A DNA stretch of 64,000 bases from a virus (Duplodnaviria > Caudoviricetes). The translations under genes and the position numbers were made by a program. Positions 1-64,000 of the stretch are shown one piece after another. Positions within the stretch are counted from its first letter, which is position 1. Every line of letters begins with the position of its first letter. Under the pieces are notes generated by a model. That model did not search any database, had not been told where the DNA came from, and worked only from the letters and a program-made list of their open reading frames with translations. The stretch is taken from positions 738 through 64,737 of IMG/VR virus record IMGVR_UViG_3300035113_000078; one strand, written 5' to 3'.

Positions 1-181
1 GAAGTGGGTAGATCTTCTCGCCCGCCCATTCGCGCAGCTGAGTGACAGGGTCGCTGCCAAGCCAGGAAGGCTTGTTCGCTTCTTCAGTCTTCGTGCTCTG
101 CGTATCCGTCTGTGGCGTTTGTTCTTCGGCCGGCTGCGACGACGATTCGTCCGGCGGCGGCGATTGCGAGTCAACAGCCAT
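1..181 (-). CDS. N-terminus of a hypothetical protein running off the left edge
   Basis: Minus-strand ATG at 181 with AAGGAG upstream; reads MAVDSQSPPPDES...DPVTQLREWAGEKIYPL with no stop before the edge. Not in the ORF track. Confidence 0.6.
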   Translation of the reverse strand, partial: MAVDSQSPPPDESSSQPAEEQTPQTDTQSTKTEEANKPSWLGSDPVTQLREWAGEKIYPL

Positions 182-384
182 CGCGTACTCCTTGCGCGTC
201 ATTGTGATGGCGCCTGATGCCGCGGCTCGCGGCAGCTAGAACTTTTTGATGCAGCAAAAAGCTGCAGCAAAAGCAGCGTGACTTACAAATTTAGCCCGCG
301 ATAGACATGGCAACACCAGCCATTAGAAGCATTGCACTTGTTGTGTGCTCGACGCTGCAGGGCTCCCCGAGTCCGGTCCGAATC

Positions 385-522
385 TTGTAGCGCTCGCGGC
401 CGTGGCCGTCGAAGAGCTACAACGCCCTGTTCGTAACGATCGACGGTCATGGCCAGTAGGAGCTACGAAAAGTGCCCGTCATTCACGTAGCGGTTGATGG
501 CTGTCGAACACGGAAGCTACGG
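385..522. promoter_or_regulatory. Three GTA(G/A)CG-N22-AGCTAC boxes in a divergent intergenic region
   Basis: GTAG387/CTAC417, GTAA433/CTAC463 and GTAG487/CTAC517 all have an identical 26-nt gap. Confidence 0.5.
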
Positions 523-789
523 AGTCCGAGCTTCCGCTGAAGAATGAGCATTTGTTATTGCCTCATGCTGCACATCTCGTGTGCACGAAAGGCGCGTTTA
601 AAATTGACGCTTGCAATGTTCGCCATGTACAAGACCTACGTTCTCAGCAGTGACCGGTTGCATGTTGCGATCCGTAGTTATCTCATCAGACGGTCGAGTG
701 AGGAGGAGCAGCGACTCGCGATGCCGGCGCCCGGCAGCACGCTGGTCGCGCTCGCCAGTCGCGTACGCAAGCTCGATCTGTGTGTCGTC

Positions 790-987
790 ATGAAGCGGCG
801 GCATGACGAAGACTGCGAGTGGCGCTGCGCGGGTTGCGGGCGGATGCTTGGCCTGCTGCTGCGGAGCGGGCGACTGCATCTTCGGTTTGCGCATGGAGAG
901 TATGTCGTCGGCCTACCAGCATCGAGCTCTTGTGCGAGGTGCCATACGCTCAACGAGACCGGAGGTGAACGAGTGAACTCGCAATAG
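790..987 (+). CDS. Small Com-like zinc-finger regulator
   Basis: WRCAGCGRMLG...CARCHTLN resembles the Mu Com four-Cys pattern; start uncertain (721 or 790). Confidence 0.65.
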   Translation: MKRRHDEDCEWRCAGCGRMLGLLLRSGRLHLRFAHGEYVVGLPASSSCARCHTLNETGGERVNSQ

Positions 988-1027
988 CTGTATATCCACG
1001 CTTTCATTCGAACAGTGAACACTTCTC

Positions 1028-1093
1028 GAGGCGCTCGACGCCCTTTTCTCGGCCCTGGTGAGGCGCTCGACGCCCGGCCGAAAGGTCGGCGTC
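1028..1093 (+). promoter_or_regulatory. 16-nt direct repeat plus hairpin adjoining the next start codon
   Basis: GAGGCGCTCGACGCCC at 1028-1043 and 1060-1075; hairpin GACGCC(C)GGCC-GAAA-GGTCGGCGTC ends just before GTG 1095. Confidence 0.55.
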
Positions 1094-1094
1094 T

Positions 1095-1901
1095 GTGCAT
1101 TCTCCTTGGGGGAGCCTACATGCGGCTCTCATTAGATATGTGACAACGCTCACCGCAGCGAAGTGCTTTCAAGCCCTTGGAGACAGCGAGCCACTCTTGG
1201 CACGATTCAAGAGCAGCACTGATCTGCTCGTCTACTTCCACGACGACGGAGACCTCGACGACAAAGATCAGCTCTACGCTTCTCTCGTGCGCGTTGCGCA
1301 AACCCGAGCGGGGCCCGCGCGACTTGCCCATGCGCTCCTCTGGTGCGGGCTGTGGCCGGGTCTCGATCATGTGTATCAGCGCCAGCTTCAGCAGGTCGCG
1401 ACGAACCCCGAGGAGCTGACCGAGGCCATTTCGGTCGCATTCACGACGCTTGTCGGGCGCATGGATCTCTCTCGTGTTCATCGAGTCGCCGCGACGCTCG
1501 TCCGCAGCACGCATCGCCGGGTCATGGATGAGCGGCGACGCGCTGTGCATGAGCTGAACCGAATGGTCGGCAGCTCGGGTGGTGCGGCGGCAGTCCTGGA
1601 CGGCGCGAGACGCGAGATCGGCGAGAGCCAGCCCACGGGGCTGTCGTTTGCCGGAGAGCTCGCCTCCTTGCGCTCGGTTCTCGTGCCCCTGGTGGGTGCC
1701 GACGCGGAGCTGGTGTTGGCAGTGCTGGTCTTGGACTACGACCAGCACGAGGTCGCTACACGGCTAGGGCTGAGTCATGAGGCATCGCGTAAACGCTTTC
1801 AGCGAGCCCTCGCCCGGATTCGCGACCACCTGCGCGTTCAGCGCGGACGTGCGCGCCCAGGGTCGTTGCACGCTCGTTGGCGTAGCAGCACAGGCGAGTA
1901 G
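1095..1901 (+). CDS. Sigma-70/ECF-like transcription factor
   Basis: C-terminal region-4-like HTH: DYDQHEVATRLGLSHEASRKRFQRALARIR. Confidence 0.7.
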   Translation: MHSPWGSLHAALIRYVTTLTAAKCFQALGDSEPLLARFKSSTDLLVYFHDDGDLDDKDQLYASLVRVAQTRAGPARLAHALLWCGLWPGLDHVYQRQLQQVATNPEELTEAISVAFTTLVGRMDLSRVHRVAATLVRSTHRRVMDERRRAVHELNRMVGSSGGAAAVLDGARREIGESQPTGLSFAGELASLRSVLVPLVGADAELVLAVLVLDYDQHEVATRLGLSHEASRKRFQRALARIRDHLRVQRGRARPGSLHARWRSSTGE

Positions 1902-1971
1902 TTTGTCCCAGAACGGCCGACCGGTCCGCGTTTCTTGGTGGATAGGCGAAGACGCACCCAAGGAGCCGGAC

Positions 1972-2433
1972 ATGAATCAGATACAGAGCCCTGTACAGCA
2001 AATGAACCTCGAACTCGAACTGGACCCGCCGGACGACTTCGTCCGCGTGCCAGGCCTGCTTCGCCGCTGGGAGATCGAGCAGGTCGTCACCAGCGGCGCC
2101 GAGTACCACATCGAGGAAGCGGGTGAGCTTTCCGACAAGACCCAGGTGTTCGCGGTGTACCGGCGAGAGCACGCGCGGACGCGCCGCGAGGCGCACGACG
2201 GCGTGCCGGTCGGTCTGACGTTCGACAACCAGCAGGTGACCGTGCGCGCTCGCCTGCTACCGATCGACGGCGGCGAGCCGCTGATGGCGGTCGTGGTTCT
2301 TGGCGACCACCCCGAGGACGCCGCCACCCTGGCCCGGGTTCGGGAGCATCTCGCGAGGTCCGGAACCCCGAGCAGCGATGCGCACGACGCCCGCCACGTC
2401 ACGCCGCGGGCGCAGGAAGGCGCGACCCCGTGA
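1972..2433 (+). CDS. Hypothetical phage protein
   Basis: AAGGAG RBS before ATG 1972; stop overlaps the next start. Confidence 0.65.
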   Translation: MNQIQSPVQQMNLELELDPPDDFVRVPGLLRRWEIEQVVTSGAEYHIEEAGELSDKTQVFAVYRREHARTRREAHDGVPVGLTFDNQQVTVRARLLPIDGGEPLMAVVVLGDHPEDAATLARVREHLARSGTPSSDAHDARHVTPRAQEGATP

Positions 2434-2828
2434 GTGGCAGCATCGATGCGCACGATCCGGCGCGGTCCGCGCGCGCCCGGGTTGATGTTGCGGCAGCTCG
2501 GACCCCCGAGCCGCCGGTGCGGCGACGCGAGCGTGCGCAGAGCGACGCGCGCCTGCAGCCGGATGTACCGTCGCTCGGCGAGCTCAAGGCGCAACATCGC
2601 GAGCAGCACCTCTGTTTCCGGTGCAACCACCACATGGTCTGCGGGATGGCGAAGGCGCTGGACCCCAATCTGCTCGTCGCGATCGCGAGCTGCCTCGCCT
2701 TCGAGCCGGAGGGCTTCGCGGAGCCGAACGATGTACGCGAGCGTCTGCCAGTGGAATCACTCCCAGCACGCGATCAACCCGGTCGAGAAATCGTCCTTGG
2801 CCGGTCCCCGGGAAGGAATCAGCGATGA
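2430..2828 (+). CDS. Hypothetical Cys-rich protein
   Basis: CFRCNHHMVC...SC motif; GTGA/ATGA coupling at both ends. Confidence 0.55.
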   Translation: MSGSIDAHDPARSARARVDVAAARTPEPPVRRRERAQSDARLQPDVPSLGELKAQHREQHLCFRCNHHMVCGMAKALDPNLLVAIASCLAFEPEGFAEPNDVRERLPVESLPARDQPGREIVLGRSPGRNQR

Positions 2829-4099
2829 CGTTGACCATTCACGACTCGCCCTCAGCGAGCGCCAAGAAACTCACGGTCTGGACACATAGACCGATCACGA
2901 GTGGTGGCTGCCTTGCCGGTGGCACGCTGCTCGTGCATGCCGGCAGCGGCTGGCCCATCGCGTTGCGAGACCTGGTGCATCGCCGCGATGGAATCGTCCT
3001 GACGATGCGCGAGGCCAGCGTGCTCACCCTACAGCACCCGGCCGCGTACCTCGAACACGAGCCGGAGCAGCTCTACCGGTTGACGACGTACACCGGCAGG
3101 AGCATCGACGTCACCGCGGACCACCCGTTCCTCACCCGGGACGGGTGGAAGCCGCTGTCGGACCTGAGCCCGGTGGACGCCGTCGCCGTGGTAGCCGAGT
3201 ACCCGCAGCTGTTCGGGCGTGGCGATACCGACGCTAACCTCGTCAAGCTCCTCGCGTATCTCACGGCCAACGGGACGAACAACGACGGAACGGCGCCGCC
3301 GATCACCGATCCCGACGTCTGGGCCGACTTCGAGGCCGCGGTGCAGGCCAAGGAGGACGAGTGCGCGGTCCTCGAAGACGGCGTCGATCGGCGGCGGCTC
3401 TACGTGCAGGGTCCAGCGGGCGCGCACAGCAAGATCCTTCGCTACATGGATATCGTGGGGATCTACGGCGTACAGGCGCGCGACAAGTTCGTCCCCGACT
3501 TCATATTCGGGTTGCAGCAGGACAAGCTGCGGCTCTACCTGAACCGGCTGTTCACCTGCGACGGCGTGGTCGAGACGTCGGGCCGGATTGCCTACCGCAC
3601 CTCGTCGGTGTGCATGGCACGTCAGGTCCAGCACTTGCTCGCCCGGTTCGGCATCGTGTGCTTGCTGCGCGGGCTCGAGCGCGACGGCGACATCGAAGCG
3701 GTGGACCTCTTGATCACGACGAAGACCGACGTACTGCGGTTCCTCGACGACATCGGCTTCATCGGCGACAAGGCAGCTCGCGCCGAGGAGGTGCGCAGTT
3801 CGCTGTACCACACTCGGATGATCGAGCCTCCGCCTGACCGGCTAGGGCCAATCTTGTTCGACCGCGTCTACATGGTGGAACGCACCGAGAGCGCGCCGGT
3901 CTACGACCTCGCCATCCCCGAAACCCACAACTTCATCGCGAACGACTTCATCGTTCGCACGTCGAACTGGAGTTCTCTGATGGCGTCCGGGTGCGGCGAC
4001 GATGACACGTCGGACGTCGCGCGGTTCGGCGGGCGGGCCCGGGAGTCCGTCTGCCGCCCGTCCAACACGAGAACCGACGGGACCGACGGGAGCCAGTAG
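2825..4099 (+). CDS. Stand-alone intein-derived protein (Hint + LAGLIDADG)
   Basis: Block A CLAGGT, block B VTADHPFLT, LAGLIDADG-like LLAYLTANG and LNRLFTCDG, block F/G VYDLAIPETHNFIANDFIV ending RT instead of HN. Confidence 0.88.
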   Translation: MTLTIHDSPSASAKKLTVWTHRPITSGGCLAGGTLLVHAGSGWPIALRDLVHRRDGIVLTMREASVLTLQHPAAYLEHEPEQLYRLTTYTGRSIDVTADHPFLTRDGWKPLSDLSPVDAVAVVAEYPQLFGRGDTDANLVKLLAYLTANGTNNDGTAPPITDPDVWADFEAAVQAKEDECAVLEDGVDRRRLYVQGPAGAHSKILRYMDIVGIYGVQARDKFVPDFIFGLQQDKLRLYLNRLFTCDGVVETSGRIAYRTSSVCMARQVQHLLARFGIVCLLRGLERDGDIEAVDLLITTKTDVLRFLDDIGFIGDKAARAEEVRSSLYHTRMIEPPPDRLGPILFDRVYMVERTESAPVYDLAIPETHNFIANDFIVRTSNWSSLMASGCGDDDTSDVARFGGRARESVCRPSNTRTDGTDGSQ

Positions 4100-4108
4100 G
4101 AGGGCGCC

Positions 4109-5239
4109 ATGTTGCCGACACAGAAAACGCCGCCCAAGCCGAATCTCCACGATCTGACCGTGCTCGTGCACGGGCCGCACAAGTTCGGAAAGTCGACCCT
4201 GTGCGCGCAGTCCGATGGTGCACTATTCCTGGCGACCGAGCCGGGGCTGAATCACCTCGAGGTCTACCAGCAGCCGATCAGCACATGGGGCGAGCTCCTG
4301 GCGGCCGCCAAGGAGATCGCCGAAGGCAAGCACACGTTCCGCACGATCGTCATCGATACGGTCGACAACGCGTACCGCATGTGCGCCGAGTACATCTGCC
4401 GGAAGTACGAGGTCGAGCACGAGAGCGATCTCGAGTACGGCAAGGGCTACGCGATGGTCAATGCCGAGTTCCATCGCGTGCTGAACAAGCTCGCGCTCCT
4501 CCCGTACGGGCTGTTCCTCGTGTCGCATTCCCAGGAGAAAGAGATCGAGACCCGCACCGGCAAGTACACCAAGGTCGTTCCGACGCTGCCGGATAAGGCG
4601 CGCAAGCTCGTCCTGGGCTTGGTCGACATCATCCTGTTCTGCGACCTTGAGCAGGTGACGGGCGGTGACGGAAAGCCGGCGTACCGCCGCGTGCTTCGGA
4701 CGAAGCCCAGCATGGCATACGAGGCCGGCGATCGCACTGGCCGGTTGCCCGAGGTCCTCGAGCTGAACTTCGCCGCGTTCGCCGCTGCATTCGCCCAGGG
4801 TACGCCGGGATCCGCTGTCGCCGCTGTCACCGCTGTGGCGGCGCCGACGGCGAGTTCTCTGCGGTCCAGCGCGCAGCCTCGCGAGACCGCGGGGGTGATC
4901 GACAAGGCGCCGGGCGCGATCGACCCAGCCGCCGCCGCCGCTCCGGCGCACGCGGTGGCTGTGACCAGCCAGGTCTCGTCCGAGGCTTCCCCGACGGTAT
5001 CGGCGGCGAGCGCCGTGAGCGCAGCGAGTTCGGCGGCGGCAGCAACGCCACGGGCCAACGCGCGATCGACGGGTCCCGGTCGGCCGGCGACCGCCGACAC
5101 GGCAAGGCCTCGCGTCGACTCGGCGGCGATCGCGAGGTCGGCGGCCAGCTCGCCGCGCCTTCGCACGGCGGGAGCCTCTACCACAACCACCAGCCCCGCG
5201 GCCGCGAGGCCGCGCACGACGTCAACGGCGAGCCGCTGA
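4109..5239 (+). CDS. AAA_24 / Sak4-like phage ATPase with Ala/Ser-rich tail
   Basis: Walker A GPHKFGKST, Walker B TIVIDT; upstream of a DUF669-like gene; AGGAGG RBS. Confidence 0.85.
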   Translation: MLPTQKTPPKPNLHDLTVLVHGPHKFGKSTLCAQSDGALFLATEPGLNHLEVYQQPISTWGELLAAAKEIAEGKHTFRTIVIDTVDNAYRMCAEYICRKYEVEHESDLEYGKGYAMVNAEFHRVLNKLALLPYGLFLVSHSQEKEIETRTGKYTKVVPTLPDKARKLVLGLVDIILFCDLEQVTGGDGKPAYRRVLRTKPSMAYEAGDRTGRLPEVLELNFAAFAAAFAQGTPGSAVAAVTAVAAPTASSLRSSAQPRETAGVIDKAPGAIDPAAAAAPAHAVAVTSQVSSEASPTVSAASAVSAASSAAAATPRANARSTGPGRPATADTARPRVDSAAIARSAASSPRLRTAGASTTTTSPAAARPRTTSTASR

Positions 5240-5260
5240 CGTCCCACGACAGGAGTTCTC

Positions 5261-5746
5261 ATGAACGGACATGAATTTCCGGGCGATGACGCGCCCGAGA
5301 TCGACCTCTCGCAGTTCGACGACGACTTCGCCGAAGCGCCCGTCGAGGAGCGCGAGTTCGACCAGCTGCCCGATGGCAAGTACCAGGTCCAGGTCGACAA
5401 GGTCGACCTGACGACCGCCAGGAGCTCTGGCAACGCGATGCTGAAATGGACGCTGCGCATCCTCGGGCCCAACGATGCCGGGCGTCTGCTGTGGCGCAAC
5501 AACGTGATCGCGACCAAGGAGAACGTGCGCTGGCTGAAGAACGATCTTCACGTCTGCGGCCTGGAGCTGGTGCGGCTGTCGGATCTCCGAGATCGGCTTC
5601 CCGAACTGCTGGACGTGCAACTCGAGGTGACCAAGCGCACCAAGGGTGATAACGTCAATATCTACTTCAATCGCCGCCTCGTGCTGGATGAGCAGGGCAC
5701 TGGAGGCGTCTATGGCCGGGCCATGCCCGACGACAGCTCGTTCTGA
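5261..5746 (+). CDS. DUF669-like putative ssDNA-binding protein
   Basis: FDQLPDGKYQVQV...SGNAMLKWTLRI pattern and position after the AAA_24 gene. Confidence 0.8.
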   Translation: MNGHEFPGDDAPEIDLSQFDDDFAEAPVEEREFDQLPDGKYQVQVDKVDLTTARSSGNAMLKWTLRILGPNDAGRLLWRNNVIATKENVRWLKNDLHVCGLELVRLSDLRDRLPELLDVQLEVTKRTKGDNVNIYFNRRLVLDEQGTGGVYGRAMPDDSSF

Positions 5747-6179
5747 TCGCGCCGTCGTCATCGTCGACACCCGCGAACAGCAACCCTACGTGTTCGATCC
5801 AGAGCGCGTCACAATCGTGCGTCGCAAGTTGCTCGCCGGCGACTACTCGCTCGAGGGCCACGAGATGGCGATCGCCGCCGAGCGCAAGTCGCTCGACGAC
5901 TACGTTGCCTCGGTGGTGACCGAGCGGGATCGCTTTGCCCGCGAGCTGCAGATTCTGTCCGACTATGACGTCGCGTGCGTCGTGGTTGAGGCGACGCTCG
6001 AGGACGTCCTCGCACACCGCTACCGATCCGGCGCACATCCCAACGCCGTGCTCGGCGCAACCTTGTCGATCATCATCGACAAGAACGTCCCGGTGTTCTT
6101 CTGTGGCGACCGGCAGATCGCTCGCCGCTTCGTCGAAGGGCTGCTCTGTCGCTACCACAAGAAGGTCCAGGGCGAATGA
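5712..6179 (+). CDS. ERCC4-domain nuclease
   Basis: VDTREQ, LLAGDYS and ERKS motifs; start uncertain. Confidence 0.88.
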   Translation: MAGPCPTTARSDRAVVIVDTREQQPYVFDPERVTIVRRKLLAGDYSLEGHEMAIAAERKSLDDYVASVVTERDRFARELQILSDYDVACVVVEATLEDVLAHRYRSGAHPNAVLGATLSIIIDKNVPVFFCGDRQIARRFVEGLLCRYHKKVQGE

Positions 6180-8383
6180 CGAGCCCCGCCTCGGCGGTCA
6201 GCGAAGCCCTCGCGACGGCGCGCGGCACCGTCGAGGCGTTGTTCTTCTCCAGCCCCAAGTTCTCCGCCGGGCGCCTGCGGACCGGCGACGGGCAGATCGT
6301 GTCGTTCGCGGGCTCCTTGATGGTGCGCGTGCACGACGCCGTCGTGCTGCATGGCCGCTGGGAGACCCACGCGAAGTTCGGCCGCCAGCTCAAGGTCGCC
6401 CGCTTCGAGTTCGACCAGCAGCTCGGCCCCACCGGCCTGGCGCACTACCTCTCGAGCAACCCGTCGCTCAAGGGCATCGGCCCTGTCAAGGCGCGGCGAA
6501 TCGCCGAGGCGTTCGGCGACGACTTCGATCGCGTCATCGACGACGAGCCAGATCGCGTCGGCCGGGTTGCGAAGCTGCCGCGCGCCGCGCTGCAGCTCTT
6601 GCGCGAGGAATGGCTGCGCACGCGGTCGCTCAACGCGAGCCTGGCCTGGATGTCGGCGTTCGAGCTCACGCACCACCAGATGACGACGCTCATCGCCCGG
6701 TACCAGAACTCGGTTGTGACCGTGCTGAAGGAAAACCCCTACCTCCTGGTGCGCGAGATCCCGGGTTTCGGGTTCAAGCGCGTCGACCAGGTCGCGCGCA
6801 AGATGGGCACGCCGAAGGAGCACCCAGGGCGCATCCGCGCCGGCGTCGTGCACGCGGTCGTCGAGCGGCTCGAGCAGGGCGACTGCTGGGTCGATTACGA
6901 GGCGCTGATCGGCCTGGCCAACGCGCTCCTCGTCATGGACATCGCCGATAGCCGCGATCGGATCGAGGCGGCGCTGGATACGTTAATCGAGGACCGCACC
7001 CTGTCCTGCGTGTCGCTCGGCGGCCGCTTCCTCGTCGCTCTGCCGCACATCGTCGAGATGGAGCAGGACCTGGCCGAGTTGTTCACGACCAGGCTGGGGC
7101 CGAACCCACACCTTGCGCACATCGATCCAGCGGTGATCGACGCGGTGGACACCAGCCTGAACGCGGGGCAGCGCCGCGCGCTGCGTGCAGCCGTCGAGTA
7201 CAACCTCGTCCTGGTGAGCGGCGGCGCCGGCGTGGGGAAGACCCGGCTCGTCGCCACGCTCACAAAGGTCTACGAGCTTCGATCTGGACGGGTGGCCCTT
7301 GCTGCGTCGACGGGGAAGGCCGCGAAGCGGCTCGAAGAGGTCGTTGGACGCAAGGCGTTCACGATCCATCGGCTGCTCGGCTACAAGGGCAAGAACTTCT
7401 CCCGGGGCATCGACGACCCGATCGACGCCGATGTGTTGATCGTCGACGAGGTCTCGATGGTCGACATCCCGCTCGCCTGGCACTTGTTCCGCGCCCTCGA
7501 CTTCGCACGGACGGCCGTCGTGCTGGTCGGCGACCACAATCAGCTGCCGCCCGTGGGTCCCGGGAATCTGCTCCGCGACCTCATCGACCGCCAGCCCATA
7601 CCCACGGTCATCCTCGACCAGGTCGTCCGCCAGGCCGGTGCACTCAAGGAGAATTCGATCGCGGTGTTGCGCGGCGAGGTGCGGAAGACCGCGGCGCCTC
7701 AGGAGGACGGCCGGTCGCCATGGGTCGTGGCAAACCAGTTCACCGACGTGCTCGCCGCGCAGAACTACGTGCTCGAGCTGTTCGACCACATCCTCGTCGA
7801 GCAATTCGGGTTCGATCTGCTCGCGCATGTTCAGCTCTTGACGCCGACCCGCAAGGGGCCGCTCGGCGTCGACGAGCTGAACATCCTCCTGCAGCAACTC
7901 GTGCAGGAGAAGCTATGGCACGTGGTCGTCGCGCCGCTGCGGCCGGGCCGGCGACCGGACCTGCTGAACCGAGACCGCGTCATCCAGAACCGCAACAACT
8001 ACGAACTCGGCGTGATGAACGGTGCGATCGGCGTCGTCACGGAGAAGGGCGACAAGCACGGTGAGCTGAAGGTCCGGTTCGATGATCTCGAAGTCGAGTA
8101 CAGCGCCGAGACGGTCGGCGAGCTGTCGCTGGCGTACGCGCTCACCGTGCACAAGTACCAGGGGTCTCAGATCCCGTGCGTGGTGCTGCTCGTCCACAAG
8201 GCGCATTCGTTCATGCACCACCGGAACCTGTTTTACACCGGCGTCACCCGCGCGCAGGAGACCGCGATCGTCGTCGGCGATCAATGGGGTATGCGTGCGT
8301 GCGCCGAGAAGGAGCAGGTCGAGCGTCGCAAGACGTTTCTGTCGGTGCTCGATCTGCCGCGCTGGAAGGGGAGCGGGGGGTGA
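6176..8383 (+). CDS. recD2: RecD2-like SF1 helicase
   Basis: HhH KGIGP, GGAGVGKT, VDEVSM, GDHNQLPPVGPG, YALTVHKYQGS, YTGVTRA. Confidence 0.92.
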   Translation: MTSPASAVSEALATARGTVEALFFSSPKFSAGRLRTGDGQIVSFAGSLMVRVHDAVVLHGRWETHAKFGRQLKVARFEFDQQLGPTGLAHYLSSNPSLKGIGPVKARRIAEAFGDDFDRVIDDEPDRVGRVAKLPRAALQLLREEWLRTRSLNASLAWMSAFELTHHQMTTLIARYQNSVVTVLKENPYLLVREIPGFGFKRVDQVARKMGTPKEHPGRIRAGVVHAVVERLEQGDCWVDYEALIGLANALLVMDIADSRDRIEAALDTLIEDRTLSCVSLGGRFLVALPHIVEMEQDLAELFTTRLGPNPHLAHIDPAVIDAVDTSLNAGQRRALRAAVEYNLVLVSGGAGVGKTRLVATLTKVYELRSGRVALAASTGKAAKRLEEVVGRKAFTIHRLLGYKGKNFSRGIDDPIDADVLIVDEVSMVDIPLAWHLFRALDFARTAVVLVGDHNQLPPVGPGNLLRDLIDRQPIPTVILDQVVRQAGALKENSIAVLRGEVRKTAAPQEDGRSPWVVANQFTDVLAAQNYVLELFDHILVEQFGFDLLAHVQLLTPTRKGPLGVDELNILLQQLVQEKLWHVVVAPLRPGRRPDLLNRDRVIQNRNNYELGVMNGAIGVVTEKGDKHGELKVRFDDLEVEYSAETVGELSLAYALTVHKYQGSQIPCVVLLVHKAHSFMHHRNLFYTGVTRAQETAIVVGDQWGMRACAEKEQVERRKTFLSVLDLPRWKGSGG

Positions 8384-8449
8384 CCACCTACCCGTCGGTA
8401 CGGCTCTCGTCCACCGTCCCCGCCGGCGTTCGACCCGCGTGAGGACTCG

Positions 8450-11400
8450 ATGGACAGCCTCAGCGCGTTCAAGGCGTTCGTCGAGCAGGTTCGGGAGCAG
8501 TCCGACGTGGTCGAGATCATCGGTCGCGACGTAGCGCTGCGACAGGTCGGCAGCGCACTGAAAGGACTCTCGCCGTTCCATCCTGAGAACCACCCGTCGT
8601 TTGTGGTGTGGCCAAGGACGCAGAGCTGGCACGACTACTCCCACGGCGGCGGTCTCGGCGGCGACGTGTTCACGTATGTTCAGGAGCGCGAACAGCTCGG
8701 CTTCAAGGAGGCCGTGTTCTGGCTCGCCGATCGCGCCGGGATCCGCCGCCCGAACCAAGACGAGGCGTCGTGGACGCGGGCCCTCGCCCTGGCGGACGAA
8801 CGCCGGCAGATCGAGCGACTCCTCACCATCGCGGCCACGTACTACCATCGGGCTCTCCCGCCGGAGATCCGCGATCAGTACTTCAAACGGCGCTACGGCT
8901 TCACCGACGAGACGATCGATCAGTTGCGGCTGGGCTGGTCGGACGGGCGCTTGTTCGAGCACCTCACGCGCACCAGCGGTGCGACGCATCGGGCGCTACT
9001 CGGAACTGGCTTGTTCGTCCCGCTGAAAGGAGGTCGGGTTGTCGACTTCTACCGCAATCGGTTGGTGTTCCCGTATTGGCGCGGCGGTCGCGTCGTCTAC
9101 TTCACCGCACGCGCGACCGAACGCACCGGCGACGAACCGTGGGAACAGGCGAAGTACAGGAAGCTACGCGTCCATACCGAGCAGCAACGCTACATCTCGC
9201 CGACGGTTCGTAACGACTACTTCTTCAACGAGGACGCGGCTCGGGACGCCGAGGAGCTCGTCATCACCGAGGGGATTCCGGACTGCATCAGCGCCCTCCA
9301 GTCCGGCGTTGCCTGCATCTCCCCGGCGACCACGAGCCTGCGCACCCAGGACCTGGCTCGGCTTCTCGAACTGACGCGCAGCGCCAAGCGGATCGTCGTC
9401 TGTAACGACGCCGAGACCAGCGGTGCCGGGGACGCCAGTGCCACGTCGATCGCCGCCAGCCTGTGGGCCGGAGGGTGCGAGTCCTGCATCGCGTCGATCC
9501 CGCGCCCCGACGGCGTCGACAAGGTCGACCTCAACGATCTCGTGGTGGCGCAGGGGGCCGATGGGTTGCACGCCGTGCTTGCCCACGCGCTGCCCTATCC
9601 CGCGTTTCTCATCGAGCGCATCCCCAGCGACACCGCCAAGAGCGAGTTGGGTCGGCTGCTCGAGCCGGTACTCACCGCGATCATGCGGTGCCCGCCGATC
9701 CGGGCCGATGCATTTCTCGATGCGATCGCTGCCAAGTTCCAGCTGCGTCGGCGCTCCCTGCTCGAAACGGTCAAGCGGCACGAACAGAGGCGAGCCCGTG
9801 AAGCGAAGCCCGAGGCCGCGCCTCGAGCTCGGCCGAGCGCCCCGGCCATCCGAGGACCGACGACCGTCTCGGGTCCAACGGCTGGTGGTCCGGCCGGGCG
9901 ATCGCCGCGCCCGGAGATCTGTGTGACCGGCCGCCATCTTCACGATCTGGTCGTGGAGGCGCACGACGTCCTGGCGGTCGCAAACCAGCGCCGAACCGCG
10001 CGCGCAGCGACCGACAACGTCGAGGAGGACGAGATGCCGCTGTTCCGCCGCGGGAACATGCTCGCACGGCTCGAGCGCCCAGAGGACGAAGCACCCCGGC
10101 TCGCCGAGGTCAGCGAGCCATCGATGTACGGGCTGATCATGCGGGAGATCGATTGGGTGCGGGACAGTGAGCAGGGAGCGGTGCCCGTCTTCCCGCCCGA
10201 CAAGGTCGCCAGAGACGTCCTGATCCACCCTCGCTCGACCTTTGCCCGCGTGAACTCGGTGATCACGGCGCCGGCGTTCGGTCGCGATGGAGACCTGTTG
10301 CGAACGCCCGGTCTCCACGTGCGAGACCGGCTCTGGCTCGAGCCCGATCCATCGCTTCAGCTCCCAGCGGTCCCCGCGCACCCGACCCCCGAGGACGTTG
10401 CCGCGGCTCGAGCGTTGTTCTTCGACGATCTGCTGGTCGACTTCCCGTTCGACGGGCCGAGCGACCGCGCGCATGCGCTCGCAGCTCTCCTGCTGCCCTT
10501 CTTGCAGCGCATGATCGACGGATGCACGCCGTTGCATGTCATGGAAGCACCCGGCGTCGGCTCGGGGAAGGGGCTGCTTTGCAACCTGATCAGCATCCTG
10601 TTGACGGGCGCAGAATGCGCCACTTGTACGCTGCCGGAGTCCGACGAAGAGATTCGCAAGATGCTGACCTCCGAGCTGCTCATGGCCAGGCCGCTGGTCC
10701 TGCTCGACAACGCCAAGGATATGAAGGCAATTTCGTCGCCCGCGTTGGCAGCCGTGCTGACATCTCGGTCATGGACGGATCGGATCCTCGGCCGGAGCGA
10801 GATGGTGACGGTGCCCAACAAGGCCACGTGGATGCTGACCGGCAACAACCCGAAGCTGTCGCGCGATCTGGCACGCCGATCGATCCGCATCCGGATCGAT
10901 CCGAAGGTCGACCGGCCGTGGCTGCGTGCGAAGTTCAAGCACGATCCGCTGGAGCAATGGGCCAAGGATCACCGCAGCGCGCTGGTCCATGGCGCGCTGG
11001 TGCTCGTGCAGGCGTGGATCGCCGCCGGCCGGCCGCTATCGCGCGCGCGGCTGGGATCGTTCCAGATTTGGGCCAGCACCATGGGCGGACTCCTCGACGT
11101 CATCGACGTACCAGGGTTCCTCGGCAACCTGGACGCGCTCTACGCCTCCTCCGACGACGAGCAAACCGCGTGGCGTGAGTTCACGAGGGTGTGGTGGAAC
11201 ACCCTCGGCGCCGATCAAGTGCGGGTCTCGGCGTTGCTGGAGCTCTGCGAGAAACAGGAGCTGCTGTCGCACGTGATAGGCGACGGAACGACGCGCGCCC
11301 AGCAGGTCCGGCTCGGTCGTGCGCTGCAACGCGCACGTGACCGCATCTTCGGAGAGCTCCAGATCGTGGTCGGTGGCACCGATCGGGACTCGCGAACGCT

Positions 11401-11548
11401 GTACGCATTGCATCATGTCGAACCGGAATGTGCGCCGACCTCGCCCTACGACACCCGAGCCGTCGAGGTCGATCCGGAACGCCGAGAAGAGACACACTGG
11501 GTTCCCTACAGCGACGACGACGACGACCGCGGCGAAGCGCCCGAGTGA
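8450..11548 (+). CDS. DnaG-like primase fused to a C-terminal P-loop ATPase/helicase
   Basis: CHC2-like N-terminus (SPFH.E..PSF), TOPRIM (ITEGIPD, CNDAE, DLND), Walker A GVGSGKG, LLDN. Confidence 0.88.
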   Translation: MDSLSAFKAFVEQVREQSDVVEIIGRDVALRQVGSALKGLSPFHPENHPSFVVWPRTQSWHDYSHGGGLGGDVFTYVQEREQLGFKEAVFWLADRAGIRRPNQDEASWTRALALADERRQIERLLTIAATYYHRALPPEIRDQYFKRRYGFTDETIDQLRLGWSDGRLFEHLTRTSGATHRALLGTGLFVPLKGGRVVDFYRNRLVFPYWRGGRVVYFTARATERTGDEPWEQAKYRKLRVHTEQQRYISPTVRNDYFFNEDAARDAEELVITEGIPDCISALQSGVACISPATTSLRTQDLARLLELTRSAKRIVVCNDAETSGAGDASATSIAASLWAGGCESCIASIPRPDGVDKVDLNDLVVAQGADGLHAVLAHALPYPAFLIERIPSDTAKSELGRLLEPVLTAIMRCPPIRADAFLDAIAAKFQLRRRSLLETVKRHEQRRAREAKPEAAPRARPSAPAIRGPTTVSGPTAGGPAGRSPRPEICVTGRHLHDLVVEAHDVLAVANQRRTARAATDNVEEDEMPLFRRGNMLARLERPEDEAPRLAEVSEPSMYGLIMREIDWVRDSEQGAVPVFPPDKVARDVLIHPRSTFARVNSVITAPAFGRDGDLLRTPGLHVRDRLWLEPDPSLQLPAVPAHPTPEDVAAARALFFDDLLVDFPFDGPSDRAHALAALLLPFLQRMIDGCTPLHVMEAPGVGSGKGLLCNLISILLTGAECATCTLPESDEEIRKMLTSELLMARPLVLLDNAKDMKAISSPALAAVLTSRSWTDRILGRSEMVTVPNKATWMLTGNNPKLSRDLARRSIRIRIDPKVDRPWLRAKFKHDPLEQWAKDHRSALVHGALVLVQAWIAAGRPLSRARLGSFQIWASTMGGLLDVIDVPGFLGNLDALYASSDDEQTAWREFTRVWWNTLGADQVRVSALLELCEKQELLSHVIGDGTTRAQQVRLGRALQRARDRIFGELQIVVGGTDRDSRTLYALHHVEPECAPTSPYDTRAVEVDPERREETHWVPYSDDDDDRGEAPE

Positions 11549-11673
11549 TCCCGACGCCCGCGTCCGTGCCGCAGGGCCAGCAGGAATCGTGTGCCGGCGA
11601 TGTCGGCCTCGCCCGGCAGCGTGCCGTCGGTCTGGGTGGCCCGCTCCTGGCCGCGCTCGCGGGCGGAGGCCAG

Positions 11674-12708
11674 CTATTTGCCCTTGCCCTTGCGCTTGGA
11701 CCGCGGTGGTGCCGGCGCCTGGTTGGGATTGGGCGCGAGCGCGACGCGCGGATCGTTCAGATGCTTGACGTACGTCCTGATCATGCCGCCGGTCGCGGGG
11801 TGCTCGGCGGTTCCGCCGGTTTGACTTGCGTGGCCAATGCGCTGCGGGCCTCCGGGCTGGGTCGCCGCCGCGGTGATGAATTGCCCTGGGAGCTGGGCCG
11901 CGGTCACGCCTCTCCGGACCGCCGCCTTCTCCGCTTGATTGAGTTGATCTGGCGAATACGCGCCAACCTTGCGCGGCGCCGTAACAGCCTGGCGCTGCTT
12001 GTTTTTCAGCTTCTTCTGCTTGGCTTCGAGGTTCTTTTGACTCTGGGTCTTGGCTTTCTTGGTCTGGGCTGCCGCGCTGCCGTTACTCGGCGCGTCGCTG
12101 CGCCCCCCGACCGCTTGACCGATGAACCCCGACGGGAGCGACGGCAGCCTTGGGCCGACTCGCCTCGCTAGCGTTCCGCGGCCGGCCCATTCGGTGGCAC
12201 GAGTCGCCAGCTCCGCAGCTTCCCGATCGAGCACCGGATCGCGCATGACCAATACCCGCGCAACATCGCGGTTGATGACGCGCGCACGCCGCTGTTGCAG
12301 CACGTGGGACAGTTCATGGGCGAGTAGCCACAGGCCCTCGGCCGTCCGAGCGAGGCCCGCCCCGGGGCCGAGCCCGATCTGATCGCCGATCGTCACCGCG
12401 TCGGCACCCAGCATTCCAGCGATCGGCCCGCGATGCACGGTCACCGCGGACAGGTCCTCCTGGAAGAAGTCCTCGAGCCGCGGGCGGAGCTCGGGATCGA
12501 GCGGCGAGGCCAGTCCCATCGCGCGCACGATCCGCGGCGCCAGCCACGAGGTGTGAGCCGGCTCGGCGATGCGCGGCTGTACCGCCGATCGGCCGCGGCT
12601 GGTCGCTGGCGAGATCCCAGGCAGCGGCGCCGGTCGGAACGCTTGCGGGCGATAGCTGTCGACCCGAAAACAGCCTTGCAACACGAGCCCAAGCGTTCCG
12701 TCGGTCAT
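11674..12708 (-). CDS. DUF4157 (eCIS core) domain protein with basic C-terminal extension
   Basis: FFQEDLSAVTVH...GADAVTIG...LLAHELSHVLQQR. Confidence 0.8.
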   Translation of the reverse strand: MTDGTLGLVLQGCFRVDSYRPQAFRPAPLPGISPATSRGRSAVQPRIAEPAHTSWLAPRIVRAMGLASPLDPELRPRLEDFFQEDLSAVTVHRGPIAGMLGADAVTIGDQIGLGPGAGLARTAEGLWLLAHELSHVLQQRRARVINRDVARVLVMRDPVLDREAAELATRATEWAGRGTLARRVGPRLPSLPSGFIGQAVGGRSDAPSNGSAAAQTKKAKTQSQKNLEAKQKKLKNKQRQAVTAPRKVGAYSPDQLNQAEKAAVRRGVTAAQLPGQFITAAATQPGGPQRIGHASQTGGTAEHPATGGMIRTYVKHLNDPRVALAPNPNQAPAPPRSKRKGKGK

Positions 12709-13049
12709 CGCCGATTCCCTTCTTTGCCGCGCCCAGGTGCGCGCAGCGCGACGGTAGCCGGCGGCGCGGTCGCTCGCGAGTTTTTGGCACCGCGACCGAC
12801 GACCGCTCGCGATCACCGGCGGTCGACCGCGAGCGCCAGCATGCCGCTCTTTGGCGGCGGGCTACTTACGTAGCCAGCGTCGTTCAGCGTCTACTAGCCA
12901 TCGCGAGACGATAAGGCCTCCGCCTCAGCGGTATCGAGCCAGCGCTAGGCAATGCGGCGGGCGGCTCGCCACGGCCAGATCGTGGCAGCTGCGGCCGTGT
13001 TGCTGGAAGCGATTGTGCGCCGGGTCCATGACCTGCGTCGGCACCGTTC

Positions 13050-13979
13050 TTAGTCGACATTTCGATAGGGGACATCGAAACCAAGCGCGACCGCACGGCT
13101 ATACTGCTGAGCGGGAAGCTCTCTTTCCATTTCCATAATTAGCCAGTGGAGTGCTGAGCGTACAAATTCTACGGACTCCTCGCTGCGATGCCGCGATACG
13201 TTGTCTAGCGCGCCGTTGATGATATTGTGCAGGGCGAGCTCTGCTCGGACATCCTCGGTATACACGAGAGCCTCCACGAGCTCGGCGCGGTCCTCGTGGT
13301 TGAGCGTTTCGGGGTCGACCGCGACCAGTAGCTCAACGAGCGCATCGGGCGGGAATCGTTGTTCCGAGTAGAACAGTGTCAGACTACTTCGATCGTGCCA
13401 ATCAAGGCTCGGCCAAATGTCCAAGGCGAGGCGGGCGAGGGCTTCATGGTGTTGCCGAACGAGGTCGGCCATTGGCTCTGACAGAGTCCCAAGCAAAAAG
13501 TCAACGCGCGTGAGCACGTACGCCAGACTCTCCGACGTTCCGAAACTGAGGAGCACCTCCACAGCACGCTGATAGGCGCGATCGAGGTTCTCGCATAGCT
13601 CATGTTCTGGCACCTTTTCAGTCAGCAGCACGCACAGTACTTGCACCACATCTGGGTAGTGCGCGCGCAGCCTCGCGGCCAGCTCCGTCAACGGGATGTT
13701 CTCGGCGAGAAGGGATTCCAGCTGATCCCATGAGCACGAGTCTGCACCTTCAGGACGAAGCCCATCGATATACTCCGCGAGCTGGGCGCCATCGTCCCGC
13801 GCCGCACACTGCAGCCATCGGACGAGTTCGGCCGCCAACTCGTTGGCTTCGGACTTCGGCTTGCTGGCCGCGTTCACGAGGTCCGCAAGTGTCTCAACTG
13901 CGCGCTGCAGGGTCGCCGGCGTCCAACCATGAATCTGCACTGAGTCTCGAAGAGTTACACCGCTGCGTTGGTCGATCAT
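13050..13979 (-). CDS. Hypothetical acidic helical protein
   Basis: AGGAGG RBS before ATG 13979; lower GC than its neighbours. Confidence 0.7.
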   Translation of the reverse strand: MIDQRSGVTLRDSVQIHGWTPATLQRAVETLADLVNAASKPKSEANELAAELVRWLQCAARDDGAQLAEYIDGLRPEGADSCSWDQLESLLAENIPLTELAARLRAHYPDVVQVLCVLLTEKVPEHELCENLDRAYQRAVEVLLSFGTSESLAYVLTRVDFLLGTLSEPMADLVRQHHEALARLALDIWPSLDWHDRSSLTLFYSEQRFPPDALVELLVAVDPETLNHEDRAELVEALVYTEDVRAELALHNIINGALDNVSRHRSEESVEFVRSALHWLIMEMERELPAQQYSRAVALGFDVPYRNVD

Positions 13980-14267
13980 GCACCAGCCTCCTGTCACGTC
14001 CGGCTACCGCAGTCCTCGCGCGAATGCAAGAGGACGACAGGCCGAGCGCTCGCGCCCTGGATCCCATCTGTGCTACCCGAGCATCCGATCCATGCTTTTC
14101 ACTCGGCAACGCGTCAGGCCGAGCACCGGATCGGCCGCTCTCACGTGGCAAAGTCCAGGCAGAGATCGCTCCCTGCGTGCCGCGCGAGCGAGTCTGGCGA
14201 CGGGCGGAGTGCGGCAGCGTGCGGCCCAAGCGGTGCAACCGCGTGTCTGGCAACGCGCTTGTCGTCG

Positions 14268-14846
14268 TCAATTGCTTCCGTATCCGGGAACCGCCGCGAG
14301 CCTCGGCGTCGTCGTGCGCGGCCGCGCGCGTCGCGGGCGGCTTGCCCGAGTCGGCTTTCGGGCGCGCGTTGCCGTCCCCGCCGTGGTTGCGGCGGCCGCG
14401 ATGCTGCGCGCCAAGTTCGCCGGCCAGTCCACGCTGCGGGGCGCTGTCGTGTCGCGCAGCGCGAGCCGGCAGCCGTTGGCGACCGCGTTGATCACGACCA
14501 GGTAGCCGAGCGCGATCGCGCTCAGCCAGCCCGCGTCGGCGGTCATCATGATGCCCTCGAGCAACGCGGTGAAGCCGATCGCCTTCACCCGCGAGCCGAA
14601 CATGTCGCTCGACCAGCCGAGCACGGTCAGCGCCGAGAACACGAGCCCGGCATAGACGATCGCCGCCTTCGGGCAGTCGAGCGGCGACCACGAGGTCAGC
14701 TCGTAGTGGCCGAGCTCGAATACGCCGACCGGGACGAGCCCGGCGGTGGCGCCGAGTAGCGCGGCGACCGGCTTCTGCCGGGCAACGCGAAGCTGGGCGA
14801 GGGGGTTGGTGGTTGCACTGGAGTCCATGATGTTCGTCATTCGCAT
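14268..14846 (-). CDS. Hypothetical membrane protein
   Basis: About four hydrophobic segments; start uncertain. Confidence 0.6.
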   Translation of the reverse strand: MRMTNIMDSSATTNPLAQLRVARQKPVAALLGATAGLVPVGVFELGHYELTSWSPLDCPKAAIVYAGLVFSALTVLGWSSDMFGSRVKAIGFTALLEGIMMTADAGWLSAIALGYLVVINAVANGCRLALRDTTAPRSVDWPANLARSIAAAATTAGTATRARKPTRASRPRRARPRTTTPRLAAVPGYGSN

Positions 14847-15595
14847 TCGTCCGGTGAGTTGTTCGCGCTCGTCGCGCGCAGTCACACGTTGCATCCGACG
14901 TCTCGAGAATCAACGCAGTACCAGGAACCTCAGGATGTCATCCAACTGCAAAGCGCGAGTGAAGCAACAACACATCTGTAATGACAATACTCTGAGATGG
15001 CATACGCGCCGGTGATAGCCGCGTGTGCCGGCTCGGATCTGCGGGGTTGGCAGAACATGGCAACACCGCGGCCTGGGTATTCGAGGTGGGCTGGCGCTTC
15101 AACGCTTGTGAGAAAGGCTCTCCGCCCCCTATCAGGACCGCTACGTCGCTTCGCGGCCAGCGGAGAGCCTTCGCTCGATCTCGGCGTCAATGCTTCTCTC
15201 GGACGCGGCGCTTCGCGGCCTTGACCTCCGGCCGAGCTGCGGCTGGAGCGGCAACTGCCGGGGCGGCTTGCTGCCGCCGTTGCGCGAGGTGAATGCAACC
15301 AAGCGACGATCCAGATCGGGCCGCCCACGCTGTGCCGAGCTGTCACCTGGTGTTCCGAGGACCCCCGCTCCCGAGGTGTGCGTTTCGGAGAATAAAATCG
15401 CGATCTTGGAATAGGAGCATGGGTCGCTTCTGACGAGCAGAGCCGGGTCATGTCTGGCGAGCGTTGAACGGCTGGCTCTGCGTCGTTGTTGCATAGCCGG
15501 TGACAGAGCCTTACGAACATCGGCAAGTCTGCCGTCGACGGTGCCACCGCCGCGAGCAGCGGGTGCTGTGGTAGGAAACCAGGAAGGTCGGAGTT

Positions 15596-17686
15596 ATGCA
15601 GTTCAGTTCGCCGGGGACGTCCTCAGATTCCAATGCTACCGAGTCACTTGCGCTGGACCGAGAGAGCTTCGAGTACCTGGCTTTGAATCCGAGCTTGTGC
15701 CATCCCGGACCCATCCGCGCTGCCGTCGATCGGGCGGACTACGACGACGCCGCGATCCGGACGCTGGCAGCTTGCAAGCTCGGCGTCTCGGTCCCCGCCG
15801 AGCTGATCGCCGACGTCCTGGTCGGCGTTGATCGCATCGAGGTGTTCTTGCCGCTCGCGCGACAGACGACCGTCGAGATGCTCCTCGAGCTTCTTCGTCG
15901 CAAGCGGTTCGCAGACGAGCCGAGTGGCGTCGCCCAGACGAGCTACGCCGCGTTCGCGCTGTGGCAGCTGCAAGCGTCGGAGGTCGTGCGGCGCGCGCTC
16001 GTGCCGCGACTGCGAGGTCTGGCGCGCCGCGCCGAGCTGCCGGCACTCGCCAGCGGCTTCGTGGCTTATCTCATGACCGAGCTTGATGACGCGCAGCTCC
16101 GATCCATCTACGAGAAGCAGCAGGGGGCGATCTCGGACCAGCGGGTGAAGACCTTCGGTCAGATCATGCGCGAGTTCTGGAGCGTGCCGATCGACGGGAT
16201 CGTGTCACTGCTCCCTCAACAAGTCGTGGAGCCGCAGCCGGCCGACGTGCCTGCGCGCGCGGCGACGAAGCCGGGCCGGAACGAGCCGTGCCCTTGCGGC
16301 AGCGGGAAGAAGTTCAAGAAGTGCCATGGGGAGATCGCGCCTGCATTCGCGGAGCCCCGAGTCCCGCGGGCCGCGCGCCTACGCGCGATCGAGGCGCAGC
16401 TGGACCACAAGCAGATCGGTCAGCTGTCGCGTGCCGACCTCGCCGAGCTCGACCTGCGTCGCCTGCGGGCCAACTCGCTCATCGAGCTGATCCGACGCCA
16501 GGGTCGGCTTCGCGATTGGCCTCGCGCAATGCTGGCCCGCGAAGAATATGTCCGCCGATTCGGCAATGGGTTTGCGGCCGAGGAGCTGCTGAAGCAGATC
16601 ATCTCCCAGGCGTTCGTCGCCGGCCACGTGGACGTGGCTGAGCAGCTCATGGCACGGCTCGACGATCCAACGTCGGACCCATTTCTGGCGCTCGAGCTCG
16701 CGATGGCGACGACCGATGCCGACGGTCCCCTCGCTCTGTTGGAGAACGCAGCTCGTGCTGTGGTGCGGCAACGAGGTGACATGACCGCGCGGGAGCTGGC
16801 CGACGTCGTCGTTCGTTGGTCGCCATCGCTCGGGATCTTCGTCGCTCGCGGCGCGCTGGCGACGAACTCGCTCTACGACGGCAATGACCTTCTCGAATGG
16901 ATCGAGGGAGCGCGAGACGACCTCGAACTTGCACCCGGTGATCCTGCCCAGGACGTATTCGATGCGATGGGCGGTCAGCGGAAAGCGAAAGCCGATGTGA
17001 AGCTCGCCGAGGCTGAACGCGATCGGCTCAACCAGACGGCGCTCGACCTCCAGGCGCGGCTCGATGGCGTCACCGGTCGGCTTCACGCGATGGAGCAGCA
17101 GTCAGCCGAGCGGGAGCGCGAGCTCGATCGCGCCCTACGGACCGCGGCAGAGTCGCACCAGCGCGCGACCCAGACGCAGACCGATACCTCCCAGCTCGAG
17201 CTTCGCGCTCTGCGGCAGAAGATCGATGACCTCCAGGCCGGCATTCGGGAACGGAACGAAGAACGTGCCGAGCTCCGTCGCGAGCTCGCGCAGCTGATCG
17301 AGGCGGATCGGCATGCCCAGCCCCGGCAGCCCGATGTCACGCGCGGCAGCGAGTCCGACGCGGACGACGACGACGTGGACGACCTGCCGGAGGGCACCGT
17401 GCACCCCGTGCGGTTGCTGCGGTTCCGGCCGGCGGCCGAGGCGGCGTTCGGAACCGTTCCTCGCGACATCGCCGCGAACGCCATGCGGACGATCGGCGCG
17501 CTGGCCGCTGGTGACGCAGCGGCCTGGCGGAAGGTGAAGCAGGCCAAGGACATGCCGCGGCAGGTGCTCATCGCGCGCGTCGGCATCCACTACAGGTTGC
17601 TGCTACGCACCGACGAGGGGCCGCTCGAGGTTCTCGATCTGCTGACGCGCCAGAACGAGGACGTCGCCCTCAGGCGCCTTCGGTAG
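15596..17686 (+). CDS. SEC-C motif protein with coiled coil and RelE/ParE-like C-terminus
   Basis: PGRNEPCPCGSGKKFKKCHG; C-terminal IARVGIHYRLLL...LEVLDLLTR. Confidence 0.8.
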   Translation: MQFSSPGTSSDSNATESLALDRESFEYLALNPSLCHPGPIRAAVDRADYDDAAIRTLAACKLGVSVPAELIADVLVGVDRIEVFLPLARQTTVEMLLELLRRKRFADEPSGVAQTSYAAFALWQLQASEVVRRALVPRLRGLARRAELPALASGFVAYLMTELDDAQLRSIYEKQQGAISDQRVKTFGQIMREFWSVPIDGIVSLLPQQVVEPQPADVPARAATKPGRNEPCPCGSGKKFKKCHGEIAPAFAEPRVPRAARLRAIEAQLDHKQIGQLSRADLAELDLRRLRANSLIELIRRQGRLRDWPRAMLAREEYVRRFGNGFAAEELLKQIISQAFVAGHVDVAEQLMARLDDPTSDPFLALELAMATTDADGPLALLENAARAVVRQRGDMTARELADVVVRWSPSLGIFVARGALATNSLYDGNDLLEWIEGARDDLELAPGDPAQDVFDAMGGQRKAKADVKLAEAERDRLNQTALDLQARLDGVTGRLHAMEQQSAERERELDRALRTAAESHQRATQTQTDTSQLELRALRQKIDDLQAGIRERNEERAELRRELAQLIEADRHAQPRQPDVTRGSESDADDDDVDDLPEGTVHPVRLLRFRPAAEAAFGTVPRDIAANAMRTIGALAAGDAAAWRKVKQAKDMPRQVLIARVGIHYRLLLRTDEGPLEVLDLLTRQNEDVALRRLR

Positions 17687-17838
17687 CGGTCGTAACGACC
17701 GCGCACGAGGTGTCCGGGAGCGTGCCGGCCATGCGCACAACGCAACCCGGCGTCGAGCCGCCTGCCGGGCGGTGAGGTGAGTTCGCGCGCGGTGTACCCG
17801 CGGGTGGCGGTCGCGGCGTCGTTGTCTCGTCTCGATCG

Positions 17839-18158
17839 CGTGCGGGATCTCGTGGCTCGAGATCCCGCGCTAGATCCCGCACGAGATCCCGCACAGGTTT
17901 CTTTATTGCTTTCGGTATCTTATCGGATTTGCGGGATCTGCGGGATCTCCAAGGGGGATTTCACGCGCAACTCGCAGTCTTCTCTTCCGGGGAAGACCTC
18001 TCTTCGAAAGAAATACAGATGGCGTATTGGAGGAAAACCCCCGCGGGAGATCCCGCAGATCCCGCACTAGGACCTAACCAGTGGCAATTAACTCCGATTT
18101 CGGTGCGGGATCTCGTGCGGGATCTAGCGCGGGATCTCCGACCACGAGATCCCGCACG
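17839..18158. repeat. Nested inverted repeats with 12 GCGGGATCT iterons; putative replication origin
   Basis: 56-bp arms 17839-17894 and 18103-18158 (3 mismatches); perfect 21-bp inner arms 17930-17950 and 18046-18066; AT-richer spacers. Confidence 0.85.
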
Positions 18159-18257
18159 AGCTAGCTGCGTACGCAGGCTGCGAAGGGTCCTTGATGCGCC
18201 CGGCGGGCCACGGCGTGGGCTCTCGAATAGGCTTCACCGCTCGCGCGTAGCGTAGGC

Positions 18258-18515
18258 ATGCTGAACAACGTTTCATCGTTTACGCCCGACATGACTCCCT
18301 GGATCCGCATCACGCGCCTCCTGCAGCGCAGCGAGATCAAGGAGTACTGCTGGGAGCTCATTCGTCCCCGATCAGAACCTGCCGTAGAGGGGAACTGCGC
18401 ACCCGATGAGGTGTCCGCACGCAGCGCAGCGCAACGTCGAGCCGACGAGCTCGGCCTCGGCGAGCTTCCCGTCGAGCTCGGTATCGACGGAATCTGGGCT
18501 GGAAAGTTCCACTAA
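18258..18515 (+). CDS. Small hypothetical protein
   Basis: 85-aa ORF with protein-like composition; no motif. Confidence 0.35.
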   Translation: MLNNVSSFTPDMTPWIRITRLLQRSEIKEYCWELIRPRSEPAVEGNCAPDEVSARSAAQRRADELGLGELPVELGIDGIWAGKFH

Positions 18516-18638
18516 TTCAAGCCGGCGCTGCGGCGCAGCGTCTTCCGCGCTGCAGGTCGCACGTCGCTCGCGGAGATCGGCCCTCGCGTGTGCGGGCTGA
18601 CGCCAGCCGCGTCCGTCATGGACGGATCGGCGAACCGA

Positions 18639-19244
18639 TCACGCCGGCTCGTGGTTGGCCTTCTCCTGATCGCTCTCGCTCCGCACGAGATTGGCGTTGC
18701 GCGCAGTCCAGATGGCGAGGCTGCGCGACTGCGGCCCGGTGCCGATCTTGTCGGAGGTGCGGAACAAGAGGTCGTAGACGTACCAGTTCGCGTCCGAGCC
18801 GTCGTCGAGCTCGCCCGGGATGCACATCGCGGTGAAGCGGTTGCTCTCGGGTGGCGATGGTTCGGCCTCGACGTACCGTTTGTTGCGGATCCGGTTGGCA
18901 GGCACGTGGGTGAACGCGCACCAGACGTCGAGCTGCTCGGCGTCTGGGAAGTTGTGGAGCTTGACGTTGCCGTCCGCGGACATCACCTCCGCGAGGACGC
19001 GCGTGCGGCGCAGGAAACCCTCCGCATCGATGATCTCGAAGACCTTGAAGTTGGCGGTCACGGTGACCGTGGTGACGATGCGGCCTCGCGCCTTCCGGCG
19101 CGCCACCGCCTGTGCCACGTAGAGCTCGCCCTTCTGCAGGCCATGCCCGTCCGCGATGCACATCAGCACGTCTTCGGTCTGGTAGTCCGTCGGGTCGGTT
19201 GTTCCGTGGTGATACACGATCTCCTCGCTGCTCCGATTTGACAT
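18639..19244 (-). CDS. Hypothetical protein
   Basis: AAGGAG RBS before ATG 19244; high-GC3 codon pattern. Confidence 0.7.
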   Translation of the reverse strand: MSNRSSEEIVYHHGTTDPTDYQTEDVLMCIADGHGLQKGELYVAQAVARRKARGRIVTTVTVTANFKVFEIIDAEGFLRRTRVLAEVMSADGNVKLHNFPDAEQLDVWCAFTHVPANRIRNKRYVEAEPSPPESNRFTAMCIPGELDDGSDANWYVYDLLFRTSDKIGTGPQSRSLAIWTARNANLVRSESDQEKANHEPA

Positions 19245-19516
19245 GTGACTCCTTCGTTCGGGTCGATTCGTAGTTGTCGACCGCATGTGACACATGACTC
19301 CGGTTGCGCGATACCGCAAGTCAGATTCGACAAATGGAATGCGAATCATTCCCGGAATGCCGGGCGGTGCTTACTGATAGCGTGGCTGCGCAGTGAGATC
19401 GGCGGAGACTATTTGTTTGCTATCAACGTATGAGAATCGAGTTGCTTTCTGCGTGCGTGAAACCCATGTGTGTGCAAGCGAACGGCGAGCCCGGACGCAG
19501 AATAGGAGAAGCGACC

Positions 19517-19768
19517 ATGAAGGTTCGAGAGCTGATGGAGCGGCTTGGGAGGCAGGACCCCGATGCAGAGGTTTGCATGGTTAGCCAGCCGAGCTGGCCA
19601 ATTGAGCACGCGGTGGCCGGCGTCGCGGTTCGTAGCGACCTGTTCGATGCGGACGTCGAGCCGGGGACGGAGCGGTACGCGGACGGCGCGAGCGCGAGCG
19701 ACGTCGTCCTCGTTGAAGGAGCTTGGCTGCGGTACGGCCATCGGACCGCGTGGAAGGCGATACGCTGA
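19517..19768 (+). CDS. Small phage hypothetical protein
   Basis: AGGAG RBS; MKVRELMERLGRQDPDAEV is a common small-phage-protein start pattern. Confidence 0.75.
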   Translation: MKVRELMERLGRQDPDAEVCMVSQPSWPIEHAVAGVAVRSDLFDADVEPGTERYADGASASDVVLVEGAWLRYGHRTAWKAIR

Positions 19769-20141
19769 TTCTCGCACGCCAGAAAGCGTTCCGAGCCGGC
19801 AACCTGTGAATGCCGGCTCGGGCGCCCTCCGCAGCGGCCTTGCTCACCGTGGCTCCACGCAGCGGCCATAAGGCCGTGGGGCCACGGAGCGGCTCGAATT
19901 GATTCACGCACGCACGTCGTGTTCGTCGGTCTCGCGGGTCTTTCGGCGCGGTGACCTGTTAACCAGCGGGTCAGTCGTTGGTGCGGAGAGAACTCCGGGT
20001 GTCCACTCTACGAATACAACCTCTGGGCCATTGGCCAACTTGAGTCGATCGGCAATGGCGAATCAACCACTTGATCTGTTCGGCTCACAAACGAAACAAT
20101 AGATCTGGACATTCACTCCGGCTGGTCTCATATCCACGTGT

Positions 20142-20882
20142 GTGGGCGAGATGCACGTTGCCGATGATCGGCAAACCGACCGAGACCTCGAGCCCCAGCC
20201 GCACGAGGCGCGCGCTGGTGCCGGGTGGTCGAAGTGGACGGATCGGGCGCCCCCGACGCCAGCAACACGGCGACCCGGCAGGCCGAAGCGCGTCGACGCA
20301 CCCATCGTGCCGTGGGACGTCATCGACAAGCTGCTCGTGCACGGCGAGGTCGTCATCGATCCGCGCAACGGGCAAGAGGCCCTGCGCTTTCCATCGCTTG
20401 CCGTCCTGGCCAAGCGCTACGGCATCAGCCGGACGCTGATCTGGAAGTACACCAGCCGCGCGAAATGCTTCGAGCGGCGCAAGGAGGCGCGCGCCAAGAT
20501 CCTCGCGCGCACAGACGCCAAGGTGATCGAGAAGGTGTCCAACGCGCGGGCGGCCTCCACTTCAGACGTGGCCGCGATTGTGGACACGTTCATTTCCGGG
20601 TTTCGCAAGGCGCTTGATGCGGGCAAGGTGCGCCTCGATTCGGCCGCGGACCTCGACCGGCTGGTTCGGCTTCGCGAATTGATCAACGGCAACGCGGATT
20701 CCCGGAGCGAGCTCGCCGGCGGGCTTACGCTCGAGGCGCTCCAGGGCCGGCACCGCCAGCTGCGCAGCCAGCTCGACGGGATGTCGCCCGAGCTCGCCGG
20801 CACGACCGCGCAGGTCACCGGCGAAGGCGACCCACCGGGTGACCTGGGTCGAGAGGAGCGGGGCGATGACCCGACCCGGTGA
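20142..20882 (+). CDS. HTH protein, probable terminase small subunit
   Basis: PSLAVLAKRYGISRTLI HTH; upstream of HNH and large terminase; start uncertain. Confidence 0.6.
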   Translation: MGEMHVADDRQTDRDLEPQPHEARAGAGWSKWTDRAPPTPATRRPGRPKRVDAPIVPWDVIDKLLVHGEVVIDPRNGQEALRFPSLAVLAKRYGISRTLIWKYTSRAKCFERRKEARAKILARTDAKVIEKVSNARAASTSDVAAIVDTFISGFRKALDAGKVRLDSAADLDRLVRLRELINGNADSRSELAGGLTLEALQGRHRQLRSQLDGMSPELAGTTAQVTGEGDPPGDLGREERGDDPTR

Positions 20883-22062
20883 TCCCGCTCCGGACTGCCG
20901 CTTCTCTAAAAAAGTGGCAGTCCGCGTGGAACGGGCGGCGCCAAGTCGCGGATTTAGCACCGCGGCCGACGCGCCCGGGCCGAACGCGGACTGCCGCTTT
21001 GCCGGCGCGTGCGCGGCGCGGGGGCCGGTCCCGGCGTCCAGTGCAGCGGACCCTGACACGCCGCAGAAGCACACATGCGGCGGGTTCACAGGCGAGACCA
21101 GCGCCGAAGCACATGCGCGTTCGCACACTGCTGTGTGTAGTTCACCGCCGAGCGGTGCCGGCGTCGGAGCGGCGGCCGCGCGCTCGGCGGCGACGGCGCG
21201 CGCACGTTCGCTCGACGGCGCGGGGGCGGGCGCCCTTCGCCTGGCGGCGAACGACGCGATGTGCGCAAGCACGGCGCCACCGGCGCGCAGCTCGACGGAC
21301 GTCCTCAGCGTCGCCGGGCCCCCCGGGGTCGATCCCCCGTTTTCGGCGACCGCGCCGGGCGTGCCCACTGCCGTCTCGCACGGGGCTATCCCCGAGAAAG
21401 TGGACGTTCGGGCGCAAGTACGCGCGATCGCGAAACCCAGAATTTGGAGCTGGCTCCGCAAAGAAGTGGACTCCCCGTGGGGGCGATCGCTCGACGACGA
21501 CGGTCACTGGATCGAGCACCGTCGCTGCCGGTCCTGCGGATGCATCCAGAAGCGGCCGCACTTCACCAGAGGCTATTGCAAGCCCTGCTATTATCGCTCG
21601 CCGTTCGGACGCGCTCGCAAATACGAGCACTACGTTGAGCACCGCAAGCGCCTGCGCGCGAACGACCGCGACGGACAATGGCTACGCGTGATGGCGGCCG
21701 CCGTGCGTAAGCGCCAGGTTGATCGCGACGCCGGTCTCGTGCCGGACTACTCCGTCATTGCATATTGCGTGACGTGCAAGCTGTTCAATGGCCGATGCGC
21801 GTTCTGTAACTCACCGGACGATCTAACCATCGACCACCACTATCCCGCCGCCGCAGGCTCTCCCATCGAGCCCGGGAACGCTGTCCTTCTCTGTCGCGCA
21901 TGCAACGCGTCGAAGGGTAGGCGTCTGCCCGAGGAGTTCTACGGCCCAGAGCAGCTCGCGCAGATCGAGCGAACGCTTCAGCTCGCCGTCGAGCTTACTC
22001 CCTTGATGGAGAAGCTCTTGCCACGACTCGATCTTCGACGGATTCGCGGAAGACCCGCATGA
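20866..22062 (+). CDS. HNH endonuclease with low-complexity N-terminus
   Basis: CAFC...LTIDHHYP...[15 protein letters not shown]; GAGGAG before ATG 20866. Confidence 0.75.
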
Positions 22063-22079
22063 CGGCGACCAGAGATCCA

Positions 22080-22697
22080 TCAGCACGGCAGGTCGCGCAC
22101 GTCGCGAGCGACGTCCTCGTCACTGAGCTCAGCGTAGATTCGCGTCGTGTTGGCGTCCTTGTGGCGAGCGATCCGCTGCGTGAAGTCGAGATCCCGCTTG
22201 GCACGCTGCACGTTGGTGAGCGCCGTGTGCCGGAGCATGTGGAAGTTGAACCGCCGATCGAACCCAGCCCGCTGCTGCCACTTGTGGAACAGGTAGCGGA
22301 GCGTCCTGGTCGCGATCCGGGTACCGCGGCGGGAGATGAACAGCGGGGCGGTGGGCTCAAGACTCTCGCCGCGGGCGCGCTTCCACTCGATGAACTTGGT
22401 GAGCTTGTACCAGGCGCCATCGGGCAGGAAGACGTCTTGGTTCGCAGGAGCATCGGTCGAGCGCTTGAACGTCCGCAGGGTGAACTGACGCCGGACCTTG
22501 CCGTCGTCACGAAGAACGTCGCCGACGTCGAGCGCCGCGAGCTCGTGCTCCCGCATGGCGGTGCCCAGGGCGAGCGAAAAGATCACGTGGTCGCGGAAGC
22601 CGTCCCGATGTTCCCCGGAGGTCTTCAGGAGCTTGGCTTGGTCGACGCGGGTGAGGGTGCGGGGCGGGCGACGGACGGCGGCGGCGTAGCTGGTCAT
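22080..22697 (-). CDS. Tyrosine recombinase, catalytic domain only
   Basis: TAMREHE (R), HMLRH (HxxR), ARH...TTRIY (H, Y); GGAGG RBS. Confidence 0.9.
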
Positions 22698-22751
22698 CAG
22701 GAACCTCCGACGACATCACATGCGTCTTCGTCGGCGGAAAGCAAGTCGAAC

Positions 22752-24197
22752 GTGCGTGGTCCGCTCCTGGTCGGCAAGCGCACGGAGGAGGATCTGCTCG
22801 ACTGGCTCGGGACGGAGGTGGGCTTCTTGACTGGTCTCGGCCATTACAATGAGGAAGCCCTGGTGCTGGAGCCGTTCCAGATCGCCTTTCTTGAGTCGAA
22901 GAGCCGGTTCCGCTGGGTCGAGAAAGCTCGGCAAGTCGGATTCTCGTTTCTGTTTGCAGCCGAGGCCGTCGCGCGTTGCCATCTGCGCGATGTCCACACC
23001 ACAGTGATGGTATCCTACAATTTAGAAGACGCCAAAGAAAAGATCAATTACAGTCGTCAGCTTGCGGAAGAATTGCCACTCGCCTATCGCAAAAAGCTTG
23101 TGACCGACTCCAAAACTGAACTTGGATTCCTCTCCAATAGCGCGTCGAAGCGCGTATCGCGCATCATCTCGAATCCCTCGAAGGCGCCACGCGGGAAGAA
23201 GGGTGACTTGATTTTGGATGAGCTCGCCCACTACGCGAACGACCAGGAGGTCTACAAGGGTTCGACGGCGCTCATCCTGCGCTCGCGCGGTCAGCTCACC
23301 GGCTGCTCGTCGCCACTCGGGCGTCGTGGCGTGTTCTGGCAGGTTGCACGCCAGGAGCTGCGCAAGTACCCGACGTACTGGCGACAGCAGGTTCCCTGGT
23401 GGCTGTGCCGGTTCTTCTGCACCGATGTCCTCCGTGCGGTGAAGCAAGCGCCGCTGATGCCGACCGAAGAGCGTGTCCGTACATTCGGCAACAAGGACAT
23501 TCAAGATCAGCTCGACGCCCTCGCACTCGAAGATTTTCAACAGGAGTTTGAACTCGCCTTTTCGGATGAATCGTACTCGTTCTACCCGTATGAATTGATC
23601 CTGCCTTGCACGAGCGACGACCTCGTGCTCGCCGACGACTTCGCGACCTTTGGCGACGTCACCGGTCGGCTCGTGGCCGGGTTCGATGTCGGCCGTAAGC
23701 GCGATCTGTCCGAGCTGTCGATCTTCGAAGACGTCGGCGGCAAGCAGGTGTGCCGGCTCCTGCGCAGCTACGACCGCGTGCCGTTCGCCGACCAGGAGGC
23801 CGACCTGCGCCGCATGCTCACGATGCTGCCGATCGGCCGGCTGTCGATCGATCAAAACGGCATTGGGATGCACCTGGCGGAGAACCTCGGCCGGGACTTC
23901 GGACAGGTCGTGCCCGAGACATTCTCGAACGAGTCCAAGGAGATCTGGGCGACCGACTTCAAAATCCTCCTGCAGCGCAAGGACATCGTGCTGCCCAAGG
24001 ATCGCCAGCTGGTCGCGCAGATCCACAGCATCAAGCGACGGCTCACACCGACCGGCAAGCCGTCGTTCGAGCCGGAGCGCGAAGAGATCGGCAAGGGCCA
24101 CGCTGACCGCTTCTGGTCGGTGGCGCTCGCCTGCCAGAAGGAGCGCGGGCCGCTGCCCGGTGCCGTTCCTGAAGTCCACGTCAGGGTGATCGGATAA
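22752..24197 (+). CDS. terL: Terminase large subunit
   Basis: KARQVGFS Walker A variant, [24 protein letters not shown]; start probably GTG 22752 rather than 22059. Confidence 0.92.
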
Positions 24198-24202
24198 ACA
24201 CG

Positions 24203-24376
24203 ATGCAGACCTCGCCATCGAGAGACGACCGCGTGCGCAGCCCCATTGAACGGCTGCTGCGCTTCCTGGACAAGCTTGCAGCGAGCAGCTTCTTCGGCAA
24301 AGTCACGGTGAGCTTTCAACACGGAAAGGTGTGTGACGTGAAAATCGAGCAAACGAAGAAGCTCGACGAGCTGTAA
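24203..24376 (+). CDS. 57-aa DUF2292/YezD-like small protein (not in ORF track)
   Basis: MQTSPSRDDRVRSPIERLLRFLDKLAASSFFGKVTVSFQHGKVCDVKIEQTKKLDEL; FGxVxxxxxxGKVxxxxxxxxxK pattern. Confidence 0.7.
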   Translation: MQTSPSRDDRVRSPIERLLRFLDKLAASSFFGKVTVSFQHGKVCDVKIEQTKKLDEL

Positions 24377-24405
24377 GCACTCGCAACCACCACTCCAGAT
24401 CAACC

Positions 24406-24484
24406 GGGGACGTCGAGCTATTCGAGCCCCGGCGGCAGGTCCCCGCCCCCCGACCGCCTGCCGCCGGGGCTCTTTCCTTTTCGG
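24406..24484 (+). ncRNA. Leader attenuator RNA, copy 1
   Basis: GGGGACGTCGAgctatTCGAGCCCCG-stem-CGGGGCTCTTTCCTTTT; matches three other copies. Confidence 0.7.
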
Positions 24485-24498
24485 CCGCAGGAACGCCC

Positions 24499-24762
24499 AT
24501 GAAGTACCAGGTCCAGCTGTTCCAGATCGATCGCGACGCCAAGTCCGCGGACCGGCCTCAGCCGGCCGGCAGCTTTGAAGTCGATGCCGACACCTACGAG
24601 GCTGCGCGCGCCGCGGCGCTCGCGCGGCTTGCATCCGACGGGCGGACCGTTCGGTCGCTGTCGTTTCTGGCCGGTGGTGGGCTCGCCGCGGTTATCACGC
24701 AACCGGCACCAGCGCCGGCACCGACAGCCGCACGGGTGCGGCGCGCGCAGGGAGGTCGGTGA
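24499..24762 (+). CDS. Hypothetical protein
   Basis: AGGA RBS; first gene after attenuator copy 1. Confidence 0.65.
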   Translation: MKYQVQLFQIDRDAKSADRPQPAGSFEVDADTYEAARAAALARLASDGRTVRSLSFLAGGGLAAVITQPAPAPAPTAARVRRAQGGR

Positions 24763-25058
24763 TGGCCCGCCCGGAACGCATGGTGCTCGAGGTCCCGTCC
24801 GCGCCCGGGACTGGCAAGGCCGAGAACGTGTTCCGGCTTCGCGACAAGACCGTGCAGATCTCCGGGCCGTTCGCCGGCTCCCTGCAGCTCGAGGGCTCGA
24901 TCGACGGGGAGGACTTCGAGCCGATCGGCGCACCGCTCACGGGCCCGGGCTTCGTCCTGGTACCGATGGCAGTGGCGTTTCTGCGGATCCACACCCTCGA
25001 GCGGACCTCCGGTCTTCCGAAGGCGGTCGCGTCCGGGTTCGACTTCCGAGCGATGTGA
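24759..25058 (+). CDS. Hypothetical beta-rich small protein
   Basis: GGAGG RBS; coupled to neighbours; LQLEGSIDGEDF. Confidence 0.7.
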   Translation: MMARPERMVLEVPSAPGTGKAENVFRLRDKTVQISGPFAGSLQLEGSIDGEDFEPIGAPLTGPGFVLVPMAVAFLRIHTLERTSGLPKAVASGFDFRAM

Positions 25059-25362
25059 TGGCGTCACCTCTTGCGGCGCACCACCGAGCGCTCGGCGACC
25101 TCGTCGAGCTGCGGCGCGTCACGAACCTGTCCGCGCTGGACGAGGCGGCGTGCCGCCGGGTCGAACCAGGGTCCGATGCCCCGCACTGGGATCGCCTGTA
25201 CGCGTCGGCGATCTGCGAGCGCACGCATCCGCGCGTCGAGCGCGTCGCAGCGCTGTGCCCCGGCTGCGAGCTCTCGTGGGAGCGGTGGCAGGTGGCCCAG
25301 GGGTCGCCGCGGCGGCTGGCGGATCGGCGCGTGTCGTTGCCGCGGTTCGGAGGAGACGGACC

Positions 25363-25366
<4 letters not shown>
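25058..25366 (+). CDS. Hypothetical protein
   Basis: TGATG coupling upstream, ATGA overlap with portal; CPGC motif. Confidence 0.55.
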
Positions 25367-27338
<1,972 letters not shown>

Positions 27339-27342
<4 letters not shown>

Positions 27343-28463
27343 GAGAGCGTCCCCATCATCTGCGACCGTACGTCGACACCGTTCGCGTCGTGCTCGTCTA
27401 CCGCGACTTCACCGGCATCGGCGTGTCGCACGTCGGGCTTGGCGTCAGCGCGCAGTACACCGCGAAGACGCTCCGCCACCACGGCATCTGGGCCGAGGTG
27501 TGGCCAGCACAGAGCGCCCAGAAGCTGCGCGAGCGACTGCGGCTCGTCAATACGGAAGCGGATCAGCGCGGCGAGATCCGGCCCACCCACGTCATCCTCG
27601 CGGCGCCGTGGATTCCGACCCACGAGGTCGAGCTCACCGCCGCTGAGTTTCCCGAGGTGAGCTGGGTGGTCGTCAGCCACTCGAGCGTCGGGTTCTTGGC
27701 GGCGGATCCGCACGCGATCCGCCTGCTGCGGCAGACGGCAGACCTCCAGCTGTCGACCCACAACGTGTTCGTCGGTGGGAACTCGCCGAAGTTCACGGCC
27801 TGGGCGACGGAGGCGTGGGGCGTCAACGCGGTCTGCTTGCCAAACCTCTACAACCTCGACGAAACATTCCCGCGTCACGACCGGCGCTGGCAGGGGGGTG
27901 CCTTGCGCCTTGGGCTGTTCGGCGCGAACCGACCGCTCAAGAACTTCCTCACTGGCGCCGCGGCCGCCGTTGTCTTGGCGCGCAGCCTCCACGTGCCCGT
28001 CGAACTGCTCCTGTCAACCGGACGGAATGAGGGCAGCGACGGGCGCGCGCTCGAGGAGATGACCGAGAACATCGCCAACCTCAAGGTCACGAGAACCGGC
28101 TGGTTGCCCTGGGCCAGCTTTCGGAGCCTCCTGCGCACCGTCGATCTGGTGTTCCAGGTCAGCTACACCGAGACCTTCAACGTCGTCACGGCGGACGCGA
28201 TCGCGGAAGGCGTCCCGGTCGTGGCGAGCGACGCGATCGACTGGGTGCCGCATTGGTGGCAAGCGCGCGCCGACGAGCCGCTCGATGCGGTTCGCGTCGC
28301 TGAGCGTCTGCTGCGCGACCCGGACGCGCCCCGCCACGGGCGTCAGGCGCTCCAGGCGTACGTCGATCGCGGCGTGGTCGCCTGGTGGCGCTTCCTCTGC
28401 CCGCAGCTCGCGACCATGGCGCGCGCCGAACCGCCGGCGCGCGCCACATCGGACCCCATATGA
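27339..28463 (+). CDS. Glycosyltransferase (GT4/GT-B-like)
   Basis: RPLKN and DLVFQVSYTETFNVVTADAIAEGVPVVAS. Confidence 0.85.
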
Positions 28464-29515
28464 ACGACGGCCTCTACCGCGCGGCGATCGACGCGGCAGA
28501 CGAGCTCCTTTGCGACGTCTATCGGCTCGATGTCGCCAAGGCGCTCGATCCGCTCGACCCGCGCGATTTCCTCGTCATCGTGGGACGGCTGGCCCGGGCG
28601 CTCACCAGCGTGTCGCGCGAGGCGGAGGCGGGCGCGTTGCGCAAGGCGCTCGCGACGCTCGATGTCGACTGGCCCCGCCTGTCGGTCCACGCGCGGGACG
28701 AGGTCCTCCGCGCAGCGCGGCACGCAGTCGCCGGCGTCGCGGACCAGGTCCTGCCGCGGGTGGAGCAGGTGTTCGAGCTCGAGGCCAAGAACGTCGTCGA
28801 TCGATCACGGCGTGCGACCGTGCGGCAGTTCGGGCTCCGGATCGCCGCCGACACCACGAGGACCGATACGCGGATCGCTGCGTTCGTGCGCAAGAGCGAG
28901 GCGAACTTCATCCGGGACGAGTACGGCCGTCGCCGCGACGAGCTCGGCCTGCGCGCGCGAGATATCGTGGCGGCCGGGCTCGAGCAGGGGCTCGGCCGGG
29001 ACGACATTGTCGCGGACCTGTCGGCGCAGCTCGCACCGGTCGTGAGCCGTGGCAAGCCGTACTGGGACGTCGTCGCGACGAGCTTCGCCAACCGAGGCCG
29101 AACCTACACGCAGCTGGCCGCGTTCGACGAGGCCGACGTCGACCACTTTCGTTTCGAAGCGGTGCTGGACCAGGTCACCAGCGAGGTGTGCCGGTTCATG
29201 CATGGCCGCGAGTTCAGCGTAGAGCGGGCAAGGCAGCGCTTCGACGAGGTCGAGCAGGCCGACGACGCGGAGGCAGTGACCAACCTGCAGCCATGGATGC
29301 GCGTCGGCGCCGACGATGCCGGGAACCAGGTCTTGTACTACGAGCGGGCGGGGCGGCGCCGCATGGTCGCCCGTGTCGACGAGTCGTCGGTGGGGAGCTC
29401 GGACCGCGTCGGTCGCTACTCTCGCGCGCTGTCGACCGACGAACTTGAGGCCGCGGGCGTGACCGTCCCGCCGCTGCACGGTCGCTGTCGCTCAACCATC
29501 GTGGTGGTGGACTAG
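28460..29515 (+). CDS. Head morphogenesis protein (Mu gpF/SPP1 gp7-like)
   Basis: AVLDQVTSEVCRFMHG and PPLHGRCRST. Confidence 0.88.
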   Translation: MNDGLYRAAIDAADELLCDVYRLDVAKALDPLDPRDFLVIVGRLARALTSVSREAEAGALRKALATLDVDWPRLSVHARDEVLRAARHAVAGVADQVLPRVEQVFELEAKNVVDRSRRATVRQFGLRIAADTTRTDTRIAAFVRKSEANFIRDEYGRRRDELGLRARDIVAAGLEQGLGRDDIVADLSAQLAPVVSRGKPYWDVVATSFANRGRTYTQLAAFDEADVDHFRFEAVLDQVTSEVCRFMHGREFSVERARQRFDEVEQADDAEAVTNLQPWMRVGADDAGNQVLYYERAGRRRMVARVDESSVGSSDRVGRYSRALSTDELEAAGVTVPPLHGRCRSTIVVVD

Positions 29516-29517
29516 CC

Positions 29518-29811
29518 ATGCCGCGCGACTTCCTCTCGCTCATCGAGAGCGAGCAGCTCGAGCAAGCCCTGCTCGGCATCGAGCACGCGGTCACGCGCAG
29601 CTTCGAGGCCGATGGCACGCGGGTGACCGGGGCTGAGGTCCGGCACCGATTCGCGATCTGCGAGCGGCTCGTCCGCCAGCTACGCGGTGACCTGCGCTGG
29701 GGCCTCGTTCGGGTGATCGACCACCTGCCGCATTACCTCCGCTACGAGCTCGATGGCCAGGCCTGGGAGCCCGATCGGCGGACCTGCTGGATGCCCGAGG
29801 ACGGATCGTAA
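29518..29811 (+). CDS. Hypothetical protein
   Basis: 97-aa ORF tightly packed in the operon. Confidence 0.7.
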   Translation: MPRDFLSLIESEQLEQALLGIEHAVTRSFEADGTRVTGAEVRHRFAICERLVRQLRGDLRWGLVRVIDHLPHYLRYELDGQAWEPDRRTCWMPEDGS

Positions 29812-29827
29812 CGACAAGGAGCTGTCT

Positions 29828-30562
29828 ATGACGAAGACAACGAAGCTGGACACCATCGCCACGCGGCTCGAAGAGGTCGTGGGGCTCTTGCGGGGCGATG
29901 CAAGACCGACCGCGAAGCGGATGCCGCTGAACGAGTTCATGAGCTTCGCGCTCGCCGAGATCCAGAAGGCTGCCAAGGACAAGCCCGAGGTCGCCAAGCG
30001 CCGGCTCGCGACGCTGAAGCGCAACGTGGATGAGGTGATTGCCGCGATCGCCAAGCTCGCCGCCGAGGATACTGAGAGCGAGGACATCGACGTCGAGGTC
30101 ACGACCGCGTTCGCGCCGACCAAGGCCGACGGCGACACGCCGATGGAGGATCTGTCGACGGCGAGCGAGCAGAGCTCCACGGACGTGCCGCTGGACCGGG
30201 TGTCGTCGGCGAGCGGTGACTCGGCCTTCGCGGAGAACCTCAACCAGGTCGCCAAGGCTCTCGAGAAACTCAAGGCCGATCTTGGAGTATCGGACGACAC
30301 CAAGACGCGGGCGCGGGCGACCAAGAATGCTTCTGAGGGCAACGAGCGCGGACGCAGCGGAGACGCACGCCGTGGTGGCGATCGCGGCGACGGCGAAGAT
30401 CGCGACTGGGGCGATGGTCGTGAGACCGCCGGTGATCGCGACGGCGATGGCTGGCCGATGGATCTCGCCACCGACGCGTTTCTGAAGGGCGCCGACAAGG
30501 ATGACGCCACGCCGCTGTGGGGGTACGACCCCGACGAGGTCGCATCTCCGAAGGCCAGGTGA
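29828..30562 (+). CDS. Hypothetical acidic head-module protein
   Basis: AAGGAG RBS; disordered acidic C-terminal half with WPMDL. Confidence 0.75.
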   Translation: MTKTTKLDTIATRLEEVVGLLRGDARPTAKRMPLNEFMSFALAEIQKAAKDKPEVAKRRLATLKRNVDEVIAAIAKLAAEDTESEDIDVEVTTAFAPTKADGDTPMEDLSTASEQSSTDVPLDRVSSASGDSAFAENLNQVAKALEKLKADLGVSDDTKTRARATKNASEGNERGRSGDARRGGDRGDGEDRDWGDGRETAGDRDGDGWPMDLATDAFLKGADKDDATPLWGYDPDEVASPKAR

Positions 30563-30565
30563 CCT

Positions 30566-32581
30566 GTGAGAACGGCAACGCCGAGTTCACCCGCGGACGG
30601 GGCGCTCCGACGCGCAGCCGCGTTCCTGCGTGTCGTGCAGCCGGACCCCGAGGCGGCGGAGTTGCCGCGAACGGCGCGGCCGTCGCGATCGGACGGCGGC
30701 CCGATTGGGCGCGACGACGGGCGGCAGATGCAGCTGCCGAACGTTGCGCTGGATGCGCCGGTCGCCGGACCGGGACAGGCAGTCACCGCCGAGCCATCGA
30801 GGGGCGAGGGAGTAGAAGCCGTCGAGAAGACGATCTGGGGCTCGCCGGCGGGGAAGAAGCACCTCGCACCGCGGCTCGTGAAGCTCATCCCGCCGCACAA
30901 GACCTACGTCGAGCCGTTCGCCGGCAGCGGGGCGGTGTTCTTCGCCAAGTCGCCATCCGACAAGGAGATCCTCGGCGACGCCGATCCGGAGATCGCCTTC
31001 GCGTACAAGGCGCTCTCGACGCTGAGCGATGGCGACCTTGCCGCGCTCAAGAAGAAGGACTGGACCGGACGCCGGACGCTGTACCGCGCAATGCAGGAGG
31101 CGAAGCCGAAGAGCAAGGTCGACAAGCTGTACCGCTTCCTCTACCTGTCGCACTTCGCGTACGGGAAGCTTCGCGGCAAGAGCTACAACCCCAACGCCGA
31201 GGGCATCGGCGCGCGCACGATCGATCGAATCGAGAAGTATCGGGACCGGCTGCGCAACGTGACCGTTCGCTCCGCGCACTACGCCGACGTGGTGAAGGAG
31301 TTCGACGGCAAGGACACCTTCTTCTTCTTGGACCCGCCGTACCCCGGGCACAACGTCGAGGTCGGCGAGGACCGCTTCGACGAGGTCGAGTTTCGCAAGA
31401 TCCTGGACGGCATCAAAGGCAAGTTCCTCGTCACCTACGGCACCCGCGGCAAGCTCGACACCAGCGGCTTCCAGGTCCGGACCGTCCGAACGCGGCGCAC
31501 GATCTCCTCGATGCGCGGCGTTGGCGGCCCCAAGACGCTGCCACAGCTGCTGATCGCGAACTACGCCATCACCAAGAAGTCCCTCGGACCGTACGAGCTG
31601 GACGAGGTCGAGGCGTCGTTCGAACTGCCGGCCGACGTCGCAGCGGACCTCGACCTAGCCTGCGTCCTCGCGAAGGCACTGGCGAGCGAGGTCGGTGAGC
31701 CATTGATCGTCGCGCTCGCGAATGCGCTGGACCGTTTCGACGGTGCCAGCGAGGAACGAGCCATGGCGCTGGCGAGAAAACTGCTGCCGCTGAGCGCGCG
31801 GATCGCGCCAGCGATCGAGACGGCGATCCCGGATGTCGTGGCCGCCCTCGAGGCCGCGACACCAGCGATCGGCGAGCTGGCGAAGGTACAATGGAGCCGG
31901 GCGTACATCAACGACTTGCCGGATGACGCGTTCCTCTACATTGAGCCGGGCGGCGCACGAGACGACGACGGGAAGACGGCTCCCCGAAGCCTGCGTCACT
32001 TCCCGTACCGCAACCAAACAGGCGATCTCGACGTGCCGCATCTGCAGAACGCGATCGACCGCATCCCGCAGAGCACGGTGGAGGGGCTCACAGCCGACGC
32101 GAAGGCCAAGCTGCAGGATCGAGCTCGGCGGCTCATCGAGGAGGCTCAGGCCGCCGTCGCGAAGGCGGGCGACAGCAACGCTGCTCAGGCGCCCTTGGCC
32201 ACCATGTTGGTTTCGGTCCTCGAGAAGCGCATCCCTCTGCTCAAGACTGGCGAGGAGCGTTACGTGCTCGGCGTGGTGCTCGAGCCGGAGACGGTCGACG
32301 CCCAAGACGACATCTACTCTGCGGCGGAGGTTCGCGATGCAGCCCACCGCTTCATGGAGCAGCACCAGAACATCGGGCTGATGCACCGCGGACTCGTCAA
32401 CGGCCGCGTGAAGATCTTAGAGTCGTACCTGGCTCCGACGTCGTTCCCGCTTGACGGAGCACAAGTTCGCAAGGGCACGTGGCTGCTTGCCGTGCGCATC
32501 CTCGACGACGAGCTATGGGCACAGATCAAGAGCGGTGAGCTGACCGGGCTCAGCATCGGTGGCAGCGCGCGTCGGGATTAG
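30566..32581 (+). CDS. Fusion: D12/Dam-class adenine methyltransferase + XkdF-like prohead protease
   Basis: YVEPFAGSGAVFF and FFLDPPY; C-terminal ERYVLGVVLEP..VDAQDD...MH...LTGLSIGG. Confidence 0.85.
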   Translation: MRTATPSSPADGALRRAAAFLRVVQPDPEAAELPRTARPSRSDGGPIGRDDGRQMQLPNVALDAPVAGPGQAVTAEPSRGEGVEAVEKTIWGSPAGKKHLAPRLVKLIPPHKTYVEPFAGSGAVFFAKSPSDKEILGDADPEIAFAYKALSTLSDGDLAALKKKDWTGRRTLYRAMQEAKPKSKVDKLYRFLYLSHFAYGKLRGKSYNPNAEGIGARTIDRIEKYRDRLRNVTVRSAHYADVVKEFDGKDTFFFLDPPYPGHNVEVGEDRFDEVEFRKILDGIKGKFLVTYGTRGKLDTSGFQVRTVRTRRTISSMRGVGGPKTLPQLLIANYAITKKSLGPYELDEVEASFELPADVAADLDLACVLAKALASEVGEPLIVALANALDRFDGASEERAMALARKLLPLSARIAPAIETAIPDVVAALEAATPAIGELAKVQWSRAYINDLPDDAFLYIEPGGARDDDGKTAPRSLRHFPYRNQTGDLDVPHLQNAIDRIPQSTVEGLTADAKAKLQDRARRLIEEAQAAVAKAGDSNAAQAPLATMLVSVLEKRIPLLKTGEERYVLGVVLEPETVDAQDDIYSAAEVRDAAHRFMEQHQNIGLMHRGLVNGRVKILESYLAPTSFPLDGAQVRKGTWLLAVRILDDELWAQIKSGELTGLSIGGSARRD

Positions 32582-32732
32582 ACCGCGTAGGGCCGGGCGC
32601 CCCGGCCGGGGATCTGCCTACGCGGACTGTTGTGCTCCGACACGGGATCACCGAGCGGTCGTTACGATAGATGATCGGCGCAGCGTCTATTCGTGATGCG
32701 ACCTCTCCAGCGTTCGGAAAACAGCTGCACTT

Positions 32733-33575
32733 CTAGATCCAGTATGACGCGTTGAGGTTATCAAACGGTTGCGCAACCCTTCGCGATTGATAGAACGCGT
32801 TACAAACTTCCGCGAAGGCACGGTTACGGCTTCTGAGCTCGGCGACTTCCACCCGGCCTCGCTCCTGCAGCGTCACCAGGCGTGAGCGGTCCCGGATGTC
32901 GATCTCCTTCGCCTGAATCGTCCCCGTTAGCCGCAGTAGCCGTTCGTACTCATCCTTTTCGATCGGCTGCTCATGCTCGATGCCATCGACGATGGTGACC
33001 CGGAAATAGAGGGTGGGCTCACCGGCCGCGGATTGTACCTTCCATCCTTCCGGGCTGGGTTCGGTCCGCACCGCGACGATGGACAGGCGGTGGCCGTCAT
33101 GGATCATGACTCCGATCGACTTGTTCCAGTAGCGGATCTCAGAAATCGGACTAGTGTAGGAGTTGCTCTTGATGCTCCTCTCTTCCCAATACTTCTTTCC
33201 GGACTGAAGCAAGCGCTCCGCAAAGGCGTTGCGCTGCTCTTCGGAAAATCTGTCTCCTTCGGGAACAAGACATTCCGTTTCGTGGATCAGCCGGCTTGTA
33301 TATCTCAAGAGATTATGGATCGCAAACGACAGTGTCTCGAAGTCCTCATTGGTAACGAGGGCCCACTTCTGGTACGGGGTGCCGCGGGAGGAGTTCTGGA
33401 GGAATGGCTCGTCCAAGGCCACGGTGAGATAGTGCTCCAAGGCGTAGTGGTAGTGGTTGATGACGTCGACCTGCATCATGTAGACGGCGGCCGGCAACGG
33501 GACCACGGCGAGACCTTTGGCGTACCGGGTCAGGGCGTGGATGGCATCGTCGAAGATGAAGGCGAGGTTGAGCAT
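32733..33575 (-). CDS. Hypothetical cargo protein
   Basis: Opposite strand, lower GC, no recognisable motif; start probably ATG 33575. Confidence 0.7.
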   Translation of the reverse strand: MLNLAFIFDDAIHALTRYAKGLAVVPLPAAVYMMQVDVINHYHYALEHYLTVALDEPFLQNSSRGTPYQKWALVTNEDFETLSFAIHNLLRYTSRLIHETECLVPEGDRFSEEQRNAFAERLLQSGKKYWEERSIKSNSYTSPISEIRYWNKSIGVMIHDGHRLSIVAVRTEPSPEGWKVQSAAGEPTLYFRVTIVDGIEHEQPIEKDEYERLLRLTGTIQAKEIDIRDRSRLVTLQERGRVEVAELRSRNRAFAEVCNAFYQSRRVAQPFDNLNASYWI

Positions 33576-33825
33576 GGTGATGTCCGATCGTGGTTGAAGG
33601 TGAATTGGCGACGCTCGAGTGATCACTACGCGGCTCCTTTCCGCAATGCAACGGTTGCAAGCGCGTCCTCGTGATCGCGCTCGGCATCGAGGCGGTGACC
33701 GATCGTCGAGCTCGATGTCCTCGCTCCCGCCGCTTGGCCGCCGCGCGATCTGGCTGTGCCGATTGACGCCGGCGACTACCGTGAAGGTGGTCAAAAGGTT
33801 ACCTCGGATCCCGTCGAGGATCTGA

Positions 33826-34440
33826 ATGGTGTCCGCGTCGCAGCGACGACGCGAGGAGCCCGACGATGACCACGACCACGACGATCGCTGTGCCGACGAG
33901 CTGCGCGGCGCTATGCACCCGTTGGCGGAACTGACCCAGCGTCTCGACGACGAGCTCGCCCAGGCCGGGAACGGCGCGGCGATCGACTACGGCACGCACG
34001 AGCAGCGCGTGGCCGATGCGCTCGTCGAGGTCGAGCGTGGGCTGCATGCCCAGGTTCTGTCGCGGCTCGACATCGACGTTCCGGTGATCCGGGTGTGGGG
34101 TGACGAGTATCGGGGATCGGCCGGTGCGAGAGCGACTACACACGCTCGCGGGGACGGTGCGTGTGATGGACGGTGTACCGGAAGACCGGGCGCAACGGCG
34201 ACACGCTCGATCCGGCGAGCGTGCGCGCAGGCGTCGCCGCCGACGGCTGGCTGCCGCACACGGCGCGCGCGATGGCATACCTGCTCGCGCAAGGGACGTC
34301 GCTCGAAGCGGAGGCGACCGGGCGCGAGCTGGCGCGGCTACCGTACTCGCGGTCGAGCTTCGAGCGCGCCGGTCACGAGGTCGGGAGGCTGTACCGGCGG
34401 GCGCAGGCGCGGATCGAGGAAGTGCTGATCCAGGAGTACG
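33826..34440 (+). pseudogene. Frameshifted, truncated transposase remnant (ISKra4/UPF0236-like)
   Basis: Pieces in three frames: LSRLDIDVPVIRVWG, HTLAGTVRV, YRKTGRNGDTLDP...LPYSRSSFER; no DDE domain follows. Confidence 0.6.
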
Positions 34441-34544
34441 CAAGACCCACAGGCGGCATGGCTCGGAACGGCTCCGACGAGGATTGGAGGCGTAGTGCCG
34501 GATTATGCAATGAAGTAAATATATTAGAATCACACCCGACTCAC

Positions 34545-34573
34545 TTGACATCACTGTGGAAGTTCCATAGGAT
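34545..34573 (+). promoter_or_regulatory. Sigma70-type promoter A with GTGGAAGTTC spacer box
   Basis: TTGACA-tcactGTGGAAGTTCca-TAGGAT (17-nt spacer). Confidence 0.8.
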
Positions 34574-34594
34574 CAAAACACTCACAAGACCATA

Positions 34595-34660
34595 GGGGTC
34601 GTTGAAGTTCTTCAAGCCCCGGCACGGACCAAGGTCCTTGCCGGGGCTTTTTGCGTTCCG
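34595..34660 (+). ncRNA. Leader attenuator RNA, copy 2
   Basis: GGGGTCGTTGAAgttcTTCAAGCCCCG-stem-CGGGGCTTTTT. Confidence 0.75.
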
Positions 34661-34667
34661 AGGAGCC

Positions 34668-35915
34668 ATGGCAGACGACGGCAGCACCACGAAGCAGGCA
34701 GCCACCGAGGGCGAGTCGGGGGTGCACCGTCTGCGCGACATCGTGGTGGAGGAGGTGTCGCTGGTGGACCGGGCAGCCAACAAGCGCCGATTCCTTCTTG
34801 TGAAAAGGAGCAGCCAGATGGCGGACGATGGCAAGCCAAAGAGCGGTGGCACCTCGCAAGAGGGCCGAACGGGTGCGACGGCCGGCGCGGGCGCCAGGAA
34901 ACCGCGGCTCAAGCCCGACGAGAACGTCGACAAGGCGCGTCCACGCGTCATGCGTGCTGCGTCCGATGACGATGACGAGGAGGAGGAGGAGACCGATGCC
35001 AAGAGGGCTCGCGGGCGTGATTCCTCGGAAGATGACGACGAGGAAGACGAGGAGGAGGCTTCGAAGGCCACGTCGGAGGATGACGAGGAGGGAGAAGAGG
35101 ACGACGAGGACGACGAGGAAGACGACGAAAAAAAGACCTCGACCAAGACCAGCAAGACGAGGGCGCGTGCGAAGGCCGACGCGCGTTCGAACGACGGTGC
35201 CCGCGTGGGCACTGGCAAGGGTCGCGACGGCAAGAGCGCCCAGAAGGCCGACGACGAGCTCGTGCTGCCGGGCGCGGTGAAGAACGCCGTACTCCGCGTA
35301 CTCGCGCAGGCGCTCGAGCGGCTGATGGCGGTCACCAACCAGGTCAAGGAGGCCGGCGAGCCGGACGACGGGACCGATGCCAGCGTGCCCGATGACGTGA
35401 CCAGCGAGCTCGAGGACATCGGGGAGCTGCTCGAGGACGTTGGGGAACAGCTCGCCGATCCAGCGGAGAAGGCCGCCGCCAAAAGGCCGGCGGCGGCCAA
35501 GGCGCGCGCCGCGAAGGCCGGTGTCGCCAAGGCAGGCCGGCGCATGGCGAAGGATCGGCTCGAGCGGTTTCAGAAAGCGCTCGAGGCGTTGTCGGCGATC
35601 CTGAAGGAGCTCGTCGCGGCGAAAGAGGCGCCGGGCGCAATCGCCGGGGCCAGGCCGAGCCCGCAGGTCAAGCGCGACGTCGTGCCTGAGATGCGCGAGC
35701 TCGCCGCCGGCGTGAGCGAGCTGACGCGCGTCGTGAAGCGGCAGGAACAGGAGATCGTCCGCCTGCGCAAGACGCCCGGCACATCCAACGCGATTCCCAT
35801 CGAGGGCGGCAGTCGCCGCCGTGAGGTTCTGGACGTCTCCTGGCCGCTCGACATGAACCGACCCATCTCGCGAGACAGCGTCGCCAAGGCGGTCTCGTTC
35901 TACGACGAGGAATAG
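34668..35915 (+). CDS. Scaffolding-like protein with long acidic tract
   Basis: [19 protein letters not shown] (XkdF N-terminal-like), D/E tract, coiled coil; directly before the capsid gene; GAGGAG RBS. Confidence 0.75.
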
Positions 35916-35923
35916 GAGACCCC

Positions 35924-36883
35924 ATGGGTGGACTCACCGCAGGGCTGATGGACAATCGCACGATTCTCGAGAAGGCGGACCTCGCGCTCGCCGATCTCAC
36001 CGCCGGCGGCGGTCTCTTGCAGCCGGCGCAGGCGCAGAAGTTCATGAGGATCTTGATCAACGAGGCCGTGATCCTCAAGCAGGCGACGGTTGTCCCGATG
36101 CGCAGCCCCAAGCAGTTGATCGAGAAGATCCGGTTCGCCAACCGGATTCTGCGGTCGGGCTCGGAGGCGACCGCGCTTGCCAAGGACGACCGCGCAGTGC
36201 CCAACCTCGGTAAGGTCGAGCTCGACGCCCAGCTGTTCAAGGCCGAGGTGCGCCTGAACAACGAGGTTCTCGAGGACTCGATCGAGCGCGGCCAGCTGCG
36301 GCAGACGATCATGCAGCTGATGGCCGAAGCCATCGCGCGCGATGTCGACGAAGTCGTGATCCAGGGCGAGCGGGGGAATCCAGATCCGTTCCTCGCCAAG
36401 CTCGACGGCATCCTCAAGCAGGCGCAGTCGAACATCGTCGACGCCCAGGGTCAGACGACGAACAAGGGCGTGTTCCGCGACATGTTGAAGACCATGCCGC
36501 ACGCCTTCGTACGCAACAAGAAGCAGCTGCGGTTTTTCACGTCGGTCAACTCGGAGCTCGACTACAAGGACTCGCTGTCCGAGCGCGCGACCGCGGTTGG
36601 TGATAAGTACGTCGAGCAGGACGTGCCGGCGACGTATTCCGGCGTGCCGGTGATCGACGTGCCGATGTTCCCCGAGGCGCAGGGCGCCGGGCAGAACCAG
36701 ACGTCGATCATCTTGACCGACCCCAAGAACATCAACGTCGGCATCTGGCGCAACATCCGCGTCGAGGTCGACAAGATCGTCACCGACGGTGTGCTCGTCA
36801 TCGTCGCGACGCTGCGGTTCGACGTGAAGTACGCCGAAGAGTCGGCCGTCGTGAAGGCGATCAACGTCCGGGTAGGTGCGTGA
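35924..36883 (+). CDS. Major capsid protein (XkdG/PBSX-like)
   Basis: [34 protein letters not shown]. Confidence 0.92.
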
Positions 36884-37131
36884 TGGCGAAGATCTCAAAG
36901 CGGTTTGGTTCCGGCGGTGCAAACCTCACGCCAGGCGGGGCGTCCGGACAGCCCGCGCTCGCCGACGCGCTTCGCGACATCGCAGATGACCTCGCCGCGC
37001 TCAAGCCGACCCGGGTGGCAGCCGCGGACGCGACGGCCGCCTATGGCCCCGGCGAGCAGGCGCTCCTCAACGAGCTCAAGGCCAAGGTCAACGCGATCGC
37101 GGCCGCGGTGCTCAAGACGACGAAGGTCTGA
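36883..37131 (+). CDS. Small head-associated protein
   Basis: TGATG-coupled to the capsid gene. Confidence 0.65.
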   Translation: MAKISKRFGSGGANLTPGGASGQPALADALRDIADDLAALKPTRVAAADATAAYGPGEQALLNELKAKVNAIAAAVLKTTKV

Positions 37132-37147
37132 AAGGACCCATCTCCCC

Positions 37148-37528
37148 ATGGCCAAGCTCATTCGCCTCAGGCCCTTTGACACCAAAAAGGGCCACATCAT
37201 CCGTCGTTACACGGTGGCCGGCACAACGTTCGAGGAGCGCAAGGGGTGGTATCGCGTCTCCGATCACATGGCAGCGTACCTGGCCACGGTGCACCAGATC
37301 GCCGATGACGAGGATTCTCCGATGGCGTTCGACGTGTGCACGCAGGAGGATGCCAAGCGGATCGACGCTGCCGAGAAGAAGAAGGCCGAGGAGCGGGCGC
37401 GCGCGGCCGAACCCAACGTGGCAATGCCGCGCGACGTCACCGGGCTCGGCGGCGACCTGACCACTGCCGATCTACGAGATCCGGGCCGGCGATCGCGCGC
37501 CACTGTGGCGGCAGGACGGCGTCCATGA
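37148..37528 (+). CDS. Hypothetical virion protein
   Basis: AAGGA RBS before ATG 37148. Confidence 0.7.
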   Translation: MAKLIRLRPFDTKKGHIIRRYTVAGTTFEERKGWYRVSDHMAAYLATVHQIADDEDSPMAFDVCTQEDAKRIDAAEKKKAEERARAAEPNVAMPRDVTGLGGDLTTADLRDPGRRSRATVAAGRRP

Positions 37529-38097
37529 AGGACCCTGATCCCACCGGAGCCACCGCCGACAGCGGCAACCCAGCCACGGTGAGGAGCACCGACGCTGTCG
37601 CATCCGTCCGCGCGCTCGCGGCCGACAACGCGACGCGCGCGCGCAGCCTGCGGGGCGCGCAGATCCCGCAGCACGTCGGGATGGCGGCGGCATGCCGTGC
37701 GCTCGCCGTGGAGCTCCCACGGGCTCTTGCGGTCCAGATCGACGACGAGCTGCGGAGCGGTGTGCTCGCGCAGCGCTGGGAGTCGGTCCGGGCAGCGGCA
37801 GCGGAGCCCGGCGCCAGCGGCGAGTTCGACTCGACGCTCTTCGCGATCGCACTCCTGCTGCGCGAGCAGGGGCGGACCGCCATGCGCCACCTGGTCCGCC
37901 GCGAGAAGGAATGGACGGCGGCCGCGTACCGCCTCGAGGGCCAAGCGAGCGCACTCGAGGGCAGCGCGGCGCAGCTTCTGCGCGTCGCCACGGATGCGGA
38001 GGGGCACGATGTCGGCGGCGCTGGCGCCAGCGCGGAAGCGTCGGCCTCCACCGACAACCGCGGCGCGGCGACCGCGCGTGACGTGACCGAGCGCTGA
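37525..38097 (+). CDS. Hypothetical Ala-rich protein
   Basis: ATGA coupling with the upstream gene; AGGA RBS. Confidence 0.55.
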   Translation: MKDPDPTGATADSGNPATVRSTDAVASVRALAADNATRARSLRGAQIPQHVGMAAACRALAVELPRALAVQIDDELRSGVLAQRWESVRAAAAEPGASGEFDSTLFAIALLLREQGRTAMRHLVRREKEWTAAAYRLEGQASALEGSAAQLLRVATDAEGHDVGGAGASAEASASTDNRGAATARDVTER

Positions 38098-38099
38098 CG

Positions 38100-39212
38100 A
38101 TGCCGGCGATCGCACGCGGGCAGTCCAGCGACGGCGCCAACCCGGTGCTCGAGCTGTTCACGCCATCGCGGGGAGTCCTGGTGGACGCGGCCGCCGTCAG
38201 CTTTCAGGTCTTCGACGTCAGCGACGATGCCAAGCGCACAAGTCCAGTCCAGGTGTTCCCGACGCCGCCGGACACCCGCGCCGCGGTGAATCTCGCCGAG
38301 CCGTGGCCGGCAGGTGACAAGCTCGGCCCGGGTCACGTCGTTGCGCGCTGGACGCCGGCACCGGACGAGGCGCTCGGTGCGCACGAGATCCGCTGGCTCG
38401 TACAAAGTGTGGCGGGCGCCGCCGAACAGACCGTGACGGCGGACTTTGACGTCCTCGCTGCGGGGGCGGGCTCCTATCGCTCCGGCTACGCGCTTGTCTC
38501 GGACCTTCGAGCCGAGGGCGTCGCGACGACCGAGGCAACGGATGCCCGCCTGGCGCGGCTGATTCGCCTGGCGACCCAGTACGTGGACCGGATCACCGGG
38601 CGGTTCTTCGAGCCGCGGCCGATGACACTTGCGCTCGACGGGAGCGGTGGCCACGTCCTCCTGCTCGGGCACCCGATCATCGCGATCCGCGACGTGACAC
38701 TGCTCGTCGCCATGCCGGCTGAGATCGGCGAGCTCCCGGTCGTGCCGTCGTTCTTCAAGGTCTACAACCGCCACCTGACGCAGGGGCTGCTCGATCCAGA
38801 CGACCGCGAGAATCCGCGGCTCGAGTTCTTCTATGATTCGGACCTACTCGGCGTCCAGGCAACGCCGGCGGCGAGCCTCGGGCTCGGCTCGCTGGTGTGG
38901 TTTCGCGGCGTTCAGAACGTCGTGGTCAACGGGCTGTTCGGCTACACCGATCCGGACAGCTCCGCCGTTGGCCGCACGCCCGAGCTGATCCGTCACGTCA
39001 CCAAGCTCCTCGTCCTGCGCGAAATCCCGACGATGACGGACACCTCGCTCCGCGAGGATCGCCAGAAGCGCTGGCGCATCGTCAGCGAGCGAACGCGCGA
39101 CCAGGGCTACAACCTCGAGCCACTCCACGCCCAGGGCGGTTTCAGTGGCGATCCGGAAATCGACGCGATCCTCGCCTCCTATCAACGGCCACCACAGCTC
39201 GGGGCAGCGTGA
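38100..39212 (+). CDS. Head-tail adaptor-like protein
   Basis: YALVSDLR...IRLATQYVDRITGRFF...FGY; position after the capsid gene. Confidence 0.7.
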   Translation: MPAIARGQSSDGANPVLELFTPSRGVLVDAAAVSFQVFDVSDDAKRTSPVQVFPTPPDTRAAVNLAEPWPAGDKLGPGHVVARWTPAPDEALGAHEIRWLVQSVAGAAEQTVTADFDVLAAGAGSYRSGYALVSDLRAEGVATTEATDARLARLIRLATQYVDRITGRFFEPRPMTLALDGSGGHVLLLGHPIIAIRDVTLLVAMPAEIGELPVVPSFFKVYNRHLTQGLLDPDDRENPRLEFFYDSDLLGVQATPAASLGLGSLVWFRGVQNVVVNGLFGYTDPDSSAVGRTPELIRHVTKLLVLREIPTMTDTSLREDRQKRWRIVSERTRDQGYNLEPLHAQGGFSGDPEIDAILASYQRPPQLGAA

Positions 39213-39733
39213 TGCGGGGCCGCCTGCTCCAGATGTTCATCGCCGAGCTCGCGCAGCTAGACACCGCGGCGACGGGAACCGATCCGGACGGTGCCGGACC
39301 GCTGACGTCTGGCTACGACGCCGACTTCCAGGAGACGGTGTTGTTGCCGCGCCCGGTCGGGACCGGGCGCGATTCGCGTCGGGAGAAACCGCCGCTCCAC
39401 CTGCCTTGCCAGATCGAGGTCCAGTCGTTCGCCGCGCTCAACGAGCTCGCGACCGGTAACTCGCCCCGCTCGCACGTGGTGCTCGTGTTCCACTTTCGCG
39501 ACCTCGAGCGACAAGGCCTCGTCGATCCAAGCACCGGTGACGCGCTGCTGCGCGTCGGCGATCGGCTCGTCGCGATCCGCGATCGGCGCACCGCGGAGAT
39601 CGTCCAGACGGTCCGCACGCCCCCCGGGCTCTACCTCACCGAGCCGCAGCCGGAGTTCGGGCTGGGTGGCTGGCGGAACCTCCTGATCGCCACGTTCAAC
39701 GAGCGCGCCCTCGGGGGCCAGGGGGGTGCGTGA
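39212..39733 (+). CDS. Head closure-like protein
   Basis: Position in the neck module; TGATG coupling. Confidence 0.6.
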   Translation: MRGRLLQMFIAELAQLDTAATGTDPDGAGPLTSGYDADFQETVLLPRPVGTGRDSRREKPPLHLPCQIEVQSFAALNELATGNSPRSHVVLVFHFRDLERQGLVDPSTGDALLRVGDRLVAIRDRRTAEIVQTVRTPPGLYLTEPQPEFGLGGWRNLLIATFNERALGGQGGA

Positions 39734-40347
39734 AGATCGACGTGACGAAGATCGGCCCGTGGAGCCGGGTCGGCAAGCTCCTCGCGGAGGCGCCGCGGAG
39801 GATGCAGGCGGCGTTCGACAAGGCGCTGCTGCAGGAAGCGCAGTTCCTGCGGACCAAGATCGTCGAGGGAATCCGCGAGCAGGCTCCGGGTGGGCGGGCG
39901 TTCGCGCCGCTCGCGCCGACGACGCTCGCGATCCGACAGTTCCGCGGGTTCCACGGCACCAAGGCGCTGTTGGTTCAGGCCGACCTCCGCAACAGCATCA
40001 CGGTCGTCAAGGACGGGGATCGGGTCCTAGTCGGCGTGCTCCGTACCGCGCGCGACCGAGCCGGCAAGTCGCTTGTGGACATCGCGGCGCTGAACGAGTC
40101 TGGCTCGCGACCGATCGTCCTCCGGCTCACGCCGAAGGCTCGCGCGTTCTTGCACGCAGCGTTCCGACACGCCGGTCTGGACGGTCCGAACTCCGGGCAG
40201 CCGGGCACCGGGATCGCAGTCATCCAGATCCCGCCACGCCCGTTTCTGGCTCCGGTGTTCGAGAAGTACGCTCAACCCGACCAGGTCTCGCGACGCTTTC
40301 TCGACCGCGTTGCTGCACTTCTCGACGGTCATTTCGGCCACATCTGA
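39730..40347 (+). CDS. Virion morphogenesis/neck protein
   Basis: FAPLAPTT, LRNSIT, IPPRPFL. Confidence 0.8.
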   Translation: MKIDVTKIGPWSRVGKLLAEAPRRMQAAFDKALLQEAQFLRTKIVEGIREQAPGGRAFAPLAPTTLAIRQFRGFHGTKALLVQADLRNSITVVKDGDRVLVGVLRTARDRAGKSLVDIAALNESGSRPIVLRLTPKARAFLHAAFRHAGLDGPNSGQPGTGIAVIQIPPRPFLAPVFEKYAQPDQVSRRFLDRVAALLDGHFGHI

Positions 40348-40371
40348 CCGCGTTTGCGTGCTCGTCCACAG

Positions 40372-40659
40372 TCACTGCCGATCGCGCGCTGTCACTCGCG
40401 AGGACTGAGCGAAACGGCGATCGATTGGGCGACCAATGCACGCACCGAGACTTAGCGAGAATAGTGATAGAAAATAATGCAATGTAATATCATTTGGCAA
40501 TAGCGGCCACATCAGACGGGCCGCGAACGCGCATCCGCAGGCCAGCGTGAGTCCCCAACTCGCGGATCTGACCACGTGGATCGCGAAGTCTCGGGTGGAA
40601 CTGACCATGTGAAGGAATGGATCAGACAACCCAGGTGCCTTTGCAGCTTTCTTCGCCAT
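40372..40659 (-). CDS. Small low-GC putative membrane protein (cargo)
   Basis: AGGAGG RBS; two hydrophobic segments. Confidence 0.45.
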   Translation of the reverse strand: MAKKAAKAPGLSDPFLHMVSSTRDFAIHVVRSASWGLTLACGCAFAARLMWPLLPNDITLHYFLSLFSLSLGACIGRPIDRRFAQSSRVTARDRQ

Positions 40660-41021
40660 CCGACTAACCCTCCTAATCGAGACTCTTATGATGATGGCGC
40701 CAGCTGTTCCAGGCAATCGGTACTATTCCGATAATGGTGAACTATGGGGTAGTGGGGAGGTTCAATGACCTAGGTTGCGCGTCCCAGCAGTTGCAACCTC
40801 CACAACGTTATCGTTGAAGGCACGTTGGAATTTTCCGATGTCCATGAGGTTGGTGCCATCGCCGTCGTCGCGGACAAGCACGACTCGTCGCAACCAACTA
40901 CCCGAACAGCACGCCGTTCCCGTGCGTTCGCAAGTCGAACCGGACGCGCCTTCGCCAGGGTACACCGACGGTGCTCGCGATCCGCGCCTTCCGTGGACTC
41001 CCAAAGGAGTCATCAGAAGCC

Positions 41022-41350
41022 GATCCGGTTCTGGTCGGTGGCTCCGCACGGCGCGCACCCGAGCCGGGAAGTCGCTCGTCGATATCGCGGCGCTGAACGA
41101 GTTTGGCTCGCGACCGGTCGTCCTCCGGCTTACGTCGAAGGCTCGCGCGTTCTTGCATGCGGCGTTCCGACATGCCGGCCTGGACGGACCGAATCCCGGG
41201 CGGCCAGGCACCGGGATCGCAGTCATTCAGGTCCCGCCACGCCCTTTCCTGGCGCCGGTGTTCGACAAGTACGCGCAGCCCGACCAGGTCCCGCGCCGCT
41301 TCGTCGAGCGGGTGGCATCCCAGCTGGGCGGCCACTTCGGCCGCGTCTGA
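41022..41350 (+). pseudogene. Diverged duplicate of the 3' half of the neck gene (40018-40347)
   Basis: Colinear protein LRTAR.RAGKSLVDIAALNE...PPRPFLAPVF; no N-terminal half; indel at its 5' end. Confidence 0.85.
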
Positions 41351-41446
41351 TATCGCACGCCGCGCGCGATAGCTGCTCCTCCGCCCCGATGCCCGTCCTC
41401 GCTCAGCATTGACCGTCGCGCTTATTGGTGTCAGATATACACTATT

Positions 41447-42685
41447 ATGAGTGGCAGGCCACATCTGACAGTAGTGGTGGGAGCGGGAGGCTCTCTCGAA
41501 GTCGGCGTTCCGTCCGTCGCCGCGCTCACCGAAAAGGTTTGGGATGCGCTCGACCGCATCCAGCTCCGTGTTGCGGTGCCGCGCAGCGAACCGGCGGCTC
41601 GAGTGCTGCGGAGGTTGCTCGATGAGCACTTCAAGCCTGCCAACTTCGAGCACGTGCTGCATGCACTCGAGGCTCTTGACAGCATGAGGACCAGCTCATC
41701 GCCAGGAACCGTGCCGCGCTTTCGGATCGTGGAAGCCGCACTTGCGGGCGGGATTCGCATCGACCTGGCTGGGATCATAGCCGACGATCTATGGGTGGAT
41801 GCGGCGGCGCGCCAGCTGTTCGAGGTCTTGCACGATGAGATCGTAGCAGGGACAAACAGTGCGGCGGCCTCGCCAAGGTGGCCGGCGTTCGCTGCGCTGT
41901 GGCAGCAGCTGGAATCTGCTTTTGACCTACACGTGGTGACCCTGAACTACGACCAGTTGGTCGAGGGTGCGCTCGGCTGGTCTGCGCACGAGCAAGGGTT
42001 CGCGCCGGTCACGGGTGAGAGCGTTCAGCGGTTTGATGCCTACCAAAGGCCACCGCGATTGATCCACTTGCATGGCAACGTCTCGTTTGGATACCGCGGC
42101 GGAAGCGCAGACGTGAACCGCTTTCGCTTCGAGGACGGTTGGCACGACCTGTACATGCACCCATCGCCCGCCACCGCCCGAGCGAGCTGGGGCCGCCGAA
42201 GTCAGCCGAGTAGCCAAGCTGGTCGCCACACAATCATAGGGCCTTTGATCACGGGCATGGAGAAGACCTCCAAGTTGCTGATCGAACCGTACGCGACCTA
42301 CCAGCGTCATGCCGGCAACCTAGTCGCTGATCATCCGCGCGTGCTCGTGGTGGGGTACGGCTTTGGGGACCCACACATCACGACGCTGATCAACAAGATC
42401 GGACGCATCCACGGCCCCAACCGCCGTGTGGCCTTGGTCGACTTCACGCCGGGCGAGGACGGTGACGATGAATGGCGTGGGATGACCGTGGTGTGGGGAT
42501 CCGAGCGCCTCGAGCTGCAGCGTTCGGTCTATTTGCTCGCCGCAGAGGAGTCCCCGCTCGACGTGTTCAGCTCTCGAGAAGTGTGGACGTCGCGCGATGG
42601 TCGTTTTCGCGTTCATCTCTGTGGCTTTACCCGCGTTGCCACGCATCACGCCGCCAATCTCATTGCATTTCTCTCCCAGCCCTGA
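41447..42685 (+). CDS. SIR2-like (SIR2_2) domain protein
   Basis: VVVGAGGS, TLNYD, LIHLHG, VVGYGFGDPHI. Confidence 0.85.
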   Translation: MSGRPHLTVVVGAGGSLEVGVPSVAALTEKVWDALDRIQLRVAVPRSEPAARVLRRLLDEHFKPANFEHVLHALEALDSMRTSSSPGTVPRFRIVEAALAGGIRIDLAGIIADDLWVDAAARQLFEVLHDEIVAGTNSAAASPRWPAFAALWQQLESAFDLHVVTLNYDQLVEGALGWSAHEQGFAPVTGESVQRFDAYQRPPRLIHLHGNVSFGYRGGSADVNRFRFEDGWHDLYMHPSPATARASWGRRSQPSSQAGRHTIIGPLITGMEKTSKLLIEPYATYQRHAGNLVADHPRVLVVGYGFGDPHITTLINKIGRIHGPNRRVALVDFTPGEDGDDEWRGMTVVWGSERLELQRSVYLLAAEESPLDVFSSREVWTSRDGRFRVHLCGFTRVATHHAANLIAFLSQP

Positions 42686-42747
42686 GACGAACGGGCCGTC
42701 GCACCGAGATCCGCCACGTGCCGCGACGTTATGTCGTCTCGTCGAGG

Positions 42748-42776
42748 TTGACATTGATGTGGAAGTTCAATATAGT
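42748..42776 (+). promoter_or_regulatory. Sigma70-type promoter B with GTGGAAGTTC spacer box
   Basis: TTGACA-ttgatGTGGAAGTTCaa-TATAGT (17-nt spacer). Confidence 0.8.
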
Positions 42777-42806
42777 TAGTACGACCTAGCAGAACGTTCC
42801 TCCTTT

Positions 42807-42869
42807 GGGTCGTTGAATTTATCAAGCCCCGATGCCGTTTCCAGCGGCATCGGGGCTTCTTCGTTTCGG
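42807..42869 (+). ncRNA. Leader attenuator RNA, copy 3
   Basis: GGGTCGTTGAAtttaTCAAGCCCCG-stem-CGGGGCTTCTTCGTTT. Confidence 0.75.
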
Positions 42870-42876
42870 CGTCAAG

Positions 42877-43848
42877 ATGTCCACTCCCTCTATCCTCCGC
42901 GTCAGCCCGAGCTCGGGACCAACCTCCGGCAGCTTCCTCATCGAGATCGTCGGTGCTGGCTTCCAGCTCCCGACGCTCGAGGCCGGGGACGCGCTGGCAC
43001 CGAACTCGTCGGTCGCGGTGCTGGTGGGCCCGCGACCAGCCCGCGAGGTCCGCGTGCTCGCTGCCGACCGACTGACCTGTATCGTTCCGGCCGGGGATGC
43101 CGGCGCGGTCGACGTCGTCGTTCAGAACCTCGACGCGTCTGGCGAACCGATCCCGGGCGAGCAGGCGATAGCGCCCGACGCGTTCGTCTATGTCCGTCCG
43201 TCGCTCACGACGGAAGCGGACCTCACGCGGTTGGTTCGCGCGCTCCTGCATGAGCTCAAGCGGCAGGTGCTCGACAACGTCGTGCTGACCGTGCACACCG
43301 ACTTCGACGCGAGCACCGGGCTCGAGCTCCATCTCGCGCATATCGCGCGGCTGCCGGCGCTCGTTCTGGCGGGGCCCGAGCTCACGGAGGACCGGTTCTT
43401 CTCGCTGAACCAGCTTCCCGAAGTCGCAACGGGCCCCGGAGAGTTCGCGCAGCGTCGGGTCCCGTACACCGTCGACCTCGGTTTTGCGGTGATCGGCGTG
43501 TCGGACCACACGACCGAGCTGCTCAACCTCCTGACCACGACGCAGCTGTTCTTCCATCGCAACGTGTACCTCGAGCTCGATCGCGACCCGGCAGACCCAG
43601 CAGCCGGGCGCGTGCGCTACGAGATGGCGATCGCGCGCGACGGGGCGCTCAAGGTCACCAGCCAGCCGAACGAGTCGAACGTCCGCAGCTTCTCGGGGCG
43701 GTTCGTCGTGCGCGGCTTCGATCTGGAGGATCTCCCCGGCGTTGCCGACGAGAGCGTGATCGCACGCGGCGTCGTCGCGAGCGAGGTCACGGTCCAGACG
43801 CCGCAGCCGCTGGGACGCCGGTCGGGAAACGCTGCCGGAGACCCATGA
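42877..43848 (+). CDS. IPT/TIG-domain protein fused to probable tail terminator
   Basis: PSILRVSPSSGPTSG...GAVDVVVQN; position before the sheath gene. Confidence 0.7.
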   Translation: MSTPSILRVSPSSGPTSGSFLIEIVGAGFQLPTLEAGDALAPNSSVAVLVGPRPAREVRVLAADRLTCIVPAGDAGAVDVVVQNLDASGEPIPGEQAIAPDAFVYVRPSLTTEADLTRLVRALLHELKRQVLDNVVLTVHTDFDASTGLELHLAHIARLPALVLAGPELTEDRFFSLNQLPEVATGPGEFAQRRVPYTVDLGFAVIGVSDHTTELLNLLTTTQLFFHRNVYLELDRDPADPAAGRVRYEMAIARDGALKVTSQPNESNVRSFSGRFVVRGFDLEDLPGVADESVIARGVVASEVTVQTPQPLGRRSGNAAGDP

Positions 43849-43855
43849 GGAACCG

Positions 43856-44356
43856 ATGCCGCTGACCCTCCAAAACCGTGCGCGCCGAATGCAGGTCTTT
43901 CACCTGCCTCACGACGTGTGGTGCCGTGACCGTTGTGCGTGCGAGGAGGTGACGGCCGTCGCCGTCGCCGAGAATCGGCGGACCGGCGAGCGTGCACGCC
44001 AGCAACTGACCAAGAAGGTGCCCGGGTCGATGACCTTCCTCGCGCTCGAGCGGAAGCAGGGTCTGCCGGCCGCGTTGCTCGGTATCGCCGAGATCAAGGC
44101 GGCGATCGACCGCGGGTACCTCCGGGTCGTCGAACACACGCCGGACGCGGTGGTCGCACCTGCGCCATCATCCGCAACCGCCGGTTCGGCGCCGCCGAGC
44201 GGTACCGGATCTGCATCGGCTGCGCCCTCGTCCAGCGCGCCGTCGACGCCGCTCGCTGCGAGTGCAGCACCGCCGGCACCGGGAATAGCACCGGCGCCGA
44301 CGCCCGTCGCGAGCGCGTCAACACCAGCCGCCAAGGCTGGCGGAAAGGAGCCGTAG
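43856..44356 (+). CDS. Hypothetical protein with Ala/Pro-rich tail
   Basis: GAGGA RBS; in the operon before the sheath gene. Confidence 0.65.
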   Translation: MPLTLQNRARRMQVFHLPHDVWCRDRCACEEVTAVAVAENRRTGERARQQLTKKVPGSMTFLALERKQGLPAALLGIAEIKAAIDRGYLRVVEHTPDAVVAPAPSSATAGSAPPSGTGSASAAPSSSAPSTPLAASAAPPAPGIAPAPTPVASASTPAAKAGGKEP

Positions 44357-45955
44357 ATGAGCAACGAGCTCCTGGGATCCAAGGTTGTTATCGTCGAAGA
44401 GGAACCGCGGCTGCGGAACATTCCGTCGCTACCGACCGCGATCGCGGCGGCGGTCGGCATCACCGAGCGCGGGCCGGTCGGCCAAGCGGTCCTGGTGAGG
44501 AGCTTCGAGGAGTACGTGGACACGTTCGGAGGGTTCACGCCGAACTCGGACCTGGCGCTCGCGGTCAGCGGGTTCTTCGAGAACGGGGGCCAGGTCATGT
44601 GGATCGTCCGCACGGTTCACTACGGCAGTCCGCTGGACGGTGCGACCAAGACCTCAAAGGCGGCCACGTTGCGCCTGAAGGACCGCGCCGCGGCCCCGCT
44701 GGACACGCTGCGCGTAGACGGCAAGTGGGACGGTGCCTACGGCAACGACATCCGCATCGTCATCGGCGTGGCCACCAGCGGCGCGGCGGCCGAGTTCAAC
44801 CTCTCGGTCCAGGACGGAGGAATCGTCGTCGAGAGCTTTCCGAACCTCTCGATGGACCCGAGCCGACCCAACTACATCGAAGCGGTCGTCAACGGTCTGG
44901 ACCGCGGGTCGAGGCTCATCGTGGCAACCGACCTCAGCTCCACCGACGTGGCACCCGGGGTGCTGCCGGCGCTGGGGACGTTCGGGTCGCTCGCTGGCGG
45001 CGACGACGGGCTGGCGAACCTGGCCGACGCCGACTTCGTGGGCAGCGCCGCGGGGAAGACCGGGCTCCACGCGCTGGACGTCATCTCGCCGCTGACGCTG
45101 CTCCTCGTGCCCGGCCGCGCGACGCCGGTCGTGCACAACGCGATGCTGACCTACTGCGAGGTGACCCGCGACCGCGGCTGCTTCGCGATCTTGGATCCGC
45201 CGGCGCATCAGTCGGCGGTTGGCATCATCACCTACGCCGAGTCAACCGCGGCGATCCTCGGCCTGTCCGAGCTCGGCGCGCTGTACTGGCCGATGGTCAA
45301 GGTGCTGAACCCGTCGCGGACGGTATTTGGCAACGCGGCTACGCTCACGGTCTTTCCGTCGGGGCACATCGCGGGCGTGTACGCGCGCACCGACGGGGCA
45401 CGGCCGGGTGGGGTGTTCGTGCCTCCCGCGGGGATCCAGAATGGCCAGCTCCTGGGCGTCGTGGGCTTCGAGACCAACGAGGTGTTGGACGAGGCGAAGC
45501 GCGACCTGGTGTTCCCCAAGCGGATCAACCCGCTCACGGTGTTCCCCGGCACGCCGCGCCACATCGACGGGGCGCGCACGCTCAAGGGCGACGGCAACTT
45601 CCCGACGGTGGCCGAGCGCCGGGGCGTGATCTTCATCGAGCAGTCTCTGAAGCTCGGCCTTCTGTTCGCCAAGCACGCCAACAACACCGAGGCGCTGCGC
45701 GCGACGCTCGCCCGGACGGTCAACGCGTTCCTGCTCATCCAGCTCAAGAACGGCGCGTTCGCATCGACCGATCCCAAGAAGGCGTACTTCGTCGACTTCG
45801 GGGATGCGCTGAACACCCCGGCGGTGATCGCGTCCGGCCAGGTCGTCGGTCGGATCGGGCTGGCGACGGCGAAGCCCGCTGAGTTCATCGTGCTCCGATT
45901 CTCACAGGACACCCGCGCGATCGACGCCGAGCTCGCGGCAGCCACCGGTGGATAG
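44357..45955 (+). CDS. Tail sheath protein
   Basis: VGITERGP, FFENGG, FAILDPP, PSGHIAG, GARTL, KPAEFIVLRFSQ. Confidence 0.95.
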   Translation: MSNELLGSKVVIVEEEPRLRNIPSLPTAIAAAVGITERGPVGQAVLVRSFEEYVDTFGGFTPNSDLALAVSGFFENGGQVMWIVRTVHYGSPLDGATKTSKAATLRLKDRAAAPLDTLRVDGKWDGAYGNDIRIVIGVATSGAAAEFNLSVQDGGIVVESFPNLSMDPSRPNYIEAVVNGLDRGSRLIVATDLSSTDVAPGVLPALGTFGSLAGGDDGLANLADADFVGSAAGKTGLHALDVISPLTLLLVPGRATPVVHNAMLTYCEVTRDRGCFAILDPPAHQSAVGIITYAESTAAILGLSELGALYWPMVKVLNPSRTVFGNAATLTVFPSGHIAGVYARTDGARPGGVFVPPAGIQNGQLLGVVGFETNEVLDEAKRDLVFPKRINPLTVFPGTPRHIDGARTLKGDGNFPTVAERRGVIFIEQSLKLGLLFAKHANNTEALRATLARTVNAFLLIQLKNGAFASTDPKKAYFVDFGDALNTPAVIASGQVVGRIGLATAKPAEFIVLRFSQDTRAIDAELAAATGG

Positions 45956-45964
45956 CGAGGCCCC

Positions 45965-46422
45965 ATGACCATCATAGGTACGCCACGTAGCTTCCATAAA
46001 CGATGGAAGTTTGTCGTGGAAGTTGATCAGTTCCAGAGCGCTGGCTTCCAGAAGGCCAGCGAGCTCTCGGTGGAGGTCGCGAACATCGAGTACCACGAAG
46101 GGGATCACTCATCCCCAACAAATCTCCCGGGCGGCTGAAGTTCGCCGACGTCACGCTCGAGCGTGGCGCGACCAAGGACCAGGACCTGTTCGAGTGGTTC
46201 GCTGAGGTCGCCGACGCCGCGGCGAACGCCGGTCTCGTCGAGCCCAAGTTCAAACGTAACGTCGACATCGTGCAGCAGGAGCGCGACGGCTCGACCTTGC
46301 GCCGCTGGTCGCTCAGCGGCGCGTGGCCGATCAAGTTCGTCGCCGGCGCCTGGGACAACGAGGCCGACGAGAACGTCATCGAAAGCGTCACTCTGACCTA
46401 CGACTTCTTCACCTTGGTGTGA
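45965..46422 (+). pseudogene. Tail tube protein (T4 gp19-like) with 1-nt frameshift
   Basis: MTIIG...AGFQKASEL...EYHEG continues in another frame as [16 protein letters not shown]...AWPIKF...IESVTLTYD; break at G run 46100-46103. Confidence 0.88.
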
Positions 46423-46429
46423 GGCAACC

Positions 46430-47194
46430 ATGATCACGAACATCGTCTGTCCATCCGGGCTCGCCGGCGAGATCCGCGGGCTCAAGGGCAAGGAGGGCAA
46501 GCTGCTCTCCGATCGGAACTCCGCGCGCGTCGGCGCAACCTTCGAAAAGATCCTCGCGGGATGCTGGGTGACGACCACCGATCCTGGCGTCTACACGCTG
46601 TCTGACAGCGGCGCGCTCGACTGGTCCAAGGTCCTGGTGGCCGACCGGTTCTACACGCTGCTGCAGATCCGCGCCCAGACCTTCGGCAACGAGTATGCGT
46701 TCGCCGTTCAGTGCGCCAACGCGGCCTGCCGACAGCGGTTCGAGTGGAGCCTCGATCTACAGGAGCTGCCCGTCATCCCGCTGTCGGATGCGGCGAAGGC
46801 GGCGTTTCGCGCGGGCAACCGGTTCGAGACCACGCTGCCGCGCGACGGTCGGAAGGTCTGGTTTCGCCTGATGACCGGCGCCGACGAAGTCCGCGCGGCG
46901 TCTCTGTTCAAGGCCGACGGCGAGGGCACGCTGCTCACTGCGCTCGCGCTCCGCATCCTCGAGATCGAGAACGTCGCTGAGCACGACAAGCGCAGGTTCC
47001 TCGACGACATGGAGCTCGCCGACGCCGCGGCGTTGCTCGACCGGTTCGATGAAGCCGATGGTGGCGTCGAGACCCGCATCGAGGTCGAGTGCCCGGTCTG
47101 TCTGGGGGTCCAGTTCGTCGAGCTCCCTTTCGAGCGCGGCTTCTTCCTGCCGACGGCCAAGGCACTGGGCAGGACGACGAAGGCGGCGCGGTAG
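46430..47194 (+). CDS. Tail assembly chaperone/hub assembly protein
   Basis: Between tube and tape measure; ADRFYTLLQIR, two Cys pairs (CANAAC, CPVC). Confidence 0.75.
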   Translation: MITNIVCPSGLAGEIRGLKGKEGKLLSDRNSARVGATFEKILAGCWVTTTDPGVYTLSDSGALDWSKVLVADRFYTLLQIRAQTFGNEYAFAVQCANAACRQRFEWSLDLQELPVIPLSDAAKAAFRAGNRFETTLPRDGRKVWFRLMTGADEVRAASLFKADGEGTLLTALALRILEIENVAEHDKRRFLDDMELADAAALLDRFDEADGGVETRIEVECPVCLGVQFVELPFERGFFLPTAKALGRTTKAAR

Positions 47195-47409
47195 ATGGCC
47201 TGTTCCCTGTCCTCGAACGCGATGAGCTCTGGGAGGGCATCTTTGGGCTGCTCTATCACCAGCATGGCGGCAGCGGGCTTTCGCTCTCGCTGGAGGATGT
47301 GATGGAGCTCGAGCTCGATCGGATGCGGTGGCTCCTCGAGCGGCTCGGCGAAGAGCGCGCTCGGGAGGCGCGCGAGATCGAGGCCGCCGCGCGGCGCGGG
47401 CGGAGGTGA
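47125..47409 (+). CDS. Second tail chaperone segment in the -1 frame (G-T-like)
   Basis: Open -1 frame ending just before the tape measure gene; slippery C CCT TTC at 47125-47131. Confidence 0.6.
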   Translation, partial: PFRARLLPADGQGTGQDDEGGAVDGLFPVLERDELWEGIFGLLYHQHGGSGLSLSLEDVMELELDRMRWLLERLGEERAREAREIEAAARRGRR

Positions 47410-47416
47410 TGACGCG

Positions 47417-50200
47417 ATGCTGAATCAGCTGGGCCTGGGCTTCGTCTTCACCGCGAAGGATCTCGCGTCCGGTGTGATCGAGCGAATCCGCGGGAGCTTC
47501 GGCGATCTCGAGCACGGTGCCGATCACTTGAGCCGCGCATCGAAGTCGAGCTTCACCGAGCTCGGCAAGGGCTTGGTCGTGTTCGCGACCGGCACGGCGA
47601 TCGTCGGCGGCGCGTTCGCGCTTGCCGAGCAGGGCAACCAGTTCCTCAACATGCTCGAGCAAGCGGGCGCACTGGCCCACGCGAGCGCGGCGCAGATGGA
47701 GCAGTTGCGGACCGCGGCGCTCGACGTTGCGTTGAAGGGCACAGGTACCTCGGCCGAGGGCGCCGCGGAGACGCTGCGCGAGCTCGTCATGGAAGGCTAC
47801 GGCGTCAACGACGCGATCAAGACGCTGGTTCCGACCCTCACGCTGGTAGCGCTGGGGCTTGGACAGATCTCTCGCGCGCAGGCGGCGGGGCTGGTCAACG
47901 ACACGCTGGGGGAGTTCCGACTCGAGGCTGACGCAGCCGCGCCGCTCGTCGACAAGCTGGCGATGATGATGCAAGTGTTCGGCCTCCGCGCGACCGAGCT
48001 CGAGCCCGCGCTGCGCGGCGTCGCCACCGGCGCCTCGCTGACCGGCGCGAGCCTCGACGACACACTCATCGCCCTCGGCCTCACCAAGACAGTGCTGCCG
48101 TCCGTGGAGCAGGCCGCGCGCTCGGTCAACCTCGCATTCAACCAGCTCGCCAGCGATCACACGCGCAAGGAGCTCGCAGCGATCGGTGTGCAGGTGACGA
48201 GCAGCTCGGGGAAGATGCGCCCGCTGATCGAGATCCTATCGGATCTGAACCTCAAGACCGCGAAGATGAACGAGTCAACGCGGGAGCACGCACTGGCGTC
48301 GATCTTCTCGGCGCGGGCCGGCGGCGGATTGACCGCGATCATGCAGGCGTTGTCCGAGGGCGTCCGAGACGGGTCGGGAAAGCTCCTGACCGGCGCGAGG
48401 GCGATCACCGAGCTTCGCCAGCAGATGGCGAACGCCGCGGGCACCGCGACCGCGATGAAGGAGCGCCTCCAGAACACGTTCGAGGGCCAGAAGAAGGGCC
48501 TCATCGCCTCGGTGTCGACGTTCCTCGCGCTCCTGGGCGAGCCGTTCAAGGAAGTATTCACCGGCATCCTGTCGGTGATTCGCCGCGCGTTCGTGGCGGT
48601 GAACCAATTCATTGCAGCGATCCCCATGCCGGTGAAGGTGTTCCTCGCCAGGGTGGTCCTGGTCGTGGGGGCTGTGATCGCGCTGATCGGCGCGGTGATC
48701 GCGGTCAAGGCGGCGATCGCGCTCGTGCTGATCGGTCTCAAGATCCTTGGGATCACGCTCGGCGGCATCCTCGCCACGCTGCTGCCGGCGATCGCGCTCT
48801 TCGCAGCCCTGGCGCTCGTGATCGCGGGCTTCGCGGTCGCGATCGGGCACAACGTCGGAGGCCTGGGCACCTTCTTCGCCAACCTGTGGGAGCGCATCCA
48901 GCTGTTATTCCAGGGCCTGGCCCAGCTGTTCCAGGAGGGCGGGTTCTCCAGCGCCGTCCGCGAGGAGCTCAACAAGGCCGAGAACGTCGGCGTCAAGCAG
49001 TTCGCGATCCGCGTGTACCAGATCGTCTACCGCATCCAGCGCTTCTTTGAGGGCGTCGCCGATGGCTTCGGTGCAGCGATCCAAGGAGCGCGCCCGGTGT
49101 TCGAGGCGTTCGTCAGCGCGCTGCGCGAGCTCGGCGAGGCGTTCGGGATCGTGGGCACTGCGAGCGCGGATGCGCTTGCCGGCATCGGCTCGGATCGCTA
49201 CGCCCGCGCGGGAGCTTCGCTCGGCCAGATCCTCGCCCGGATCGTCACGGTGATCGTCGATGCGATGGCGATCATCCTTCGGATCGGCGCGGGGATCGTC
49301 AATGGCATCCGCACCGCGATCGAGTGGTTCCGGCCGACCTTTGAGTTCGCGGGCAAGGCGATCGCATTCGTCGCCGAGGAGATCGGGAAGCTCATCGCGG
49401 ACGTCACCGGCGTGACCGATCGCGCGCGCGAGGGCGGCTCGGTGTGGAGCACCCTTGGCCAGGTCCTGGGGATCGTCGCCGGCCTCATTGGCGCAGCGCT
49501 CGCCGACGCAATTGGCATCGTTGCGCTGGCACTGCAGAGCGTGATCACCCTGGTTCGGGTGGTGATCCACGCATTCAAGTGGCTGGGCACGGCGATCGGC
49601 GAGACGGCGGCGAAGATCTATCTGTTGTTCACCGAGGACATCCCGCGGGCGTTCAAGGCGGTCGCCGGAGCGGTCAAGTCGTTCTTCCAGCCCGTCCTGG
49701 ACTTCATCAGCGGGATCGTCGACGGCATCCATGCCGCGCTCGACCGGGTGATCGCGTTCCTCGGCCGCCTGGTCACGAAGATCCCCTCGCGGTTCCGTCC
49801 GGCATTCCTCGACTCGATCGTGGAAGCCGGCCAGGTTGCGCAGGCACGGATCGCCGAGCGCACCGCGAAGGCCATCGCACCAACTGCCATGGGCTTTGCG
49901 CCCGGCGGGGGTGGCGTGGCCACGGCTCTGCCGGCGACGGGAATGCTGTCAGGCGCCATGCTGAACGCTGCCGCGGCGAGCGGTGCGCTGCCCGCCGCGG
50001 CCGAGCTCCGCATGCGTGGGCAGATCAGCGACGCGGAGATCGACGCCATCGTGGCGCGCGGCGTCCAGCTCTCGGATAACCGTCCGGTGCAGGCGCACGT
50101 GACGCTCAACGTCGATGGAGAGACGCTCGCGCGAGCCAGCGCGCGAGCGACCCGAAGCTCGAACGCCCGGGCGTTCTACCCGGTCTCGGTGGGAGGCTAG
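47417..50200 (+). CDS. Tape measure protein
   Basis: 927 aa, Ala/Gly-rich helical, GKMRPLIEIL motif, hydrophobic middle. Confidence 0.92.
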   Translation: MLNQLGLGFVFTAKDLASGVIERIRGSFGDLEHGADHLSRASKSSFTELGKGLVVFATGTAIVGGAFALAEQGNQFLNMLEQAGALAHASAAQMEQLRTAALDVALKGTGTSAEGAAETLRELVMEGYGVNDAIKTLVPTLTLVALGLGQISRAQAAGLVNDTLGEFRLEADAAAPLVDKLAMMMQVFGLRATELEPALRGVATGASLTGASLDDTLIALGLTKTVLPSVEQAARSVNLAFNQLASDHTRKELAAIGVQVTSSSGKMRPLIEILSDLNLKTAKMNESTREHALASIFSARAGGGLTAIMQALSEGVRDGSGKLLTGARAITELRQQMANAAGTATAMKERLQNTFEGQKKGLIASVSTFLALLGEPFKEVFTGILSVIRRAFVAVNQFIAAIPMPVKVFLARVVLVVGAVIALIGAVIAVKAAIALVLIGLKILGITLGGILATLLPAIALFAALALVIAGFAVAIGHNVGGLGTFFANLWERIQLLFQGLAQLFQEGGFSSAVREELNKAENVGVKQFAIRVYQIVYRIQRFFEGVADGFGAAIQGARPVFEAFVSALRELGEAFGIVGTASADALAGIGSDRYARAGASLGQILARIVTVIVDAMAIILRIGAGIVNGIRTAIEWFRPTFEFAGKAIAFVAEEIGKLIADVTGVTDRAREGGSVWSTLGQVLGIVAGLIGAALADAIGIVALALQSVITLVRVVIHAFKWLGTAIGETAAKIYLLFTEDIPRAFKAVAGAVKSFFQPVLDFISGIVDGIHAALDRVIAFLGRLVTKIPSRFRPAFLDSIVEAGQVAQARIAERTAKAIAPTAMGFAPGGGGVATALPATGMLSGAMLNAAAASGALPAAAELRMRGQISDAEIDAIVARGVQLSDNRPVQAHVTLNVDGETLARASARATRSSNARAFYPVSVGG

Positions 50201-50202
50201 CC

Positions 50203-50736
50203 ATGGCGCTCGACGTCGCCGCGCAGAGGCCCGCCCGCATGTCGATCGTGAACGTGTCGACCGGCGACTCGGTCGAGGCGCAGTTCAATCCCGCCGACTT
50301 CGAGGAGGCCCTCGAGGTCAACTGGGCCCGGCAGACCGTGCCAGGGTTATCGCACCAGCCGCTGCAGTTCGTGAACACGGGCAACGTCAAGTTCACGCTC
50401 GAGCTCAACTTCGAGGCCCAGGATCCCACCGCGGATCTGGACCAGCTCTTGCGCACGCGGCGATTCCTCCAGAGCCTGTGCTACCCGCGCCGCGGCGTGG
50501 CCGACGTCGCCGGCGGTGGTCCCCCGCGCGCGTTGTTCGTGTGGCCGACGATCGTGAGCCTGACCTGCGTGATCACGTCGCTGACGTTCAAGTACAGCCG
50601 TTTCAACCTCGCGGGCACCCCGGTCCAGTTCACGGCCAAGGTGGGTCTCGAGGAGATTCGCGACGTACGGCTCCTGTCCGAGGACGTGCTCGCCAACGGC
50701 AGCCAGCGATCGGGTGCCGGTCCGGGAGGTCCGTGA
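50203..50736 (+). CDS. Tail tube initiator-like protein
   Basis: AQFNP, LQFV, PPRALFVW; follows the tape measure gene. Confidence 0.75.
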   Translation: MALDVAAQRPARMSIVNVSTGDSVEAQFNPADFEEALEVNWARQTVPGLSHQPLQFVNTGNVKFTLELNFEAQDPTADLDQLLRTRRFLQSLCYPRRGVADVAGGGPPRALFVWPTIVSLTCVITSLTFKYSRFNLAGTPVQFTAKVGLEEIRDVRLLSEDVLANGSQRSGAGPGGP

Positions 50737-51080
50737 TGCCGCCGCGTCGGTTCTCGCGGTTCACGTTCAGCCCGGCACTTCTCGACAATGGAGGCCAGCT
50801 GTTTCTCGCCGAGCGCGAGCCGTTCCGATTTCGCGTCCTGCCCGACACGCGCCAGCACGTCGTTCAGGAAGGCGATACGCTGTTCTCGCTCGCGGGCCGC
50901 TACTTCGCGCCGGTGCCCCGCGCGGCCGGCCTGTGGTGGGTCATCGCCGATTTCCAGCCCGATCCTATCCATGATCCGACGCTGGTACTGGAGCCAGGGC
51001 GCGTGGTGTTCGTGCCCTCGGTCCGCGTCGTGACCGAGGAGATCTTCGCCGAGACCCGGCGACAGGAGACAGCGTCGTGA
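50736..51080 (+). CDS. LysM-like baseplate protein (gpX-like)
   Basis: HVVQEGDTLFSLAGRYF...LWWVIAD. Confidence 0.8.
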   Translation: MPPRRFSRFTFSPALLDNGGQLFLAEREPFRFRVLPDTRQHVVQEGDTLFSLAGRYFAPVPRAAGLWWVIADFQPDPIHDPTLVLEPGRVVFVPSVRVVTEEIFAETRRQETAS

Positions 51081-52309
51081 TCGTCCAGGCGCGCACCGAG
51101 CCGACCATCTTCGTCAAGGTGCAGCCGGAGGGCAGTACCGGCTCGCGCGTAGACCTCTCCACCAAGGTGCTCTCCCTCGTGTACGAGGACTGCGAGGGGA
51201 AGGCGGACAAGCTGGTGCTGACCGTCGACAACTGGGACCTCGCGAACTTCGACGATCCGGTGTGGAGGAAGGGCAACCTGCTCGAGGTCTCGTGGGGCTA
51301 CCCCGGCGACATGGCGCCGACCCGCCAGGTTGTCATCCAGAAGGTCACCGGCTTTCAGACCCTCAACGTCGAAGCTCACGCGACGTCGGTCCTGATGAAC
51401 AAGGTGACGCGCTGCCGTACGTTCGAGAACGTCCGGCGCTCCGACGTCGTGCACACGATTGCCGAGCAGCATGGCTACCGTGCAAACCGCCAGGACATCG
51501 AGGACACCGTCCACGTGCTGCCGGCGATCACACAGGCCCGCGTGACCGACGCGCAGCTGCTCCGCTCGCTCGCCAACCGCGAGGGCTTCGAGTTCTACGT
51601 CGACTTCGAAGGGCTGCACTTTCACAAGCGTCGGCTCGGACAGCGGCCGACGCGGGTCCTGCGCTGGTTCACGCCACCCGAGGTCGGCGAGATCCTGACC
51701 ATCAACATCGACAACGACGTCACCGCCAAGCCGGGCGCGATCAGCGTGCGCGGCCGCGACCCGCTCCACAAAAAGGACATCGACGAGCGCGGGTCGAACG
51801 CGGAGACGCAGCGCGACAGCCTGGCCCCGGTCATTGAGATCGTCGATCCCGAATCGGGACGGACCCGCCTCGAGCGGCGGAACGTGTCGGAGGACATCCG
51901 CTCGACGACGGAGCCGACGTCTGCGACCGCCAAGCGCTCCGCCGACGCCGGCTACCGCCAGGCCCAGCACCTGACCGTCGAGCTCTCGGCCACGGTGATC
52001 GGAGACCCAAGCTTTCTGGCCAAGACGGTCGTCGAACTCCAGGGGATCAGCCAGCGGCTGTCCGGCAAGTACTACGTCAAGGAGGCCAAGCACAAGGTGG
52101 ACGCCGGCTACGTCATGGAGCTCGCCTGCCTGCGCGATGGTCACAGCGAGGTCGGCGGAACACCCTCCAAGGGCAAGCCGAATCGCGGCGACGCACATGA
52201 CAACGACCCGAACGCGCTGGAGCCGATCGAGGTCGTCGACAAGGAAACCGGTCGGACCCACATCGAGTACCACGACCGCCGCGGCCGCCCGGCGAAGGGA
52301 GCGTCATGA
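51077..52309 (+). CDS. Baseplate hub (late control D-like)
   Basis: TDAQLLRSLANREGFEFYV, IGDP, SGKYYV. Confidence 0.85.
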   Translation: MIVQARTEPTIFVKVQPEGSTGSRVDLSTKVLSLVYEDCEGKADKLVLTVDNWDLANFDDPVWRKGNLLEVSWGYPGDMAPTRQVVIQKVTGFQTLNVEAHATSVLMNKVTRCRTFENVRRSDVVHTIAEQHGYRANRQDIEDTVHVLPAITQARVTDAQLLRSLANREGFEFYVDFEGLHFHKRRLGQRPTRVLRWFTPPEVGEILTINIDNDVTAKPGAISVRGRDPLHKKDIDERGSNAETQRDSLAPVIEIVDPESGRTRLERRNVSEDIRSTTEPTSATAKRSADAGYRQAQHLTVELSATVIGDPSFLAKTVVELQGISQRLSGKYYVKEAKHKVDAGYVMELACLRDGHSEVGGTPSKGKPNRGDAHDNDPNALEPIEVVDKETGRTHIEYHDRRGRPAKGAS

Positions 52310-52893
52310 CCACGCCGGGCGAGTTCGACCCCACCGCCCCGCTGTACGGGCTCTACATCGGCCAGGTCGTCGATCGCGCCGATCCGGAACGCCTGGGTCG
52401 CGTGCGCGCGCGGATCCCAGGCGTTGTTGAGCCCGCGAGCGCGTGGGCGTTCCCGCTGGGCACCGTTGGTGGCGGCAGCGATCGGCGGGGCTTCTTCGCG
52501 GTGCCAGAAAAGGATGCCGAGGTCGGAATCCTGTTCCATCAGGGCGACGTCGACCAGCCCTACTACCTCTGCGGCCACTGGGGTCGGACCAGCGGGGGCA
52601 TTGAAGTGCCCGAGCCCGCGCGCGGCCTGTCCGCCTCCGACACCCCCAGCGTGCGCGTCTTCGAGACCGGTCGATTCCTGCTCGCCTTCGATGACCGTGC
52701 CGGAACCGAGGCGCTCCGCATCCAGGACAAGGCGCCAGGCGGCTGCGAGATCGAGCTCGACGGCACGTCGATGGGCATTACGATCAAGGCGACGTCGGCG
52801 CTATTTCTCGAGGCCGACGGCCTCATCAACATCCATGGCACTACCGTCCTCATCAATGGACGCGTCGTACTGCCAGGGGCGAAACCGATCTGA
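52306..52893 (+). CDS. Baseplate spike (gpV-like)
   Basis: DPERLGRVRARIP, FFAVP..DAEV...F..GD. Confidence 0.85.
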   Translation: MTTPGEFDPTAPLYGLYIGQVVDRADPERLGRVRARIPGVVEPASAWAFPLGTVGGGSDRRGFFAVPEKDAEVGILFHQGDVDQPYYLCGHWGRTSGGIEVPEPARGLSASDTPSVRVFETGRFLLAFDDRAGTEALRIQDKAPGGCEIELDGTSMGITIKATSALFLEADGLINIHGTTVLINGRVVLPGAKPI

Positions 52894-52914
52894 CGTGGAT
52901 GGACAAAGGGAGCC

Positions 52915-53634
52915 ATGCCGATCCCCGACCTCAAAGACCTGTGCGTGGCGCTCACGGTGACACCGCAGCGCCTGAGCGTCACGTTCCCGGGCGGCGCCTC
53001 GCTCGACCCCGAGCTGCCCGAACTCGGCTTCGCCGACCCGATGCAGCTGTCCAAGCAGCTCCTGGCGCAGGCCAACGCCGCGCTCGCGCCGCTCGCGCCC
53101 ATTTTCAACGTCATCGACGTGACGCTCGCGCTGTTCAACGCGGTGAAGGCGATCCCGGACGCGATCTCACACCTCGATCCGAGCAAGATCAGCGACGCGC
53201 TGCCCGACCTCGCGGAGAAGGCCGGCAAGCTGGCTCCGCTCGTGCCGCAACTCTCGGTGCCGTTGATGGTGGTCGGGCTCATCGACACGCTCCTGGCGTT
53301 CCTCGGCGGACTGGCCGGCCAGCTGCGTGCGTTGATCGACCAGCAGGTACGAATCCAGCGGGCCGAGGATCGCGCCACCGCGCTCGGCAACGCACAGCTA
53401 CAAACCGTCGTCGATTGCTCCAAGCACCAGCTGACCGCGCAGCTGGCGAGCCTCGCCGAGTCGGTCGCGCCGGTGAACCGACTGATCGCGCTGATCAACG
53501 TGTTCGCCCAGCTCGCCGGCCTCGGGCCACTGCCTGACCTGGCGAACCTCGGCAGCGACGCGGCCGCTGCGCTCCAACCGATCGAGGACACGGTCAAAAC
53601 GTTGCAACAGATCCGCGCCGCGATCCCCGTGTGA
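52915..53634 (+). CDS. Hypothetical helical baseplate-region protein
   Basis: GGAG RBS; in operon. Confidence 0.7.
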   Translation: MPIPDLKDLCVALTVTPQRLSVTFPGGASLDPELPELGFADPMQLSKQLLAQANAALAPLAPIFNVIDVTLALFNAVKAIPDAISHLDPSKISDALPDLAEKAGKLAPLVPQLSVPLMVVGLIDTLLAFLGGLAGQLRALIDQQVRIQRAEDRATALGNAQLQTVVDCSKHQLTAQLASLAESVAPVNRLIALINVFAQLAGLGPLPDLANLGSDAAAALQPIEDTVKTLQQIRAAIPV

Positions 53635-53641
53635 GGTAACG

Positions 53642-54061
53642 ATGCTCGAATTCCTTGGCTTTGGTCTTCTGCGGCCGTTTCAGCGAGATGGTCGCGCCGA
53701 CTTCGTCGCCGCCGGCGGCGAGGCGCTGATCCGCAGCGCCGTGGGCCAGATCCTCGGCACCATCGGCGCGTCCGACATCACACCGGGTGAGATCCCGTGG
53801 AGGGCCGATTTCGGCTCGCTGCTGAATCGCCTCCGGAACCAGAAGAACGATGCCGTCTTGCGAGAGCTCGCACGGGTCTACGTCGTCGAGGCGCTGAAAC
53901 GATGGGAACCGCGGATCATCGTGACCGACGTCGCGGTCGGCCGTTTGCGACAGGACGGCGAGAATGTGCTCGCGATCCGCGTGCGCTATGACGTTATCTC
54001 GACGAACACGCCCGGCAACAACGTCATCCTGTCCGGGATAGAGCAGACCGTACGCCTATAG
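53642..54061 (+). CDS. Baseplate wedge gpW/gp25-like
   Basis: GEIPWRADFGS, ALKRWEPRI. Confidence 0.88.
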   Translation: MLEFLGFGLLRPFQRDGRADFVAAGGEALIRSAVGQILGTIGASDITPGEIPWRADFGSLLNRLRNQKNDAVLRELARVYVVEALKRWEPRIIVTDVAVGRLRQDGENVLAIRVRYDVISTNTPGNNVILSGIEQTVRL

Positions 54062-55180
54062 ACCGTGATCATCCTCGGAGCGATCATCCTTCTTTGCTTT
54101 CTTCTTGGGCGGCATCTCGGCTAGATACTTACGAATGGCGGCTCGAAGCGCGTCAATATCGGGCGGAGGCTCGCGTTCCGGCTTGTTCCTTGCTCGTTCT
54201 ACCGCGAGTCTGCCACTAATCGCCTCAAGTGTGTCGGCGGAATGCCTCACTTCATTTCTGATAAGCCACGTTGAAAGCGGGCGACCTGCTTCGTGGCCAA
54301 ACGCACTGGCGATCGTCTTTGCTGGATCTCGCGCATCGAAGGCGTAGGCAGCGCGGAATGCCTCTCCTGACCAATCAGATGTCAATGCACCTGTGAACAC
54401 GAGAGGCCCCAAGAACACGACGCGAAATAGGATCCAATATCCAAATGTCCAGATCTCAATGACATTGAATACTTCTGGCAATGCCTCTTCCGGAATCAAT
54501 CCCGAGCCGCGAGAGCGCGTATCGAACCTCGCTCGGAAGTCGATGCCCTCTCCGTACCGGGCGAAATGACGGGCTGCCGAGAGCTCGTCCCTCACGGCGA
54601 AATCGTGGCGATGGAAGGCCAACAGCTCCAGCGCCATCTTGACGAACACCTGCCTGTGCTCGACCTGGCGCCCGAGCCTCAGATCGTACTCGTCAACGGT
54701 GGGCCCAGCCGGCAGTACTGGATCGGGATCGCCTGGTTCAATATGAAAGCTGTCAACGTCGTCTGCTGTAAGTCCCTGACTCCACATTGCCTTCGCGCAT
54801 CTCTGCGCCTGCGCGTCAAGTCCCGCGGGCAGCGGTACCACCACGCGCTTGTTGATCGGATCGAACCGAACTGCGGTTTCCTGCAATACGGCATTGCCGT
54901 CAGCGAGCACAAACTCTCTTCCATCGCGCATGAATCGAATCTCGGTCGGTTCTCGGTCGTCGTTGACCGCCCCGACCGATGCGAACGCGTGGCGAAGCGC
55001 GTTCCGAACCGCGGACTCCTTTGTCGAGATGGCGCTGTTGCATGCGTTGCAGCAGATACGCCGTGACTTCAGCCGACCACCCATCGACGCAGGCCACACG
55101 TGAGCCCACTGCGTTTCAGCGGAAAGCCTGGCTCGGCAATAGATGCAGCAGGTTACGTCCCAGACGCTCTGATCCAGCAT
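54056..55180 (-). CDS. HNH endonuclease-domain cargo protein
   Basis: CIYC...AHVWPASMGG...ICCNACN; opposite strand, lower GC. Confidence 0.75.
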   Translation of the reverse strand: MLDQSVWDVTCCIYCRARLSAETQWAHVWPASMGGRLKSRRICCNACNSAISTKESAVRNALRHAFASVGAVNDDREPTEIRFMRDGREFVLADGNAVLQETAVRFDPINKRVVVPLPAGLDAQAQRCAKAMWSQGLTADDVDSFHIEPGDPDPVLPAGPTVDEYDLRLGRQVEHRQVFVKMALELLAFHRHDFAVRDELSAARHFARYGEGIDFRARFDTRSRGSGLIPEEALPEVFNVIEIWTFGYWILFRVVFLGPLVFTGALTSDWSGEAFRAAYAFDARDPAKTIASAFGHEAGRPLSTWLIRNEVRHSADTLEAISGRLAVERARNKPEREPPPDIDALRAAIRKYLAEMPPKKKAKKDDRSEDDHGL

Positions 55181-55348
55181 CGTCAGCTGCCACCATAGCA
55201 GCGACGTAGGGGATCCCCAACTCCTGACGGTCGGAGCCGGGATCTCGCGGTCAGTGCAGCCAAGCAACGATGGTCCTTGGAAGCTAGAGCGGTCCCTTAC
55301 TGCGGGGGAGCTCAGGAAACCGGTTAGGTCACGCGCTCACAAAGTTCA

Positions 55349-55377
55349 TTGACGTTGCCGTGGAAGTTCCATAGTAT
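55349..55377 (+). promoter_or_regulatory. Sigma70-type promoter C with GTGGAAGTTC spacer box
   Basis: TTGACG-ttgccGTGGAAGTTCca-TAGTAT (17-nt spacer). Confidence 0.8.
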
Positions 55378-55405
55378 CAGTGCAGCCGGTCGCTAGACCG
55401 GCTCT

Positions 55406-55467
55406 GGGTCGTCGAATAACTCGAGCCCCGGCGAGGAGAGCCCCCGCCGGGGCTCTTCGCGTTTCGG
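55406..55467 (+). ncRNA. Leader attenuator RNA, copy 4
   Basis: GGGTCGTCGAAtaacTCGAGCCCCG-stem-CGGGGCTCTTCGCGTTT. Confidence 0.75.
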
Positions 55468-55473
55468 AGCACG

Positions 55474-56985
55474 ATGGGGCTACTCGCCCGCGCCAACGAC
55501 TACACGGACAAGGACTTCGACAGCCTGCGCCTGCGGCTGCAGAGCCTCGTCCGTTCCGTGTTCCCGGACTGGACCGACTTCAATATCGCCAGCTTCGGGA
55601 ACATCCTGCTCGAGCTCTATGCGTTCGTCGGCGACGTCCTGACGTTCTTCCAGGACAACCAGGCGCGCGAGAGCCGGCTCCTGACCGCGACGCAGCGCAA
55701 GAACCTGATCGCCCTCACCAAGCTCCTGGGCTTCCGCCCGGCCGGCGCGCGCGCCGCAACGGTCGACGAGGTCTTCACCCTGGCGGCGCCACCGCTCGCG
55801 GACGTCGCGCTCCCCCGGGGCACGCAGATCCGCACCGCCTCGATCACGGAGCCCGTCGTGTTCCAGCTCGTCAGCGACGTGTTCATCCCGGCGGGCGCCT
55901 CGCCGCCGACCGCGACCGGCATCCTGGAGCACTCCGCGCCGCAGGACGAGCTGTTTGCTTCGACGGGGCTTCCCAACCAGGAGGTAGTCCTCCCAGACAC
56001 GCCGTACCTCGACGGCTCGGCCGCGGTGGTAGCCGGAAACGGCGAGTACGCCGAGGTCGTGAACTTCCTTGGCTCAACGGCCGCTGATCGGCACTTCCTC
56101 GTGCTCGTCGATCAGACCGATCGAGCCACGCTGCGGTTCGGCAACGGCGTCAACGGCGCGATCCCGTCGGGGACGATCGCCGCCCGCTACAAGACGGGCG
56201 GTGGCACGGCGGGGAACGTCAACGCGGGCACGCTGACCAAGCTCGAGGGCAGCATCGTCGACGCCGAAGGGAACCCCGTCTCTGTCACGGCGACGAATCC
56301 CAAGCCAGCATCGGGTGGCAGCGCCCGCCAGAGCATCGCGCAGATCCAGGCGCTCGCTCCCGAGTCGATCCGCGTGCTCAGCCGGACCGTGTCGCGCGAG
56401 GACTACGAGGTCAACGCGCGCAGGCTGCCCGCAGTCGCTCGAGCGCTGATGCTCACCTCGAACGAAGATCCCGGCATCGCCGAGAACACCGGGATCCTGT
56501 TCGTGATCCCGCGCGGTGGAGGTGCTCCCTCGCAGGCGCTCAAGGACGCGGTGAAGCGGCAGGTCACCGTGGTGTTCCCGAACACCCTGACGTTCCAGGT
56601 CGCCGTACAGGACCCGGTGTACTTGCAGGTCGACATCCAGGCGACGATCTTCCTACGCCAGGGCGCCAACGCGAAGGTGGTGCGTGCGGCGATCGAAAAG
56701 GCGCTCGCGAGCTTCTTCACCGTGTCCCTGCCGGATGGCACACCCAACCCGCAGGTCGACTTCGGTTGGAACCTCAAGGGCGCCAACGGGGACCCAGCCA
56801 GCGAGATCGCGTTCTCCGACGTGTTCAACGTCGTCCGCGACGTCGTCGGCGTACGTAAGATCGGCGACGAGGCCGATGACTTCCTGATCAACGGTACGCG
56901 GGGCGACCTCGTCCTGGGCACGCGCGAATTTCCGGTGCTCGGCCGCGTCGACCTCCTGAACGGCGACGGGAGGCAACCGCTATGA
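55474..56985 (+). CDS. Baseplate J/gp47-like protein
   Basis: [35 protein letters not shown]. Confidence 0.9.
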
Positions 56986-57977
56986 CGCCGTCAACCGCAT
57001 CGGTCGCGAGCGACGAGGCAGCTGCGGCGCCCCGGGTTGTCGGCGCACAGGCCCGCGAACTCGCGCGCATCCGCGTCAGCTTCAACCAGGCCGTACTGCA
57101 AGACGACCCCCATGGCGAGAACGACGCCCTCAACCCCGGGCGGTACGTGCTCACCGCCGCGTCTGCGCCGGCGGTCGGTGCGTCGGTGATTGCGGTCGAG
57201 CCGTCGACCACCTCCGCGGTCGATCTGCGGGTCGACATTCCGCTCACACCGGGCGCGAGTTACCGGGTCGACGCCGCCGGCGTGCTCGGGACTTCGGCTG
57301 ACAGCATGGCGGCGGCGAACGGCAGCGCGAGCTTCACCGGGTTCGTCCCGGCCCGCCCCGCCGATCGTGTGTTCGAGCTCTACCGGCTTCTGCCCGAGCT
57401 CAATCGACGCGAGGACACGACCGGGGACCTGCAGCGGTTCTTCGCCTGTCTGCAGGAGGTGACCGACCTTGTCCTCGTCGACATCGACCACTTTACGGAT
57501 ATCCTCGATCCGGACATCGCCCCCGAACGGTTCCTCGACCGAATGCTCGGCGACTTGGGCGATCCGTTCGCGTTCGACCTATCGATCGTCGACAAGCGGC
57601 GCCTGTTGAACGTCCTGGTCGCGATGTACCGCGAAAAGGGGACCGCGCCCGGGATCACGAACGCCATCCGGTTCTTCCTGGGCCTGGAGGTTGAGATCGC
57701 CGCGTACGCCGGCGAAGCGCTGTTCTTGGGCGAATCGCTGCTCGGTGAGGACTGGGTGCTCGGGCCATCGACGTTATTCGCGGCGCTCGCCTTCGAGATC
57801 GTGAGCCCGCGCGTGCTCACGTCGGAGGAGCGCCGCCGACTCCGGCAGATTGTCGACTACTTGAAGCCCGCGCAGACGCACTTCGCGCGCCTCGCGGAGC
57901 CGACGCCGCCCGAGGCGATCGATCACGTCGAGCTCGGGATATCCGAGCTCGGCGAAGACTGGGTGCTGCACGCATGA
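56982..57977 (+). CDS. Baseplate/tail protein I-like
   Basis: [24 protein letters not shown]. Confidence 0.82.
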
Positions 57978-59872
57978 GTGCGCGCAAAAACTTCTTCTTC
58001 CGGCAGCGGGTGACCGAGGCCGAACTCGACGCGGCGTTCGACGACCTCGAGGAGGCGGATCACCACATGGCTGGTGATCTTGGTTTCGTAGGCGTCCTCG
58101 CCAACGCGGTGGCGTCCCCGCACGCGCCTGTGCCGAACCTGACGGTCGACATCTCTGGCCCGGGCACGGCGCTCGATCAGCTCGGACAGCGAATCTTCTT
58201 CTCGGGGCTCCAGAGCGTGAACGTTGCGCAAGACGACAACGGCGTCGCGACCGAGGTCTCGGCAGCGAACAAGGAGAAGGTCGTTTCGATCTTCCTCATG
58301 TTCGACCGGATCCTGTCGGAGCCGCGTGTCGACGGGAACTCGCAGACCGTGTTCTTCCGAAGGGACGAGGGCTTCAAGTTCGTGGTGGTCCAGGGCGCAG
58401 AGGCGGCGGCCGGAGATGCCGTGGCGCCCGCGTTGCGCTCGGACGCGCTCTTGCTCGCGGACGTCACGCGACGGTTCGGCCAGGCGCAGATCGCGGCCGA
58501 CGCGATCTCGACCGCGCGGCGGCAGGACGTGTTCGTGATCGCCGGCGCGCCGCGCTCGGTCCGCCGCGGACGGACGCCGGAGGCGGTCTCGGACCTGCTC
58601 GGATTCTACAACGCGCACGTCGGTGGCACAGCGGATCGCCACGCCGCAGTCGCGATCGACTACGCCGGGAGCATCGCCTGGGCCGACGGCGGGCAGAATC
58701 CGGCCACCACCGTCGAGGCGCAGATCGATAAGATCATCGCGGACCTCGCGACGGACGGTGGCGCGGCGAAGATCGGTGCGGCGGCCACCGCCGGCGTCCC
58801 GCGGGCGCTTGGCGCGGGCAGTGTGAAGTCCCAGCTCGACGCGCTGCTCGGGTTCATCAACGGACATCTCACGGTGGCCGCAGGTGCACATGCCGCGTCG
58901 GCGATCACCTACGCGGGCGGCGCTGCCTGGAAGGACGGCACCCCCAACGCCGCCGCGACCGTCGAGGCGCAGCTCAACAAGTTGATCGCCGACCTGTCTG
59001 CCGATGCGGGGGCCGCGCGCATCGGCGCCGGCGCCCGGGCGGACTGGCTCGACGGCCGTACCAACCCCGCGGGCGTATCCCTGCTCGCGGCGCTCAGCAA
59101 GATCATCGCCGACCTGTCCGAGAGCGCCGAGAGCGCCGATGGTGCCGCGCGAATCGGGACGCGCACGTCGGGAACGCTCCCGGCAGGTTCGGTCCGCTCC
59201 CAGCTCGACGCGCTGAACGCGAGTGCGGTGCGCACGAACGCACCCAACGTGTTCTCTGAGACACAGACGATCAACGGCACCGCCGACGAGAAGGTGGCCG
59301 CGCTTGCAACGAGCACCGCGCCGGCGCAGCGCAAGCTGCTCTGGGAGATCTCGGGCGGCGCGGGTCTGTACAGCTACCGGCTCTACGCTGAGCTCCATGC
59401 GCTCGAGATCACCGTCAACGCTCGCTGGGATGGTGCGAGCTGGGTCAAGGATGTCGCGCAGCTCTCCGCGTCCAAGCTCGATCTGAACCCGACGAATTTC
59501 CGGCTCAATGCGACGGACGTGAACAACCTACCCAGCGGCGACGTCTGGCCGAACACCGTCGACGTCCCGATGGCTGGGCATGGACTTCAGGCGCTCGATG
59601 CCGGCGGCAACTGGACATCAGCGGGTCCGACCACGAGCTACATCATGTGGCAGGGCCCCAAGCCGGCGACCGGCAGCGTCGGGTCTTCCGCGACCTTCCG
59701 CAAGCTCTTCCCGGTCACGCCGAGTTCGTTCACGTTCTCGATGATCGACCAATTCAACGTCGAGTCCGGACCATTCGCGATCTTCCCGACGACCTTCGGC
59801 ATCGGCGCGTTCGTCAACGCAGGCGCCGGTTTCGCCATCGTTCGATTCGCGTGCTCTGTCGTCGTCACCTGA
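57974..59872 (+). CDS. Tail fibre-like protein with internal repeats
   Basis: NFFFRQRVTEAEL N-terminus; three W.DG..N....(V/L)...KIIADL...GAA.IG repeats. Confidence 0.72.
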   Translation: MSARKNFFFRQRVTEAELDAAFDDLEEADHHMAGDLGFVGVLANAVASPHAPVPNLTVDISGPGTALDQLGQRIFFSGLQSVNVAQDDNGVATEVSAANKEKVVSIFLMFDRILSEPRVDGNSQTVFFRRDEGFKFVVVQGAEAAAGDAVAPALRSDALLLADVTRRFGQAQIAADAISTARRQDVFVIAGAPRSVRRGRTPEAVSDLLGFYNAHVGGTADRHAAVAIDYAGSIAWADGGQNPATTVEAQIDKIIADLATDGGAAKIGAAATAGVPRALGAGSVKSQLDALLGFINGHLTVAAGAHAASAITYAGGAAWKDGTPNAAATVEAQLNKLIADLSADAGAARIGAGARADWLDGRTNPAGVSLLAALSKIIADLSESAESADGAARIGTRTSGTLPAGSVRSQLDALNASAVRTNAPNVFSETQTINGTADEKVAALATSTAPAQRKLLWEISGGAGLYSYRLYAELHALEITVNARWDGASWVKDVAQLSASKLDLNPTNFRLNATDVNNLPSGDVWPNTVDVPMAGHGLQALDAGGNWTSAGPTTSYIMWQGPKPATGSVGSSATFRKLFPVTPSSFTFSMIDQFNVESGPFAIFPTTFGIGAFVNAGAGFAIVRFACSVVVT

Positions 59873-59881
59873 GGAGTCGAT

Positions 59882-60643
59882 ATGCCGATCAAACTCATCT
59901 CCGCCGCCCCTGCTCCCGGATATCTGATCCAGCGATGCGCCCGATGCGGGTCCGAGCATCGGATCTCGCTGAACCGCGGTGCGCAGAAAGCGAGGACCGG
60001 TGCGATCCGGCTGCAGTCAGGCGATACGCTCGAGGTGCGCGTCGACGACCGACCGGTGGCAACCGTGACCTTCGGAGCCAGCGACGTTGCCACGCTCGAC
60101 CGGGTCACCGCGGCCGAGCTCGCGGCGAAGCTGCAGCGCGATCTCCCGGGCGTGATCGCGAGCGACGACGCCGGTGGGTTGCTCATCGAGAGCGCGACGA
60201 CCGGGGCCGGCAGCCGCGTCGAGATCACGGGCGGCTCCGCGCGTGCGACGCTGGGATTTCCTCTCAGCGGTGCAGACCCATGCCACGGCCCGCTGGTGCT
60301 CGGTGTCAGCTTCGGCCCCAACCAGATGCAGGACCCGAACATCCTCGCGCTGCGGCGCTGCAATGACTGTGGATCGAACGAGTGTCTGGCCCGAACGTTC
60401 GAGACGATCCCCGCCGAACTCACCGGCAGCTACGTCGCGGAGCACCGCCGCATCGTCAACACGCTCGCGGAACACTGCAAGTCTTGCGGGTGGTCGCACC
60501 CTGACGTCGCCGCGCATCACGCGGCCGAGACGATCAAGCCGGTCGATGTCCACGCCGCCTTTCCCGAGCGCGACGTGGAGCTGGCGCAGTTTCTGCGCCC
60601 CGCGCGGCCAGCGGCGACGGCTCCCGCGGAGGGTACCCGATGA
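59882..60643 (+). CDS. Hypothetical protein with CxxC pairs
   Basis: GAGGAG RBS; CARC, CNDC, CKSC. Confidence 0.7.
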   Translation: MPIKLISAAPAPGYLIQRCARCGSEHRISLNRGAQKARTGAIRLQSGDTLEVRVDDRPVATVTFGASDVATLDRVTAAELAAKLQRDLPGVIASDDAGGLLIESATTGAGSRVEITGGSARATLGFPLSGADPCHGPLVLGVSFGPNQMQDPNILALRRCNDCGSNECLARTFETIPAELTGSYVAEHRRIVNTLAEHCKSCGWSHPDVAAHHAAETIKPVDVHAAFPERDVELAQFLRPARPAATAPAEGTR

Positions 60644-61368
60644 TGGTCGACAACAACGGATGGCTGATCTCCGCGGCGGGTGACCCCGTCGGCAAGCAGT
60701 TCCCCACGGTCCGGACCTACCCGCTCGCGGTGCCCGGCCCGCTGGGCATCGTGTGGCACACGACCGACGAGCGAGGCGGTCCCGGCTACGCCGAGGCGCT
60801 GGCTCGACGGATCCAGGCGTTCCGCCGTGGCATCGACCGGCCCGCGTCGTGGCATCTCCTGATCGCCAAGGACGGAGCAATCTACCAGAGCGCGCCGGTG
60901 ACCCTCGGTACCTGGCACGTCGGCAAGCCGGGTGTCATCGCCGGCCGCTGGTTCCCGAACGTCAACCACGCCACCGTCGGGTGCGAGCTAGAAAACGCCG
61001 GGCGCCTGCGGCGGCTCGGCGACCAGGTGTATTGCTGGCCCTACTTCGTGAACCCATCGGCGCCGGTGTTCGAGCGACGTCCCGATCCGCGATGCACGAT
61101 CTCTGCCGATCGCGCCGTCGCGACGCGGGCTGGCCTGTTCGACGGCTTCACGCCGGCCCAGGAGGCCTCGGCCGCGGTCGTTCTGCGCGCGCTCGTCACG
61201 CGGTTCGGCTGGACGCGGGAGGTCTGCTCGTATGGGCACGTGGACTTCGATCCGCAGAACCGGGAAGACCCAGGGCCGGTCTGGTCGCTGACATTCCTGC
61301 CGCGCATCCTCGACCGGGTCTTCGTCGGCGCCACGTCCTCGCCCGCTACGACCGGCATCGCCGGATAG
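60640..61368 (+). CDS. Endolysin, N-acetylmuramoyl-L-alanine amidase
   Basis: IVWHTT, SWHLLI, WHVG, VGCELEN, GH...REDPG. Confidence 0.88.
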   Translation: MMVDNNGWLISAAGDPVGKQFPTVRTYPLAVPGPLGIVWHTTDERGGPGYAEALARRIQAFRRGIDRPASWHLLIAKDGAIYQSAPVTLGTWHVGKPGVIAGRWFPNVNHATVGCELENAGRLRRLGDQVYCWPYFVNPSAPVFERRPDPRCTISADRAVATRAGLFDGFTPAQEASAAVVLRALVTRFGWTREVCSYGHVDFDPQNREDPGPVWSLTFLPRILDRVFVGATSSPATTGIAG

Positions 61369-61378
61369 GAGGTCCGCT

Positions 61379-61837
61379 ATGGATACGAATACGTTCGGAT
61401 GGAAGCTGTTCGAGTCGGTCGCTCCGCTTGCTGCCTTGGGGCTTACCTGGTTGTCGATCAAGGCCGCGCAGCTTGCGGCCGCCAAGACCAAGACCGAGCA
61501 GATGTCCCGCGCGCTGCTCCTGGTCGACAACGTGGTGCTCGCCGCCGCACGCGAGGTGCAGCAGCTCGTGATGGACAAGTTGAAGGCGACGAGCCAAGAC
61601 GGGTCCCTGACCGCCGAGCAGGGCGCCGAAGCCAAGCAAGCCGCGCTCGACAGCGCGAAGGCGCAGCTGGGACAGCACGGGCTCGCGGACATTGCTGTCA
61701 CGCTCGGGCTTGAGCCTGAAGGCGTCGATCGCCTGCTCGGCGGCCGGATCGAGGCCGCGGTGCATCGCATCAAGGTGTCGTCACGCACGAGCGCGGGCCC
61801 TGGAACTGCGGGCGACGCCGTTCCGTTCGCAGCATGA
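61379..61837 (+). CDS. Holin-like protein
   Basis: N-terminal hydrophobic helix, IEAAV motif, follows the endolysin; AGGAGG RBS. Confidence 0.6.
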   Translation: MDTNTFGWKLFESVAPLAALGLTWLSIKAAQLAAAKTKTEQMSRALLLVDNVVLAAAREVQQLVMDKLKATSQDGSLTAEQGAEAKQAALDSAKAQLGQHGLADIAVTLGLEPEGVDRLLGGRIEAAVHRIKVSSRTSAGPGTAGDAVPFAA

Positions 61838-61864
61838 CCCATGCGCGCCGGTCATCCCGCGACT

Positions 61865-62347
61865 TCAGCGCGTGCCGCGAGCTGGGGTGGTAGCCAATGT
61901 CTCAAGCTCGACGGCGCGCTCATGCAGCAGCTGCTGAAATCGCCGTGGAAGTCGACGATAGCGGCTGAGCAGTTCTCCCTCGGACTGCGTGAGCCGATCT
62001 GCTGCTATCGAGGTGAGGGCGCTCGCGATGTCGCCGATCTGCCCGGTCACGAACTGGAAGAACGCGTCGCGCGGCAGCTCCAGGAGGTCAGCCCAGGCGT
62101 AGGCGCGCTTGGCCGGGATCCCTTCGATCCCGGACTCCACGTTGCTGACCGCGTTCAGAGACCGATACCCCAGCGCGTTCGTGATGTCCTTGAGCTTGAG
62201 ACCGAGGTGCAAGCGGCGCTGGCGGACCACGCGACCCACGCGGACGCGAAGCTGCGCGCGCTGTTCAGCACTCGGAACACGGGAGCGAGTCAAGGCAGAA
62301 GATGAGGCCACACAGCCATGCTCCGACGAGACTCCTGTCGATGGCAA
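61865..62347 (-). CDS. XRE-family HTH regulator
   Basis: VRQRRLHLGLKLKDITNALG...VSNVESG; start uncertain. Confidence 0.75.
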   Translation of the reverse strand: MPSTGVSSEHGCVASSSALTRSRVPSAEQRAQLRVRVGRVVRQRRLHLGLKLKDITNALGYRSLNAVSNVESGIEGIPAKRAYAWADLLELPRDAFFQFVTGQIGDIASALTSIAADRLTQSEGELLSRYRRLPRRFQQLLHERAVELETLATTPARGTR

Positions 62348-62479
62348 CGTGTAACGATTCGAATGGTTGCGGCAATACGCAAACGCATGAAATCGAAGAC
62401 ATTCGACTTGCTATCCGATCCATGAAGACGCAATGGATGTCGTCGTGGCACCCCATGCCGGGCGCAGCGAAGCGAGTAC

Positions 62480-63028
62480 ATGATGTCGAGTACAGCAACA
62501 CGATTCCTCGCGCAGATACGGCGCAACATCGACTGGTGGCGAGCAGGTGAGATCGACTACGTCACGTTCATCGACTCCCAGCGCGATGTGTGGATCGGGA
62601 TCCACGCCGCAGGCAGGCACGTCGAAGCTGAGGTCCTGCGTGCGCTGACCGGAGTCACTCGTGTGGCAGGCCTGCTCACGCTCGAGGACGCGCAGCGGCG
62701 CACGGTGCAGCTGCGCGTACACGGGAGGGCGCTCTCGCCGGCGCGGCGCTACGGCGCCGTGCTCGCAAGAACCCCGGCCGGCGGGCCGGTGCTGAAAGTG
62801 CGGGCGACGGATCGACAGGATCAACCAGCAGAGTCCCGACAACTTGCGGCCATGGTCTACGAGATCGCGGCCGACCTGGAGCGCCGCAGCCAGCAGCTCG
62901 AGGCGCACTGGACGATTGCGGCCGATCCGGAGAACGGCCAAGTCGTCATCGAGCTTTCCGGGGAGCACGAGGCCGAGCTCGCAGACGAGCTGGTCGCGAA
63001 CGTGATGACAGAACGCCAGCTGATCTGA
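62480..63028 (+). CDS. Hypothetical protein
   Basis: 182-aa ORF with coding-like codon usage. Confidence 0.65.
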   Translation: MMSSTATRFLAQIRRNIDWWRAGEIDYVTFIDSQRDVWIGIHAAGRHVEAEVLRALTGVTRVAGLLTLEDAQRRTVQLRVHGRALSPARRYGAVLARTPAGGPVLKVRATDRQDQPAESRQLAAMVYEIAADLERRSQQLEAHWTIAADPENGQVVIELSGEHEAELADELVANVMTERQLI

Positions 63029-63191
63029 ACAACCAAACGGCATAGCCGGTTCACACAAGGACCCAGACTCCGCGGCTCATTCCAGCCAACTACCAATATC
63101 CAACGCCATCACGAGCGATTGCGGGCAATCGCTTTGAATCATTTTCTCACCGAGCCCGTGGTGAGCCATTTCACACGAGAAAGATCAGACC

Positions 63192-63713
63192 ATGTCAAAA
63201 AAGAAGACCACTGCCAAAAAGACCTCCACGAGGAATACGAAGCGGGCGACGTCCGACAAGCCCGCAGCGACCGCGCAAACCGCGGCAGCCGATGCGACTG
63301 CTGCCGCGGACGGAGCTGCGGGTGAGTCCGCGTCGCGGCTCCCGCCGGTGGGCACGGTGATCAAGAAGGTCGACCGCCACGGCGCCGTCCGCTGCCAGTG
63401 CACCGTCGTCGAAGACGGGATCCGCTACAAGGGCCGCGTGTTCGGCTCGCTCTCTGGCGCGGCGATGGCGGCGGCAACCGACCTCGGCCTGAGGAACAAG
63501 ACCCAGAATGGGTTCACGTTCTGGGGGCTCGTCAAGCCGAGCCGCAAACTCGACGATCCGGAGGCTGAGCTCACCAAGGCCTCTGAGCGCTTCCAGAAGA
63601 GCGCAGCCGCGGCGATCAAGGCGGCGAACGACGAGCGCCGCCCCCAGGTGCGCACCGCACTGGAGGCCCACAAGCAGGTAGTCCAGGGCCTGATCGGCGA
63701 GGCCGCACAGTGA
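63192..63713 (+). CDS. DUF2924-like protein
   Basis: LPPVGTVI, YKGRVFGSLSGAA, QNGFTFWGL. Confidence 0.7.
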   Translation: MSKKKTTAKKTSTRNTKRATSDKPAATAQTAAADATAAADGAAGESASRLPPVGTVIKKVDRHGAVRCQCTVVEDGIRYKGRVFGSLSGAAMAAATDLGLRNKTQNGFTFWGLVKPSRKLDDPEAELTKASERFQKSAAAAIKAANDERRPQVRTALEAHKQVVQGLIGEAAQ

Positions 63714-64000
63714 GCGGACCCGCGTTCTTTCAGACGAGGATGGGCCCCTCTGCTGCGATGGATGACCACGCGCCACCCGCGGCTTCGGAGTCGACGACCA
63801 GGTCGATCTCGTTCGACAAGCCGGACCTGATGGAGATGTTCGCGCAGATCGCACGACAGCATCTCGGCATCGCCACGCTCAAAGATCGGAACCGGGGCAG
63901 CCCGGACTTGCACGAGGTCAGCGTCCGAGCTGTCATCGCAGCGCTGCGCTCGACCTACGAAACAGGCTTTGCCGCAGGCGTTCGGCACAGCCTCCACTGA
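63710..64000 (+). CDS. Small phage protein (DUF6900-like)
   Basis: IARQHLGIATLKDRN...DLHEVSV...AL...YE.G. Confidence 0.65.
   Translation: MSGPAFFQTRMGPSAAMDDHAPPAASESTTRSISFDKPDLMEMFAQIARQHLGIATLKDRNRGSPDLHEVSVRAVIAALRSTYETGFAAGVRHSLH

Follow-up and report, generated by a model that had tools for sequence, protein, structure and literature searches.

An orphan intein gene under purifying selection beside the intein-free Sak4-like ATPase gene of a phage

Inteins are usually viewed as parasites, which are either held in place by the need for splicing or lost. Free-standing homing endonucleases of phages, which sit beside their likely target (intronless homing), and the nicking homing endonucleases of phage introns are GIY-YIG or HNH enzymes and are not known to derive from inteins; in phage, a nick can suffice for gene conversion. 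To our knowledge, the well-studied inteins that left their host gene and were reused are limited to yeast HO and the related WHO elements. Among prokaryotes, one extein-less intein was found in the literature, a dead pseudogene (Arth_1007).

In the account of Coughlan et al. (2020, eLife, PMC7282813), HO is the domesticated form among the HO/WHO genes, and WHO elements are intein-like, devoid of exteins and of motif G, and located beside their target FBA1 together with duplicated fragments of that target. Arth_1007 of Arthrobacter sp. FB24, as reported by Tori and Perler (2011, PLoS One, PMC3196547), is an intein ORF of prophage origin flanked by tiny exteins (52 and 14 aa) that match nothing; this class 3 intein has lost its block B His, does not splice, was mis-annotated as a DnaB helicase and was read as an inactive pseudogene.

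The orphan gene described here lies in a viral DNA stretch of 64,000 nucleotides (the window) and resembles HO and WHO, as described in that account, in being a Hint and LAGLIDADG gene of its own, without exteins and without motif G. Like WHO, it adjoins a specific gene, here an ATPase gene, and starts with a relic of the 5' end of that gene, a likeness which fails in four related loci (L010, L013, L016 and L018). The yeast proteins, in the same account, are eukaryotic, bear a C-terminal zinc-finger domain and have kept endonuclease activity, whereas the orphans are found in prophages and have no added domain, a disordered tail and no first catalytic Asp. Unlike in WHO, it is the 5' end of the target gene that is present as a fragment, and this fragment opens the ORF in frame. 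The sequence relationship with HO/WHO is presumably no closer than among inteins generally, and no tandem arrays or clusters of decayed copies were seen among the orphans. Because the nearest relatives are fused AAA_24 inteins, an origin independent of the yeast family is assumed. Two comparisons had been drawn in a first-pass annotation of this DNA: the analogy with HO is apt in the light of the published description (PMC7282813), and that with WhiA is weak. WhiA, a bacterial transcription factor, does reuse a degenerate LAGLIDADG scaffold for DNA binding; however, it is chromosomal and ancient, has an added HTH domain and no Hint domain, and its structure (3hyi) matched the orphan model weakly, at rank 37 of the fold search (E 1.4e-4), so that kinship is limited to the LAGLIDADG fold.

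Class 1 P-loop inteins (46 fused AAA_24 proteins, and TliVMA, PhoVMA, PI-PfuI and PI-SceI) have their fold and blocks in common with the orphan, and the fused AAA_24 inteins share its ancestral insertion point; unlike them, the orphan has no functional exteins, has HN and the first Asp replaced, and could not be excised. It resembles the phage genes of intronless homing in its position beside a likely target site, its own activity being putative. Arth_1007 is a single case, whereas the orphan clade counts 63 proteins and is under purifying selection, with the source gene next door and fused sisters known.

The features of the locus are collected in Table 1. The TGA of the upstream ORF, referred to as 'up', overlaps the ATG of the orphan (ATGA, 2825-2828), and 9 nt, which include a GGAGG, separate the orphan stop from the ATPase ATG. 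No promoter-like site was found in 900-6300, where terminator-like sites were no commoner than chance. The ATPase belongs to PHROG 124 (Sak4-like ssDNA annealing protein, E 1.1e-48), and 'up' matched no Pfam or PHROG family. In 13 loci, 'up' immediately precedes an orphan or a fused ATPase, and the DUF669 gene is syntenic in nearly all related loci. A blastn search of 2400-5300 against phage records gave no match, and tblastn of the orphan retrieved nothing beyond distant inteins in terminase, portal, RecA and RNR genes (22-35% identity).

Table 1. Positions of the orphan gene, its parts and its neighbours in the window.
Feature	Position	Strand	Details
'up' gene, conserved	2430-2828	+	132 aa; Cys/His-rich motif; stop overlaps orphan start codon
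Orphan intein gene (extein-less intein homologue)	2825-4099	+	424 aa; Pfam Intein_splicing (E 2.8e-15) and LAGLIDADG_3 (E 3.3e-11)
N-extein relic of ATPase	2825-2908	+	28 codons; Gly at Walker A Lys position
Intein homologue proper	2909-3961	+	residues 29-379; alignment, codon comparison, AF2
Hint-N	~2909-3208	+	
LAGLIDADG domain	~3209-3829	+	
Hint-C	~3830-3961	+	
C29 codon	2909-2911		
Block B H100 codon	3122-3124		
N149 codon	3269-3271		lost first Asp
D246 codon	3560-3562		kept second Asp
R378-T379 codons	3956-3961		replacing HN
Weak relic of C-extein start	3962-3997	+	from S380 on; alignment
Unconserved tail and stop codon	3998-4099	+	predicted disordered; pLDDT <50 for residues 389-419
Intein-free Sak4-like AAA_24 ATPase	4109-5239	+	Pfam AAA_24, E 2.2e-46
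Empty intein site in ATPase	between K28 (4190-4192) and S29 (4193-4195)	+	
DUF669 / SSB-like partner gene, same module	5261-5746	+	Pfam DUF669, E 8.6e-18; PHROG SSB families

Comparison of these loci shows, at the level of sequence, that the orphan is an ex-intein whose ancestor, equipped with a LAGLIDADG endonuclease, sat at the Walker A GK/S of a phage Sak4-like ATPase, and that this intein, together with 28 N-extein codons and a C-extein stub, now makes up an ORF of its own immediately ahead of an intein-free ATPase gene. Descent from the intein of this ATPase family, already proposed in the first-pass annotation, is indicated by the N- and C-extein relics, by an equal N-extein length and by syntenic fused homologues. 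Indeed, residues 1-28 of the orphan, which precede Cys29, and residues 1-28 of the ATPase can be aligned gap-free with the 9/28 identities reported earlier, and their BLOSUM62 score of 26 in this fixed register was matched by 7 of 100,000 shuffles; when Met1 was left out, 8/27 identities remained and the score was matched by 49 of 200,000 shuffles. Against the family, significance was found in fixed register and not in local mode: a PSSM of 45 fused N-exteins, scored in the fixed register, gave the window relic 10.8 bits (reached by 6 of 20,000 shuffles), and a local hmmsearch with a profile of the same 45 N-exteins gave it 0.7 bits, which 2773 of 20,000 shuffles reached and which is not significant. 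In that local search, the less decayed orphans P0031 and P0032 obtained 15-17 bits (0/20,000 shuffles), and the claim for the window relic is therefore based on the fixed-register tests and on such intermediate sequences. At the DNA level, merely 36 of 84 bases match the ATPase.

The other lines of evidence come from the relatives. In the two nearest groups, Cys1 is preceded by 27-28 residues in each of the 38 full-length orphans, and group B orphans retain HN and Ser followed by 7-8 C-extein residues. Among 116 aligned homologues, 46 AAA_24 ATPases carry an intein at GK/C...HN/S of Walker A, which bears out the insertion point and the following Ser that had been claimed for the window. These fused homologues are 43-67% identical to the window orphan, and 'up' and DUF669 flank fused and orphan loci alike. 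The N-extein of the window ATPase is identical at 27 of 28 residues to that of an intein-bearing relative (P0069), and its 30-bp empty homing site (4178-4207) has no second copy within the window. On the C-side, 45 residues follow T379, AAA_24 similarity is absent, and the mean pairwise identity within group A is 0.75 for the intein, 0.51 for the C-extein start and 0.19 for the tail; residues 389-424 contain no zinc finger and no further Pfam domain.

It had been proposed that the phage escaped the intein by duplicating the host gene. Such a duplication is one possible route, and recombination with an intein-free module, or homing of the WHO kind, would give the same picture. The tail and the upstream region do not align: the 160-nt stretches preceding the orphan and the ATPase gave no alignment with each other, no ATPase-like peptide is encoded in the two remaining frames of 3955-4110, and no alignable source of the tail was found upstream of the orphan.

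Residue conservation supports the view that the splicing chemistry of the orphan clade has decayed and that the window orphan is splice-dead. The block A Cys and the block B Thr-x-x-His are kept in the window copy (C29, T97 and H100); by contrast, block G reads R378-T379 in place of the penultimate and terminal HN, with S380 next, where HN-S is kept in 51/51 fused homologues, and the complete ATPase is a separate gene and not a pair of functional exteins around an in-frame insertion. Of the LAGLIDADG acidic pair, the first position is N149 and D246 is kept. The replaced HN, the Asn at the first acidic position, the C-side of about 45 aa, the intact 424-aa frame and its arrangement for translational coupling were all as first described. 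In the fused proteins outside the clade (n = 49), all eight catalytic positions are conserved, including the first Asp (48/48) and the second Asp/Glu (48/48). In the 65 orphans, Cys1 is found in 41, the block B His in 11, the first Asp in 9, the penultimate His in 18 and the terminal Asn in 21. The first LAGLIDADG Asp, whose loss came early and extends to two fused relatives, is replaced in 56/65 orphans by various residues (N, S, A, R, T and L among others), and the second is present in 65/65, an invariance which could be structural. In an alignment of 109 sequences, conservation of K300 reaches at least 90%.

A further reading is that the Hint domain still cleaves or splices its mini-exteins and so sets free an activated N-terminal piece or a small peptide. 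Ten orphans (nine CQNDHNS and one CQDDHNS) do retain Cys1, HN and Ser+1, Cys1 is present in 41/60 orphans with a residue at that column, and the window copy keeps its block B Thr and His. However, Arg occupies the penultimate His position in the window orphan and in 39 others, the terminal Asn is present in merely 21/64, the block B His is missing in 53/64 (mostly Gln in relatives), and a subgroup of 8 orphans without N-extein and Cys1 is conserved in the same way, so that we regard protein processing as highly improbable.

The AF2 model of the orphan, computed from a 109-sequence alignment, has a mean pLDDT of 85 and is folded over residues 29-388; a model from a 34-sequence alignment (pLDDT 50) was discarded. 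Its best Foldseek matches are endonuclease-bearing inteins, with 7qsu first (E 4e-22), then PI-PfuI and PI-SceI. The predicted structure has the two LAGLIDADG helices and the pseudo-dimeric fold, and matches PI-PfuI, PI-PkoII, PI-SceI and I-DmoI. A Hint fold is indicated by AF2, by Foldseek and by a profile search that matched DnaB mini-inteins (E 7e-20).

The loss of splicing residues and of the first endonuclease Asp, an unconserved and predicted disordered tail and the single precedent of the Arthrobacter intein, as reported (PMC3196547), would all suit a non-functional relic, that is to say a decaying intein pseudogene awaiting deletion, as would the neutral decay named earlier as a possible objection. 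Selection on the protein makes this very unlikely. The 63 extein-less copies, distinct full-length proteins with 55-86% identity to the window copy, group together in a single clade (SH-aLRT 99), and no frameshift or internal stop was found in any of 17 orphan loci (9 complete, 8 cut by contig ends), the frames being intact at divergences up to dS > 1. NG86 dN/dS ratios were 0.18-0.25 among close orphan pairs and 0.17-0.37 among fused pairs. Between the window and L008, dN/dS was 0.18 over 353 codons (bootstrap interval 0.12-0.26; highest value among 300 resamples, 0.35), and the ML omega was 0.07. The Hint and LAGLIDADG parts are equally constrained, with an omega of about 0.2 in every domain. 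In terms of sequence evolution, these data show purifying selection on the Hint and LAGLIDADG fold, the second LAGLIDADG Asp and the conserved Lys, and they agree with the earlier suggestion that a splice-dead protein has been kept.

The same constraint bears on the suggestion that the ORF is kept open merely to bring ribosomes from 'up' to the ATPase. The ATGA overlap, the 2-38 nt that separate the orphan stop from the ATPase start in 8 loci, and the promoter and terminator predictions given above for 900-6300 are compatible with translational coupling; yet coupling selects against stops and not for an amino-acid sequence, which is constrained in every domain. The orphan is, moreover, kept where no ATPase follows, a DnaG-type primase gene taking its place directly after the orphan in L010 and no ATPase being in reach in L013, L016 and L018; it is kept in L017 too, at a distance of 1.2 kb from the ATPase. 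A role as a mere spacer is hardly credible.

The main rival is a selfish element of the WHO kind: a free-standing homing, perhaps nicking, endonuclease would cut sensitive ATPase alleles at Walker A and would have been copied in next to the gene, bringing a resistant 5' end with it, while the former 5' end would persist as the N-extein relic that now starts the ORF. We consider it possible, albeit a minority reading. The second LAGLIDADG Asp is invariant, the layout mirrors that given for WHO elements, which lie beside FBA1 together with duplicated pieces of it (PMC7282813), and an active mobile endonuclease would show purifying selection too. Two fused inteins are nested among the orphans on the tree, so that the orphans form no exclusive clade, and orphan monophyly was rejected by the AU test (p 0.005, for a group named after the tree had been seen); such intermixing fits a mobile element as well as repeated exaptation. 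The orphans of L014 and L020 are close (dS 0.39) and their ATPases distant (dS 0.85), which points to exchange of the ATPase gene at the locus. Against this reading stand the absence of the first catalytic Asp in most orphans, at a freely variable position, and the lack of a zinc finger or other added DNA-binding domain and of decayed tandem arrays. The orphan dS is similar to that of 'up', the ATPase and DUF669 within the same genome pairs, and the gene was therefore inherited with its neighbours, recent transfer not being evident. Four loci, as stated above, have an orphan and no adjacent ATPase. Finally, in 80 viral contigs with a related intein-free ATPase, retrieved by profile search (66-74% identity), the orphan was found in 0/80, as was 'up'.

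Other searches complete this distribution. Scans of viral contigs with the 'up' profile and with P0031 gave no matches, and of 401 genomes from the class of a Kofleriaceae MAG, 6 contained 'up' and 2 an orphan or intein, too few for a presence/absence analysis. The orphan is not universal beside 'up', its slot being occupied by a PD-(D/E)XK nuclease gene in L143 and by unrelated genes in L144. In L014, it stands beside an ATPase re-invaded by a different, intact intein, and three further contigs (pairs P0004+P0063, P0005+P0065 and P0007+P0069, joined by the equal lengths of their contigs) would have the same combination. The orphan thus does not exclude other inteins from the ATPase, and an escape, if there was one, need not have lasted.

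From a functional point of view, the reading which we favor somewhat over all others taken together is that the orphan is an intein-derived protein which the phage has retained for a task of its own, probably the binding or nicking of DNA at specific sites, as fold and residue conservation suggest. Against it count the patchy occurrence of the gene (L143, L144 and the 80 contigs with an intein-free ATPase), the re-invaded ATPase of L014 and the nesting of fused inteins among the orphans. The task would need the folded intein body without splicing, and would most likely consist of sequence-specific binding of the DNA of the recombination/replication module, or of its single-strand nicking by means of the surviving half-site. 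The target may be the ancestral homing site within the ATPase gene, and the orphan would be expressed from an operon shared with the ATPase and the Cys/His-rich 'up' protein. A bolder proposal, which we put forward only as a speculation and consider rather unlikely, is that soil Myxococcota prophages hold a bacterial-virus counterpart of the WHO-to-HO transition of yeast: a freed Hint-LAGLIDADG protein would act at the Sak4 locus as a nickase with a single half-site or as a DNA-binding factor, for example by starting recombination-dependent replication or biasing gene conversion, and would interconvert with in-gene inteins, serving as a reservoir for re-entry into the ATPase.

What appears new here is a whole clade of extein-less, apparently splice-dead inteins under purifying selection in prophages. 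With the source gene next door, known fused sisters and relatives whose ATPase was re-invaded, one locus displays every stage of the homing cycle: the occupied site, the orphaned intein with an empty site, and the re-invaded site. Two questions thereby become testable, namely to which new uses the body of an intein can be put, and by what route an essential gene can shed an intein that is unlikely to be deleted precisely.

A last observation concerns annotation. Several orphans were named "replicative DNA helicase" by JGI, owing to their likeness to DnaB inteins, a trap for annotators; in this DnaB-helicase type of misnaming, they resemble Arth_1007.

Re-examination of the ORF, domains, residues and layout of positions 2825-5239 bore out every sequence statement of the first-pass annotation, and confirmed its observation of an orphan (extein-less) intein gene beside an intein-free ATPase gene. 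The locus is a recombination/replication module of a provirus (the IMG/VR class of the 64,737-base record), as indicated by its gene set: the ATPase gene is followed, in order, by genes for a DUF669/SSB-like protein, an ERCC4-type nuclease, an ExoV/Dda-like helicase and a primase (PHROGs). Only 9 nt, with GGAGG inside, separate the orphan stop from the ATPase ATG. In the window copy (WIN), C29 and block B T97/H100 are present, R378-T379 stand where HN is expected, S380 is followed by 44 more residues, N149 replaces the first LAGLIDADG Asp and D246 is the second.

Features of the orphan intein locus in the window
Feature	Position	Strand	Remarks
ORF	1777-2433		Resembles an N-terminal domain fused to the "up" protein in relative loci L010, L016 and L017
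"up" gene	2430-2828	+	Its end is the ATGA that starts the orphan
Orphan intein gene	2825-4099	+	424 aa; Pfam Intein_splicing (E 2.8e-15), LAGLIDADG_3 (E 3.3e-11)
D154-G155 of the orphan	3284-3289		Possible relocated acidic residue
AAA_24 ATPase gene	4109-5239		Pfam E 2.2e-46; PHROGs Sak4-like ssDNA annealing protein, E 1.1e-48
Walker A coding sequence	4178-4207		Ancestral homing site, candidate target; occurs once in the window
C-terminal end of the ATPase	4780-5239		Low-complexity tail, ~150 residues, Ala/Ser/Thr/Pro-rich

Among 5.8 billion proteins searched, 134 matched at E <= 1e-5, and 116 of the 120 matches listed were aligned. The AAA_24 homologues with an intein at the Walker A site, which the first-pass annotation had proposed to look for, were indeed found: 46 of the 116 are AAA_24 ATPases (441-723 aa; P0110 and P0115 are partial) with an intein at GK/C...HN/S. 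Four are other P-loop proteins with an intein at the equivalent GK/C site, and one, P0070, comes from a fused gene that a nonsense codon interrupts. The other 65 are orphans without exteins, about 360-430 aa long, two being fragments.

The orphan is shown to be a descendant of this ATPase's intein. In the register set by Cys1, the 28 residues before it share 9/28 identities with the ATPase N-terminus, and the BLOSUM62 score of 26 was reached by 7/100,000 shuffles; without the trivial Met, 8/27 residues are identical and 49/200,000 shuffles reach the score. At the same fixed register, a PSSM of 45 fused N-exteins gave the window relic 10.8 bits (6/20,000 shuffles). The similarity, whose lack of significance against a family profile the first-pass annotation had named as refuting, thus held in anchored tests, but not in a local hmmsearch with the profile of the same 45 N-exteins, where 0.7 bits (2773/20,000 shuffles) was not significant. 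Less decayed relatives settle the matter, and, as judged from their sequences, the flank similarity is real: the group B orphans P0031 and P0032 reach 27 bits with the PSSM and, in hmmsearch, 15-17 bits (0/20,000 shuffles for either), and group B ends in HN, Ser+1 and 7-8 residues matching the C-extein start, then a stop. In the two nearest groups, each of the 38 full-length orphans has a stretch of 27-28 residues ahead of Cys1, exactly the length of the ATPase N-extein. The window's two N-extein copies match in just 36/84 bases of DNA, which indicates that the orphaning event is old.

A tree was built from 112 intein domains, with 4 short rows excluded; in it, 63/63 orphans fell in one 65-row clade together with the fused P0029 and P0041 (SH-aLRT 99), with the other 42 AAA_24-fused rows, the 4 other P-loop fusions and P0070 outside. 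Constraining the orphans to an exclusive clade cost 63 log-likelihood units (AU p 0.005, for a group defined after the tree and a quick-search tree). This topology reflects either several orphaning events or the re-entry of an orphan-lineage intein into the ATPase, at three changes each. The differing orphan ends fit several origins: group A, that of the window copy, ends in RT with a long tail, group B in HN-S with 8 residues, and a third group has lost both N-extein and Cys1. The earlier interpretation, that the phage escaped the intein by duplicating the host gene and kept the splice-dead protein, perhaps as a DNA-binding regulator or nickase, was partly supported: intein origin and retention were supported, the duplication mechanism and the function not shown.

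In the fetched loci, the orphan always lies after "up", the ancestral place of the ATPase start. Six loci (L009, L012, L015, L020, L027, L044) have the window's order of orphan, intein-free ATPase and DUF669 gene, and in L017 a 331-aa ORF stands between orphan and ATPase. In L035 (a Kofleriaceae MAG) and L022, "up" is followed by a syntenic fused ATPase, the L035 intein being 70% identical to the orphan. The window ATPase and P0069 are identical at 27/28 N-extein positions and nearly so in the core, and the P0069 intein is intact, so that the window's empty site is filled in close relatives; P0069 and the group A orphan P0007 come from contigs of equal length and probably share one contig. In L014, the orphan (stop 4601) precedes an intein-bearing ATPase (start 4604, ORF 668 aa), whose intact intein is of another lineage, about 54% identical. 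The orphans of L014 and L020 are close (dS 0.39) and the adjacent ATPases distant (dS 0.85), with an intein in the L014 ATPase only; this ATPase gene, together with the second intein, was apparently acquired by exchange.

From a structural point of view, the AF2 model (109 sequences; mean pLDDT 85, pTM 0.82) is folded over residues 29-388 and disordered over 1-17 and 389-419. Its best fold match is the endonuclease-bearing intein TliVMA (7qsu, E 4e-22), followed by PhoVMA, PI-PfuI, PI-PkoII and PI-SceI, also endonuclease-bearing. Eight catalytic positions (Cys1, block B Thr/His, two LAGLIDADG acids, penultimate His, terminal Asn, Ser+1) were compared. All are conserved in the 49 fused proteins outside the orphan clade (48-49 each). 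P0029 and P0041, fused and inside the clade, have complete splicing residues, and their first LAGLIDADG acid is already Asn. Among the 65 orphans, Cys1 is retained in 41, the block B His in 11 (Gln in 46), the penultimate His in 18, the terminal Asn in 21 and Ser+1 in 38; the first LAGLIDADG Asp remains in 9 (Asn in 34, others varied) and the second in all 65. This pattern implies that splicing is dispensable and the canonical two-Asp cleavage site broken, one half-site and the whole scaffold being retained. K300 is conserved at >= 90% over the 109 sequences. D154-G155, five residues past the lost first Asp, occurs in 98% and 97% of the orphans and in P0029 and P0041, and is variable in other fused proteins; on this alignment, the acidic residue may have moved here. 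R236 and D302 are further clade-specific conserved residues.

The splicing residues and one catalytic Asp are thus lost, and the folded body is under purifying selection. No frameshift or internal stop was found in 17 orphan loci (9 complete, 8 cut by contig ends). For close orphan pairs, dN/dS (NG86) was 0.18 for WIN-L008 (dS 0.42, 353 codons; bootstrap 95% interval 0.12-0.26, maximum 0.35 in 300 resamples), 0.19 for L016-L017, L014-L020 and L013-L014, 0.20 for L008-L036, 0.22 for WIN-L036 and 0.25 for L016-L018, compared with 0.17-0.37 for fused close pairs; ML omega was 0.07-0.09. Neutral decay, raised by the first-pass annotation, is at odds with these ratios of 0.18-0.25 and the 17/17 open frames, and the omega values are incompatible with a recent pseudogene. 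A coupling-spacer role would put no constraint on amino-acid sequence; constraint was seen in Hint-N, LAGLIDADG domain and Hint-C alike. In group A, pairwise identity averages 0.75 over the intein body and 0.58 over the N-extein relic (0.69 in the final 15 residues); the C-extein relic averages 0.51 and the tail 0.19. In the same genome pairs, orphan dS is near that of the flanking genes (WIN-L009: orphan 0.75, "up" 0.97, ATPase 0.66, DUF669 0.51), which shows that the orphan is co-inherited with them and evolves in the manner usual for phage proteins. Alongside this vertical inheritance, the orphan also persists in some genomes where it has no ATPase: in L010 the orphan directly precedes a DnaG-type primase, the entire ATPase-to-helicase block being absent, and in L013, L016 and L018 unrelated genes follow.

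PI-SceI contacts DNA through both its Hint and endonuclease domains. The orphan protein would be retained for recognising a long DNA site, the remaining capability of the intein body; the ancestral homing site is a candidate target, and the surviving D246 half-site may permit single-strand nicking. The main rival is a selfish element resembling the yeast WHO genes. These are intein-like with neither exteins nor motif G, have their target FBA1 as a neighbour, and home in a way that leaves pieces of the target gene in place (PMC7282813). The orphan layout recalls theirs, but as a mirror image, since here a 5' ATPase fragment supplies the ORF start. Four findings count against this rival: the first LAGLIDADG acid varies freely, orphan dS is on a par with that of neighbours, some orphan loci have no ATPase, and the orphan is absent from 80/80 related intein-free ATPase loci. 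The orphan is a prophage counterpart of extein-less intein derivatives.

A full-text literature search covering few subscription journals found no conserved extein-less intein family in phages or bacteria. Closest to it in print are the work on yeast HO and WHO (PMC7282813) and a single intein pseudogene, Arth_1007, described by its authors as the first case of a decayed intein that a genome has kept (Tori and Perler, 2011; PMC3196547). The available text of a 2025 preprint on actinobacteriophage inteins covers non-canonical endonuclease architectures and leaves out orphans, and in that of a review on mobile-element recruitment inteins appear solely as splicing switches. Among the matches listed, many orphans are labelled "replicative DNA helicase" by JGI, evidently owing to the likeness of their Hint part to DnaB inteins; Arth_1007 bore the same mis-annotation (PMC3196547). 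Where a source is named, the orphan clade comes from Kofleriaceae (Myxococcota) and a "Deltaproteobacteria" MAG, and the fused inteins outside it from Bryobacterales, Acidobacteriota and other MAGs. Among 401 genomes sampled from the Kofleriaceae MAG's class, "up" occurred in 6 and an intein or orphan in 2. In L143 (682-1713, genome G108), a PD-(D/E)XK nuclease (Pfam PDDEXK_1, E 4.7e-19) lies between "up" and an intein-free ATPase, in the slot held elsewhere by the orphan. Given this sparseness and replacement, the orphan is a lineage-specific, non-universal member of the module.

The "up" gene precedes both orphans and fused ATPases. Its product, without a Pfam or PHROG family, has an invariant motif H-L-C-x2-C-x-H-x2-V-C ... 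C in the window and an alignment of 13 loci, and may be a small DNA-binding protein that binds zinc. P0111, P0112, P0114 and P0116 (633-699 aa) carry the same intein lineage at a GK/C P-loop site (33-36% identity to the window copy in the alignment, 37-40% by BLASTP); with no AAA_24 match and a different C-extein, they place it in a second ATPase family. In P0070 (L040:4560-4700, Acidobacteriota MAG), TAG replaces the Trp codon at C-extein position +3, and the frame ends two residues past the intein with the remaining ATPase still in frame; this reflects either an ATPase broken in one step or an error of sequencing. In the fused ATPase of L050:3540-4700 (Acidobacteriota MAG), a stretch free of N bases, intein codon 67, immediately ahead of block B, is an in-frame stop. 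The low-complexity ATPase tail is common to relatives, fused ones included, and ends in a conserved motif, ...PRTTST..R.
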